From Botryllus schlosseri (Eukaryota): a DNA stretch of 64,000 nt. Within the stretch, counting starts at the first letter, position 1; each line of letters begins with the position of its first letter. The translations under genes were made by a program, and so were the position numbers. The stretch lies in contig CM119371.1 of assembly GCA_051294905.1 (NCBI GenBank), positions 29,142,001 through 29,206,000 on the forward strand, written 5' to 3'. Below the pieces are notes generated by a model. It saw only the letters and a program-made list of their open reading frames with translations, was not told the DNA's origin and made no database searches. Of this stretch, positions 1 to 64,000 are shown piece by piece.

Positions 1-1069
1 GAACATATTCTGAGAATATTGAATAGTCCCCATCCATATGGCATGTGGTGCATTTGCTTAATAGGTATTATTCTTGCCATATTTCATATTTTGACAACCT
101 CCTCAACGGTTTGAAGAGGACAATCCTGTGTTTCGGTAGTTTTAGGACATCTCTTGCAGATACAACAAATACTGTAGTACCTGGCGTGAGTAGGTAACTT
201 TGAGTGAATAATACGCTCAGATGAAAATCCGAACAAATGATGAGCAGACTTCGATCTTGTTATTGGTGGGTCCAGCACAACCTTTTCCAACGTTTCAGAC
301 ATTCTTCTTCAACCAAATTCTAGTCTACAATCAAATTGGATAACACGGTATCTTAAAGATACATATCTGACATTTATAGGACTGCATTTCAGTACACCTA
401 TGATAACATTTCCCATCCCTACCCTATACAGCCGTTTTTAACTGATAACTTTGAACCAGTTACAGGGTCAACACTACAAAAAGAGATATGACATGTCTGT
501 AGTAAGGAGAATTTACCCGTGGGGCTTTGCTGGCAAGAAAGATCGCGATGGAAATGACCAAAATCGCTTGTAAAAGTGTTTTGATGTACTAACCTATCAT
601 TTGTAACTACGCAGAACAAGTTGCCAAAAATATGTCTAAATCTGAACAACCCTAATATAGTCAAAAGATGTATTAGCTTCGCAATGGCAGACACCGAAAT
701 GTTTATTTCTATAAATTAGGCAGAATTTTTCCGTAAGGGGAGGGGTGTGCAATTGTTCATATTAAAATTGAGATGTCTAGCGAGATGAAATCACAAAGCG
801 CGAAGGAAATTTTCAAGTTGATGAAGTTCTCACAATTACTCTTATTATTTTTAAATTACTCAATTATTATTTTTAGTTTTATTTTTATTTACGAATATGA
901 GCCCCCTTCGAGCGACCCCCACCCAATTGGGGGTTTGGTGTGCGGCAGTTACGGTTTTGTCTAGAATGCAAATCATTAGGTGCGAGAAATCGCCAGCTAT
1001 AAAGTTGGGCAATGGTATATTGTGACGTAAGAATCAAATGAAGTAACATTGTTCTCCCATGAAGCATTT

Positions 1070-2760
1070 TCATCGCAATCGGTAGGTATATTGCCTCCCA
1101 ACATGTCTTCAAAGAGACGTTCTTAAGAAGCAAAACAAATGTAATCGTAGAGCTTCTGGGAGGTGCAGAACTTCAATATACAATTGAATAGTATATTCAT
1201 ACTGAAATGAACCCGAATACTTTCGGCCGACACTCGTCAGCAACTAGTAGGAAATTGGAAATAACATTGTACTAGTTGCTGACGATTACCCCTGGCGAGT
1301 GTCAGTCGAAAATATTCAAGTTCATTTCAATATGAATATACTATTCTGAAGAAATCATAATCGCAATCGATTACATTCATGAATTACCCCATGTCTGGTG
1401 GTAATTAGGAAGAAGGTGAGAATTTTAAAAACTGCATTGTCATGCCTGCTCTTCCCTGAGTTCAATCAACGCAATGTGCAAAACTGAATTCAACCTTTAT
1501 GGCAGGCTTATATGTGTAGGGTAAAGTGAATTCGCGGGGATATTGATTTCGGGCACAGGGATATTGATTTCAGGCATGACAGCAATTTTGATTTGTCAGA
1601 TCTGTACAAACTCCACGGCAAGCCCGTTTTCGATCAATGTTCGTTCGCTACAGAATAGAATTGCGTTTGCGACACGTAAATGGCACAAAAGTGTGCCGCG
1701 GCAAACCGGTTGAGAACCACTGTAGGGCCTACTAAACCATTATTTGGAATTATGGGAACGAAATTTCCTGACATTCATTCAAATGAAGTGGGAACTATGA
1801 AAACCTTGTGAAGTGAGCTACTTTGAGAAAGAAGTATGTATGTTATTGGGAAGGTGATCCTCAGACAAAAGCTTGGGTAATTGCTATTTCGTTAATTGAA
1901 GTGAATCGCGTTTACCACACATCCTTTGCTTCGACGCGCGCGCCGAGAGATAATTACATGCGCGCTGGTTCGGGTTGGTCGTCCGTAGGTTCGATCATTC
2001 ATTGCTTGCTGTGTTCAGGGCAGGACCTGTTTGCGAGACAGTTAGATTCTTTCGGCAATGGTTGACGCTGTGTCGCGTAGCGCTTGCGTCTTCCAATTTC
2101 ATCTTGTTCCGCGGTTGTCGTCTCTGTGTTCGCTATCTCTTTGTTATCTCGATCCGACCTGCCAACTAACATTATTACATCTGGCGTTGATCCCGTTACG
2201 AGTTGTAACAACCTGCAACCTGTTTTGTTCAGCTAGCATCCTAAACGTCGGGCCAACGACACCAAGCAGAAGAACCACCAACTCAAAATATGACAATCGG
2301 AAAGTGATCGGATCAGTCATAGTATATGATCTTACCCACCAGACGAGTATTGTCGCGAGTTCACCAGTATCATCTAGGTTCGAGACGACGGCGTTCCTCT
2401 TATCTTTGTTCTCTAGAGCGTGACTTCACGCATGGTATTTCGCCATGGTACCTATAAATTGGTGACGTCGCTGGTCAGCGTGAAGTCCTTTGAGCCCCAT
2501 TCCGTGTTTCAATTTTCACGTAGTTGTTACCAATGCATCGCTTGCATTGGTGTGGTTTGCAGGCAGAACGTAACAGCACCGTATGATAAATGTTTAGACG
2601 AACGGGGCACATCGGTGGTTATTTGCTTACAGGTCGGGTTAATGCCCTATGCGGCACTCCCCTTGGTGAGTGTGTTGGCAAGGCTGGCTCGATATGTTTA
2701 CTTCGGTACGTAACGCCGACAACGCCGAACATTGACTGCTAGACGCCGAGGTGTCAGCCA
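1070..2760. repeat. Diverged duplicated segment, copy A (copy B at 28918-30420)
   Basis: Colinear shared blocks, e.g. aagaagcaaaacaaatgtaa, gcaatgtgcaaaactgaattcaacc, ttctttcggcaatggtt, aagtgatcggatcagtcatag. Both copies carry the same MITE end (ttgagaaccact). Confidence 0.85.
1186..1346. mobile_element. Short fold-back/MITE hairpin
   Basis: gaatagtatattcatactgaaatgaac...gttcatttcaatatgaatatactattc inverted repeat with an inner tcagcaactagta/tactagttgctga stem. Absent from copy B of the duplication. Confidence 0.7.
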
Positions 2761-3894
2761 GATGAGGCTTCGAATTACAGCAGCCAAATGAGGCTTCGAA
2801 TTGCAGCACGTTCGATTAACACACAACAATGTCGTTGTTGTAATGGCTGTCATGCGGTTCGTGTGTTGTAATCGCTTCCTACGGTTCGTGTGAATCACCA
2901 TCTTATAAAACACATCGTCCTCGCTTTGTCTTTGAAGACATCGTCATCATAATCGCAAGGGTGGCGTTCTCCATTGCATTTTCACTACCGGGCCTTCCCG
3001 CGACCCTACTTATTATTGTACAGTTACGCCCCCCCCCCCATCATGACATTGCCTTTCTTTTTGACATCTACAAAATCGGTTATACTACATTTGTATACTT
3101 ACCCCAACTTGGATTGGCATGATGTCTTCCGTAACATGTCCTGCTACACTCGACGCGTTTTCCAATCTGAGCGCAAGATGATCGGTTAACATTTGAATAA
3201 TGATACACTTTATAGCCAACGAACAGCTTACCTTACCTTGCATAAAATGAGTGATGGATCGGTTAACGCAGTGGTTCTTAACCTTGCCCCCAGCGCCCCC
3301 CAGGGGGCGCTGGCGATTTTGAAGGGGGCGGAAACGCTCAGGGGGCGCTGGGCTTAGGGGGGCGGTATGGGGGGCGCTGGAGAAAAATGGCTTCGCAGTA
3401 GATGATGTGGTGATAGGACATATCCTTATTCAGAGTATTCAGAGCAAATTAACACCGAAAATTTCGTTACATATAGCCTTCAAAATACATTTAGGTTTAA
3501 TTGTCCATGGGTGCCCAAATGACTGACACCGAATGTTCCTGTCATGGCAATCTGAACCCCAGAAGACGAATTCCATCTGGCAGGAAGAGTTATATGTCAG
3601 TGAAGCGCACACTCAACAACTCACTGCGCTTACCCTTGGACAACAGTGCGTAACGACTAAAAAAAGGTAATAACTCCGGATTTCTTGTGCGCAACGTAGA
3701 TTTTCTGTGCGCAGAGACCGTGTCAGCACTGCGCACGTGCGCATCTTAGAGGGAACATTGCACCTCACTCAGCTCTACCGGTAAATGTGTTTACGTGAGC
3801 AGAGAGAGGATAACAATTGATCTCAATTTACATGCAATTCCCGATGATATTGACCAATTCAATCATTAATTAGTGAATTTTTTTGCACTTCGCG

Positions 3895-5345
3895 CGACTA
3901 GGCGAGAATAGCTGCCTCCTTATTGATAAGGACGAGGTCGGGTTTACGGAGTCCACTCCTCGTTTTGATATGTGGCTCCCACCAAGCTTCGTCGCCGTGC
4001 TGTTCAGCTTTACGCAAGACATAGCGAGCGGCGATCGTGGCGTCTAATTCGCGCGGCATGCGTCCTGGAGCACACTTATGTATGAGTACGCGCCCCAGCG
4101 ACGCGATTCTTCCACAGCACTCGCAGCATTTATCGTCTTCGGGCGTCCCCTTGCTTTTTCCGGCCGGCATAGGCTGCAGAGATGAGCATGGATTAGGATT
4201 AGGTTTTGAAAAAACAGGATTTGTGAAATTTTGTCGGATTTGGATTGGATTTGGATTAGAGATTTTTTTCAGAACGGATTAGGATTTGGATTGGATTTAC
4301 CTATTTCTGGGAGATTGAAATGTCGTTTGGCGAATGGCGACAAACTTTATTCAGATCAGTTATTAATGTACTTATGGTTACTAGGTTATCTTGAATCAAG
4401 TGAATCGTTGGTTGTGAAAGAAAATTTTCGAATCCCTTCATTGCATAAATTAGTATTTTTTCTGAATTTCCACTTGGAATCGGATTAGGATTGGACATGG
4501 ACTTGAATATGAAAAAGTTATGGATTAGGATTTGGATTTGGATTTGAAGGTTCGGATTTGGATTGGATTAGGACATAGAAATTTCAAATCCGCTCATCTC
4601 TGATAGGCTGGGATTGCCACGAATTTCGACGGCCCCGATATAATTTCGCCCGGTAAGGGGGGTGCTCTTTCTATCTACTCTTGAGCTTTCCGCAGTTCAT
4701 TGAGGGGCTTTGAGGCCGCTACCATCCACGTGGCCATCAGACGCTCTCGCATCCGGGCCGCCAGTGTCTCGTTGGTGTCCTTGGCAGAACACAACGGTTT
4801 CCGTGCGCTACGATAGGCGAAAGCGCCTTTCACCGCTTCGTCCTTTACGCCTTGGATGCCAATCTCCGGGCTTTCAGCACCGGTGTTTGTTGACTGAGTG
4901 ACACAACACCCAGCCCGCCGTCGCCCTGATTCGAATGGACAAACGCGATGGTTGTATCCTTCGGCAGCCTAAGCGATCCATGCGACTCAGATATTCTTCG
5001 GTCGCATTCGCAAGCACCAGCTAATGGAGCATAGCTGGTAGTACGTGTTTGTTCAATACGCACATACGCTGAAGCGGTTTCAAGGGAGCTCTTATGAGTT
5101 CGGATAGCTTCTTTCTCAAACGGTCCGTTACTTGGGCTCTGGTGTTTCGAGCATTGATTGCTACCCCGAGGTATTCGAACGAATCCCCAGCGCTCTCACG
5201 GACGCGCCGGCAACCCTCACGATGAAAGAAGGGTTGACCGCAGAGGTTTTATTCTTGTCGTCAGTCTGGATGAACAGACTCGCGCACTTCAGCGGGTTGA
5301 TCTTAAGCCCGCATTCCGTCAGTTGCGATTCAAGTTCCGCCAGTT
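3895..5345 (-). mobile_element. Degenerate R2-like (restriction-like endonuclease) non-LTR retrotransposon fragment
   Basis: LRLPKDTTIAFVHSNQGDGGLGV (RT thumb), a C..C...H.C knuckle and WEPHIKTRSGLRKPDLVL (RLE PD motif). Frameshifted and split by a MITE. Confidence 0.8.
4177..4602. mobile_element. hAT-type MITE
   Basis: TIR cagagatgagc/gctcatctctg, perfect 8-bp TSD ataggctg (4169-4176, 4603-4610), GGATTT subterminal repeats. Confidence 0.92.
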
Positions 5346-6105
5346 GCGTTCAAGTTCAGCATGCGAAACTATAGCATGGGACAATTGGACACAGCATGCG
5401 AAACTATAGCATGGGACAATTGGACATGCGAACCATGTGCATGCGTGATATTTTTCGGGTTGGGCTTGGAGTTAGCATTGCGATTAGTATGTAGGCTATA
5501 TAAGGGTTTATTTCAGGGCTATAGTTTTCGTTAGGATAAGTTCTTATTATTAAAGTCACATGCCGACGTGACGCATACTGAAGTGTCACATGCTTACTTG
5601 TCGTCTTCCATTGTGTCGCATGCTCATGCAGATATGTGAGCAACCAGTTGTCAGTTACGGCACTGGTTTTCATAGTGCGGTGTTCATTGACTGTTGGTAT
5701 TTTATAAAAACCTTTTACTGCAACTTCTGTCTAAATTAAGTGCAAATAAAAAAACTTGGCCTATCGGCTTAAAGCGATCAGTAACGAAGTGGTTTTACCG
5801 TAACAGGTTTACTGTGCTTGTTTCACAAAGTAGTTTTGTTTGCATACTTACTTCAAGTTTTTTACATGCGGTGGACGGATGAAAAAACGCGGGGTTTTAA
5901 ATAGGTAGCATTAATTTATTGAGGTTAATAATGGGCGCGAATCAGTAACTGCCCATAATACATGGATAGGACAAGCTTCATCGTGTTGACGTACTGGCTC
6001 GTATCAGTACGTGTAAGCTTGTCAGCGAGTCCAGCGGTTAATTTGCGATTCCCTGCTCCAGCTCCAACATAACAATTCAACATAAGCGCGAACAATTACG
6101 ATATA

Positions 6106-6383
6106 CCGTAATTTTCCGAATATAGTGCGCCCGCATGTATAATACGCACTCTTAAACTTTCGTTAATTGGAAACTCGCTCTATAATACGAATTACGGGGC
6201 ACGACGGCTAGAAGTGATGCGCGATTGGAAACAAACACGGAGAAAGGTGTGATTTCAAGTTTGTGATCGAGGGAGATTTTTTTCAAGGCTTGCTGTACCC
6301 ATGTATAATACGCACCCCCCCCCCCACATATTTTAGGTCAAGAAATCGGTAAAATTTTGCGCATTATATATGAAAAATTACGG
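6106..6383. mobile_element. Tc1/mariner-pogo-type MITE
   Basis: TA|ccgtaattttc...gaaaaattacgg|TA termini with a TA target duplication. Confidence 0.8.
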
Positions 6384-6851
6384 TAAGTCTGCTGTGGAAT
6401 CTGTTCTGTAATGGCACATACTTCAGGTGATTCGGGGTTATCTTTTGTTAACTCGGCATTAACACACATCTTCTGATGTTCAGAATAAACACTAATCAAT
6501 AACGACCAAGCTGCGTATTCAATTATTCGCACGTATCCATTAATGGTGAATAGTAGGCATTAAAATAATATCACAAACTCGCTGATTGATAGCACTGATG
6601 ATCTTGTCACGCTGATGTCGTATCGAACTGGCCAGACAAATGCAGAACTTCGAAATCGCATTTTGTATGGTGTACACCGGCAAACGTGACAAAATACTTA
6701 CTACTCTCCAGCTCTTCGGTCAGTGATGCATTCACGATACTGGTGCCACAATTTGAATTACCAAGACCAGCACGAGGCGAATCTGCGGCTTTCAAAGAAT
6801 CTCCAAGACGCCAATACCAAGTAACCAAGCACCTAGAGCCATGGGACTCAT

Positions 6852-8879
6852 TTACCTGAACTTTTCTTCTTCGTCATACCCGTCAGATTGTCCCCCAGAA
6901 TTATTCTCGCCCGAATCGATCGATCGCAATTCAATGTTCTGATCGGAGTAGTTGCCACGAGTATCGGTAGAAGCTGTAGCACCGCGTCGAGTCGAAACGT
7001 ATTCGCGTAACGTGTTCCGTGCGTCTGTAATAAACTCCACAGCGGCAATACGTTTGTCATGAAAGGACGTACGCATCACTTTACGTTTAGAACAAAATAA
7101 TTTACACGTTAAATACAATCCCCAAATCATAGCGTTCAATAGACAGAAAATCAAGAGATATTGGACAATTGGATTTGTTACGCAAGCTAACAAGTACAAG
7201 ACACTGCCCCTAAAAGCTTCGTAAACTATTTTAACTGGGATCGATGGATCGGCATCGACATGATCGCCGAATTCACTACGGTTAGCTAAATGGGAGGCTG
7301 ATAATTCACGCAATTTATGAATTAGCAACATGCTATGTGAGCTAACACGCTATCATAATCTGTACCAAGCGAAGGGTCTATTTTACTGAATATATCTAAA
7401 AACGTTTCAGTAAGATTCTCCGGATGTGTCGATTCTACAACCGTATCTAAACCGTCATGTAATGAGAATTGAATCTGTTTTACCGACGCGTTTTGCGAAA
7501 CTAGGTACCCATTTACATATTTGAAAAACGATTTTCCGACTTTAAAAAGCATCGTTTTATTTGGCGAACCGAGATCGAAGGTAAGCGAACCCAAGTAAGC
7601 TGTTCCGTTATCTACTAGGGTAGCTATTCGCGATAAGTTTTGCCCGAAACGCACGATTGGTTTTGCCGATAATCTTCCATCTAGCAAGAACAAACTTTCC
7701 TGCACTACAACAGTCTGTCTAAAACATTGTTCAGCCTGAATGACGTCGCCCGCTTGACGAAACCGTGGCCGACCTTTAGTTGGCGTCAAGTATAAATCAG
7801 CATTCGTATTGAGTAGAAGTAGTGATTTTTGAATAGCGTACATTTGTTGTTCAGCGTTACACTCAAATGCGTTCAAATTGGACACAAGACTACGGTACTG
7901 AGAATCAGATTGGTCCTTTACCTCTTGTATCGTTGCAAGTAGGTATCGTTGCAAGTAGAAGACGCATGCTCGAACTGGTACGGTTGAATTTTGCTGCAGG
8001 CTGTTCAACCTTCAATCGTCGCATATCTCCCACTTTACAACGCTTCGGCACGACATAAAATTCGTTGATCAGACAAATAATAGGTCTCTCTCGGATACAC
8101 CTCGTGGTCTCCGATTGACACGATCTTCTCGATCTGAAACTTAATCCCAGTGCTGGCATCTCAATTCTTATAGCATATGGATAACGCTGTCCGTAATGGA
8201 TTACAACTTGGCTATTTTTTCGTATCAACACGGTAGGGCAACGGTATCTAGATAATGCACCTGCGTCCCATACGACCGTGGCTAATTCGTTTCGGCAATG
8301 TCCTTGAGTGGGGACACATTTTGACATATCACTCGCGTCGGATCGCAAAGCTAAGGTAAGGGTGTCAAAGACGATATCTAAATCATGCACAATCAAATTT
8401 CGCAGATACCCTTCGCTTGAAGTTGGCCACCACCAATCCAGATGTAGAGAATTGTTGGTAGCGTACAAGCCTTCCCCCATCGATTCCAGATTTCCATATT
8501 GTGACAATTTAGTAACAATAGCGTGCTGACATTCCGCCAGTGGAATCTGGTATTGTACTTCATCAGATACTTCTTGGCTGTAAGTACCAAAGAAAAAGTA
8601 ATGAGATTTCCATTGGCGCTCAGTGACATAACACATTTTTCCCGCGAAATGATGGAAACGATCCCGTAATGCATAAATGTCTGCTGAGCACTTTTCCGAA
8701 CGAAGCACAGGGTTATGGACACATTCGTCAGGCGGAGTAATTTCAATAAATTCAGATACAGCATTCTTTGTACAAACTTCAATATCCACAGAAATGTCCG
8801 TGCTATTTCCCGTGGTCCGTCGAATCAACGTCACAGTTGACAGCACAATCGCGACATACAGAATGGACGGATACTCCAT
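6852..8879 (-). pseudogene. env: Envelope glycoprotein, class III viral fusion protein-like; two frameshifts, about 670 aa reconstructed
   Basis: N-terminal hydrophobic signal. GKMCYVTERQWKSHYFFFG...ECQHAI and LDWWWP resemble rhabdovirus-G bipartite fusion loops. AFECN...AGDVIQAEQC resembles the gB/chuvirus core. C-terminal TM helix followed by a basic tail (CSKRK). Frameshifts from a 16-bp duplication (7927-7958) and near 7330. Confidence 0.8.
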
Positions 8880-9078
8880 AATCGTTCAGCCTCGCCGGTT
8901 TTCGAACAACACGTCCTAATCTCGTTTTAACAGGACTAACGTTATTGTTTCTGGAAGTAGAATTTGACAGATTAATATTCGGTACCTCCTGCCTGGAAGG
9001 CGTGCTTGCTGGTCTGCCATTGTCTGGATTTCCTAAAGCGCTTGTTGCTGCTGTACTCATTGGCGGCTCAATCTGTGA
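8803..9078 (-). pseudogene. Pol C-terminal tail of the LTR element
   Basis: TRLGRVVRKPARLNDY, the typical terminal motif of Gypsy/BEL Pol proteins, overlapping the env start. Confidence 0.65.
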
Positions 9079-10866
9079 TTTGAAGAGTGCTCCAAAGATC
9101 CCAAGAACACATGGAGAACCATTGGAGAAATTATCAACCTAACTAAAGGTAATGCTCCCAAGAGTGCTGATGACATCGAGCTACTCGAGAATGGCAGCAT
9201 CATCAAAGACCAGCTTGCAGTAGCAGAAAAGTTCAATCAGTATTTTTGCAACATTGGTCCGGATCTTGCAGCTTCAATACCAGACTCCTCCGATGACTTT
9301 CTCTCGTACTTGAGTCCTGGCCCTCAGAAATCCATTTTTCTTGAGCCGACAAGTAAAGGAGAAGTTGCGATCGTATTATCTGAAATGAAAAGTAACAAAG
9401 CAGTAGGACCCGATCTCATCCCAACTCACTTTCTGAAGCTAGTCTTTAATATTATTGGTGATGTTATATGCATTTTCTTTAATGAGTCGATACGTCTAGG
9501 CATTTTCCCAGATGCACTGAAAACTGCCAGAGTAATGCCAGTGTTTAAGAAAGGCTGTAAAAAGCTAATTTCTAACTACCGACCAATATCTGTTTTGCCA
9601 AATCTTGCCACGGTTTTTGAGAAACTGATTGACTGCCGACTAAAGAACTTTTTTGAATTGAATGCAGTACTGTCTCCGACTCAGCATGGATTCAGATCCA
9701 ACCACAACACCAACCATGCAATACTATCAATTGTCACGGACTATTACAAAACCATCAAGCAAAAAGAAAGTGGCTGCAGCATCTTTATCGATCTCCGCAA
9801 AGCTTTCGACACAGTTAACCACAGAATCTTAAGATACAAGCTAGAACACTATGGAATCAGGGGTATTGCAGCAACTCTACTTGAAAGCTACCTGGCAAAC
9901 CGCAAACAATTTGTTAAACTGGGGTCATTAAGAACGACTACCAGAGATATAACTTGTGGAGTGCCACAAGGCTCAGTCCTTGGACCGACTTTTTTCCTCA
10001 TTTATATTAACGACATTGTTAATGCATCATTATTCCGCACAACGCTATTTGCTGATGATACTCACCTCTTCATAACCTCCAACACTGTCGATGGTTTGCA
10101 TGCATCTGTGAATATAGAACTCCCAAAAGTGTCGAGATGGCTCCAAGCAAACAAACTAAGTTTGAATGCAGATAAGACCGAGATGCTCGTTTTAAATAAT
10201 GCCAGTCATAATTTCACTGTGAACATCAATCATAAACAAATCTCAATATGTGACTCAGCAAAATATCTCGGCGTCACCATTGATTCCAAATTGTCTTGGA
10301 AGCAGCATATTGAATGCACAATACCAAAACTAGCTCGGTGTGTGGGAATAATGACCCGTCTCCAATCTTTGGTTTCCAGATCAGTGCTACGAACCATCTA
10401 CTTCTCTCTTTTTCACTCTCATCTACAATATGGAATCGTAGTATGGGGAAATGCATGCACAACATTTTTGTGCAGAATTCGAACCCTGCAAAACCGTGCG
10501 ATACGGCTGATCTCATCTGTACCTTTACGTACCAATTTATCGCCTTACTACCGTAAGCATCGAATTTTGCGAGTTGATGAACTATATCGCTTCGAAGTAT
10601 CAAAAGTTGTTCACAAATATTTTTCCAATAGTCTGCCTCCTGTGTTTGATGACTTTTTCATACCTGCTAAACATGTCCATTCCCATTACACGAGATCCTC
10701 GTCTAAAGGAAACATCTACTTACCCCCACCCAATAGCAACCTAACTAAGAGATCTATCGACTACTCGGGACCTATCATCTGGAATGCATTACCACCACAT
10801 ATCCGTGAATTGCCTTATAATAGATTCAAAAAAGCCCTACTTGATCACCTCTTGTCGTTACACTAA
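9079..10866 (+). CDS. LINE ORF2 reverse transcriptase (open, 5'-truncated, endonuclease missing)
   Basis: Frame open from FEECSKDPKNTW. Motifs NYRPISVL, QHGFR, IDLRKAFDTV, GVPQGSVLGP, LFADD, KYLGVTID. Confidence 0.93.
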   Translation, partial: FEECSKDPKNTWRTIGEIINLTKGNAPKSADDIELLENGSIIKDQLAVAEKFNQYFCNIGPDLAASIPDSSDDFLSYLSPGPQKSIFLEPTSKGEVAIVLSEMKSNKAVGPDLIPTHFLKLVFNIIGDVICIFFNESIRLGIFPDALKTARVMPVFKKGCKKLISNYRPISVLPNLATVFEKLIDCRLKNFFELNAVLSPTQHGFRSNHNTNHAILSIVTDYYKTIKQKESGCSIFIDLRKAFDTVNHRILRYKLEHYGIRGIAATLLESYLANRKQFVKLGSLRTTTRDITCGVPQGSVLGPTFFLIYINDIVNASLFRTTLFADDTHLFITSNTVDGLHASVNIELPKVSRWLQANKLSLNADKTEMLVLNNASHNFTVNINHKQISICDSAKYLGVTIDSKLSWKQHIECTIPKLARCVGIMTRLQSLVSRSVLRTIYFSLFHSHLQYGIVVWGNACTTFLCRIRTLQNRAIRLISSVPLRTNLSPYYRKHRILRVDELYRFEVSKVVHKYFSNSLPPVFDDFFIPAKHVHSHYTRSSSKGNIYLPPPNSNLTKRSIDYSGPIIWNALPPHIRELPYNRFKKALLDHLLSLH

Positions 10867-11152
10867 CACTGTTGCCCTACCTCGCCCAGACATTGCTTCA
10901 TTGATCATTTGCCACCATTGTTTAATTTTTTTTCTATTTTCCTTTAACTAAACATTTCTTTACAGCCAGACTGTTCAGAGTCAAGTGTACCTGTTTGATG
11001 CTGGTGTGATCAGACTAGATGACCTTCACGGTCTTATCGATCATTCCTATCTAATACCGAATACTGTGCACGCATATTTTCTGTACCACCATCACTGCCG
11101 TTTGTTATGTATTTTGGTTCGATGAAAATAAAGACTCTCTCTCTCTCTCTGA
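9079..11152 (+). mobile_element. 5'-truncated CR1/L2-group LINE inserted antisense in the LTR element
   Basis: RT ORF, 3' UTR ending aataaaga(ct)n, candidate TSD tgtga (9074-9078, 11153-11157). Confidence 0.92.
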
Positions 11153-11622
11153 TGTGAATGAATTTTCGCTGTAAGATCATTATGATCGATGTGCCGGTCC
11201 ATTTCCAGCGTGTTTTCTAAGACCACGTGGTTCTTTCTGTCGTGGGAACGGGAAATTACAGGCATGTTCGCTGCTGGTAGCGAAAGAACTGAAAGACCGC
11301 GCCCGGCGTAGAATGTAACCTTCACGTTGGCCAAAGACACAAGTATTATAAGCAAAGATAATACCAAGACAAAAGCTGCCCCAACGAAGTTACGGGGAAC
11401 CTTAGCTTTGTCAAACGGGAATGAATAATCAAACCCAGATCCAAAATTCACTGACAGCATGTCCACTTTCATAAAGAAACGTTCGCTATTAGAATCAACC
11501 AGCGAACACACAATTTGCAGACATGTCGGAACGAAACCAAAGATATGAACCTTTGAACGAAGTCGGGTATGTGAGCTCAAATTTAATAAATGCAGGAATC
11601 TGTTCAAGCCCGTCCACCCCAA
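11153..11622 (-). pseudogene. Degenerate retroviral-type aspartic protease region
   Basis: Directly follows gag. SFPFDKAKVPRNFVGAAF resembles the ..ILGADFL protease motif. No D[ST]G catalytic motif seen. Confidence 0.5.
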
Positions 11623-12900
11623 TTAAAAATTTCGCTCCTGTAACGATGTAGCGGCAACCCAGCGCTGTTTTTCCCAGTTACACGGAGTTACACACTTAGA
11701 GGCTCTCTGACCGTATCGATGATGATACCAGCAAAAGGGATGTAATACCATAACCTGACCTTCAGCAGAACCCGGATCATCGGATCCGTTCGGCTTTCCA
11801 CTATCTTGCATTGGTGGCGTTGGCGGTGAAAAATCTGAATGCACTGCGTTGTCATAACCAGAATTTCCCGTAAAACTAGCATCAGCGCGCTGAGCAATCG
11901 TCAACAATTCGTGGATATCAATCTCTGGCCCTTGAGCGACTAAAGCCTGGCGCACGCGTGGTTCCAAAAGTGTGACAAACATAGATCTTATTGAACGTCT
12001 ACGCGCGTCACTGTCAACATGGCCATCATGAAAGTAATTGGTATAGTAAAACGCTTGTTCCGGTGACAAACTACCTTGATTAGCAATTACCATAATGAAC
12101 ATAGCACAAGCGTGAACAGAATTTATTCCAAAAACGTTGCATGTTAATTCAGCTAGCTCAAAGCTTTGTTCCGGACAACGTGTTTCACTTTTAATATTAT
12201 TCAGTTTATCTACTACAACTAATGTCATTTGTCGTTGCATATCCGCGTCATGTGCATTCACCGAAGCCGATTCAAAATCCAAATTAGCACGCGGTGACTG
12301 TGCGGCAATATTGTGAATTGACTGTGGCGCGGTTATTTTGTGCATTGACGGCTGCGCTTGACTAGGCACTATCGATTGCGACGCTATGTCTTGCACCGGA
12401 AATCGTGCGCGTGTGAAATTTGACTGCGATAGTATTGGCGCGGCTAAATTTTCTGATGAACGCGTATCGGCGCGTATATTTTGCGTGGTCGCCGGCTCTG
12501 TTTCACGTGAGGTAACGCGCGTCTGATGTGCGAGAGGCGCTATTTGCCTGTTTCGTCGTCTTTTCGTAGTTACATTAGTCAAATCACTCAATACATTTGT
12601 TGGCGTAGTGGCAACGTTACTTAGTACAACACGATTAACTACTTCACGGTCGTCATTTGGAAGTATGCCATTATTCAAATCAATCTCAGAATCTGTATCG
12701 ATGCTCGTCCTTGCGGAATCATCCGATAACACGGACGCACTATCTGTGTCCTGAAGCTTAGATCGAGTACCACCGTGAATATCTGATTTGTTTTCATTTT
12801 TTATGCCATTAGGAGCAGTGCCTATAAGCTGATTAGAATTACCGGATAACACAGTTGCCTGTGGAATATGTTTGGCGTCACTGACTTCAGCGTGAGACAA
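11623..12900 (-). CDS. gag: Gypsy-type Gag-like protein (open 425-aa ORF)
   Basis: C-terminal FCWYHHRYGQRASKCVTPCNW zinc knuckle typical of invertebrate Gypsy Gag, helical capsid-like region, position downstream of the LTR/PBS candidate. Confidence 0.8.
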   Translation of the reverse strand: MSHAEVSDAKHIPQATVLSGNSNQLIGTAPNGIKNENKSDIHGGTRSKLQDTDSASVLSDDSARTSIDTDSEIDLNNGILPNDDREVVNRVVLSNVATTPTNVLSDLTNVTTKRRRNRQIAPLAHQTRVTSRETEPATTQNIRADTRSSENLAAPILSQSNFTRARFPVQDIASQSIVPSQAQPSMHKITAPQSIHNIAAQSPRANLDFESASVNAHDADMQRQMTLVVVDKLNNIKSETRCPEQSFELAELTCNVFGINSVHACAMFIMVIANQGSLSPEQAFYYTNYFHDGHVDSDARRRSIRSMFVTLLEPRVRQALVAQGPEIDIHELLTIAQRADASFTGNSGYDNAVHSDFSPPTPPMQDSGKPNGSDDPGSAEGQVMVLHPFCWYHHRYGQRASKCVTPCNWEKQRWVAATSLQERNF

Positions 12901-13178
12901 GTCCTAGGCTGGCTCTATTTCCGTATCTGAGCTAGACATCTGGTAAATGTATTACACAATGGTCTACACAGAAATTGAATCATACGCAATAACAACAAAA
13001 TAAGCACACAATAAGTAATATAGCATGCACAATCAACTAGGAAATGCCGTGTGAAGTCTATATACCAGAACGGAATAAGGAACACGTCACCTGAGTTGCG
13101 AAGTTATGCGTTTCTTGATGGCAATACGTCTAGAGTCTGTGATGATGATATATCCAACGAACTCGTTTCAAAGCACCA

Positions 13179-13469
13179 TGTAACAATCGTTTAATAGAGG
13201 GTATTATGTCTCTGTAAGTAGAACTCAGACAAGTAGTTGTCCTTGCGTAGGCTGCACTGTCTGGTACTTAACTGAGAGATTGTCCTCTTCGACCGCTGCT
13301 ATCGTGAACTCTTCAGACGAATATAGTGTTCAGAACACAGTTTATTCTACGTATTTTCAGTAGGTTAGCATGAATCTCATCTCGAAATTGCTATCGCACG
13401 AGTTTATAAATGGTCGATATTATCGCAATAGGAAGTATACGTCACGTGCTTATATAGCGTGAAATTACA
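13179..13469 (-). mobile_element. Candidate 5' LTR, with PBS-like TGGTGC at 13173-13178
   Basis: TGTAA...TTACA termini. TATA-like TTTATAAA, then AATAAA on the minus strand. Followed directly by TGG. No partner 3' LTR found. Confidence 0.55.
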
Positions 13470-13569
13470 CTGTTGTGATACGCCCTAGACACACCGTCGC
13501 AGTAGTGAGATGTCTTTTCAAATAAAGTTGGAAGTAAAATCTTTCCGACAAATATAGCAACCGTAGCAC

Positions 13570-13904
13570 GCGATGCGATATGTGTTAACAAATGACGGCG
13601 TAGATCACTTTTACGCGCATCTCACAGCCGTACATATTTTTTTTACCGCAGCATGCGTGAGCGTATGAGAGTTCAATGTGCTTGTTTTAGCAAAATGTCG
13701 TCCGCAAACCTCGCAACCGTGGTTCTTTATGTCGAAGTGTCCCGTAATGTGCGTTTTGATTTTGATATTTCCTTTTTGAAGAAATCTTCGACCACAAATC
13801 TCGCATTCGTGCTTCTTGACGTCGTTGTGCGTCGCCAAGTGTACTTTCAGAGTATTTTTCTTCGCGAACTGACGCCCACAAACCCAACATCGATAGGAGT
13901 TCAT
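13570..13904 (-). pseudogene. C2H2 zinc-finger array fragment
   Basis: Three C-x2-C...H-x3-H fingers (CWVCGRQF, CEICGRRF, CEVCGRHF) with a small insertion; the fourth finger is frameshifted. Confidence 0.8.
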
Positions 13905-14989
13905 TTCTATAGATAAATCGAATGTTCTTGTCGAGCGAACTGTCGAAAAAAGTTCGAATGCATACGGTTATTTCTATAAGGATATGCAATAATATAAAAT
14001 AACCTAACCTATCTTCCCTATAGGTGGGTATCGATTTACACTGCCATATTAATATTACAAGTTTAGAGAAATCGCACAAGTCGCATTCATCCTGGTGATA
14101 TAACCAAATTCGTGGTCTACAACTCGATTCGTGGTATGTAATTCTATGATAACTTATTACTATGAATCGCTATACGAATAAACCGAGAAGCGATGAAGGA
14201 TCTAAGTAATATTATAACAACCTGGTTTAATCAGTAATAATCTTAATTTATCAGACTATTGACGACTCTGTGTAGCAACTATTGCGCACTTACAAGTTTG
14301 ACTGGCAAATTGAATGCAAACTAAAATAATTTGAGAATTTTCAAATGAGTGATCCAAAAAGGTGATTGCACTCGCTTAAATATCGCTAAAACTTCTTCAC
14401 AATACATTCGGGGCTTCCGATATACCTATCCTATTTCTGTGGTCGGGCAGCTGACCGTATCTTAATCCGACAACTGCTAAATTTCGCCCTTGAAGCAAAA
14501 TTACACACATTCAACTTATTCACACATTCAAATCAACACCTGTTGCCATCCAAATCAACACCCTGTTGAAGCATCATCCTAGGTTGGACAGCCGGTGTTT
14601 GGATGGCTGTTCCTTTTTACTCATGCTTCGCTATGGCCTACAAATCAGCGCAATACAGGACAATGGTAAGATGAATAAGTATCGGTTTTGTCCAGTCACG
14701 CCGCAACGGTATTGAGTTGAAACATATTGCCTTATCGACCTCCTACTTTCGCTTGCGGTCTGCCTAACCGTCTCTACGAACGGCACGCTCGATATTGAGA
14801 ACGAAACGAAGACGGTGTTGCCCCGTGGCTATACGCTCGTTCTCGCTTTGTCTTTTAAAGCCATCGCCATCATAATCGCAAGGGTGGCGTTATCCGTTGC
14901 ATTTTCACTACCATATTGCTCACTACTATTGCGCGAAAGGCAGATGAAGTCTCTCTGATCATTAATTCTCTCTTTTTACCAGTTCAGCT

Positions 14990-15500
14990 GACGCTTCCAC
15001 AAGGTGTTTACTGATCAACTTGTACGATTTTGGAGTCATTCCTGATAATGGTATGAGTTTCAAGGAGACGTTGTAAAATTTCCAGACTTGTAAAATTTCC
15101 AAAATTTCCAGACTTGTAAAATTTCCAGAGAGATTCTCTCAAAGTCGATCAATTTAAGAAATTCATGCAAATATCCCTTCGCATTTCATTTGTCTCGATC
15201 CACTTGAGCGATAACTCTAATTTAGCTTCTTCCCATAATGTAGTTCCAGAAGACTTCAAAACACTGAAAATGTCATCATTTTCCATAAATATCACCAGCG
15301 TTTCTTGTAGAGAAATAATTCTAATGGCAATTGATTCCTCCAAATTATTGGATATTGCATTCCTTGGACGTTATAACTGTAGCATGACTGCGACGTGAAG
15401 AAGTTCAATACTTTTTTTCATCAGGAATCTCAAATTTACTGGAATATATAAATTCGATGCAAATTTTCACACTAGGATTCTACGTCTTTGAAAACGACTC
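14990..15500 (-). pseudogene. Possible BTB/BACK (Kelch-like) domain remnant
   Basis: LLHVAVMLQL...EEAKLELSLKWIETNEMRR resembles BACK-domain motifs. Stops present. Confidence 0.35.
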
Positions 15501-17343
15501 TTCCTTCGCGATCCTCCATTGTGTCGTACTTTAAAATGACTCTGAAATGATCCGAACCAGCCGACGAAACATTTTTGTGGCGTGAACACAGTGAGTTTGT
15601 TCCCTACATTCGTTTTTATTTGCTTATGCCAAAACTTAGAATAGTCTCGAGGGAGGGTATCAAATTCAGCTTGTGTTGCTCACCGTCTTTCTCGGTTATT
15701 TATGCTACCACTTCTTGACTGCATGCAATTGCAGTGCAAATCAGTCAAAGCCCTTGGATTATCACGGGAATTCCAAGATTGTCACCAGATTCCGAAGTAG
15801 TTCTCAGCGCAACGTATGTCTTCACCGTTTGCCGGCGCTAACGTACTGGTGACGAGTCGTATGATGCCTTCAACTTCTGGCGTAAAGCGAATCAATTTTA
15901 ATTGGCGTAACGCTGCTTATCTCGTCCGAGGATTCGCACTGTTAGTCTCGAAGTTTTAACGGCATAACGCTGTTCTTTTCGCCTATTTTTGGTGTAATTT
16001 CATCCTTTTTGAAGTTCGTAGTTCGTTAAGATGTGTGTGCCATATTTGAGACTGTTAATCTGGCGGCACTGTGGTTCACGGGAACGGCGGTTTCTCCGTA
16101 TGCCGTCTTGAGAGTCACAGCATTTAGTGAAGTAGAAATGCGAGTCAGCATTGGGTGAGAAGTAGGAGAAAAAATCAAGATATACTAGATATACTAGAGT
16201 AAGTAGTTTACTACTTAAGTACCTCGAAAGCAACTCCATCAAGATGTTAATCCTCCTGTTTTATGTGCTTGATCTAGTTCGAACAATAACTCGTACGAGG
16301 TTTCAACGAACAATAACTCGTACGAGGTTTCTATTATCATCAGATCAACTTGAAACATGCGACAGGATGCAGAGTGTAGTTAAAACGAAAAGACAGCCGT
16401 AACCAAGACAACAACCGTAACCAAGACAAACACCGATGACGTGAAATAACGGACAACTGACTCGTTCAGTTCTCGCGCCGTCAACGAACAAGGTCCTACT
16501 CCGCGTCTGCGCTAGACTCTTCCGTAGTCGAATCGAGTACGACGACAGCGGCATCCCCAGGAGCGTGTCTGAGTCGACGGCGAACACGGCGTTCACGTCA
16601 GACTGGACGTCCGCGTGCGAATCCTCGACACCATCCGAGTGACTTTCGTCGACGACCGTCGAAGCGCGTCTGATTGCGAATCCGAGTCGCCTGACTGGAC
16701 CGCAGCAACAGCGGGTCCCTTGATGCGAGCCAGTTGAGCAGCCACCTCGGCGTCGCCAACGTCAAACAGCCCGTCGTCGCTGTCGCTCTACCTCGGCGAA
16801 CGTCAAACAGCCCGTCGCTGTCGCTATATCTGGTCAAGAACATCCTGCAAAAGCATAGGTGCCCGATCCAACATTTCGTGTCTCCGACCAAGACGCCTCA
16901 TGCACGCCTCTCATCATAACTCGTTGACGACCCTTACAACGATGAAACGGTGGAACCGTGAAGCACTCAAAAGACACTGAATGAACACCGACCTTAAACC
17001 GGACGATGTGCACTGCACCTTTGCCCGCATTCTTTGCAGACGTATCGGTGATCACGCCGCTCCCTTCGCAGTCTCCTCTGATCAGTCATAGTTACTTAAG
17101 GAACGTAATGCTATCCTGACGCTGCGACGACAACAAGCGAATAAGTTCAGGGCGAGAGAACTTTGATATGAACGCAGTTCCCGTTAACACTTGAATATAG
17201 TCCACCCCTTGCCAAAAAAGTCCAGTCATCCCACCACCAATAAAGTCCAGTCATTCCACCACCAAGGGCGGACAGCTAGCAGTATCTAACAGAACGCAAA
17301 GGTATAGATACAAGCAAGACATGCGAGGAAACTATGATAGGCG

Positions 17344-17747
17344 GTAATTACTAAGTTCTATAACTCAGACGCACGAACATTGTGACCTGATCCTAACAAA
17401 TGGTTGCGAGATAGTGTGATGGTGAATGTCCTGGTTCTTGATCGGTAGGTCGAGGGTTCGATCCCCGGCCGGGTCGGACCAAAGACTCAAACTGTTATCC
17501 GCGGCTTTCCTGCTAGGCGCGTAAACCGGCGAACCTGTGCGCGTAGTAATTACTAAGTTCTATAAGTCAGACGCACGAACATTGTGACCTAATCCTAACA
17601 AATGGTTGCGAGATAGTGTGATGGTGAATGTCCTGGTTCTTGATCGGTAGGTCGAGGGTTCGATCCCCGGCCGGGTCGGACCAAAGACTCGAACTGTTAT
17701 CCACGGCTTTCCTACTAGGCGCGTAAACCGGCGAACCTGTGCGCGTA
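17344..17747 (+). mobile_element. Tandem 202-bp duplication containing a tRNA-derived SINE head
   Basis: Units 17344-17545 and 17546-17747. A-box tagtgtgatgg and B-box ggttcgatccc, followed by a ggtcggaccaaagact body. Confidence 0.75.
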
Positions 17748-17759
17748 AACCGACGAACC

Positions 17760-18560
17760 AATGTCGAAATGAGTAACTGATTGTAACGGGTTTCGATTTA
17801 TCGAAGGGCGAAAACAAACATAAATTGCGCGGCTGCCGACCGTGTAAAATCTCAGCAGGTGTTTTCCAGTCTATGCCCGGGTGCGGTGCACATCGGTACG
17901 CAGCGAGAAGTGTTTGGAGCGCGAAGGTGAAATCTTTTCCCCCGTCGCAATTCTTCATCAATCCAGCTTATGAAGTCTATATGAAACGCTCCGCTTCCCC
18001 GTTCAAGGACAGGTGAAAAGATGATGATACGATATGGCTGATTGCCAAATTAGAACAAAACTATCGAATTCATTCAATGTGAATTGCGGTCCTCATCCGT
18101 GACGATTGTAAAAGCCTTCGATAAGAACTCCCTCGAAGTTGATTACACACGAGGTTGTGGTAGATCCGAAATTCGTTAGTTTACCTTTAACGAAAGAATA
18201 TTTCGTAACGAAAGGATATTTCGAATGCGCATTGACGATGGCAAGATATTTTTTATTGGACCCGGAAAGTCCCAAGCTTTCAGACGTTTTGGCTGATCCG
18301 CGATACTGAAAATCAGGCGCTTTCATTACGTTACGGCACACGTCGCAATTCTTCATGAGATTTTCAATGTTGCGATTAATGAAAGGACACGTGATGTAAC
18401 CGTCAAGCCATCTGTTTCATTTTCGCGATACCCCAACGTCCTTCGTGCAACAAGGCTCGCGATGAAAGTGGCTGTGGAATTACTACGCGGTGAAATCCAT
18501 TAATATTGAGCATGACTGACGTCACCGAAAGACAAACACCAAATGCGGAAAACATCACGA
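17760..18560 (-). pseudogene. Gypsy integrase remnant
   Basis: KKYLAIVNAHSKYP, GPQFT, NGEAERF, YRCAPHP...TPAEILHGRQPR; upstream zinc-finger-like NCDVC. Many stops. Confidence 0.85.
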
Positions 18561-18950
18561 AAAGAGTCGCTCATCACTGATTACTTTTTCTGGTCATGTG
18601 GTGCCGCACCTGCTGCTCGGCTTCAGCACGCATTTTAGCAAATTGTTTGTCGGCCGTCAGCTCAATACCTTTTCGTGCCGTTGCCTCTGCTTATAGTAGA
18701 CTCGCGCTTTAACGAGCCTTTGCTCTCGGGCAGCTGCACTTGTCGTCGCGGTCTCGGGCTTCCTTTGTTGTATGGCAGCGGCACTAGACGTCGAGACCTC
18801 ATGCTCCCGTAATGGCTGAGAAACAATGCGATTTTCGTCTGACGTTGGTCGAACAGGAGAACCAGGATCCGATGCCGTCGTCTCCCCCTCCGCTACCGGG
18901 AAATACGAGTTCTGCGAAGCCGTTCGCGAAGTCCCTTGAATGGTCTAGGA

Positions 18951-19998
18951 CAGGGGTGTCAAACATACGGCGCGCGGGCCGCATCCGGCCCGCCAGGCAA
19001 CTTCATCGGGCCCGCGAAGCAATTTTGCGTTGATTGAAAAATGCTTACATTATCCTGCACATTTGTAACAAATGTGGAGATATTTTAGAGAAAATACTTC
19101 TATTAAATAATCCCTTAATTGAACATACTCGACATTTTCTGTATTAAGGGATTATTTAATGCAATTGGGGTTCAATGTCACTGACTTGTTCCCAGTGTCC
19201 ACTAGTGTGAAACCACAATGCCGCGGCCAGGTGGTATTAATGTGTTAATTGAACATACTCGACATTTTCTGTATTAACACATTAATACCACCTGGCCGCG
19301 GCATTGTGGTTTCACACTAGTGGACACTGGGAACAAGTCAGTGACATTGAACCCCAATTGCGAGACGGCAAAAAAGAGCACGGAGTTGAGAGTTGTGTGT
19401 AAAAATGAACCAAAAAGTAGTTATTCACAGAAGCGAAAACGCCAAATGAACCAAAAATTAGTTATTCACAGAAGCGAAAACGCCAATGAGGAACCATTAT
19501 ATGTAGCATACATGGAGAATATATTAGCTACGCAAATATAATTCAACTATCTATGGTCGCACTGCTGTGGTGTCACTTCTGACCGAATAGGTCCCCAGAA
19601 ATCCAACTAGTGATTTAATAATAATAAACCAAATTCCAACGTCCACTTTTACAGTTGAATATGGTGTATTCACCACAATGCATACGCAGGACTAATTCTA
19701 GATTACGACTAAAGCAAGGGGAGCATGGAAATATGACAACTTATATCGTCGTCAGCCCACTATTTTAGCGGTTCGTAACAGTATTATTTTTGCCAGTTGC
19801 ATTGCTTGCAAATAATACTGCCAGAGTAGAACAGCCATGTTCCGTGCATTATCTTTATATGCCTTATATATTAAGGTATTCAACTGAGAAGCAATGACAT
19901 CATGATGTAATATTTTGGAAACAGTCGACTGGTCCGGCCCGCGAGCGATTTTAGGGCTAGAATCCGGCCCGCGAGACAATTTGAGTTTGACACCCCTG
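18951..19998. mobile_element. hAT (Charlie-like) MITE
   Basis: TIR caggggtgtcaaac/gtttgacacccctg, CGGCCCGC subterminal motifs, CTAG-centred target. Confidence 0.85.
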
Positions 19999-20355
19999 CC
20001 CTAGGGTGTACGACAACCCCGGTTGAAGAGCACTGGCGTAGACTACACGCAAGCGTAATCTAGTCGAAATATTGAGTGGTGCGGCGCGCGCGTTTTTCAT
20101 TCAACTGCGATTTCCCGTCAAAAATAGAATTGTCCTGAACGACGTTGGTGGCAAATGGTGAATCAACATTTAAAAGTGAATTTGCTAACCAACGTTCAAC
20201 GTTTGCGTGAGTGTCAACTGCTTCATCACGCAAGGCGGGAATATCTAATTTATTATCCTGAATAACACTTGAATCAGACACGCGCTGTGAAGCTGAATCA
20301 CATATTACAACAGGAAAGATCAATTCTGAGAAGTTATCGCTGTTAGACGCATCAT

Positions 20356-21952
20356 CAGGCCTGTTTATTTTTGGATTTCTCCAAAAATAACAAAAATAGC
20401 TTAGTTTTGGATGTTTTCAAATTTTATTTTTGGAGAATCTCCAAAAATAAGAAATGAAGGTGTTTTTAGACCCAATACTACATAGAAAACTTCACCGAAA
20501 GTATGTTATTATCATGTATTCGTGTTCTTCAACACATCGACATCATCAGTGATCTTGATCTAACTTTCTAATACTTTCGTCACAAAGTCTTTGGCCTGGA
20601 GAATGCCCTCCAAATAAAAATCAGTGGGTGACGCCCGGTAGAGAACTTTCTCCCAGTTGATTTTCGGGAAATCGGCTTCGACCGTCGCAGTTGTGGGAAA
20701 CATCGAGCCATGTGGTTCCAAAGAACTGTCGCTCGTCAATAATGCGCTTGAAAGTGACTCCCATTTTGTATTGGACAGACATGCATTGGAATTGCTCTTC
20801 GATATTCTGTATCTACTCAGGTGACCACTTTGTTGTCCGCCCGCCCCGGTGTTTGTCGATCAATTCACTGAGCTGCAAATAAAGTAGCTTACATATATGT
20901 ATCACTCTTGTTTATATTATTAGAATCTAAAAGAGCGAGAAGTGTTTGTTCCGTCCTTCCTACGAGGTTGCACCACTTGGTGTGGTAGACGGGGCAGAAC
21001 CCTTTCATTCTCGGCCACTTCAATTTTCTTTATGCCGTTGATGAGCCCTGCTTTAAGGCTCCTGGCTGCCTCGAACGTGGATTGCTTCTCTTCTTCGTCG
21101 ATATTATCGAGGAGATCGAGGACTGCACACTCTGATCCTCCACGAAATTACGTGACTCAGTGAACTTGACAGTCCAGCACCCGAGGACCATAGGACCTTC
21201 CTTGCCGCGGGTGTCATTGTCCCAGTTCTCAGCTGAGCACCGAGGTCGAAGGCGTTCGACCAGGCGAGGGAGCTCATCCAGATGCTCCACGATCAGATGG
21301 CCAAGTCCATGAATCTTTGTGACGGTGGTGCCAAGCTCTGTGGCCATACGCTCGAGGACGATTAGTTGGATCTACTACTGCAGCGGAGGTGCACAGGCCG
21401 GACTTTGATCGTTTATAATCCCGAGGAGTTTGGTACGGTGTCTAGTCAACCAAGTGGTCATTTTCTTAGTTGACAACCAACATGTGTCTACAAACTTGGG
21501 GCACATACTTTTCTTTTCCTGGATCAAGTCCTGTTGCCGTTGGAGGTAGCCATTCAGTCCCATCATCGTGGGGACAAAGTTATTGTTGTAGAGGTGGCGG
21601 TATTCGGCCCGCGTCACAAGGTCCCGCCCGCACCACACTCGCACGATTTCATACCATGCCGCCTCTTTAACCCTTGTCGTGTCGCCTCTGATCCTTCCAG
21701 AGAGTGGAAGTGCCTACTTTTAGCGTTTCGGAGACCCCCTCCCGCATACACATGCTGTTTTTGTGTGTGTTTTGTGAGTTTCCTGGTTGTTTCAATGGTA
21801 TTTACACTGCTCTGACTCGTGCATTTCACTGCATTTCACTAAAGAACTTGAAAAAACATCATCCAAAAAAAGCTTATTTTTGGATGTTTTCAAATCTTAT
21901 TTTTGGAGAATCTATAAAAATAAAACCCAATATCCAAAAATAAACAGGCCTG
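20356..21952 (-). mobile_element. Internally deleted hAT transposon with transposase remnant
   Basis: TIR caggcctgtttatttttgga, 8-bp TSD cgcatcat/cacatcat. Remnant peptides VWCG..DLV, GYLQRQQDLI..CPK..T.W, and PTTATVEADF...WEK..YR...TDFYLEGILQAK (hAT C-terminal dimerisation region). Confidence 0.85.
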
Positions 21953-21978
21953 CACATCATTCATTCCGTCAGTCTTAC

Positions 21979-23131
21979 CTGGTAAAGTCCTTCCGGGCTT
22001 AACAATGTTAGGGACACCGGGACACGGCTGCGGATCAACGTGTGCTGCTGCAGGCGAAGTTGCCGCTTGCGCCGAAACTTCAGGAGTGGCTCCCGCAGAC
22101 GGCTGCGGATCAACGTTGACAGTTGACGTCGAAGCTACTGTTTGCCGGGAATCAGGATCCGAGGCAGGTGTAGGCGGCACCGAATCATTGCCAACGGGCG
22201 ACACCGAAGCACTTGCCGACTGGTTCCGAGACAGAGACGCAGACGTGCATGGCTGGTCGTGATCCGCATCTGGAACAGCGCGGCCGGTAACGCGCTCCAT
22301 CTGCCGAGCCAGGTTTCTGCTGGCACCAGATTCTTCATTGACGATCCAGCGAGTTTTGCGGCAGAAGTCCTCGTACATGACATCGACGTACTTCGCGAGA
22401 GTCGGGTCTTTTCGAAAATCCTCATTGTCACGCGTTCTCATCGTTTTTTCGGCGACTTCGGTTAGGAAGTTTAGCGCTCATGACGCGACGCGCAATTGAA
22501 TTGACATGGTAAACATGGCGTTCGAACACCTGATATAACTATGCAGAAAGTCCTGAAAAAGGGCGCCGTCGTCAGAGGGACGTAGGAGATCTCGCACCTT
22601 TCGCACGCGGTCGAGCATCTCTTCTTTCGTCATATCCGAATTGCGATTCGGGTTGGGTCCATCATTCCAAAAAGGAACGAGAAGGTCATTAATAGTTTCC
22701 AGTTTGTCCTCGAAATGCTTAATGAACTCTGGCTGGATCTTCAATCAGCTCCGACGCCGGAGTGATTTTTCTACAACGGATTACAGTTTCCGCCAGCTCG
22801 GACATGGCGTAGCCAGTCCACGACAGGTATTCGCATGTAAAAGTCTTCAATCGTTCCTTGAACGTAGCGTTGTTGAGGTCGTTGATGTCCGTTGGCAGCC
22901 CGTACGGCCGCAGAAAGTCCCTCGGGAAGTGCTCACTGAAATAAATTCGAGGCGACTTGTCCGGCGTGCTTGCAGATCTAGCCGAAGGCGAATCGAACGG
23001 ATTCCATTCAGCAGCCATTCTTTTCTTTCCGTACACGAAGTAGTAGACGTAGCAGAATACGTAGAGATCGTAATGCACGTTTGAAGCGTTTTTTTTTTCC
23101 TTTTTAGAAGCTCAGTTATGCCAATTTTCAT
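21979..23131 (-). pseudogene. Unknown protein family member 1 (frameshift near 22740, stop at 22478)
   Basis: ORFs 22719-23078, 22478-22744 and 21890-22441 join into about 370 aa ending at a CAG|GTAAG donor. Homologous to peptides at 56690-58140. Confidence 0.6.
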
Positions 23132-23324
23132 GCCATGCTCTGCTCAGAGAGTGACGTTTTTTTCCTTCTAGGTTCTGGCGTCCACCTGATATAGCAGGTT
23201 TAGGTTTTTGGCATTTTCATCATTGCTTCGTACATGAAAGGAAACGTATTTCAAAAAGCACAGAGACACTGAATATATATATCATGATAAAAAGCACATT
23301 TCAAGATGTACAAAGATACTGAAT

Positions 23325-25036
23325 ATATATATATATATATATATCAGAAGGTTCAGGATAGCAGGTTATGGAGAGCTCAAGAAGTCATGCGGTCCAATTC
23401 TGTTTGTAGTCTGCTGAGCGTCATTGGTAGGTTTTTTTTCCGGCCAAGTCGCGCTTTGATTGTTCTTGTGATGTTTTTAAAAGTCCTGTTTATGTATTCA
23501 ATCGGGTCTTCCTCCATTTCATTGTCGATGTCTAGTCGAATTCTGTTTCTTATCACTTTCTCTTGATATATTGTTATTATTAGTTTCGTTGCAAAGTCTT
23601 TTTCCGTGATGCTGTTTTTCCCTAATGTCGAACGTTGTCCTGTTGCGTTAGTGAGGATGGTCTCCTCCTTTTTTTGCATTCGTGCATTCGTACAAGATAT
23701 GATCTAGAGCAGGGGTCACCAACACGCGGCCCGCGGGCCGCATGCGGCCCGCGAGGTCATATTTTGCGGCCCGCGACGTGATTTGAGATTTCAGAAGAAA
23801 ACTGAGAAAACGAATGTGAAATGCAGTTTCAAGTATTGTTGTTGTTGTTGTTTCGAAATAAGCTATTCTCCTGTGCCCAACATCACTATTCGTCACTAGC
23901 TAAAACGGCTTTGGAGATGGCAACAGCATTCCATCGAGGGAGAATAATCTGCTGGAACGAATGGGCTGGGCATATTGCCTTGACGTGCAATGGCCAAAAC
24001 ACTGCCAAGATCGAGACACCTATAAAACGGCATACGGCAGTGGTTCACTGGGCTGCGCGCCCCTCTTGTGGGGGCGTGAAAGCATCTGAAGAGGGTGCGG
24101 GGCTGCGGTCAACTGAAAAATTTTTCGCGATCCGCGCGATTTACATTAAGTTTATATTTTGTGGATGTTCCGTGTATTTTGTGTATATCAACAGTCATAA
24201 CCTTCAATGCCATCAAACTATCCGTTGGGATTGCTAGCATTCTGGTGGCATTTTGTGATATGACGATAAGGGGGGGGGGGCGAAAGTTTTCAGTATCATT
24301 ATGGGGGGTGTGTCTAAAAATGTTTGAGAACCACTGGCTTAGGGCTTCCCCGCAAGATCAAGCTTTACGTGGAGATGGTATTTCAGCTAGTACCGTATCT
24401 CGCTAGCCCCAATATCGAGTCCTTATTCGCTGAAAAGCGTTTCCAGTATCGTGCACAGCTCAGACTTCAAAATAAAATGAAAAGAATGATATGATTTTTT
24501 GTTTTATTTGTATTCCTTTGAGGAAATATTACTTCTTTTGTGGTCACTACGCCCATTACCTAAATTAAGTAGCACGGCGTTGTACTGACGTAGAGTTCCG
24601 AAACGATGGTTGCCTAGTTTATACCGATATTGCATTCATGCGGCCCGCGGCCGCTGCGAAATTTGAAAAGTGGCCCGCGACCCGATTTGAGTTGGCGACC
24701 CCTGATCTAGAGGGTCTCGCACCTGTGGTTGCATTGTCTGCATCTTGTGAGTGCAGTTGTTCCGCTCCGATGGTAGGGGAAGTTTATTTTTATTTTTTCT
24801 CCCCGAATAGGTAGCCATCGTGTGCTATTCGGGTACGTTGTTATTTTTTCTTAATTTCTTATGAGGTTTCTCATGCCCTCATCCTTTGTGAGGAGGGCTT
24901 GCCATTTAATTGTGGCAGGTGTTTCGGTGTCGAGGTTCTCATGATGTTTTTTCATTCCCTGATATAGGGCTTTCTGGGTGGCCTCCTTCCATTCTTCTAT
25001 TTCCCAATTCAGTTTTTCTGCATTTTCTGCGCGACT
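23325..25036 (-). mobile_element. 3' fragment of an L1/Tx1-like non-LTR retrotransposon ending at (TA)n
   Basis: CRQCNHRCET...HILYEC zinc knuckle split by the MITE; A-rich coding strand; short 3' UTR then a TA microsatellite. Confidence 0.5.
23710..24704. mobile_element. hAT (Charlie-like) MITE with a nested MITE remnant (about 24038-24336)
   Basis: TIR caggggtcaccaac/gttggcgacccctg and a perfect 8-bp TSD atctagag. Confidence 0.9.
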
Positions 25037-25875
25037 CTAGCATACTCGCATTGCATCAATGTAAGCGATCGGCTCGCTCATTATCACCGGCGTCCGATCT
25101 GTCGCCTTCTGCTTAGTCGCAGCCCGCACGCACGGTTGAATGGACGTCATATTACTGGAGATTCGTGCGGCCGTGGATAGACTTTTCGTCTGTTTACATC
25201 GTATATTGATTACATGCCACGTGCCCCGCAATGGTGGTCGTAATCACCTTACAGTCGTACACTGCGATCCTATGTACATGTGTGTATTGCGATCCTATGT
25301 ACATGTGGAACACTCACCACCAAGAACCCGTCGCACTGGGCTGGGCATCAGCCCCCCTGTTTTTCTGTGCCACCGGAGTATACGTACAGCGTGTTCCTGT
25401 TCTTGTCGCGCAGCAGCAGCTCTACAGTGGTGCCCACCGTAAATACTAAATTCAAATTTTTCGACGGCAATAACTCCGCTTCCACTGTTTGGAATTGAAC
25501 CAAATTTGGTGAACATGGTTTCTATAGACAATCTAACACTTTCATGTGATGAACAGAAAATTTAAAAAAAATTTATTGTTTATTTTTACATAATAAATAG
25601 AAACTTCCTTCTCCTGTAGCAAAGCGGTTACTGGCTGGAATTGAACCAAATTCTGTGTGTAGGCTTAAATTAGGTAACCTAACAATTTTATCATGTAGCC
25701 AGTACGATTTGAAAAAAAAAGAGCCCTAACCTACAGTTATCATGGCCGCAGCATAATCGCTGACTTTCAAGCGATCAAAAACCTGGCATAGAGGTCTTTG
25801 TCGTTCAATATGTTTACAGGAGCTTTTACAGCAGGGCGTAGTAACAGGACGAAAAGTTTTGAGCCTGCTGCACAC

Positions 25876-26294
25876 CAGAGATGAGCATGGATTAGGATTA
25901 GGTTTTGAAAATACAGGATTTGTAAAATTTTGTCGGATTTGGATTGGATTTGGATTAGACATTTTTTTCAGAGCGGATTAGGATTTGGATTGGATTGACC
26001 TGTTTTCTGGGAGAATGAAATGTCGTGTGGCGAATAGCGACAAACTTTATTCAGATCAGTTATTATTGTACTTATGGTTGCTAAGTTATCTTGAATCAAG
26101 TGAATCGTTGGTTGTGAAAGAAAATTTTCGAATCCCTCTGTTGCATAAATTAGTATTTTTTCTGAATTTCCAATTGGAATCGGATTAGGATTGGACATGG
26201 ACTTGAATATGAAAAAGTTATGGATTAGGATTTGGATTTGGATTTGAAGGTTCGGATTTGGATTGGATTTAGAAATTTCAAATCCGCTCAACTC
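25876..26294. mobile_element. Second copy of the 4177-4602 hAT MITE
   Basis: Near-identical over about 420 bp; right TIR degenerate. Confidence 0.9.
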
Positions 26295-28156
26295 ACAACA
26301 TGCCGTCTCCGGACAGGGTTGCGCAACTCCGCGACAAAGTTGCGAGCGACTTCAACAGTTACTGATCGTTAGCTCCAGTGGTGCCACTCCTGGTGTTAAA
26401 CACTAGATATAGTGTTTTATCGGTCGTTCTAGTGTTTTTTGTCGCACAATTTTGCTAATCTAGTGTTTTTCTGCAATTGTGCGAACAAGGAATATTTTAA
26501 CATCAGACTACTAAATTATATACGCTAAATTCATCGCTAATAAGGCGATTTGTTGCCTCTGACTATGTTTGTTTTCAACACTTCTATATGGTGGTGCAGC
26601 AACAAGCAATTGTTACGTAACAGGGTGCGCTGTGAATCCGTCTTTATGAGCAAATGTCTCAGAAAAGTTAAGAGCGATTTCGCTCTAATGCTGTGACGTT
26701 TCTTGTTGAACTCACTCTGCGGATGAGAGAAAGATTTTCATTTACCGAGGACAGCGTACTTGAGTGTATCCAATCCGTTAACAGCCTTGTCAACACAAAG
26801 AAATATAAAATCAATCGTTCCTCTAGCTGCGCAATTTTCCTTTATGATATTATTTGATGAACTTAATGATTTGTTGAAAGAATGGGCTGCTTTGAAATAT
26901 TCGCAAAATAAGCTGCAGGTTATCAGTCAATATGCCATCCAACAGAATTTTGGCAAAAATGGAAATATGTGCACAATGGAATCGGTGAATCAAAATTTCC
27001 TTTACTGCGAAAGCTCATGTCGAATCTCTTGGCATTGTCACATTCCGCTCCATGCATGGAAATGAAGTATGCTCATTGAATTTAAACTGATCTGAGGCCA
27101 TTTTAATACTTGAACTGCAAGAACGTATTCTCTACTGTAAGAAGTACCCGTACTGTTAATGCTTAACGAAGACAAACCAGTACCGGCAGTAGGCTATACC
27201 GATACCGCGAAAGTCTCAGTCATTGTATGAGTACAGGTGCAATTATTATGCCTTTCTGATTAATTTTAACCTGTGTACATTGGTTGGAAACTGGGTTAAG
27301 CAGTTACTTTTAATCGAGGTGTGTCATGGGTTCACGGATGTATATTTCAGTTACCGGTACATATCGGTGCGCGACGTCTGTAAATCTTATTGTTTACTAG
27401 GTTAGGTAGCAGTGTAATTCTTAATGTTAGATTTCATCTAATCAGACTTCGGTACGAAATGTGGTGGAGAGAAGTCAGACATGGATTATGCATCATTATG
27501 AAGAATGAGGTTCCCGAGAGCTAAAACTAGTACTGCTTTTAATCAGCATAAAACCAAGTTGAAGTAGAAGTACTCCTGCTCGTACTACAGTGTCGTACTG
27601 TCGCTACTTTGTACTTGTAATTGAGTAGCTTTCTTGAATACTTAATCGACCTCTGGTCACTTTCACACCTTTGGTTGGTCGCGTTTGTATTCCTCTCATG
27701 GGGTTCGCTGGCTTCGCAACCTCAGCTGACGCATGGTCGGACGCAAAATATGTACTCACTTCCATTCCGACTGCATTTAACTAGCATGAATTAGCAATGG
27801 GAGCATAAATTATCACATCAGAAAGGCCAGAGACGAATTCAGACCTAGGTAAAGCTGGCAGAAACAGACGTCGCAAGGAGATTCGCCGACTCCAACGGGC
27901 GATGGCTTACGAATAGAAGGCTGTTGTCAAAGCGAAACGCGTCTCGCAACACGAAGCCAGGCGAAAGTTGTCTCTCATGAAGTCGAGCGACGGCCTGCTT
28001 CGAAAGGCGAATAAGACGTAGATGCGTGCGCCACTTCATTGTTATGACGATTTACTTTTAGGCGGTGGCCTTGGTTGTGTTTTCAGATTGCGATTGTCAC
28101 TGCCATTTTCCTTTCGACAAAGATACGAGTAATACCTGGCTAACATTCTTATACAT

Positions 28157-28594
28157 TAGGCTTACCATAGTCCTCTTTTAAGAGGATTTGTCCTCTTTTT
28201 TGACATTTTTGAAAGTGTCCTCGGAGGACGCCCTTTTGTCCTCTTTTTTGAGATTTTGTCCTCTTTTTTGAAAATTTAGGCAGATTTAGAGCAAATTGCG
28301 AGTGATATGCCGCATATTAGCACAGAAGTGAAGCTCCGACAGGTATTTCGGAGTGAAAAACGGTGATTTTAGCTGTGAGCGAAAAGATGACCTTTTTTTT
28401 AGTCATCAACCTGGCAATGTGGAGTAAAAAACGTTATTTTGAGCTCCGAGCGGAAAAGATGACCTTTTTTTTAGTCAACCGATGACGAAGTGGGAGAAAT
28501 TAACCGGTTTTTGAGAATTTCACTCCGGTTTTGCAAGTTGCAAATTTCTGAAAAAGTGTCCTCTTTTTTGATTTCCAAAATATGGTAAGCCTTA
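28157..28594. mobile_element. hAT-type MITE
   Basis: TIR taggcttaccata/tatggtaagcct, gtcctctttt repeats, ttatacat on both flanks. Confidence 0.75.
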
Positions 28595-28917
28595 TTTATT
28601 ATACATGTTATCTGATACGTTTATCTGATACGTTTCCCTGTGTCGTATGTAGGGGACTTAACAGAAAAGGCGATCAGCTGCGAGATTTCTTTTTAAGGCG
28701 ATCAGCTGCGAGATACGTTTATTGCCCGTAATCAGACGCGATTTTACCCAACACAGCAACGCATCTAGGCGCATTCTCTGACCATTTGCACGGTTGCCTC
28801 TCGTCCCGTGTCGCTGAATCTTCTTGAGATGTGTATCGTAGCAGATCTTCGAAAAGCAGGTTCGTCCACTCCGTCCAGTTTTCGAGGCTCTCGTATGACA
28901 TCTCTCATGAGACATTA

Positions 28918-30420
28918 TCATCGCAATCGTTATAATGCCTCCCAACGTGTATTCAAAGATATGTTATAAGAAGCAAAACAAATGTAACCGTGAGTAATCG
29001 TTGATTGTGAAGATTTGAAATCTGCATCGTCATACAGGCGCCGCCATGTCTGCTCTTATCTGCGTTCAATCAACGCAATGTGCAAAACTGAATTCAACCT
29101 TTACGGCAGGCTATATGTCGGGTAAAACGATTTCGCGGGGGATATTGATTTCAGGCATGAAAGCAATTTTGATTTGTCAGTACTAACTTCACATCGAGCC
29201 CGTTTTTGATTGATGTTCGTTTGCTATAGAATAGAATTGCGCGACGTAAATGGCACGCTAGTGTGCCACGGCACACCGATTGAGAACCACTCTACTAAAC
29301 CATTATTTGGAATTATGCGAACGTAATTCCCAGACCATCTTTCAAATATGATGGACACTATGAAAACCTTGTGTTATCGAGGTACTCGAGAAAGTAGTAT
29401 GGATGTCATTCGGAACGACAAGCTTGGGTAATTACTATTCCGTTAATTGAAGAGAATCGCGTTCACACATCCTTTACTTCGATGCGTGCGCAGAGAGATA
29501 ATTATGTATGCGCGCTCGTTCGGGTAGGTCGTTCCTCGTTCGTCCGTCCATTCATTGCTTGCCGTGTTCAGGACAGAACGTGTCTGTGAGACAGTTCGAT
29601 TCTTTCGGCAATGGTTAACGCCATGTCACGTAGCATTTGCTTTGCTTCTTCCAATTTGATCTTGTTCTGCCGTTGTCGTCTTTGTGTTCGCTATCACTTT
29701 GTTATCTCGATCCGACTTGACAGACATTATTTCGCCTGGCGTTGACTCCCGTTATGAATTGTAACAACTTTCTACCTGTTAGATGTATCTCTAATCTAAA
29801 TCTAGTTGACACTTTTGTATCTGTATCTTTCATAACATTGGTCAGCTATAGCATCCTAGACGAACATTGGTCAGCTAGCATCCTAGAAGGCGGGCCAACG
29901 ATACCAAGCAACTCAAAATATAGCAATCGGTAAGTGATCGGATCAGTCATAGTCGGCTATATATCTTACCCACCAGTCGAGTTATTGTCCCGAGTTCACC
30001 AGTATCCAGTCAGTATCCCGATGACGACTTTCCTCTTATCTTTGTTCTGGATAGCGTGTCTTCATGTATGGTCTCTGGTGATGTTACTTGGAACTGCCAG
30101 CACTTCGATATTTTTATGACGTTACTAGTCAGCGTGGAGCCCTTTTCCCGTGTTTCGTCTCCCACATCGTTTTTACCATTGCAGGCGATGCGGTCGGCGG
30201 TTTTGTAGGCAAAACTCAACCGAATATGATGAATATGTTGAAAAAAATATGGCACATCGATAGTTATTTGCTGACAGGTCGGGCGAATGCCCTATTCGGC
30301 ACTCCCGTTGGTGCGTGTGTGGCCAAGGCTGGCACGATAGTCTTATCTACTCTAATACGTATCGCCCGACAACGACCAACATTAACTGGAAGGCGCCGGG
30401 ACGTCGGCCAGCCAGATAAG
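28918..30420. repeat. Diverged duplicated segment, copy B
   Basis: Colinear with 1070-2760. Confidence 0.85.
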
Positions 30421-30799
30421 TTACAAGCTGATCGGACATTGGAGGCCTGCACGCACGTCGTTCCGTTTATTGCAAGATAATTGAACAGGCCTAGTCGAGG
30501 AATCCTTTCGTCCAATCCGCCATGTAGGATGTTGATGCTTGGTAATATGTCCTGATAATCACACTGTCGCTCCGTTCAGTTGCCCCGCGTCATGAGTAGA
30601 GCCCGACCGATATTGGATTTCTGAGCCGATACCGATAAGACCGATATCCAGTACCTCCACCGATAACCCCGATATATTCAGCCGATATTCAACAGATATG
30701 GAATATAGCTCAAGGGCCATAATTAGCACCTCGGAAAATTTATTTCAACAACTTTACAGCCATTGACATGCTTGAACATGAAATAGATAGATGATCTAG

Positions 30800-31200
30800 G
30801 GGCTATGAAAATATATCGAAAGCACCAATCCAGCAGTTGCAGATTCTAGTTCAAGAAGCACAATTTCTCGGCCCTTTCTCTAAGGAGTGAACTTCTGTGG
30901 TCTTCCATACATGATGTATATAGTACTAAACACAGTGAGCAGTCTTTCACTTGGTGCCATAGTTAGTGGCACAGCAAGAATAGGAAATCTTTCTTCATTT
31001 CGGTTCCACCGCTCCCTTGCGGGGGATCTTTTCCTTCAATGGTTTCACCAAATATTGATATTCTTCTGGCAGTGCACTTGGAGCCTTCAGCACATCATTA
31101 ACAAATAGCTGAAGAGCATGTGCAAAACAACTTGAATTGTCCAGTCTGCAACTGCTCCACCCATCCCCCTTGGGCCTTGACCATGACCAGCATTTCAACA
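30800..31200 (-). pseudogene. hAT transposase remnant
   Basis: SCFAHALQLFVNDVL (CxxH motif) and APSERL..VFST (dimerisation motif). Confidence 0.75.
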
Positions 31201-31763
31201 ATCAATTGATCAATATTTTACGCTCTCTTGTCAGAATTGGCCAATGCCATCACGGAATCGAAAATTTTCGTATCAATTATTGGCTTTACTCCACGCTTGC
31301 TTGATTTACTTGCCCTATATGCTCACATATTTCCTATCGTGGTGGCGCCGCAGGCCTCGGGGTCAGAGTCAGACGACTTCATACATTACTGGTATAATTA
31401 GCTCTGTTGGTACCGAACCAATAGCACTATCTTCAGAGAAATGTTTCGACGCGACGCTTTTCTCTATCATCACGTGGGTCAGTCCAGCATGATTGAAGTT
31501 CTCATTTCTCTTACTGATTGAAATCTTCTGCAGACAACTATCCATCCAGCTGCTCTCTGTCTTTGGTGATCTATAGATAACTAACCTACGGATAGATACC
31601 CAACAGCCGTCGTCATGCTTGCTTGCCCGGAGGAAAATACTGCTAAGCAATCTGTACGCAGCGTGATTGCTAATCCCATAGCTGACGACCCGAGCGCTCA
31701 AATTAAATATAGTTGATCTTATTTGAAAGCTACTGTCGCACTGATTCCGAAAATATACATTAA

Positions 31764-33529
31764 CACTAGAACTACCGGAACTTCGAACTATCTAGAACTA
31801 CCATGTGGCTTTTTTGACGCATGTTGAATCTTCTTCGATTAAATGCATTTACCGGACCTAAGAATCAGCACAAATCTCAACAAACGGCATCAGAAACCAT
31901 TGTTTATTGTGCTCACAGCTACTTGCAATATTTTACATACACCTTAGGTCAACACTTATAAAACAAATCGCCGTTTTTTGGTGCAACATATAAGTGTTGC
32001 TCTGGTGCGCATTTGGCATTTGAGCACGTTCTTTGAAAATTTAGAGTAGGTTCCAGATCCGCTTTAGCCACATCATCATTGTTGGTTATTGCTGACATAT
32101 CATAAAGCTTATCATATAAGATTTGCATAATTCAATTTTGCAACTAATCCTCGATTTGTTGCATAATTCAATTTTGCAACTAATCCTCGATTTGCATATT
32201 TTTAGAGTATCGGCATTTTGGCAAGTAGACGATCATTCACATTCTAAGAAAACATGCACGGACCATCGTCGACTTGTTGGTACCCTCATAGAATACTGCC
32301 TTGCAACCTGACCAATAATAACCCCATGGTTTTGTTTCGGTATAACATTTAACCGTCACTGGTTTCTTGTTTGTGTTGTTTCTGAAGGAAACAGTTACCT
32401 GAGGTTGCAGTGAACTCAATATATATATGTACAAATTCGATCTCTACACTGGCATCTCGCCGTTACGCTTATCAACAAGATGATAGCTTTGAAAAGTGTG
32501 GCTACATGAAGCTGCCTGTGTTCCTTCTGGTCCTGGGTAGCTTCAAGCAACTTTTGACAATAGTGTCAACTGGGACTTCGTTTGCTTCTCCAAGCGTATA
32601 CAGCCACATTCACGTAACATTGTTTCGAGATGGATTACATCAGACTCTTCACATTACTATGCTTGGCAAATGTATAGATTATGGAAGAGGTGTCCTGTCC
32701 TATCCTTGCCCAAATATGAGACGCCCTTGTACAGATACTTGGTAGCAGCAGCGTCCACCATCTGACATTTTACCCCAATTATTTGCTGGCATTTCGACCA
32801 TGTAATGAACGAAAACCATATTATCTTTATCGAATCCACACCTTTTTTTACTCCTTATGTCAATGGAAAGATCATGACTTCCATAAATCTGTTCTTCGAG
32901 AGGGCCTGACTAAACATAATGCACCCATGCCTTCAGTCCTCATATGCATTCAATTCACTAGATTCAGCTCACTCTCCCCCCAAAGATCCATCTCGTAGAC
33001 CGGAGCAAAGACCCTTTGCCCTTGTACAACCCTAGTATATTAGTATGGACAATACAGATGTCGGCTTGGTCTAATGGTACATTTCAAATTTCATGTCCTG
33101 TAACACGCTGAGCTTCAGAAATATAATATTACAGAGCTTTGGTGACTTGGAACGAGGAAGATACAGGGCCTTCTATTACAAGGGATGTTGTTGCTAACAC
33201 AGTTAGACCGAGTCGATATTAACAAAGTTCTGTTGTTATAAGCGGCTTTTCTGCGTTTATCAGATACATAACCACTTTCAAGAATATGAAACTGAGATCC
33301 CTGAAGGTAGAAAAAGTGTAATGCGTGAAAAAAGCCACTCGGTAGTTCTAGGTAGTTCTGTGTATAACTTTTTTATTTGTACTAGATGAGTGATGAAAAT
33401 CATGGGTAAGGTGGCCTACATAAAATAAATAAAAGTCAAGAAGTTTCAGCCGAACAGCGTAAGATTTGACTGAATGCCAGCTCTTCAAAAATGAAAATGC
33501 GTCAAAAAAGCCACTTGATCGTTCTAGTG
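31764..33529 (-). mobile_element. piggyBac remnant
   Basis: TTAA|cactagaac...gttctagtg|TTAA; transposase remnant GVKCQMVDAAATKYLYKGVSYLGKD. Confidence 0.82.
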
Positions 33530-34254
33530 TTAAAATCTGATCAGGGTTATGGAAGCGCCTCGAAATACACCTTAAAGTCTGAAAATCGGCATTGTTCTGA
33601 ACAATCGCTGCCACGCAAGGGTCATTGTTATGGTCATTGTGGTACGTCGCTGCGATTGTTTGGAACAATGCCGATTTTCACACTTTGAAGGTTATTTCGG
33701 GCTGGTTCCTTTGCCACACTGTAAAAACTGGGCCCACCCCTAGAGGTGGTTCAAAATGCCACCCCATGATCAGAAGGGTAGGGTGGACTGTTCTAACCAC
33801 GCCACAGGGTAGACTGGTCTAACCACCCCTATCCGGATATAACCCTTACCTATCCGGATATATCAACCTTGAGATATGCTTTACAAAAGTCAAACCAAGG
33901 CATAACGACCTATATCCTCATCAAACGCTCAATCTCCGGTTACCAATACCAACCCATATCTTTGTCAAACGCCTATTCATGCTGCACTCTTATATACCAG
34001 GAATGCCATATCGGTGTTTATGAGGTTTATTAAGTATTCGTTATGCATGCTGACATAAATCACCGCCAATGCCTCACGAAAGCTGCGTATTTGTGTCACG
34101 TGTTCCCTTCAAAGCCGACTGCCCACTCTTCATTCGTCGTATCGAAACGAATGACAGGGTATCCATTTCCGTGTTTGGGTGTCTGTTATTATATTAAAAA
34201 AGAATTAGGTCAAATCTACACAGCACATCACACAGGCAGACTTTTAGTAATCAG

Positions 34255-34658
34255 CAGCGTTGGGATCAAGCCACCACCTACGAGTGACGAGTCATTTTGA
34301 CTCGAGTCAAGTCAGAATTCAAGTCAATTTGCCTTTTCTAAGTAAGATGTATCATTACGTCTCAAGTGACTCGAGTCAAGTCAGAATTCAAGTCAAGTTG
34401 CCTTTCCAAAGTAAGATGTATGATTACGTCTTAAGTGATCCGAGTCAAGTCAAGTCACGAGTCAAGTCAGAATTCAAGTCAATTTGCCTTTTTGAAGTAA
34501 GGTGTATGATTACGTCTCAAGTGACTCGAGTCAAGTCAGAATTCAAGTCAAGTTGCTTTTTTAAAGTAAGATGTATGATTACGTCCTAAGTGATTCGAGT
34601 CAAGTCAAAATTCAAGTCAAGTCATATGAAAAAGGTGACTCGAGTCATCCCAACACTG
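34255..34658. mobile_element. hAT MITE with internal tandem repeats
   Basis: TIR cagcgttgggat/atcccaacactg, 8-bp TSD gtaatcag, repeated gactcgagtcaagtcagaattcaagtcaa units. A related end lies at about 54476. Confidence 0.88.
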
Positions 34659-36671
34659 GTAATCAGCCCATGAAACATAAAGAGCATGATCAGGCATATT
34701 TTGTTTGAAGTAAAACTTGAAAAGTAGATTGTTGAGATGTAAGGTGATTCTAGACCAGTGGTTCTCAAAAGAGGGTCGACGAAGCATTTTCAGGGGGTGC
34801 GCGAAGCCTCAAAATAGTTCAGAAAATCACGAGGCAGTTTCGCTTCATTACTAGTAAAACTCCCAGAGCTCACATCAACAGAACAACGTGAATAAAGGGA
34901 TGGTAAGATCAAGAACCCTGAAAGGTTCAGGTTCGTGTGAACATTTTGCTTATATTGAATAATATACAAGGTTTTTGTTCAAAATACGTGACACACAGTT
35001 TGAGAATCGCTGGAATAAACTAAGCAGATTATGCAGTCAGGTGAAAATTGCTATCTTTTTTTTTTGTCACCAACATTGAACGAATTATGTTAGTTATTGC
35101 AATAAAATGCCATTGGTGCGTAATTTACATAGGAGTTGGTAATGGATTCAGATGCTAATTCAGCAATGATGAACTTCGTACCTGATCAATCAAAGGAAGT
35201 GGTCATACTTTTCGTGAAAAACGGCGGGTACTGCGACCATCCAATCTACATTGAGATTCTGTAAAAAATATAATAATAAGGTCAGGAGTTGGGTACGGCG
35301 GGGAGCAAGTTCTCTAGTTCATGACCACATAGCTGTGATCACATTGATGGCGGTCAATTTATTTGTGACACATAAATGGAGAGTCAGTCAAAATATACGG
35401 AGCAAACCATGGATTTTGGAAAAAAATTAAACTTGGTACAGCTGGAATAAAAGATGCAGATTTGGCAGCCAGGTGAAAGTGGCGATCTTTTTTTAGTCGC
35501 CAACATTGAACGAATTATATTAGTTGCGGCAATAAAATACCAATGGTGCATAATTTACATAGTGGAGTTGCAAATCGATTCATATGCAAATAACATTGAT
35601 GAGCTTCGTACCTGATCAATCAATAGGAAGTGGTTATACTTTTCATAAAAAACGGCCGGTATCCGAGATTCTGTGAAAAATACAGAGTTAGTTACTGCGG
35701 GGAGCTAGTTTACTACCTAATGACATTGCTGTAATCTTTCAATTACTACAGTTCAGGGTCGACCAACCTTTTCGGCACAGGGCCACAATAATCCAAAAAA
35801 CCATTGCGCGTGTCACTTTTGTACATATCAATATCGCAGATTTCGGCATGCGCCAGTCATTTTGTGCAACGGTGCCATCACCGACTATCTTTCTGCAAGT
35901 GCAAACGTGAAGTTGCTTGTTGGAAGGCACGGGTCACGTTCTCTGATATTTTCGAATATAGTTGAACTCGTTTCTGTAAATTCGGCGCAAGAAATCAAGT
36001 GACCATAAATCGTGTAAAGGGGTAAGAAAAATTCCAAGTAAAATAAATCCGTTGTGAAATATTCTATTTTACGGTTATATTCCGTACTAAGATCTACGAA
36101 AACGTGCCTGGCTCCTGGCTACGTCAATAGCTAGCAGATGGCTTATTGTTATCGATTTTGACACGTAGTAATATAAGTTCTATTTTTACCGTTACCTAAT
36201 CTGGCAATAGGACGGCGAAAAAAGGACATCAACATTCGAGCGGCCCGCGCAATGGTTCGTAAATTTCATGTGGCCATTTGGCTGAAAAGGTTGGTCCCCC
36301 TTGCTATAGAGCAAGTGCTTTTTTTGCTAAGGAGGTATCAAATAGGTGCCATATCTGATTTTGATGACTAATCAATACAGAGCCAATCACGGCTTATGAA
36401 AATTAATAGGCATGAAAGTCAGAGATTTTATAATCTTGGGTCAAAAATTGCATTATCAATTCTCAATGAATTGACATCATCACTGCCAATACCTCATGAA
36501 TGCTGTGTATTTGTGTCACGCGTTCCGCTTCAAAACTGACTGTCCACTCTTCATTCGCCATATTGAAGCAAATGACAGGGTGTCCATACTTGGGCGTCTC
36601 TTAATATAACAAAAAAGAATCAGGTCAAACATACACACAAACATACATATCGACTAGACTAGCCTATATAG

Positions 36672-37345
36672 CAGTGGTCGGGAACCTTTTTTGTCCAAAG
36701 AGCCATATATGTGGACCCCTATTTTTTCTATCTCAACTCTCAAAGAGCCATACATACCAATCAACTGTTACGTCACAAATGAAAATTCATGACGTCATGG
36801 TAACACTAATTCGAGCTCGCTGCATGGGATTCCTCCTGTGCGCCATATTTCTACAGTAAAATCTGGTATTTATTGTTTGGAAATAAAGGTCGAAATGAGA
36901 CGTATAGAACAGACGGGCCAAGCCTCACCCACAGACGGGCCAAGCCTCACCCTTGATAACGCAATTCATATGTAGCTTCGAAATGGGCGGCGCCCTGTCT
37001 GCTATGCTCTTTGATTAATCAACGTAGTGTGAAATTCAAGATTTCAAGTCAGGTACATAATATTCGCGTGTGATATTGGCCGCCGGCGTGACAGTAACTT
37101 AAATTTGATGATTTTGAAAAGAGGGGGTCCGAGCCCCTAAACCTGAAGACGACATTGTCTTTACTCCTCAAAGAAGACATGTTTGTACTGCCACGAGAAT
37201 AATTATTTTGGCCGTGATTAAAATTTTATAACAACTCGTTGCAATATTGATCAATTCAATACAAAAATCCATATTTCGCAAAGAGCCATATCTTATACCC
37301 AAAAGAGCCATATATGGGTCGTGAGCCATATGTTCCCGACTACTG
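36672..37345. mobile_element. hAT (Charlie-like) MITE
   Basis: TIR cagtggtcgggaac/gttcccgactactg, aaagagccata repeats, degenerate TSD. Confidence 0.75.
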
Positions 37346-39552
37346 CAACATAGTAATCAGCTTATGAAATATAGGGTATGATCAGGCTTGGGCCGGGCAT
37401 TGCTTTTTTCAGACACAATATGAATATAATATTTAGGCAAAAAGTTGTCGTATCGCTCACCATAAGTAGACCTGCCAAACGACAAAAGTAATGGTATAGC
37501 CCCAATTTCCAGCCAAAATACATATATGCTGATTCGGCAGCCAGGTGAAAGTGGAGACCTATTTTAATCATCAACATTGAACTTATTCCGATGGTTGCAT
37601 TGCGGCAGTATAATGCCAATGGTGATTCATTCCCATACAAATTTGTTCTTAGGTTTTACCGCTCCGCAAGGTCAAAACGTTGCGAAACACTTCTCTAAAT
37701 TATAAACCATGAGAATCAAATGTGAACCTTGCAAAATAAAAACAAAGATTATTTGACACGTACCTGATCAACATATCTTTCATGCAGAATGGTAGGTATA
37801 GAAACAATCCAGTCTAGATTTGGAGATGCTGTAACACAATCACAAAATATATTATTGAGTCAAAGTTTATCACTCAATACATGCAGATGAACATTAACTT
37901 GTTACAAGATACAGCATATCAAAGAGAAGTGCATCGACGTGTCATTTCTTAAGCACGTAATTCTTTAGATAAAAAACGGTGCACGTATTGAGGCATGGCC
38001 TGATTTTGATTGCCATGCAATTGCAGCATGACTAATGAACACTATATATCATGAGAGGCAATTAATAGATTGAGATTAACTGCTTGGTACAAATATTTGA
38101 AGATATCACGGCTTCTGTCAAAATCAACAGCTTTATTGGAACAAATACATAGATAGCAGAAAGAGAAGAACATACCCATAAGATTTCAGCATTTTGTAAC
38201 CTCGGGATATCAATGTCCGCTTCATTATATCAACCATGGTAGGAGAATCAGGATATTTCGAACCGATTCCGCGTTGATCACGCTCATTTCGTCTTCAGGT
38301 ACATAAGTCGAAACAGCTTTCTGCAAAGCAAAGCAGTCAAATTTTGAAATATGCACTGAACCAGAATGAAAATTTCAGGAGATTGAATGTGCGGAACCGA
38401 AAATCAAACATTTTTGCAACAGGGGAAGCAGCAAAAACAAAGCAACCTCCATACAATATACATTTATTTAGGCAGGGGCAGCTAGTGTGAAATGGATATA
38501 GTTTCAATAATATTTTAGCTACAATTTCTTTTAAGTGGCTTTCTGTCCTGAATAGCTTATGTGGATGAAATTTTTGTACTGATTAATTTGAGACCACATC
38601 ATATTTAGAGAGCAGTGCCCCTTCAACTCAAACTGTACCACAGGCACAAACCATTATTTCTAATGATGGTAAGTTTGAAAGCATCACTCCTACCTAGAGC
38701 ATGTCCGGATGAAGATTTTTTTTTCTTTTGGCTGTCCGCCAACATATTTTTTGCACAAATAATTTCAATACAATTTCAATTTATGTTTTATAATTTTATC
38801 GCGCACACTCGCATTGATACACATGAAATATACAAACATATTAATGCCCACACTCTCATGGAGAGACGATGAAATTTACATTATCAACGTCTGTGGTGAC
38901 TGCTATGGCTCGAGCAGATATAATTTATAGCCTTTACGGTGACTTGGTAAACCAGTCGAATTTTCATGAATCATGATAGTGATAGTCAGCCTGCCAGACG
39001 CCCAATCACGGACACCAATTCCATACTGGATATACTAGCATGGTTTCATACTAGAAAATTACATTGGATCGCAGTAACTTGTTTGTAATCAACTATAATT
39101 CAACCAAACAAGTCTGACTCAATGACTATAGAATCATTGACTCTAACTCAAGCAGGTGAATTTGATAAGGCAAATTAGAAGCATGCAAAATACACTTATG
39201 AGTGCATTGTCGTCTCACCTTCCCTTTCTTCAGGTCTCGTAATCTCCAATATGGCGTCCGACCGTTCCAGAAAGAATCGAGCAAATATACCCTATATATA
39301 TGTCAGCGAGAATAGAATGCGTTCATACCACATCCCTTAACAGCATGAAACTGACTCATATTCTAAAACGTACAACTATTGTTCTGTACAGTGACAATAA
39401 GGGAATTCGTCTCATAGTAAAACTGCAAGACATATTCGCCATCTTTCCACTTTGATCTTTCAGCTTGGCCCGCATTCCGCTTCGGGTTTTCGAGCCTCGG
39501 TTGGTGAGTCACTAAAGTAGTTATATAGATCGCTCGCGATTCGTAATTGTTT

Positions 39553-39770
39553 CTTATGGCGGGGTGGTGAGGTGCCTGAAAACCGGGGGTGGTGAGGTGA
39601 CCCTTATCTCTTATGGCGGGGGTGGTGAGGTGCCATTGTGTCTTATGGCGGGGGTGGTGAGGTGACCCTTATCTCTTATGGGCGGGGTGGTGAGGTGCCT
39701 GAAAACCGGGGGTGGTGAGGTGACCCTTATCTCTTATGGCGGGGGTGGTGAGGTGTCATGTGTTCTTATG
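39553..39770. repeat. Subterminal G-rich tandem repeats (mirror at about 52624-52841)
   Basis: Repeated cttatggcgggggtggtgaggtg(acccttatct/cctgaaaacc). Confidence 0.9.
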
Positions 39771-42700
39771 GGTGCGGTCGTGATTCGCCTTTTTTTGCTA
39801 TAGGCGGTGGCGGTGATTCGCCGTGAAAACTCGGGGTCGTGACTCGTACTTTCAGGTATAGGCTGCGGCGGTGAATCGTAATGAGAACTCGTGGTCGTGA
39901 TTCGCACTTTCAGACATCTCTCGCGTGGTGTTGAATATGTACGAGTCACCGACAATAACCGCGCAGACGGAAACGTGGCTTGTTGTGAGGATTAAGCAGT
40001 GCGTGCGACAGACGGTGATTCGAATATCAACAATAGTCGCGTTCGCAAACTAACACTTCAAAAAGATGTGAAATATTTGTAAAATCCTACGATCGCTCAC
40101 AAGATACCACTTCCGGCATATCAATCTATCACTCAATACACAACCGAAGTTGAATTGTAATTGAATGCATAAATTTATCACCTCGACATCAAAATTCGAA
40201 AACAACAACTTGACGCTTTATGTTCTCACTCTAATTTCATGATAAGTGTAATAAGTGCCGAATAACAGATACATCACCGGCGAGACTTGAATACCAACAA
40301 ATTGTCACTTATTTCTATTCTAGCCGTAATCCTTTGTGAAGTTGACGCTTATTCAAAAAGGTGTGAAATAGTTTGCAAAACCCCGCGATCACTGACAAGA
40401 TAATGTCTCGGACATACCCATCTTTCACGACTTGGTGTCATAGCCATACCGATCGCTCACGCGGTGAAATTTTAGTAATCAGTTTGTCACAGAACTAGAT
40501 TTCACTGGTAAGATTTAATAAATACCGACTATCAGAACCATCAGTGTGGGTAACTTGAATAGCAACAAATTGTCACTTATTTCCGACGAGAAATTCACTA
40601 AACCGCAGTACATTGTGTGATTTTGAAAAACAGATGTTTGCGCTTGCGTTTTGATATGTGCGACCCACTAACTACATCCGTTTTGCGAACACGGCTTGTT
40701 GTGAGGATTACGCGCGCGCCCTATATTTCGAATGACCTGCGCGCTGAAGTGCGAAATAGTTTGCTAAATCTAGTAATCAGTCGCAAGGTGTTACTTTAGT
40801 AATTAGTTTACCATAGAACCGGCGTAGCCGGTGATTCGAATACCGACAAATTTTCACTTATTTCTGACCCAACCCTAATCCTCTGTGAAGTTGACGCTTA
40901 TTCAAAAAGGTGTGAAATAATTGTAAAATCCTAATCCGAAACCGATTATTTTGACTTTGGCGTAGTGTGCATTGAAATAGGATTGACAAACATGACTAGC
41001 AACTTCCCCACAGTCCCGTTTCGATATTATACACACATTGATTTGAAACAAGTAATGTAACATTACAACTCTATTCCCGATCCAGCTTTCCGTTTGTCAA
41101 AGAGACATTTTAACATCTTACCATACTCAAAAGAATTATTCACAACATTAACAAGTGTTTAAAATCTAGTTTTCACTTACTTGGCTATATCAGTACAACT
41201 CGCAAACTTGAATTAATTCATCTGGTTGTATTCATAGGACCGATAATTTTTATCCAACTGTAAAGGTCGTTATACTATTCTGTAAGACAGAGTATTTACT
41301 AATCGGTGCATATACGATTTGACTTGGGCATATTATATTTTGAGTATACGAGATTTGAGTGTCAGAACAATAACTGAGAATTAAATTATCACAATTGAAT
41401 CCATATACGACAGCGTGAATTAAATTATCACAATTGAATCCATATACGACAGCGTAAAAGATATTGGGATGTCAGCATCTCTTTACGGTTATAGTTACAA
41501 CCACATTACCTAATTTACCCGACCAACTCGTCATGATCATTCCCGAAATCAACACAAACATGACTACTGACTTGAGTCAACCACAAAACAGCATCAAGTT
41601 TTAAATCCACTTGTAGCTTACGGCTTATTTGAATGCGGGTTATGTTTTGTTGTAATTGAGTGTACGGAAATAGTATTACGTCTCGACATCTCACCATCTT
41701 ACCATACTCAAAGAGTCAACCACGAAAACATTGTCAAGTAAATCCGTTTGTAACTTACCCAACCAACTCAAACAGTATCAGTATGAAAAACAGCCAAACA
41801 TACACGAATCCATACAATCACTAAAACCTAAAATCCATAACAAGCTTGGTTGTATTCATATCCCTACACATCTTTTTTTATTCAGCTTGAAAAGTCGTTA
41901 CTATTCTGTAAGATAGAGGAATTACTACGCGGTATATTCTGCAAGACAAACTAATTACTACTCGGTATATTTTGTAAGACAAAAGTAATTACTTCTCAGT
42001 GTCGGCGACTTGAGATTAACATATGTTTTGAGTATATGATATTTGAATGTCTGACCAACGTAGTTGAGAATTCATTTCTTACAATCGAACAATGGTGTTA
42101 TATTCAAAGTTATCATGCTGTGAACATAAGATTGACACATTGATTTGACATATGAGATTTGTAATAGTTGATCATTACTTTATTATTAAATTATTTGCGT
42201 TAATTAGACCCGGCGTTATGGTAAATGTTATGACAGCAACAAACTTTTCAGTACCAATGTTATTAACACATTAAGCTGTAAAACTATGTATGTCTGAAAT
42301 GTTCTTGATAGGAAAATTACTCCACCTTGGTAAAAATCACTCTGCGTATTGCGGATATCAGAAAATATTTCCAGTACCCAAGACTAAAGATGAAACGACA
42401 ATTTCGTTTGCTGATTAACAACCGGTACAATACTTTATCATCATAATCCGCGGTGAGAATTGAAACACTTTCGCGCATTACCCGGTGTCAAGATATCACA
42501 CTAGGTGAATTGACATACCGCCGCTTGAATAATACCTAATCCGTTCGCACCATTTCACATACTTTGATCATTACAAAAGTAAATTGTGATATGTTTGTTA
42601 GATGCATTCAATTCAACTAGAAGTGTCTGGTACACAACAATCGTAATATCGAAAAAGTACTTGCCACACTGTTATTTGCTAAACGTGTTTTGCATTGTTG

Positions 42701-44479
42701 TTCATTTGTAGTATTGATTGTTTTTGAACCCCCAAATCATAATTCCCGACATGAAACCAAGCCGCTGAAAGTCGTTACCATCACGAAGATACAATGTGCA
42801 CGATGTTTGTCAAATGTGTCCTACCTGGCCAACAGAAAACAATTTTCACTCACTCGAAATGAAACCAATGTGATGGTCTCCATTCGATATTTTGTTTGTG
42901 TCAAATATACGTTGCAATGAACACATTTGCGTGGTTGAGCTTTGCCATCATCAAGCTGTCATTTGTATCGTTTAATTAACCGACATTTAGCGATTAGTGA
43001 ACATACCGAACGATACACAGTCACTTCGAAATACTCCGTTGATCATAATTTCCATCATCATAATAATCGAAGTACAATTGCTTCGAATCGCTAGAGTGGT
43101 TGAGCTTTACATCATCAGACTGCCATCTGTACATCAAGAATACATACACCTTGTAACTGGGTCGTTTACCTAACCGAGTTGTATGCACAGTTTGATATTC
43201 AGCGATTGCAGAACATACCATTTCGAAATACTGCGTTGATCTCAATTCCTTTGTCGTGATAATCGAAGTATATTTGTTTCGATTTCATAAAAACCAACTT
43301 TTCTATGACATGATAAATTTTTGAAAAGTTATACTGAGAAGGTTGGTGCATATCGCGAAAAATAATATACCACCCATATTGATATTGCTACTCCATTGAT
43401 CGGTATTTTCACGCGAGTCGATTTTCAAATGAGTAAAATTTATTACATGAGTTTCTCCGCTTAATGTAAATGAAAACTCAGTCGTCTTTTAACATCACAA
43501 AGACATTGATAAAAAGTAAGCAATCAAACACAACACTTTGTACGACACTAGTTATTGTTCCACACATCTCATTTCATACTAAGTGTATACGAAAGATATT
43601 CATGATGCACGAAAATATTCGCTCATGCTACAAACCTGTAGAATGATTGGTGGTGCAAGGCCAGCACAATTGTGGTATCCATCCGAGTTTAGTTAACACA
43701 AATTTATTACAACAGAGCCACGTAAACTTTCGTGAAAGAAAAGCATACTCACTTTCAGAGGGTTATGTCAATGCCATAGCAGTAAATCAAAAATATTCCT
43801 AACCCTTTGCACACCGGTGACAAATCATACAACAAACATTTTTTGTGAGTCGAATTGTTGTTCAGTGTCAAGTCTACCTGTTGAAAAGTGCATTAAAACA
43901 ACACAGTCACAATTCAATTAAAACCACGAATCTATTTTCATTTCGTCACATACAGAAAAATAAATTTTCTTTCCCCAACACATACTTGTAACCAATCGCT
44001 TTCATTAAACACACAACTCCATAAAAGTATTTACTTTCTACAACATAGACATTCCGATGTAGTCAAGAAATATTAAAACGGACACGACACGACTGAATGT
44101 AAGGGGATAGAAGTCTATCGCATCGATTTACATGTGGTCTTCGCTACGGTTTCAAAAAACGAATCATCTATTTTGCATTGGTCGAGACCGAGCGAGCCAG
44201 TTACATGTATTCGCGGTAATGATTTTTCTTGTCATATGCGAATGATAGGTTTGCTACTCCGACAAATCAAATCAACAAACAACAACAATCTTCTGACGAT
44301 CATAATAGCAATTTCATTTGCCACCCCTTCGTAATTGTACACGCACGAAAAGTATATTGTACAACTCGGCAACTACGTTTAACAAGACCAATCACACTAC
44401 CAGCGTTGAACGCAAGATACCTACCCAAGTCAAAAATATCATACGGGTTTGGACAACTGACGTTTACCTGTGTAAAATT

Positions 44480-45000
44480 ATCATTTTCACTTGGCGATCT
44501 ATCCTTTCCTAGAGTAACAAACCCTTGTCGTTTACAAATCTATTTTTTTTTTCCTACAACAAAAAACTATTTTCACTTGGAAAAATACTTTTACCTAGAG
44601 TAACTAATCATTTTCTTTTAAAAATATATTTTCTCCCTGGGTAACAAACCCTTTTCGTTTGGAAAACTATCATTTACCTGAGTACCAATACCGTTTTCAC
44701 TTGGCAGTCCGTCGTTTACCTGGCTAAACATATCATTTTCACTTGGAAATCTATTTTTTCCCAGAGTAAGAAACCTTTTTCACTTTGAAATCTATTTTTT
44801 CCCTGGGTAACAAACCTTTTTCGCTTGGAAATATATTTTTCCCTGGGTTACAAGCCTTTTTCACTTGGTGGTCCGTCATTTACCTGGATAAAAATATCAT
44901 TTTCCTTTGGGGGATCTGGCGTTTACCCAGTGTAACAATACATTTTCTCTTGGTCATCTAGCTTTTCCTAGAGTAACAAAACCATTTTCATTTTGAAATC
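44480..45000. repeat. Degenerate tandem array of about 39 bp (mirror at about 47395-47915)
   Basis: Repeated ttttcacttggaaatctattttttccctgggtaacaaacc-like units. Confidence 0.75.
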
Positions 45001-48000
45001 TGACAAACACACCTGACAATTTGATATTTTTGTATATTGTTACAACGGATAGCGACAAAATATACACCAACAACAACTCCAATACATTTGTGTAATCGCA
45101 TATTCACTTGTGCTGATGCAGCCCATCAATATCATCGGTTACCCGCATGCAATATCCTCTTGTACACCGAAATGCATGTTTTGGAAAATTGGACAATAGG
45201 CTTCGATAGTTTTGTGATGTCCGGGTTCGTGCTTTGGATTTTCCAGAGTCAAAATGTCTGAATAAAACACCTCCTCGACGATGGTTGGTATGTCGATAAC
45301 GGGGTTCGGAAGACGGTTGGATTTATGTCACCCATCGCGATAACAATTCCAGGTCGAGTTTTTCCCCCGCATGTTTACTATATTGTGTCTTTATTGGTCA
45401 ATGTATGTCTCGACATTCAGATTGAAATCGGAAACCCTGATAAAGTATGTAACCGGATCCGGATATCAACTCTGAATCGATAAACCAATGAACAATATTC
45501 AAAGTAAACATGTCACATTCCACGAAAAAATACCATCCAGACATACGTCGCGCTTGTTTGCCCACAACAGTATACGCGTAAATGGAGGTGTGTGACATTG
45601 CATGCAATGTGTTGGTATACAAACATCGGGGAGTAAGCCTTCGATCCACAGACATTATCATAGCCGGTAATTTTGATGCAGATCGAATGTCACACGATAA
45701 CAATACCAATAAGCCACATTGCAATGACTCTGAGTCCGCGCTATTACATCGATATTTCGACACCGTTCACTGATTTATTCGATGGTGTTATCGTGTTGTA
45801 ACATTACAAGATAGTCATGATCCTATCTGTAGACGGACCACCCAGATCAATTGGATACATCGGTCAATATCCATCGTGTTGTCGACACCGAAGTTTTCTG
45901 CTGAGACTACAGCGTTTGATCTAGGTGAACTATCGAAGTACGGTGCTCGAAATGATTGCAATCAGTCTTTCAGTCACGATCAATGGATGTCGCTACTCCC
46001 ACATAACGACTCCGGATAAATATCGTGCAAATGTCGGACTGATATTGTGATCCAATAAGGTATGTTTCTGTGGAATGAAGACTGCAATCGTACACCACAA
46101 TAGAACACTACCTCGCGATTTCACACGCAATCATAAAACACACTTTCGTAAGGGTCTAGCTCGTCCGGTGACATTTCGAAACGGTCGTCACCACAAGAGA
46201 TCGGGGTTGGTCTCGTCATATCGGAGCATTTTGAAACGACATCGTCACAAGTCTATTGACGTCGATTCAGTTGGTCATGTCAATCCGTTTCACAATCCAC
46301 CGTTTTTCAACTCCCCGCACCATAGTGTTACGACACAGACAAGAAGCGTCGGTGGAAATAATAAAACACGGAAAGCACACTTTGGTGTTATTTGACATGG
46401 ATTTTACACCCGACGAACCTCACACTCGAGCGATGCATTGGAATGACGCTTGTATTATTGATGTAGAAGGAACAGAAATGTATCGATTTATTGGTTTCGT
46501 ACGTATCCAACAAAAATCTGGGTATATGATTGTGCATGGTTCGCATATTTGACTGTGAACGCTCTATTGGTATATGCTGTATAGTTCACTTTCACCGTCG
46601 TGCGAATAACCCATGTTACGGTTCGGTGTTTGTGTGTCTGTATGTCACGCTTCAGATTGACTCAGAGTCATTGCAATGTGGCTTATTGGTATTGTTATCG
46701 GGTGACATTCGATCTGCATCAAAATTACCGGCTATGATAATGTCTGTGGATCGAAGGCTTACTCCCCGATGTTTGTATACCAACACATTGCATGCAATGT
46801 CACACACCTCCATTTACGCGTATACTGTTGTGGGCAAACAAGCGCGACGTATGTCTGGATGGTATTTTTTCGTGGAATGTGACATGTTTACTTTGAATAT
46901 TGTTCATTGGTTTATCGATTCAGAGTTGATATCCGGATCCGGTTACATACTTTATCAGGGTTTCCGATTTCAATCTGAATGTCGAGACATACATTGACCA
47001 ATAAAGACACAATATAGTAAACATGCGGGGGAAAAACTCGACCTGGAATTGTTATCGCGATGGGTGACATAAATCCAACCGTCTTCCGAACCCCGTTATC
47101 GACATACCAACCATCGTCGAGGAGGTGTTTTATTCAGACATTTTGACTCTGGAAAATCCAAAGCACGAACCCGGACATCACAGAACTATCGAAGCCTATT
47201 GTCCAATTTTCCAAAACATGCATTTCGGTGTACAAGAGGATATTGCATGCGGGTAACCGATGATATTGATGGGCTGCATCAGCACAAGTGAATATGCGAT
47301 TACACAAATGTATTGGAGTTGTTGTTGGTGTATATTTTGTCGCTATCCGTTGTAACAATATACAAAAATATCAAATTGTCAGGTGTGTTTGTCAGATTTC
47401 AAAATGAAAATGGTTTTGTTACTCTAGGAAAAGCTAGATGACCAAGAGAAAATGTATTGTTACACTGGGTAAACGCCAGATCCCCCAAAGGAAAATGATA
47501 TTTTTATCCAGGTAAATGACGGACCACCAAGTGAAAAAGGCTTGTAACCCAGGGAAAAATATATTTCCAAGCGAAAAAGGTTTGTTACCCAGGGAAAAAA
47601 TAGATTTCAAAGTGAAAAAGGTTTCTTACTCTGGGAAAAAATAGATTTCCAAGTGAAAATGATATGTTTAGCCAGGTAAACGACGGACTGCCAAGTGAAA
47701 ACGGTATTGGTACTCAGGTAAATGATAGTTTTCCAAACGAAAAGGGTTTGTTACCCAGGGAGAAAATATATTTTTAAAAGAAAATGATTAGTTACTCTAG
47801 GTAAAAGTATTTTTCCAAGTGAAAATAGTTTTTTGTTGTAGGAAAAAAAAATAGATTTGTAAACGACAAGGGTTTGTTACTCTAGGAAAGGATAGATCGC
47901 CAAGTGAAAATGATAATTTTACACAGGTAAACGTCAGTTGTCCAAACCCGTATGATATTTTTGACTTGGGTAGGTATCTTGCGTTCAACGCTGGTAGTGT

Positions 48001-51000
48001 GATTGGTCTTGTTAAACGTAGTTGCCGAGTTGTACAATATACTTTTCGTGCGTGTACAATTACGAAGGGGTGGCAAATGAAATTGCTATTATGATCGTCA
48101 GAAGATTGTTGTTGTTTGTTGATTTGATTTGTCGGAGTAGCAAACCTATCATTCGCATATGACAAGAAAAATCATTACCGCGAATACATGTAACTGGCTC
48201 GCTCGGTCTCGACCAATGCAAAATAGATGATTCGTTTTTTGAAACCGTAGCGAAGACCACATGTAAATCGATGCGATAGACTTCTATCCCCTTACATTCA
48301 GTCGTGTCGTGTCCGTTTTAATATTTCTTGACTACATCGGAATGTCTATGTTGTAGAAAGTAAATACTTTTATGGAGTTGTGTGTTTAATGAAAGCGATT
48401 GGTTACAAGTATGTGTTGGGGAAAGAAAATTTATTTTTCTGTATGTGACGAAATGAAAATAGATTCGTGGTTTTAATTGAATTGTGACTGTGTTGTTTTA
48501 ATGCACTTTTCAACAGGTAGACTTGACACTGAACAACAATTCGACTCACAAAAAATGTTTGTTGTATGATTTGTCACCGGTGTGCAAAGGGTTAGGAATA
48601 TTTTTGATTTACTGCTATGGCATTGACATAACCCTCTGAAAGTGAGTATGCTTTTCTTTCACGAAAGTTTACGTGGCTCTGTTGTAATAAATTTGTGTTA
48701 ACTAAACTCGGATGGATACCACAATTGTGCTGGCCTTGCACCACCAATCATTCTACAGGTTTGTAGCATGAGCGAATATTTTCGTGCATCATGAATATCT
48801 TTCGTATACACTTAGTATGAAATGAGATGTGTGGAACAATAACTAGTGTCGTACAAAGTGTTGTGTTTGATTGCTTACTTTTTATCAATGTCTTTGTGAT
48901 GTTAAAAGACGACTGAGTTTTCATTTACATTAAGCGGAGAAACTCATGTAATAAATTTTACTCATTTGAAAATCGACTCGCGTGAAAATACCGATCAATG
49001 GAGTAGCAATATCAATATGGGTGGTATATTATTTTTCGCGATATGCACCAACCTTCTCAGTATAACTTTTCAAAAATTTATCATGTCATAGAAAAGTTGG
49101 TTTTTATGAAATCGAAACAAATATACTTCGATTATCACGACAAAGGAATTGAGATCAACGCAGTATTTCGAAATGGTATGTTCTGCAATCGCTAAATATC
49201 AAACTGTGCATACAACTCGGTTAGGTAAACGACCCAGTTACAAGGTGTATGTATTCTTGATGTACAGATGGCAGTCTGATGATGTAAAGCTCAACCACTC
49301 TAGCGATTCGAAGCAATTGTACTTCGATTATTATGATGATGGAAATTATGATCAACGGAGTATTTCGAAGTGACTGTGTATCGTTCGGTATGTTCACTAA
49401 TCGCTAAATGTCGGTTAATTAAACGATACAAATGACAGCTTGATGATGGCAAAGCTCAACCACGCAAATGTGTTCATTGCAACGTATATTTGACACAAAC
49501 AAAATATCGAATGGAGACCATCACATTGGTTTCATTTCGAGTGAGTGAAAATTGTTTTCTGTTGGCCAGGTAGGACACATTTGACAAACATCGTGCACAT
49601 TGTATCTTCGTGATGGTAACGACTTTCAGCGGCTTGGTTTCATGTCGGGAATTATGATTTGGGGGTTCAAAAACAATCAATACTACAAATGAACAACAAT
49701 GCAAAACACGTTTAGCAAATAACAGTGTGGCAAGTACTTTTTCGATATTACGATTGTTGTGTACCAGACACTTCTAGTTGAATTGAATGCATCTAACAAA
49801 CATATCACAATTTACTTTTGTAATGATCAAAGTATGTGAAATGGTGCGAACGGATTAGGTATTATTCAAGCGGCGGTATGTCAATTCACCTAGTGTGATA
49901 TCTTGACACCGGGTAATGCGCGAAAGTGTTTCAATTCTCACCGCGGATTATGATGATAAAGTATTGTACCGGTTGTTAATCAGCAAACGAAATTGTCGTT
50001 TCATCTTTAGTCTTGGGTACTGGAAATATTTTCTGATATCCGCAATACGCAGAGTGATTTTTACCAAGGTGGAGTAATTTTCCTATCAAGAACATTTCAG
50101 ACATACATAGTTTTACAGCTTAATGTGTTAATAACATTGGTACTGAAAAGTTTGTTGCTGTCATAACATTTACCATAACGCCGGGTCTAATTAACGCAAA
50201 TAATTTAATAATAAAGTAATGATCAACTATTACAAATCTCATATGTCAAATCAATGTGTCAATCTTATGTTCACAGCATGATAACTTTGAATATAACACC
50301 ATTGTTCGATTGTAAGAAATGAATTCTCAACTACGTTGGTCAGACATTCAAATATCATATACTCAAAACATATGTTAATCTCAAGTCGCCGACACTGAGA
50401 AGTAATTACTTTTGTCTTACAAAATATACCGAGTAGTAATTAGTTTGTCTTGCAGAATATACCGCGTAGTAATTCCTCTATCTTACAGAATAGTAACGAC
50501 TTTTCAAGCTGAATAAAAAAAGATGTGTAGGGATATGAATACAACCAAGCTTGTTATGGATTTTAGGTTTTAGTGATTGTATGGATTCGTGTATGTTTGG
50601 CTGTTTTTCATACTGATACTGTTTGAGTTGGTTGGGTAAGTTACAAACGGATTTACTTGACAATGTTTTCGTGGTTGACTCTTTGAGTATGGTAAGATGG
50701 TGAGATGTCGAGACGTAATACTATTTCCGTACACTCAATTACAACAAAACATAACCCGCATTCAAATAAGCCGTAAGCTACAAGTGGATTTAAAACTTGA
50801 TGCTGTTTTGTGGTTGACTCAAGTCAGTAGTCATGTTTGTGTTGATTTCGGGAATGATCATGACGAGTTGGTCGGGTAAATTAGGTAATGTGGTTGTAAC
50901 TATAACCGTAAAGAGATGCTGACATCCCAATATCTTTTACGCTGTCGTATATGGATTCAATTGTGATAATTTAATTCACGCTGTCGTATATGGATTCAAT

Positions 51001-54000
51001 TGTGATAATTTAATTCTCAGTTATTGTTCTGACACTCAAATCTCGTATACTCAAAATATAATATGCCCAAGTCAAATCGTATATGCACCGATTAGTAAAT
51101 ACTCTGTCTTACAGAATAGTATAACGACCTTTACAGTTGGATAAAAATTATCGGTCCTATGAATACAACCAGATGAATTAATTCAAGTTTGCGAGTTGTA
51201 CTGATATAGCCAAGTAAGTGAAAACTAGATTTTAAACACTTGTTAATGTTGTGAATAATTCTTTTGAGTATGGTAAGATGTTAAAATGTCTCTTTGACAA
51301 ACGGAAAGCTGGATCGGGAATAGAGTTGTAATGTTACATTACTTGTTTCAAATCAATGTGTGTATAATATCGAAACGGGACTGTGGGGAAGTTGCTAGTC
51401 ATGTTTGTCAATCCTATTTCAATGCACACTACGCCAAAGTCAAAATAATCGGTTTCGGATTAGGATTTTACAATTATTTCACACCTTTTTGAATAAGCGT
51501 CAACTTCACAGAGGATTAGGGTTGGGTCAGAAATAAGTGAAAATTTGTCGGTATTCGAATCACCGGCTACGCCGGTTCTATGGTAAACTAATTACTAAAG
51601 TAACACCTTGCGACTGATTACTAGATTTAGCAAACTATTTCGCACTTCAGCGCGCAGGTCATTCGAAATATAGGGCGCGCGCGTAATCCTCACAACAAGC
51701 CGTGTTCGCAAAACGGATGTAGTTAGTGGGTCGCACATATCAAAACGCAAGCGCAAACATCTGTTTTTCAAAATCACACAATGTACTGCGGTTTAGTGAA
51801 TTTCTCGTCGGAAATAAGTGACAATTTGTTGCTATTCAAGTTACCCACACTGATGGTTCTGATAGTCGGTATTTATTAAATCTTACCAGTGAAATCTAGT
51901 TCTGTGACAAACTGATTACTAAAATTTCACCGCGTGAGCGATCGGTATGGCTATGACACCAAGTCGTGAAAGATGGGTATGTCCGAGACATTATCTTGTC
52001 AGTGATCGCGGGGTTTTGCAAACTATTTCACACCTTTTTGAATAAGCGTCAACTTCACAAAGGATTACGGCTAGAATAGAAATAAGTGACAATTTGTTGG
52101 TATTCAAGTCTCGCCGGTGATGTATCTGTTATTCGGCACTTATTACACTTATCATGAAATTAGAGTGAGAACATAAAGCGTCAAGTTGTTGTTTTCGAAT
52201 TTTGATGTCGAGGTGATAAATTTATGCATTCAATTACAATTCAACTTCGGTTGTGTATTGAGTGATAGATTGATATGCCGGAAGTGGTATCTTGTGAGCG
52301 ATCGTAGGATTTTACAAATATTTCACATCTTTTTGAAGTGTTAGTTTGCGAACGCGACTATTGTTGATATTCGAATCACCGTCTGTCGCACGCACTGCTT
52401 AATCCTCACAACAAGCCATGTTTCCGTCTGCGCGGTTATTGTCGGTGACTCGTACATATTCAACACCACGCGAGAGATGTCTGAAAGTGCGAATCACGAC
52501 CACGAGTTCTCATTACGATTCACCGCCGCAGCCTATACCTGAAAGTACGAGTCACGACCCCGAGTTTTCACGGCGAATCACCGCCACCGCCTATAGCAAA
52601 AAAAGGCGAATCACGACCGCACCCATAAGAACACATGACACCTCACCACCCCCGCCATAAGAGATAAGGGTCACCTCACCACCCCCGGTTTTCAGGCACC
52701 TCACCACCCCGCCCATAAGAGATAAGGGTCACCTCACCACCCCCGCCATAAGACACAATGGCACCTCACCACCCCCGCCATAAGAGATAAGGGTCACCTC
52801 ACCACCCCCGGTTTTCAGGCACCTCACCACCCCGCCATAAGAAACAATTACGAATCGCGAGCGATCTATATAACTACTCACTAAAGCGTAACCGACCCGG
52901 TTGATCAATCAGCATGAGATATTATTAGTATCTTCGCATTGTGTGCGTGCCACTTCCTACATTCACTGATTGAATATTATACCTATCATTATTGAGTTCG
53001 GACTAGAAATTGATCGAATATGATGGTAAGATGTAAGTCGAGCCATTAGCTCATCTTTGTTTATAAAACTCGGTGGTTGAAAGGGCTTTGCCGCCTAAAT
53101 TTGGTTCCCGCGAAAACACAGCTGACTTCGTGGGATCGCCGCGCAAATAACTGAGGCGTTGCATTACGGTAATTTGGAATAATATTATCTCGATACCGCG
53201 AACAACGATATTCCAATTTTAGATCAAACTTTATACGGTAGCTCGGTATCGCCTTAAATTCCATTATATAAGTTCGTCTATCTATCTTATTGTGAGTTAA
53301 AAAAAATTGCGATTTCCTGCTACAAGCTCACTGCTAAATTCTGAAAAGAACAAGCAACAAACTATTATATCTTCATTTTACTCATTCAATTCCGCTTTAG
53401 TGATGCTGATTTGCACGGCTGACCAATAAATATACTTTCACTTCCGCTCTCTCTGTATTGATAAATGGTATGTCTGCTAGTCCGTCCGGTCGACCGTCCG
53501 ATATGTTGATTTAACCAGCAGCGACATTGAGCACATATGCATTCAATTTCGCGACATCAACGCCCCGCAAGCATCTCGCGCGAACATATACAGCGCAGGT
53601 GATTGGAATGATCATGGCGTAAACAGATATGTTTCCTCAGTTGATCAGAGGTGGCTCGCCGTTCCACGCCTTATCCAGGGTGGAAGGATGTAATATACTG
53701 TAATGCAGGGGTGGTAGCAACATTCCCACGCCTATTCCACCCTGAAAGGGGGAGGAACAGAGAGGTCCACCCCTGCATTACGGTGAATCATCCATATCCA
53801 CTCCTATTCCACCCCAAAACCCACGCTTATTTTTTACAGTGCACGATGAAAGTTTAATGTATATTTTCGGAATCAGTGTGACAGTAGCTTTCAAATAAGA
53901 TCAACTTTATTTAATTTGAGCGCTCGGGTCGTCAGCTATGGAATTAGCAATTACGTTGCGTTCAGATTGCTGAGCAGCATTTTCCTCCGAGCAAGCAAGC

Positions 54001-56689
54001 GTGACGACGGGTGTTGGGTATCTATCCATAGGTTAGTTATCTATAGGTGATCGATTACTGCGGGGGGATTCCCACGAAGTCAGTGGGTCGTAACGGTGGT
54101 TAGTTATCTATCTATAATATTTTTCAGATAGGCACGCCTACTGCCCTGTATGCAGTATGCAATGCAGCTTAGCCATTTATTTTTATAATTTACCGTCCAC
54201 ACGTCTTCTATCGACTTCTCGACTCCCTGCCACCATGTTGTGACGTGACTCCCTGCCACCATGTTGTGACGTAACGAAAATGTCCGATATTTTTTAAACT
54301 TCAATGGCCGATACCGATATTTCTCTCCACGCGTGATATCGTCTCGATATTATCGGCTCGCCGATAATCGGTCGGGCTCTAGTCATGAGTGTTGGCGATG
54401 TGGAAGCCGCAACGTCGTGCGTAAGCAGTACGCCACAGCTTCAGGGAAATCAGTTTACTTTCGCGACAAGAGACCAGTGTTGGGATGATGAGTCAAGTCA
54501 TCGAGTCAACTTTTTCGTATGACTTGACTTGACTTGACTCGGCGTATCAGAAATGTGGATTGACTCGTGACTCGGAACAAAATTCACGGAGCAAAATTCA
54601 CGAGTCAAATCAAATCATCAAGTAATCGGTGTCGAAAAATCACTGTAGCTTACATATGGTCGGATCGTTCGCGAAACACTGGTGTTGTTTTATGAACACA
54701 TTATTGGCGCTTATCGCCTATGCGGTCATTTGCGCCCAGTACATGAATTTCAGAAATGTCAAATGTCTTCTTGCTTTTGCTCCTTCAACGTGATCTTTTA
54801 GCTGCCATCTTTCTAGAGTTCGGCTCTCTTCCTTTGCGGACTTTACAAAGCGCTGTATTTACAGCGGGATCGGCGATGAGGAGCCCAGATAAACCTCCGA
54901 CACATAGAAACGTGGCAGAGCCGAGGCTCGAACCAGCCACACGTTGGCGTCGTGACTGCAGTGTTTAACCAACCGCGTCACCCGCTTCCTCAAACACTGG
55001 TGTGAAACGCCGTGAGAGCGACCAATCATTCGAAGATCGTTCGTTTTACTGAGCCTCCATTGTTCTCTCACGATGGAATTCATCGCAAACGAAGTGATCA
55101 AAGCTTACAGCTTACGTTGTCGTAAACTAGTACTAAAGTAATTTAATAGCAAAATGTATATTTCTGACCTAGCAAAATGTATATTTCTGACTCTGTTCTT
55201 ACCTGACTTGACTCGAAGGTAACCCTAACTTGCAATATTCTCTGCAACCTCCGTTCAAGCACATGATAACCACCTTTTCGGTGACCTGCTCCATAAATAT
55301 AACAAATCAGTAATATGGCTTTGTTCTTATCCAGAGGCACAAGTTTTACTACTAGCCCTTGCGTATCGTTAAGAACTTCATGCGTAAGCTCGTCAACGCG
55401 AGGAAGCTTGTCCGTATTATTGGCATTTAAGCACCTGCAATTTTTAACCTCAGGTTAACTAAAAATGGCGAATGCAGTTATATATATTCAATTCTGTATT
55501 CAAAATAAATTCTGTATTCAAAATAAAATCAGGAAATGTATTAGCGACACTGAACGGTCCCTTTCCCACAACTTTTTAGCTCGCGGGCCGCATTCCACAT
55601 TAGAATCCATTCGCGGGCCGCACTGCCCGAAACTGAGATACTAAGCCAACCAAAATTCGATATTGTTATTTGATTATATAGTGACTGATAACATGTAAAT
55701 CGTATTCAGGGGCGGGCAAACTGCGGCTTTCAGCGTTGATTCAGATGTGTTTCGCCATTTTTGCTAGAGAGGTTTAACCTGGTTATAAATTAATGAATCT
55801 TATCGCTTATTGACAATTGCGTATTGTTGATTATATTGTGTTTTAGCAAGACTCGTAAAACTCGTAAAATTATATGGCAAGGCAGTCCTACAGGGTTAGA
55901 GATATGCTGTCGATGGCTACCCTGGTCATCAAGATGAATCGTTGTGTTCAGAAATGACAAAAATGAACTTGATAAGTAATTGCGCGTCGCAATCATCGCA
56001 ATCATTTCCTGGATAGCAATAGTGAGTGAATACGGTTCTTGCGTTAGTATTGTAAAGACCAGCAATAAGCACAGAATTTTGGCCAAGAAAATGTCGCCCA
56101 GATTACCGAGCTGAGATGTTGATATCAGCACTTGAAGGAACTGCTCCGCACTGCTTAGAAGTCATATCAGCCTGATTCCCAACACATTGCTGCCCATGTG
56201 GACAGCGTATCACCACACTTTAATAAACTTCATTCAATAGTTGACATTTTCTTGTAATAGTTGATATTTTCTTGTAACGTCATGAATTCTTGTTTTTGAA
56301 TTTTTGTGTTGTGGCTCTTTATGATGTGCGGATCGCGCATGAAGCAGGTCTGCCCACCCCTGAATGTATTTGAACAGCTTCTTGGATGTACAGAACTTCA
56401 ATAACATATTCATATTGAAATTGGATGTACAGAACTTCAATAACATTCATATTGAAATGAATCCGAAAATCCGAATTATTTTCGGCTGAAACTTGTGAGG
56501 GGTAATCGCCAGCAACTAGTATGTCACATTTCCTCTTTTTTTGCCTATATACACGGTGTTACAGAGATTGGTAAACGTTGGTTTTGATTTGAATGCCTTG
56601 GTCCGCATATTGAGCACGCTCATTTTGGAGAGCCCTTCCAGATGTGACATGCACGCAGACATTCCAGATGTGACATGACCCTTATTTGA

Positions 56690-57230
56690 GCTCCAAAACT
56701 GCGTAAGCCCAGCGCCAACAACGAGCATGGTCCTCGTGTATTCTTCCAAGAAACGCGGCGTCACTTTCCGTGTCATCCTCGCCGTCCTTGCCAACGTATA
56801 CTCCCCTGGCCTGGGTCACCTCGTCACAACTCATTCTCAGTTGGAATTCGGGGTTCTCCTTCCGGTGCCAGAATGGGAGAGTCGCGTCAACCTGGGCATC
56901 CTTGATCCTCTTGAATCTTGATTTAAGGGGAAGGGAAGGGCTGATTTAAGGGGAAGGGAAGGGTTGACCAGAGTCTTCAGATCCGCCGACGGCTGAGTGT
57001 CAGTTCTGTGGAGTGTATCGGCGACTTCACTCAAAGCGTACCCTGGACGCACAGTCCATTCGCAGTTCACAGCTCGAATGTTGTGGATGCAACCGTGTGT
57101 ATGCGATGCCGCTCCGTACGGACCCACAAAATCCTTCGGGAATTGGCACTGATAATTTACGCCTTCACCAGGCTTCTTCTTGTAGGCTCCCTTGTACGAA
57201 CTGCTAAATTTGCAAATCACAGCGACGGCT
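56690..57230 (-). pseudogene. Unknown protein family member 2
   Basis: YQCQFPKDFVGPYG...CEW...GYALSEVADTLHR...LPFWHRKENP...SDAAFL...HARC. Frameshifted at a short duplication near 56920-56960. Confidence 0.6.
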
Positions 57231-57679
57231 CTCGGTGGCGTGATATCGCAGCCGGTAGCACGCAACCACAAAAAAATGTTTCCGGTTATCACCGACGACA
57301 TCGGTGAATTGGAAACATCAGTTCCAGATACGACGCAACAACGAGCTATGATTGGCGATATAACGAAAATGGCCTCCACCCCGCAAAACTGTACAGTGTA
57401 CAATGTGCGTCGTGCGACGCGTTGAAGAGGCGGCAGCGTTTGTTGCATTTCATGGCGATTTCGATACAAATGAGCTAGAATGCTGGCAGCGAATGACACG
57501 ACGTTCGCGTTTATGTCAATCTATCGCTGAACCAATTCGGCGTCCTTGTTCAGATTCTGTGTAGTGTGTAGTGCAAAGCCACAACGGCGATAAAACATTC
57601 CTTCAAACCATTCTGACATGGACCGATATACGATTTGCTGCTGAACCGGAATACTCAGCAGTCCAAACCGTCGCGCGCT

Positions 57680-57930
57680 CGCCCTTGTCTTACACTGGAA
57701 AGTAAATTCTGCACAAGAACTTCGAAAACTTTCGCGTACGGCGACAAACTCGTACTTTCGTGAGCAAGGCATTTACTAGTGCGCTCGTCGTCCTTGCGCA
57801 AGTCCAGCTCGTGGCAGAGTTGTGAAACGGTCGGGACCACAGACGGATCGAATTCGTCGAGTTTTTTTTTCAAATCAATAGGAACGCACACTTGGCCTGT
57901 ATCAGGATGTACGGAAAACGGACTTTCCAC
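57680..57930 (-). pseudogene. PRIM1: Eukaryotic-type DNA primase small subunit, C-terminal fragment
   Basis: SPFSVHPDTGQVCVPID...DEFDPSVVPTVSQLCHEL...TSLSPYAKVFE matches the PRIM1 C-terminal motifs. Confidence 0.85.
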
Positions 57931-58140
57931 AAATGACTGATGCTGGGAGAGTCGCGTTAACCAGGGCGTCCTTGATCCTCTTAAATCTTGATTTTAAGGG
58001 GAAGGGTTGACCACCGCGTGTATGCGTTGCCGCTCCGTACGGACGCACGAAATCCTTCGGGAATTGGCACTGATAATTTACGCCTTCACCAGGCTTCTTG
58101 TAGGCTCCCTTATACGACATGCTAAATTTGCAAATCATAG
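57930..58140 (-). pseudogene. Unknown protein family member 3 (internally deleted, abutting the primase fragment)
   Basis: ICKFSMSYKGAYKKPGEGVNYQCQFPKDFVRPYG...PFPLKSRFKRIKDALVNATLP, nearly identical to member 2. Confidence 0.65.
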
Positions 58141-61100
58141 CTGCTTGAGTGGCGAGGCGATTCTCTCCTCGCGCGTTCGACGAAGCGACCGTACTAGGAG
58201 CCGACCGGCTCCGAAACGACAGCAGTTGCTTGTGCTCGAACATCGCCAGTCTTCAGCCAATAATTAAATATGGAAATTGACCAATGCTGTCGAAAAACCG
58301 TGAATATATATAGGCCGCGACATCAGACATTTTATCAAATTAATACGTTTCTTGAGGCTTTCGCGGGTCGCCCAACACGGTGTTGCGTTGCGGGCCGTAG
58401 TTTGCCCACCCCTGCTTGAACCCCTACTATATCGCCGTTGCGGGCCGTAGTTTGCCCACCCCTGCTTGAACCCCTACTATATCGCCAAAGAGCCGTTCCA
58501 AATTGATACATTTTTTCTCACCTTTTGAACAACTCTGAAATAAAAGCGTCACGTAGGACCCCCCCCCCCCCCTACCCCGCTTACTGGTGACAAATTCTAA
58601 AGCAATTCAATGTCTTTGCTGTAATCGCTGTCCTCCAGTTCGTGTGAATCACCATCTTATCGAAACACCTCGTTCTTTCTTTGTCTTTGAATCCATAATA
58701 ATCGCAAGGGTGGCTTCTCCGTGTGCAAGCTTGTGCCCGTAACTGAATTGGTCACTGACGAGACCCGTGCTACGCATGACTTCAGTACTAACATTGTTTA
58801 CCTCACTGACCTATATAAACACAATCGTTATGCATTAATGTTTTATTGTGAGCCTGCTAATCGTTCTGCGAATATATCGGGTGTCCCCTCCTTCTGCCGT
58901 ATCTGGACGTAACCAACATGGAATGAATCCCAAATGTAAACCTGACGAATAATGTGATATTACCTCGTCTGCTTCATCCTGTACTCTTGGCAAGTTTGGC
59001 GGAAACTGATAATCCTATAATAAATATAAGATGGTGTAGGTGTCAAATTGCATTAAACGAGGAAGTAGTATGTTCCACTGGTATAATTACATGTGTTTCT
59101 TGTTTCACACAAAGTACGTGATATCGGATAAGACGGGGTGATTCAAATGGATACATTCCGACATTGGAAATATGTAACAGAACTGGGAGTGCAATAATGA
59201 AAGAAAGTGTGCCTCTGAATCAGATGATGGATCGGATGCGTGCCCCCGCACGGTTGATGGAGTCTGATGCTGTCAACTAAATCATGATACCGGAGTGAAC
59301 TTGATCCACAATAAAACACAGTATGCATAAATTTTATGCATAAATTAACGGTTACACTCGCACTCATGTGATAATAACTATAGTATAGGATGGTAGTAGT
59401 ATATAAAATCACCTCCTGAACCGTTCCAATATTGTTGGTCGCATCAACCGTTTCCCGATGTGATTCTACCTATAGGTACAATTCAACAAAGTCAGTAAAT
59501 ATACAACAATATGAATACAGAAATGTTATAATAAATATACAACAATATGAATACAGAAATGTTATAATGGCGATGTGGTTATTAATGGGAATATAGTAGA
59601 TCACCTCACGAACCGTTCGTTCCATCATGGTTATTGTCATAAACAGCGTCCCGGTGTGATGGTTGAGTCTTACTGTTCACGTTCAGTGTCCCGATGTGCT
59701 TCATCTAAAAGTAGTCTAACAAACTCAGTAAAACAGTAAATATATCATCATATTAATACAGAATTGTGATAACGGCGACGTGGTAATGAATTGGACAGTA
59801 GTAGGTCACCTCCTGATCTGATCCATCATAGTTGTTGCCAGCAACACCATTCCGGTGTGATTCCTATATAGATCATTCAACGCATTAAAGGTTATACAAT
59901 AGTTGTGTAGAGTTGCGTGTCCATGTCCTGTCCATGCAACATAACATTATCTTGATTGTTCGTAAGGAACACAACAAAACAAATTGTGACGTCATGTACC
60001 AATGTTGGATCGACCTGTTAGTAACAAGAAGCTGCACAACTTTCCATGTGATTAAATTACATAATTATAACAACTAAACCTCGCATACATTGTGCATGTT
60101 GCCAGAATTTACTGTTGAAAAAGTTGAGAATGATAGCTGTTTGTTCCAAAATGTCGGTGCTTGCACCAGGCTATTTCTCAATTTAGATGGGCGTACCTGG
60201 CATGTTATACAGAATGAATGGTAAATACAAACAACACACGACTGCACGTTTGTTCCACGATCCACCCTCTTCGATTGTTCTGCTTCACGTTGCTGTATTG
60301 TAGAAGAATAAAAAATCGTTATGTTCATGCACAACTGGCAAGATATAGACGTTACAAACCCCTGCCAGGACTCTCTTGCTCTGTCCATATGAATTGACGG
60401 TACGTACCTGTAATATCGATGGTTATTGTCATATGCTGGCGAATGCATGACATGTGGTGTTACATACGTGGTCGGAAGCATGTGTTGTGTCGACACGTGC
60501 ATCACTCTCTCCCGTAGCTATATCGGTACGAATGTTTGACGTTGTGCAAAGACAATAATAATAATCACGGACGGTATTCAACATTTGTTGACAGCGTGTA
60601 CTCTCAATTTTCTCTGCCCGGTTTGATTGAAAGAAATCCATAACTTGTTTATCGATGAGATTCTCACACAATGCGTATTGTCTTACGTCCAGTGGTGGAA
60701 TTGAATTGTCGGTCGAATTCCATAACAATAAACAGTCTTTCCCACGCGTTGATGTTATCTCCCGCCTCCTGCAGTATGTTAAAAGGTTGGTCCAAATTAG
60801 TTGTTATGACTGCAATCGTCGGTGCATTATGTTGCTTTAATCCAGCGACTTAGCTGACCACGCGCCATGGAACATCTGATTGCTGCCATAATTCCAACGT
60901 TCTTCCAAAAGGACAGACCGGCGTCGTCAACTTTTATAATTCGGCTACCTGTGGACATAACTAGTTGTCCAACATTCGTCATTTTCTATTTCCTTCATCC
61001 AACATTCGTCATTTTCTATTTCCTTCAGTGTTTTGTTTTTTCTCTTCATTTTCTGGAAGAAAAACTTTGTTGGTTTCTCGTTCTGTTCCAGATTTCGAAA

Positions 61101-61155
61101 GTTTATATAGAGTTTATACACTTGTATCGTATTTAGTCTTCTATTTTTTCAATTC

Positions 61156-61272
61156 TTTTATTTCAGCGTAGACTCCATCGCCATCTCCGTCTTCTTTTAT
61201 TTCAGCGTAGACTCCATCGCCATCTCCGTCTTCTTTTATTTCAGCGTAGACTCCATCGCCATCTCCGTCTTC
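61156..61272. repeat. 39-bp tandem repeat, three copies
   Basis: tttatttcagcgtagactccatcgccatctccgtcttct repeated. Confidence 0.9.
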
Positions 61273-62169
61273 GTTTTGTTTTCGTCTGGTGTTTTTCAGC
61301 GCGTCTATTTTAGTTATTTCGACTTTCCGTTTTTCTACGCTGTATTTGATCAGGTGTTACTCTGATATGTTGTCATATTCCGGCTTCTCGTCATGCAGTT
61401 TCTGGATTTATCCGTATAGGTGATCGTCTTCCTGGAAGATTCGAGTGTCGTTTTTCTAGTGACCATGCCCCCCTAGTTTTTATGCGGCTCGCCGGGAACC
61501 CAGATCATCGTAGTCCCCTCTCCCGTCTGATATCGGAGCTTCCTCCGGTCTGGGGTTTTAGGTTCGTCTAGTGTAGTTTTTTTAAGTAGTTTACGGAGGC
61601 ATTGTAATGGAAATGAGGAATAAATTGGAGTTTAACAAGTCCGGAAGTACCAATATATTTTACAGATAACCATTCTCGCTGTTTTGATGTTCGTATAGTC
61701 ATATCGTATGGTTGTAAAAAGGTCATATGTATGGCTGTAAAAAGGTCAGTCAAATGTTCAAAATACATTTTTATATGAAAAGGACATATGGTCCATCGCC
61801 TCAACGAGCTGCCCTCTCAAGCGGCGGCTGCAACAAAAGCTCATAGTCAGTTTCACGTCACGATGATCTTCGATCACACTCAACAGTTCTGCGACCATCA
61901 ATTGATGCCGCTCATCGGCCAGAACCTACTCATGCGCCCGGCCCATTTCGGCCGCTTGCTCCTCTGATGGGTCATGAACCTCTCGGCTCTTTGTATCCCA
62001 CAGCGAGAACACATCCATTCATGATTTAATGGCTACTCATTTTGGTCCTGTAAACACAAGTGAGCCGTGTTTCGTCGGACAATTTTCGAACAAATTCTTG
62101 GAAAAACAATGTTTTCAACTCGGGGCGAGAGCCGGGTTTCAAGCACTGTCCCTCTCCATATTAGTCCTT

Positions 62170-62590
62170 TATTGGGAACACGCAAACGCGACGTCGACTT
62201 CCGCTCGTTTATCCATCGAAGTGCCCAATCAGCCGTATCGCGCCCGCACGACATTTTTTCGACGGCGTTGAAGAGAAAATACGCTCGTTCAGATCCATTT
62301 TGTATGTGTCAATAAGGAGCGAGTACATTTCCGATTGTATATTTGCCATGGCATTCTGGAAGCCTGTATATTTTTCCATGGCATTCTGGAAGCCGTAAAG
62401 GAACCTCGCTTCCGTGACTTGCACCTCGCACGCAAACATTTCCGAATAGATTTTCGTTGACGATTTTCGCTCGTCCGCATTCAGTTTGTTCCAGTCGGCC
62501 ATATCTTTGCCGATATCGACTTCCTCGACCGTCCAGAAAGAGGCCTCGGCCTTTTTGTGCAGATTCCAGGTACTTGATCGGAAAGGGAGC
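62170..62590 (-). pseudogene. RRM2: Ribonucleotide reductase small subunit (R2) fragment, intronless
   Basis: [69 protein letters not shown]. Deletions and a 30-bp duplication. Confidence 0.92.
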
Positions 62591-64000
62591 TTTCAACGTA
62601 AAGTAGACAAGTTCTAACATTTGGATGAGTCTTATATCGCCTACTCATGTTAGCAGCTGTACTGACGTTTGCAGTGTAACCGGATCCGTTCGAGGTACTG
62701 CGAGACGAAGGCGACACCAGCTGCACGCTGTCAATCAAGGAAGACACAAGACAGCGTGCGCCCCACTGTACAGACAGATGAGATCGTCGAAACATTTGCG
62801 ATACTCGCGGATTGTTCCCAACATGACGGCGCAACAGCTCTTCTTGACGCAGCAGCACGTACCAGCGCGTCAAGGATCTGTTCGCAAGTTTCGGCTCAGA
62901 TTCGCTTTACACACAGAGTCCTTGCGTGAGCTCGCGAGTTCGATTGGTATTTATGAGGGTGGATGTCCAAAAAGTCGTTTACGAAAGTAAACGAGGTTGC
63001 GCCCGACTGCTATTGTGCAGCCCGGCGATATCCACTCAGTCGCATATCCTTTGTCAAACGCATTGTCGCATATCCTTTGTCAAACGCATTGCCATATAAT
63101 GTATCCTGAAGGCCACAATATTTAAATAATGAGTTGAAGTCACAAAGGCGAAGTCGAAATTTGCAGGGGGCATTCTTATCTATAGCGATTAGGCCACTGC
63201 GTTTCTAATTCATTACAGTGTTCTGAAATGTCTTGTTACGTTGATTATTTATTAGTAGCTCTCGAGGGGTGCGTCATGTTGCACCGTCGACTGGCTTCAT
63301 GTTGCAACGTCGACTAACTGTTGCAACTGTGTCGACTAACTGTTGCAATTGTGTTATGTTCCAGCATTGAAATAATGGTCGATACGTTCGAAGATGTTGG
63401 CACGCAGCATTGAAATAATGGTCGATACGTTCGAAGATGTTGGCACGCAAACGCGTGGACAAAAATAAAGGCCGCCAGTCCGCAGGTGCGTCAGAACGGC
63501 GAGCTCGTGCATTACCACGGAGGAGTCTATGAACCTCGTCAAATTTGATTTCAAGACGCACAATTAAAACATCTTTGTTTTATAGCACGTCTTTTCGTCG
63601 CAATGCCAGGTGACGGAAATGAATATTCATCGTCAAACCATTCAGTTTCAGCGCTATTCTCAATCGCCATATTCAAATCCTCCAGGCTCGTCGTATCCTC
63701 GTTGAGACTATATCTAGATAGTGAATTCTCGTTCAAGCTGACGATAATGATTCCTCGGGTGTTGCGGCTGTAAGTCACAATGGTTAGGGGATTATCGGCG
63801 GATGTACCGATCTATTTTACACTGCATGAGTGTATAATATGCTACAGAACTATTCTCGCTGCTTTGATTTTCGTAAATTCACATATCGTGTCCCAATATC
63901 GGGTGGGTCAATGGTCATCATGATCATGCTATCCTCCGCTTTGTCGATATATTTGCTTGTGGCAGGTGAACAAATACAACTTCTGTACTTTCCATTCAGC

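Follow-up and report, generated by a model that had tools for sequence, protein, structure and literature searches.

The 13.4-kb palindrome at positions 39516 to 52878 of the window (the whole 64,000-nt stretch of Botryllus schlosseri DNA that we have analysed) is most probably a young copy of a high-copy, helper-dependent family of palindromic elements, which uses the machinery of the Mavericks (Polintons) that reside in the same genome. Mavericks are widespread virus-like elements; in full-text searches of the literature, we have found no description of a palindromic, non-autonomous one.

Structure of the palindrome

The arm-to-arm alignment yields arms of 6221 and 6220 nt on either side of a 922-nt spacer, and the arms differ by four base substitutions (39975, 43200, 45212 and 45694) and one indel, a single T in the T-run near 44543. 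The repeat search of the window resolves the same arms into two pairs that are 100% complementary: an outer pair of 5036 nt (39516-44551 and 47843-52878) and an inner pair of 1193 nt (44544-45736 and 46659-47851), the members of the latter being 922 nt apart. The inverted repeat, 6.2 kb in length, occupies 93% of the palindromic element; the termini read AGTAGT...ACTACT, with CACTAA on either flank, and the 20-nt terminal motif has matches in the window at the two ends of the palindrome only. The original prediction had given the coordinates, the arm lengths, the 922-bp spacer and the five differences exactly, and its reading of the termini and of their CACTAA flanks is likewise borne out. The features of the element are the following:

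39510..39515, no strand: target-site duplication (TSD), left copy, CACTAA; a single CACTAA in four of four paralogs of the host repeat
39516..45736, + strand: left arm, 6221 nt, non-coding as far as tested (repeat search, arm alignment)
39516..39535, + strand: terminal motif AGTAGT-N6-GATCGSTC, with (AGT)2 at the extreme end, common to the autonomous Mavericks of the genome
39552..39913, + strand: subterminal tandem repeats (tandem-repeat search; periods 33, 58, 65 and 123 nt), the units being TCTTATGG / GGTGGTGAGGTG
44570..44868, + strand: 41-nt tandem array of the inner arm, 7.3 copies, with a mirrored counterpart at about 47527-47825
45737..46658, + strand: unique central spacer, 922 nt (repeat search); boundary conserved in the subfamily
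46277..46552, + strand: open reading frame (ORF) of 91 codons plus stop codon, orphan protein (conservation across copies, dN/dS)
46659..52878, - strand: right arm, 6220 nt, reverse complement of the left arm (repeat search, arm alignment)
52879..52884, no strand: TSD, right copy, CACTAA; a single CACTAA in four of four paralogs

The subterminal repeats, which we infer to be putative binding sites of helper proteins, recur in mirror image in the right arm (about 52481-52842), and the subterminal region also contains the inverted sub-repeats I3, I4 and I13-I16 of the repeat search. The region of the 41-nt array (alignment bins 5001-5500) is covered in all ten copies compared.

Coding capacity appears confined to the spacer: the longest stop-to-stop frame across 39516-47000 has 155 aa, and among the ORFs of the arms, clustered over 11 copies, none is conserved at a constant length. 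In tblastn searches of 12 palindromic copies with the helper ORFs (E<=0.01), no helper-protein remnant has been found except for frames over the shared end DNA; pPolB and the rve integrase have left no remnant, and capsid proteins (double or single jelly roll), packaging ATPase and protease are absent from the palindromes both by this search and by ORF clustering. The element had been described as having no long ORF, which holds, and as coding-free, which does not, the 91-codon ORF of the spacer being conserved.

Integration as a unit

The host repeat into which the palindrome is inserted provides the empty site that the original prediction had proposed to look for: in four of four paralogous copies, the repeat is uninterrupted, the left and right flanks being contiguous and sharing one CACTAA. 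Since all four empty sites hold a single CACTAA, the palindrome predates its integration, as had been supposed; this copy was integrated as one unit of 13,363 bp, and it is a young, recently inserted member of its family. The ends AGTAGT/ACTACT and a perfect 6-bp TSD occur in 13 of 13 elements (a fourteenth, C1d24, is left out of this tally), with a different TSD sequence in each, and the alternative reading of the site as an 8-bp TSD (tcactaaa, with GTAG ends) is rejected on this basis.

The same observations bear on the explanation of the palindrome as an assembly artefact, an inverted duplication falsely introduced during assembly, to which we give practically no credence. Palindromes are a known assembly hazard, but the arms differ by four substitutions and one indel, the 6-bp target duplication is present here and in single copy in all four paralogs, and palindromes recur on many contigs with different TSDs. 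What we say of the physical structure rests on the assembly, the TSD and the logic of the empty sites.

A family of palindromes

The 20-nt terminal motif has 1148 forward and 1138 reverse matches in the genome, compared with 0 and 3 for a reversed control; with counts so far above the control, a chance origin of the palindrome is excluded. We estimate the family at about 1100 copies of about 14 kb each, i.e. about 3% of the 495.5-Mb assembly. Pairs of matches in plus/minus orientation number 39 among the first 100 matches listed; 23 of these span 12.5-15.6 kb and short forms are rare, with four pairs below 12.5 kb.

The other palindromic copies with different TSDs that had been expected do exist: all 11 of the sequenced copies, 13.4-15.1 kb in length, are palindromes. 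Within each copy, the arms are 98.8-99.97% alike, whereas between copies they are just ~63-98% alike, and in patches only. The architecture is the same in all subfamilies, with two arms of ~6-7 kb around a unique centre of ~0.95 kb; the spacer measures 916-1012 nt in ten of the 11 copies, and the boundary between arm and spacer is identical in the four copies of the subfamily to which the present palindrome belongs. Because 11 of 11 copies are palindromic though up to ~30% diverged, the palindromic layout is an inherited trait, and the family is an old one. The other palindromes are not segmental duplicates of this locus, an origin that their differing TSDs and flanks exclude. We have also found a non-palindromic relative of 3.3 kb, with 375-bp terminal inverted repeats (TIRs) and a TSD of its own; since it has integrated, long arms are unnecessary for integration.

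Autonomous Mavericks with the same ends

The full-length coding elements that the original prediction had anticipated are present in the genome. The helper that we have compared with the palindromes (C1:5923771-5942033, 18,263 bp, 443-bp TIR, TSD GCCGAG) carries the same 20-nt terminal motif, and encodes a pPolB (PF03175, 32.6 bits against a cut-off of 25.8), an integrase (rve, 60.1 bits, with Chromo, 36.5 bits) and, by a weak match, an A32-like ATPase. Its 432-aa ORF has a predicted fold (pLDDT 85) that matches the capsid proteins of an iridovirus, PBCV-1, Sputnik and mavirus (E 5e-16 to 5e-12), and on this model we identify it as a predicted double-jelly-roll capsid protein. First-look pPolB candidates number 438 genome-wide, 34 of the 38 scored pPolB frames are without a stop, and three of the four pPolB matches on C1 below 23.7 Mb lie between AGTAGT ends, among the matches listed. 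A six-frame search of the genome with PF03175 gave no match although the gene is present, so that negatives from such a search are weak.

These elements substantiate the assignment of the ends and of the TSD to the Polinton type, their coding members specifying pPolB, rve integrase and double-jelly-roll capsid protein. Terminal (AGT)2/(ACT)2 motifs with perfect 6-bp TSDs are the motif described for vertebrate Mavericks (PMC8097293), and the 6-bp TSD is given as a Polinton/Maverick feature in both PMC8097293 and PMC3014272. Because the palindrome encodes none of the Maverick proteins, it must, as far as its sequence indicates, be mobilised in trans, as had been proposed.

A foldback-type or other cut-and-paste transposon of the DDE group (MULE/Phantom, hAT or P type), unrelated to Mavericks, might also have long inverted arms that contain tandem sub-repeats, and might likewise lack a transposase. 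We consider this very unlikely: 13 of 13 elements have a TSD of 6 bp and not of 7-9 bp, the ends are the Maverick-like (AGT)2/(ACT)2, and we have found no coding elements with such ends other than those that specify pPolB, rve integrase and capsid protein. In the two longer elements examined, no DDE transposase of another superfamily has been seen.

At the nucleotide level, homology between the helper and the palindrome covers ~1.1 kb of one end and 0.7 kb of the opposite end, at 70-95% identity. Over the remaining ~5 kb of each arm, no similarity to the one helper compared has been detected. The helper TIR has subterminal repeats of its own and has TTCTTATGG in common with the palindrome. As to where most of the palindromic element came from, the outer ~1.1 kb of the arm alone appears traceable to the helper compared. 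This extent weighs on the original prediction, namely a one-off, snap-back (defective-interfering-like) copy, in which one terminus of a parent Polinton was copied onto itself a single time and the product was integrated here. Such an event would give a palindrome as nearly perfect as this one, with its Maverick ends and single TSD; the outer ~1.1 kb of the arm shows homology to an autonomous Maverick end, and the family may well have been founded in this way. As an account of the present copy it is nevertheless highly improbable, and we set it aside: all 11 full-size copies, from subfamilies up to ~30% diverged, have the same architecture, with arm/spacer boundaries kept within subfamilies; the end motif occurs ~1140 times per strand in the genome, in keeping with a family of ~1100 copies; ~5 kb of each arm is unlike the helper compared; and the spacer contains a conserved ORF. 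Copying of a helper end over the whole length of the arm is not what the alignment gives, only ~1.1 of 6.2 kb aligning with the one helper compared.

Concerted evolution of the arms

The two arms of each copy change in concert, in substitutions and indels alike. In eight of eight copy pairs, 92.6-99.3% of the substitutions are symmetric, i.e. present in both arms, and gap columns across the copy pairs are symmetric in 522-2524 cases versus 1-715 asymmetric ones. In copy C8a, an unrelated central 1.5 kb is palindromic all the same. Departures from symmetry are seen in C1d24, which has asymmetric insertions of 2.7 and 5.6 kb and arm segments that are 97.6-99.8% alike, and in C5a and C16a, with arms that are 98.8-98.9% alike; uncorrected asymmetric insertions from 709 bp to 5.6 kb remain in the copies.

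We infer that the arms are made alike again during replication. The main competitor accepts the same family and the same helper, but places the homogenisation in the chromosome, where gene conversion or repair between the two arms would act once the element is inserted. Intrachromosomal conversion is known to operate on long inverted repeats that lie close together, and the symmetric site patterns, which would be expected in either case, are silent on where the homogenisation occurs. We hold this alternative to be unlikely, though of real weight, in view of three points that, the sample being small, are suggestive only: the older-looking copies (C1d24, C5a and C16a) have less similar arms, the asymmetric insertions (709 bp to 5.6 kb) stay uncorrected, and the kilobase-scale, subfamily-specific segments are symmetric, which is easier to obtain when one arm serves as the template for the other.

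The ORF of the spacer

The ORF at 46277-46552 is the sole segment of the spacer that can be aligned between distant subfamilies. Its length is exactly 91 codons, free of indels, in the 11 copies that hold it, and its dN/dS of 0.16-0.72, mostly 0.2-0.35, indicates purifying selection at the level of sequence comparison. The genome search for the ORF has returned 1197 first-look candidates, with 148 of the 150 scored ones free of stops.

The 91-aa protein has no recognisable family or fold, and the PDB search gave no match. In a profile search of 1.84 billion representatives, two WD40 proteins were matched, each over five repeats, at E 2.5e-5 and 4.2e-5; hhalign gives a probability of 38.8%, and none of the 11 ORF members matches Pfam WD40 at E<=10. 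No RNA reads were found on 45716-46703 in about 6 in 100 of the reads of one RNA run, at an identity of at least 97%. The protein would presumably serve the parasite, and the loop ORF is a candidate for a factor of parasite-helper interaction.

Proposed mechanism and significance

To our knowledge, the replication of Mavericks has never been demonstrated experimentally. It is known as a model, with protein priming at the ends and a panhandle as the proposed single-stranded intermediate of ordinary Polintons/Mavericks (PMC4046053). Along these lines, the helper pPolB would begin protein-primed replication at the reiterated AGT ends of the palindrome; the displaced or excised single strand would fold back on itself, its arms pairing in a hairpin of 6.2 kb and the spacer forming the loop; either stem repair or copy-back synthesis would restore the identity of the arms; and the helper integrase would insert the double-stranded product with a 6-bp stagger. 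Strictly concerted arms are the expected product of a fold-back or panhandle intermediate, so that the copies offer a testable natural read-out of it.

The length of the family, which is close to that of the helper, and the rarity of short derivatives would fit packaging into helper capsids. It is possible, though we put it forward tentatively, that the family is a satellite of an endogenous polintovirus: a gene-poor parasite of genome length that is replicated by the helper pPolB and packaged in helper capsids, with fold-back re-making one arm from the other in each cycle. If true, this would explain why the arms are ~99-100% alike while the lineages drift 30% apart, why the length of 13.4-15.1 kb stays near the 17-18 kb of the helper without MITE-like shrinkage, and why a 91-aa loop gene, acting on helper or host, is kept; the ~1100 copies would then be a natural record of Maverick replication. 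More generally, Mavericks can sustain very successful helper-dependent parasites, here ~3% of the genome by estimate, and near-perfect inverted repeats of 6 kb, present in thousands, put assembly and read mapping at risk, and perhaps genome stability too.

Comparison with known systems

The incomplete-particle and snap-back genomes of adenoviruses have long inverted terminal duplications, are generated afresh at every infection and consist of copied helper sequence. In both cases, a protein-primed linear replicon gives rise to replicating, helper-dependent palindromes with the same end at both termini; the present family differs in being heritable, integrated and diversified, in matching the helper over the outer ~1.1 kb alone and in having a conserved ORF of its own.

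Foldback elements (Drosophila FB, sea-urchin TU), which are mobilised by DDE transposases, resemble the palindrome in their very long inverted arms, partly made of tandem sub-repeats, in their small or variable centre and in being mostly devoid of coding sequence. FB has a TSD of 9 bp, as opposed to 6 bp in our 13 of 13 elements, whose ends are shared with pPolB/integrase elements and not with a Mutator-type transposase. MITEs and other non-autonomous DNA transposons are likewise mobilised in trans through shared ends and likewise more numerous than their autonomous partners (here 1197 ORF candidates compared with 438 for pPolB, both first-look counts), but they are usually short deletion derivatives, whereas this family stays at 13.4-15.1 kb.

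With autonomous Polintons/Mavericks, the palindrome shares the (AGT)2...(ACT)2 termini, the 6-bp TSD and TIRs with subterminal repeats, and with the co-resident coding elements also the 20-nt terminal motif, as well as ~1 kb of sequence at the ends; it differs from them in lacking pPolB, integrase, ATPase, protease and capsid protein. Its arms of 6.2 kb contrast with the 443 bp of the helper TIR and with the TIRs of intact vertebrate Mavericks, 46-1447 bp with a mean of 402 bp (PMC8097293). By the definition given in PMC5499653, all Polintons encode pDNAP and integrase, and the palindrome, which has neither, is not a Polinton in the strict sense. The Tlr1 elements of Tetrahymena, sometimes regarded as non-autonomous polintons (PMC5499653), are also large and Polinton-related, with long and complex inverted ends, but they have many genes and are counted as a polinton-like virus, while the palindromic family has a single 91-codon ORF. 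Compared with satellite viruses and virophages, the family has no capsid gene; it would share with them the dependence on a helper for replication, possibly the use of helper capsids, which length conservation suggests, and the keeping of a gene of its own.

Structure of the window palindrome

The original prediction described positions 39516..52878 of the window as a palindrome with Polinton-type ends, and the repeat search has reproduced it exactly: the segments 39516-44551/47843-52878 and 44544-45736/46659-47851 form two arm pairs, each 100% complementary, which abut and are interrupted only by a 1-base length difference in a T run, with 922 nt between the inner arm ends. Aligned arm to arm (6221 vs 6220 nt), the copy differs at 39975, 43200, around 44543 (one T), 45212 and 45694, i.e. 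at the five places that had been spotted by eye; its termini read AGTAGT...ACTACT, with CACTAA on either flank. The features of this copy are the following:

39516..45736, left arm
39552-39913, subterminal repeats in the arm
44570-44868, 41-nt arrays in the arm
45737..46658, spacer
46277..46552, + strand, 91-codon ORF of the spacer
46659..52878, right arm

No stop-to-stop frame in the left arm and spacer exceeds 155 aa, in line with the earlier reading that a long ORF is absent; between window positions 39000 and 53400, Rfam (E<=0.1) gave no match and ARAGORN no tRNA. The DNA sequencing runs provide unitigs only, the longest piece being 7934 nt (run X1), and none spans the window copy; in two studies, the element has a far higher word depth than its flanks, a value that is not a measure of copy number.

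Insertion as a unit and the target site

The left flank of the window copy is a dispersed host repeat, for which 40 matches have been scored out of 51 candidates. The insertion target (window 39216-39515 and 52885-53078) has four paralogs that are 94-95% identical over 300 bp. In all four of these closest paralogs the flanks are joined around a single CACTAA, reading ...GGTGAG(T/C)CACTAAAGCGTAACCGACC..., while the empty allele at the window locus itself is expected to read ...GAGTCACTAAAGCGTA...; the four uninterrupted paralogous sites show that the 13,363-bp palindrome entered an intact target, of which 6 bp were duplicated. The AGTAGT/ACTACT ends and a perfect 6-bp duplication are present in all 13 examined elements (the palindromic copy C1d24 is outside this count), and the duplications are unrelated in sequence; the alternative parse with an 8-bp duplication formally fits the window site, but fails across the family, where 13 of 13 elements have 6 bp.

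A few reads of the RNA run X23 map to window 39219-39446, in the left flank immediately next to the element, and their loose ends continue into unlike sequence, which is compatible with spliced RNAs or with transcription of other host-repeat copies.

The palindrome family

The assembly that was searched is eukaryotic and comprises 495.5 Mb in 219 contigs. With the terminal 400 bp as query, inverted pairs have been found 12-15 kb apart on many contigs, and the 20-nt terminal motif AGTAGT-N6-GATCGSTC has 1148 forward and 1138 reverse matches in the whole genome, the reversed control having 0 and 3. The first 100 motif matches listed resolve into 39 +/- pairs and 22 unpaired ends; with nested members subtracted, 23 of these pairs measure 12.5-15.6 kb, seven 15.6-19 kb, five are longer and four shorter. 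We estimate the family at about 1100 copies of 14 kb, or about 3% of the assembly, with a motif count that includes autonomous elements and single ends. Elements sequenced number 14 of about 1100, the pairs of 6.6, 9.6 and 11 kb and most of those of 17-34 kb being outside the sample.

Other palindromic copies with different duplications do exist: ten further pairs were sequenced and all ten are palindromes. Together with the window copy, these 11 copies are 13,363-15,106 bp long, with arms of about 6-7 kb that are 98.8-99.97% alike within a copy, and a centre of 916-1012 nt in ten copies and of 339 nt in one. Between copies, arm similarity is only about 63-98%, alignable in patches.

One relative, L056 (G000:C1:19317205-19320506), is a 3.3-kb non-palindromic element that has 375-bp TIRs, 97.9% alike, and the TSD TTCGTA. 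The outer ~3.3 kb of one palindrome arm is collinear with the interior of L056, and by this sequence likeness L056 looks like a deletion derivative. With its short TIRs and its own TSD, it shows that long arms are not required for integration.

At G000:C8:27569562-27599573, end matches occur in the order +, -, + at spacings of 14 and 16 kb, a layout that points to a pair of copies, either side by side or overlapping, or to one copy with a shared end; the first pair alone was sequenced.

The helper Maverick

A coding Maverick with the same terminal motif as the palindromes lies at C1:5923771-5942033; it is 18,263 bp long, with an inverted repeat of only 443 bp, the TSD GCCGAG and an unrelated interior. 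On one strand, it has an ORF of 1214 aa, for which DNA_pol_B_2 scores 32.6 bits (cut-off 25.8), and another of 359 aa, in which rve scores 60.1 bits and Chromo 36.5 bits; an ORF of 215 aa with a Walker A motif matches AAA, RNA_helicase and Pox_A32 weakly. A 432-aa ORF (L051:4652-5947, - strand, in the sequence taken from this helper) matches no Pfam family. At E<=1e-5 it has 238 homologs, at most 40% identical, which, where named, are "uncharacterized protein F54H12.2-like" or hypothetical proteins of various animals. Its model, built from 29 sequences (pLDDT 85.2), resembles the major capsid proteins, of double-jelly-roll type, from an iridovirus, PBCV-1, Sputnik and mavirus (E 5e-16 to 5e-12, TM ~0.5-0.67); judged by this fold, it is the double-jelly-roll capsid protein of the Maverick.

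When the genome was searched with the helper polymerase, 38 of 438 candidates were scored; these places are 92-100% identical to it and 34 of them have no stop, and three of the four matches on contig C1 below 23.7 Mb sit between listed AGTAGT ends; active helpers are thus plausibly co-resident in the genome. The six-frame genome search with PF03175 gave no match despite dozens of intact pPolB genes and is treated as a false negative: the profile matches the translated ORF above cut-off yet misses the genome, so negative family searches of this genome are unreliable. For vertebrate Mavericks, a passage of PMC8097293 gives (AGT)2/(ACT)2 end motifs, perfect 6-bp TSDs, TIRs of 46-1447 bp and lengths of 12.7-24.6 kb. 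The helper genes and this published end motif together identify the palindrome ends as Maverick ends.

The spacer ORF

The original prediction held the element to be coding-free, and in this respect it is not borne out, since the spacer holds a conserved ORF. It has exactly 91 codons, with no indel, in every sequenced copy with a centre of ~0.95 kb, and lies at a distance of 55-107 nt from one arm; of 11 such ORFs, ten have the start codon and nine the same stop. Between distant subfamilies, the spacer is alignable in this ORF only. Pairwise Nei-Gojobori dN/dS is 0.16-0.72, mostly 0.2-0.35, at dS 0.15-1.5, and the genome search returned 1197 first-look candidates, 148 of the 150 scored having no stop. 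By these sequence comparisons, the palindrome centre is a gene whose ORF is under purifying selection.

The 91-aa protein has no Pfam family and no relative in a profile search of the PDB. A word-index search has found one near-identical protein, and a profile search of 1.84 billion representatives one further 91-aa relative and two WD40 proteins (E about 3e-5); compared with one of the latter, the hhalign probability is only 38.8%, and a reading of the ORF as a WD40 fragment is a lead for which the evidence is weak and conflicting. AlphaFold2 on 11 sequences has yielded an unusable model (pLDDT 36), and the only Atlas hits were bacterial clusters without a name, at 0.88-0.90, where recognition is below a useful level; the protein is an orphan. 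An ATPase remnant was considered and rejected, the helper ATPase giving tblastn E values of 0.03-0.64 on three spacers and E 0.83 in direct BLASTP. Among the roughly 6% of a single RNA run that was read, nothing fell on the ORF.

Content and concerted evolution of the arms

Compared with the one helper, the palindromes have nucleotide homology to ~1.1 kb at one helper end and 0.7 kb at the other only, and the inner ~5 kb of each arm has no match to it. A tblastn search of 12 palindromic copies with all helper ORFs of at least 80 aa, at E<=0.01, detected no remnant of a gene, save frames over the shared end DNA. When 597 ORFs of at least 50 aa, taken from 11 copies, were clustered, none in the arms had the same length in the different subfamilies, and the ORF clusters found in the arms are translated tandem repeats.

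The four arms of two copies have been aligned for eight copy pairs, a difference being symmetric when its state is common to both arms of a copy. Symmetric differences account for 92.6-99.3% of substitution differences, and in gap columns they far outnumber the asymmetric ones (522-2524 vs 1-715); in the pair formed by the window copy and its nearest relative, 75 differences are symmetric, against 4 and 2 that are arm-specific. The copy C8a (L035+L036, G000:C8:27569527-27583816) has a central 1.5 kb without similarity to other copies that is still palindromic, consisting of novel inner arms of ~600 bp around a spacer of 339 nt that lacks the 91-codon ORF. Since the arms are ~99-100% alike although the lineages are up to 30% apart, a process must copy changes, kilobase indels included, from arm to arm.

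In older-looking copies the arms are less similar: 97.6-99.8% in one that carries a pair of asymmetric insertions, and 98.8-98.9% in two more copies. The asymmetric insertions remain uncorrected; in this small sample, symmetrisation in the transposing lineage is favoured over ongoing conversion at the locus.

A nest of three elements with these ends lies at G000:C1:16768420-16810257, with net lengths of 13.1, 14.0 and 14.7 kb and matches of the ORF search at 16794163 and 16803772; this nest is a ready relative age series for arm divergence.

Relation to known elements and proposed mechanism

Without pPolB and integrase, the palindromic element falls outside the strict Polinton definition; every Polinton/Maverick cis feature tested is present in it. 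In shape it resembles adenovirus snap-back defective genomes and foldback transposons, but heritability, TSD, ends and content set it apart from both. A full-text literature search has found no palindromic or foldback non-autonomous Polinton/Maverick; an earlier description may exist in Repbase or in Kapitonov and Jurka (2006).

The cycle that we propose builds on the Maverick-type ends, the 6-bp stagger, the insertion as a unit, the co-resident helpers with open polymerase frames, the concerted arms and the selected loop ORF. Replication would be initiated at the reiterated AGT ends by the helper pPolB; such reiteration at the termini is typical where protein-primed replicons slide or jump back. 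The single strand of the palindrome would then fold back as a hairpin of 6.2 kb, the spacer forming the loop; a proposed Polinton model in which a single strand forms a panhandle is set out in a passage of PMC4046053. Identical arms may be restored through stem repair or copy-back synthesis, and the duplex would be inserted by the helper integrase. Short forms are rare and the length is ~14 kb across subfamilies, as a packaging constraint on palindrome length would give, a constraint that we raise as speculation.
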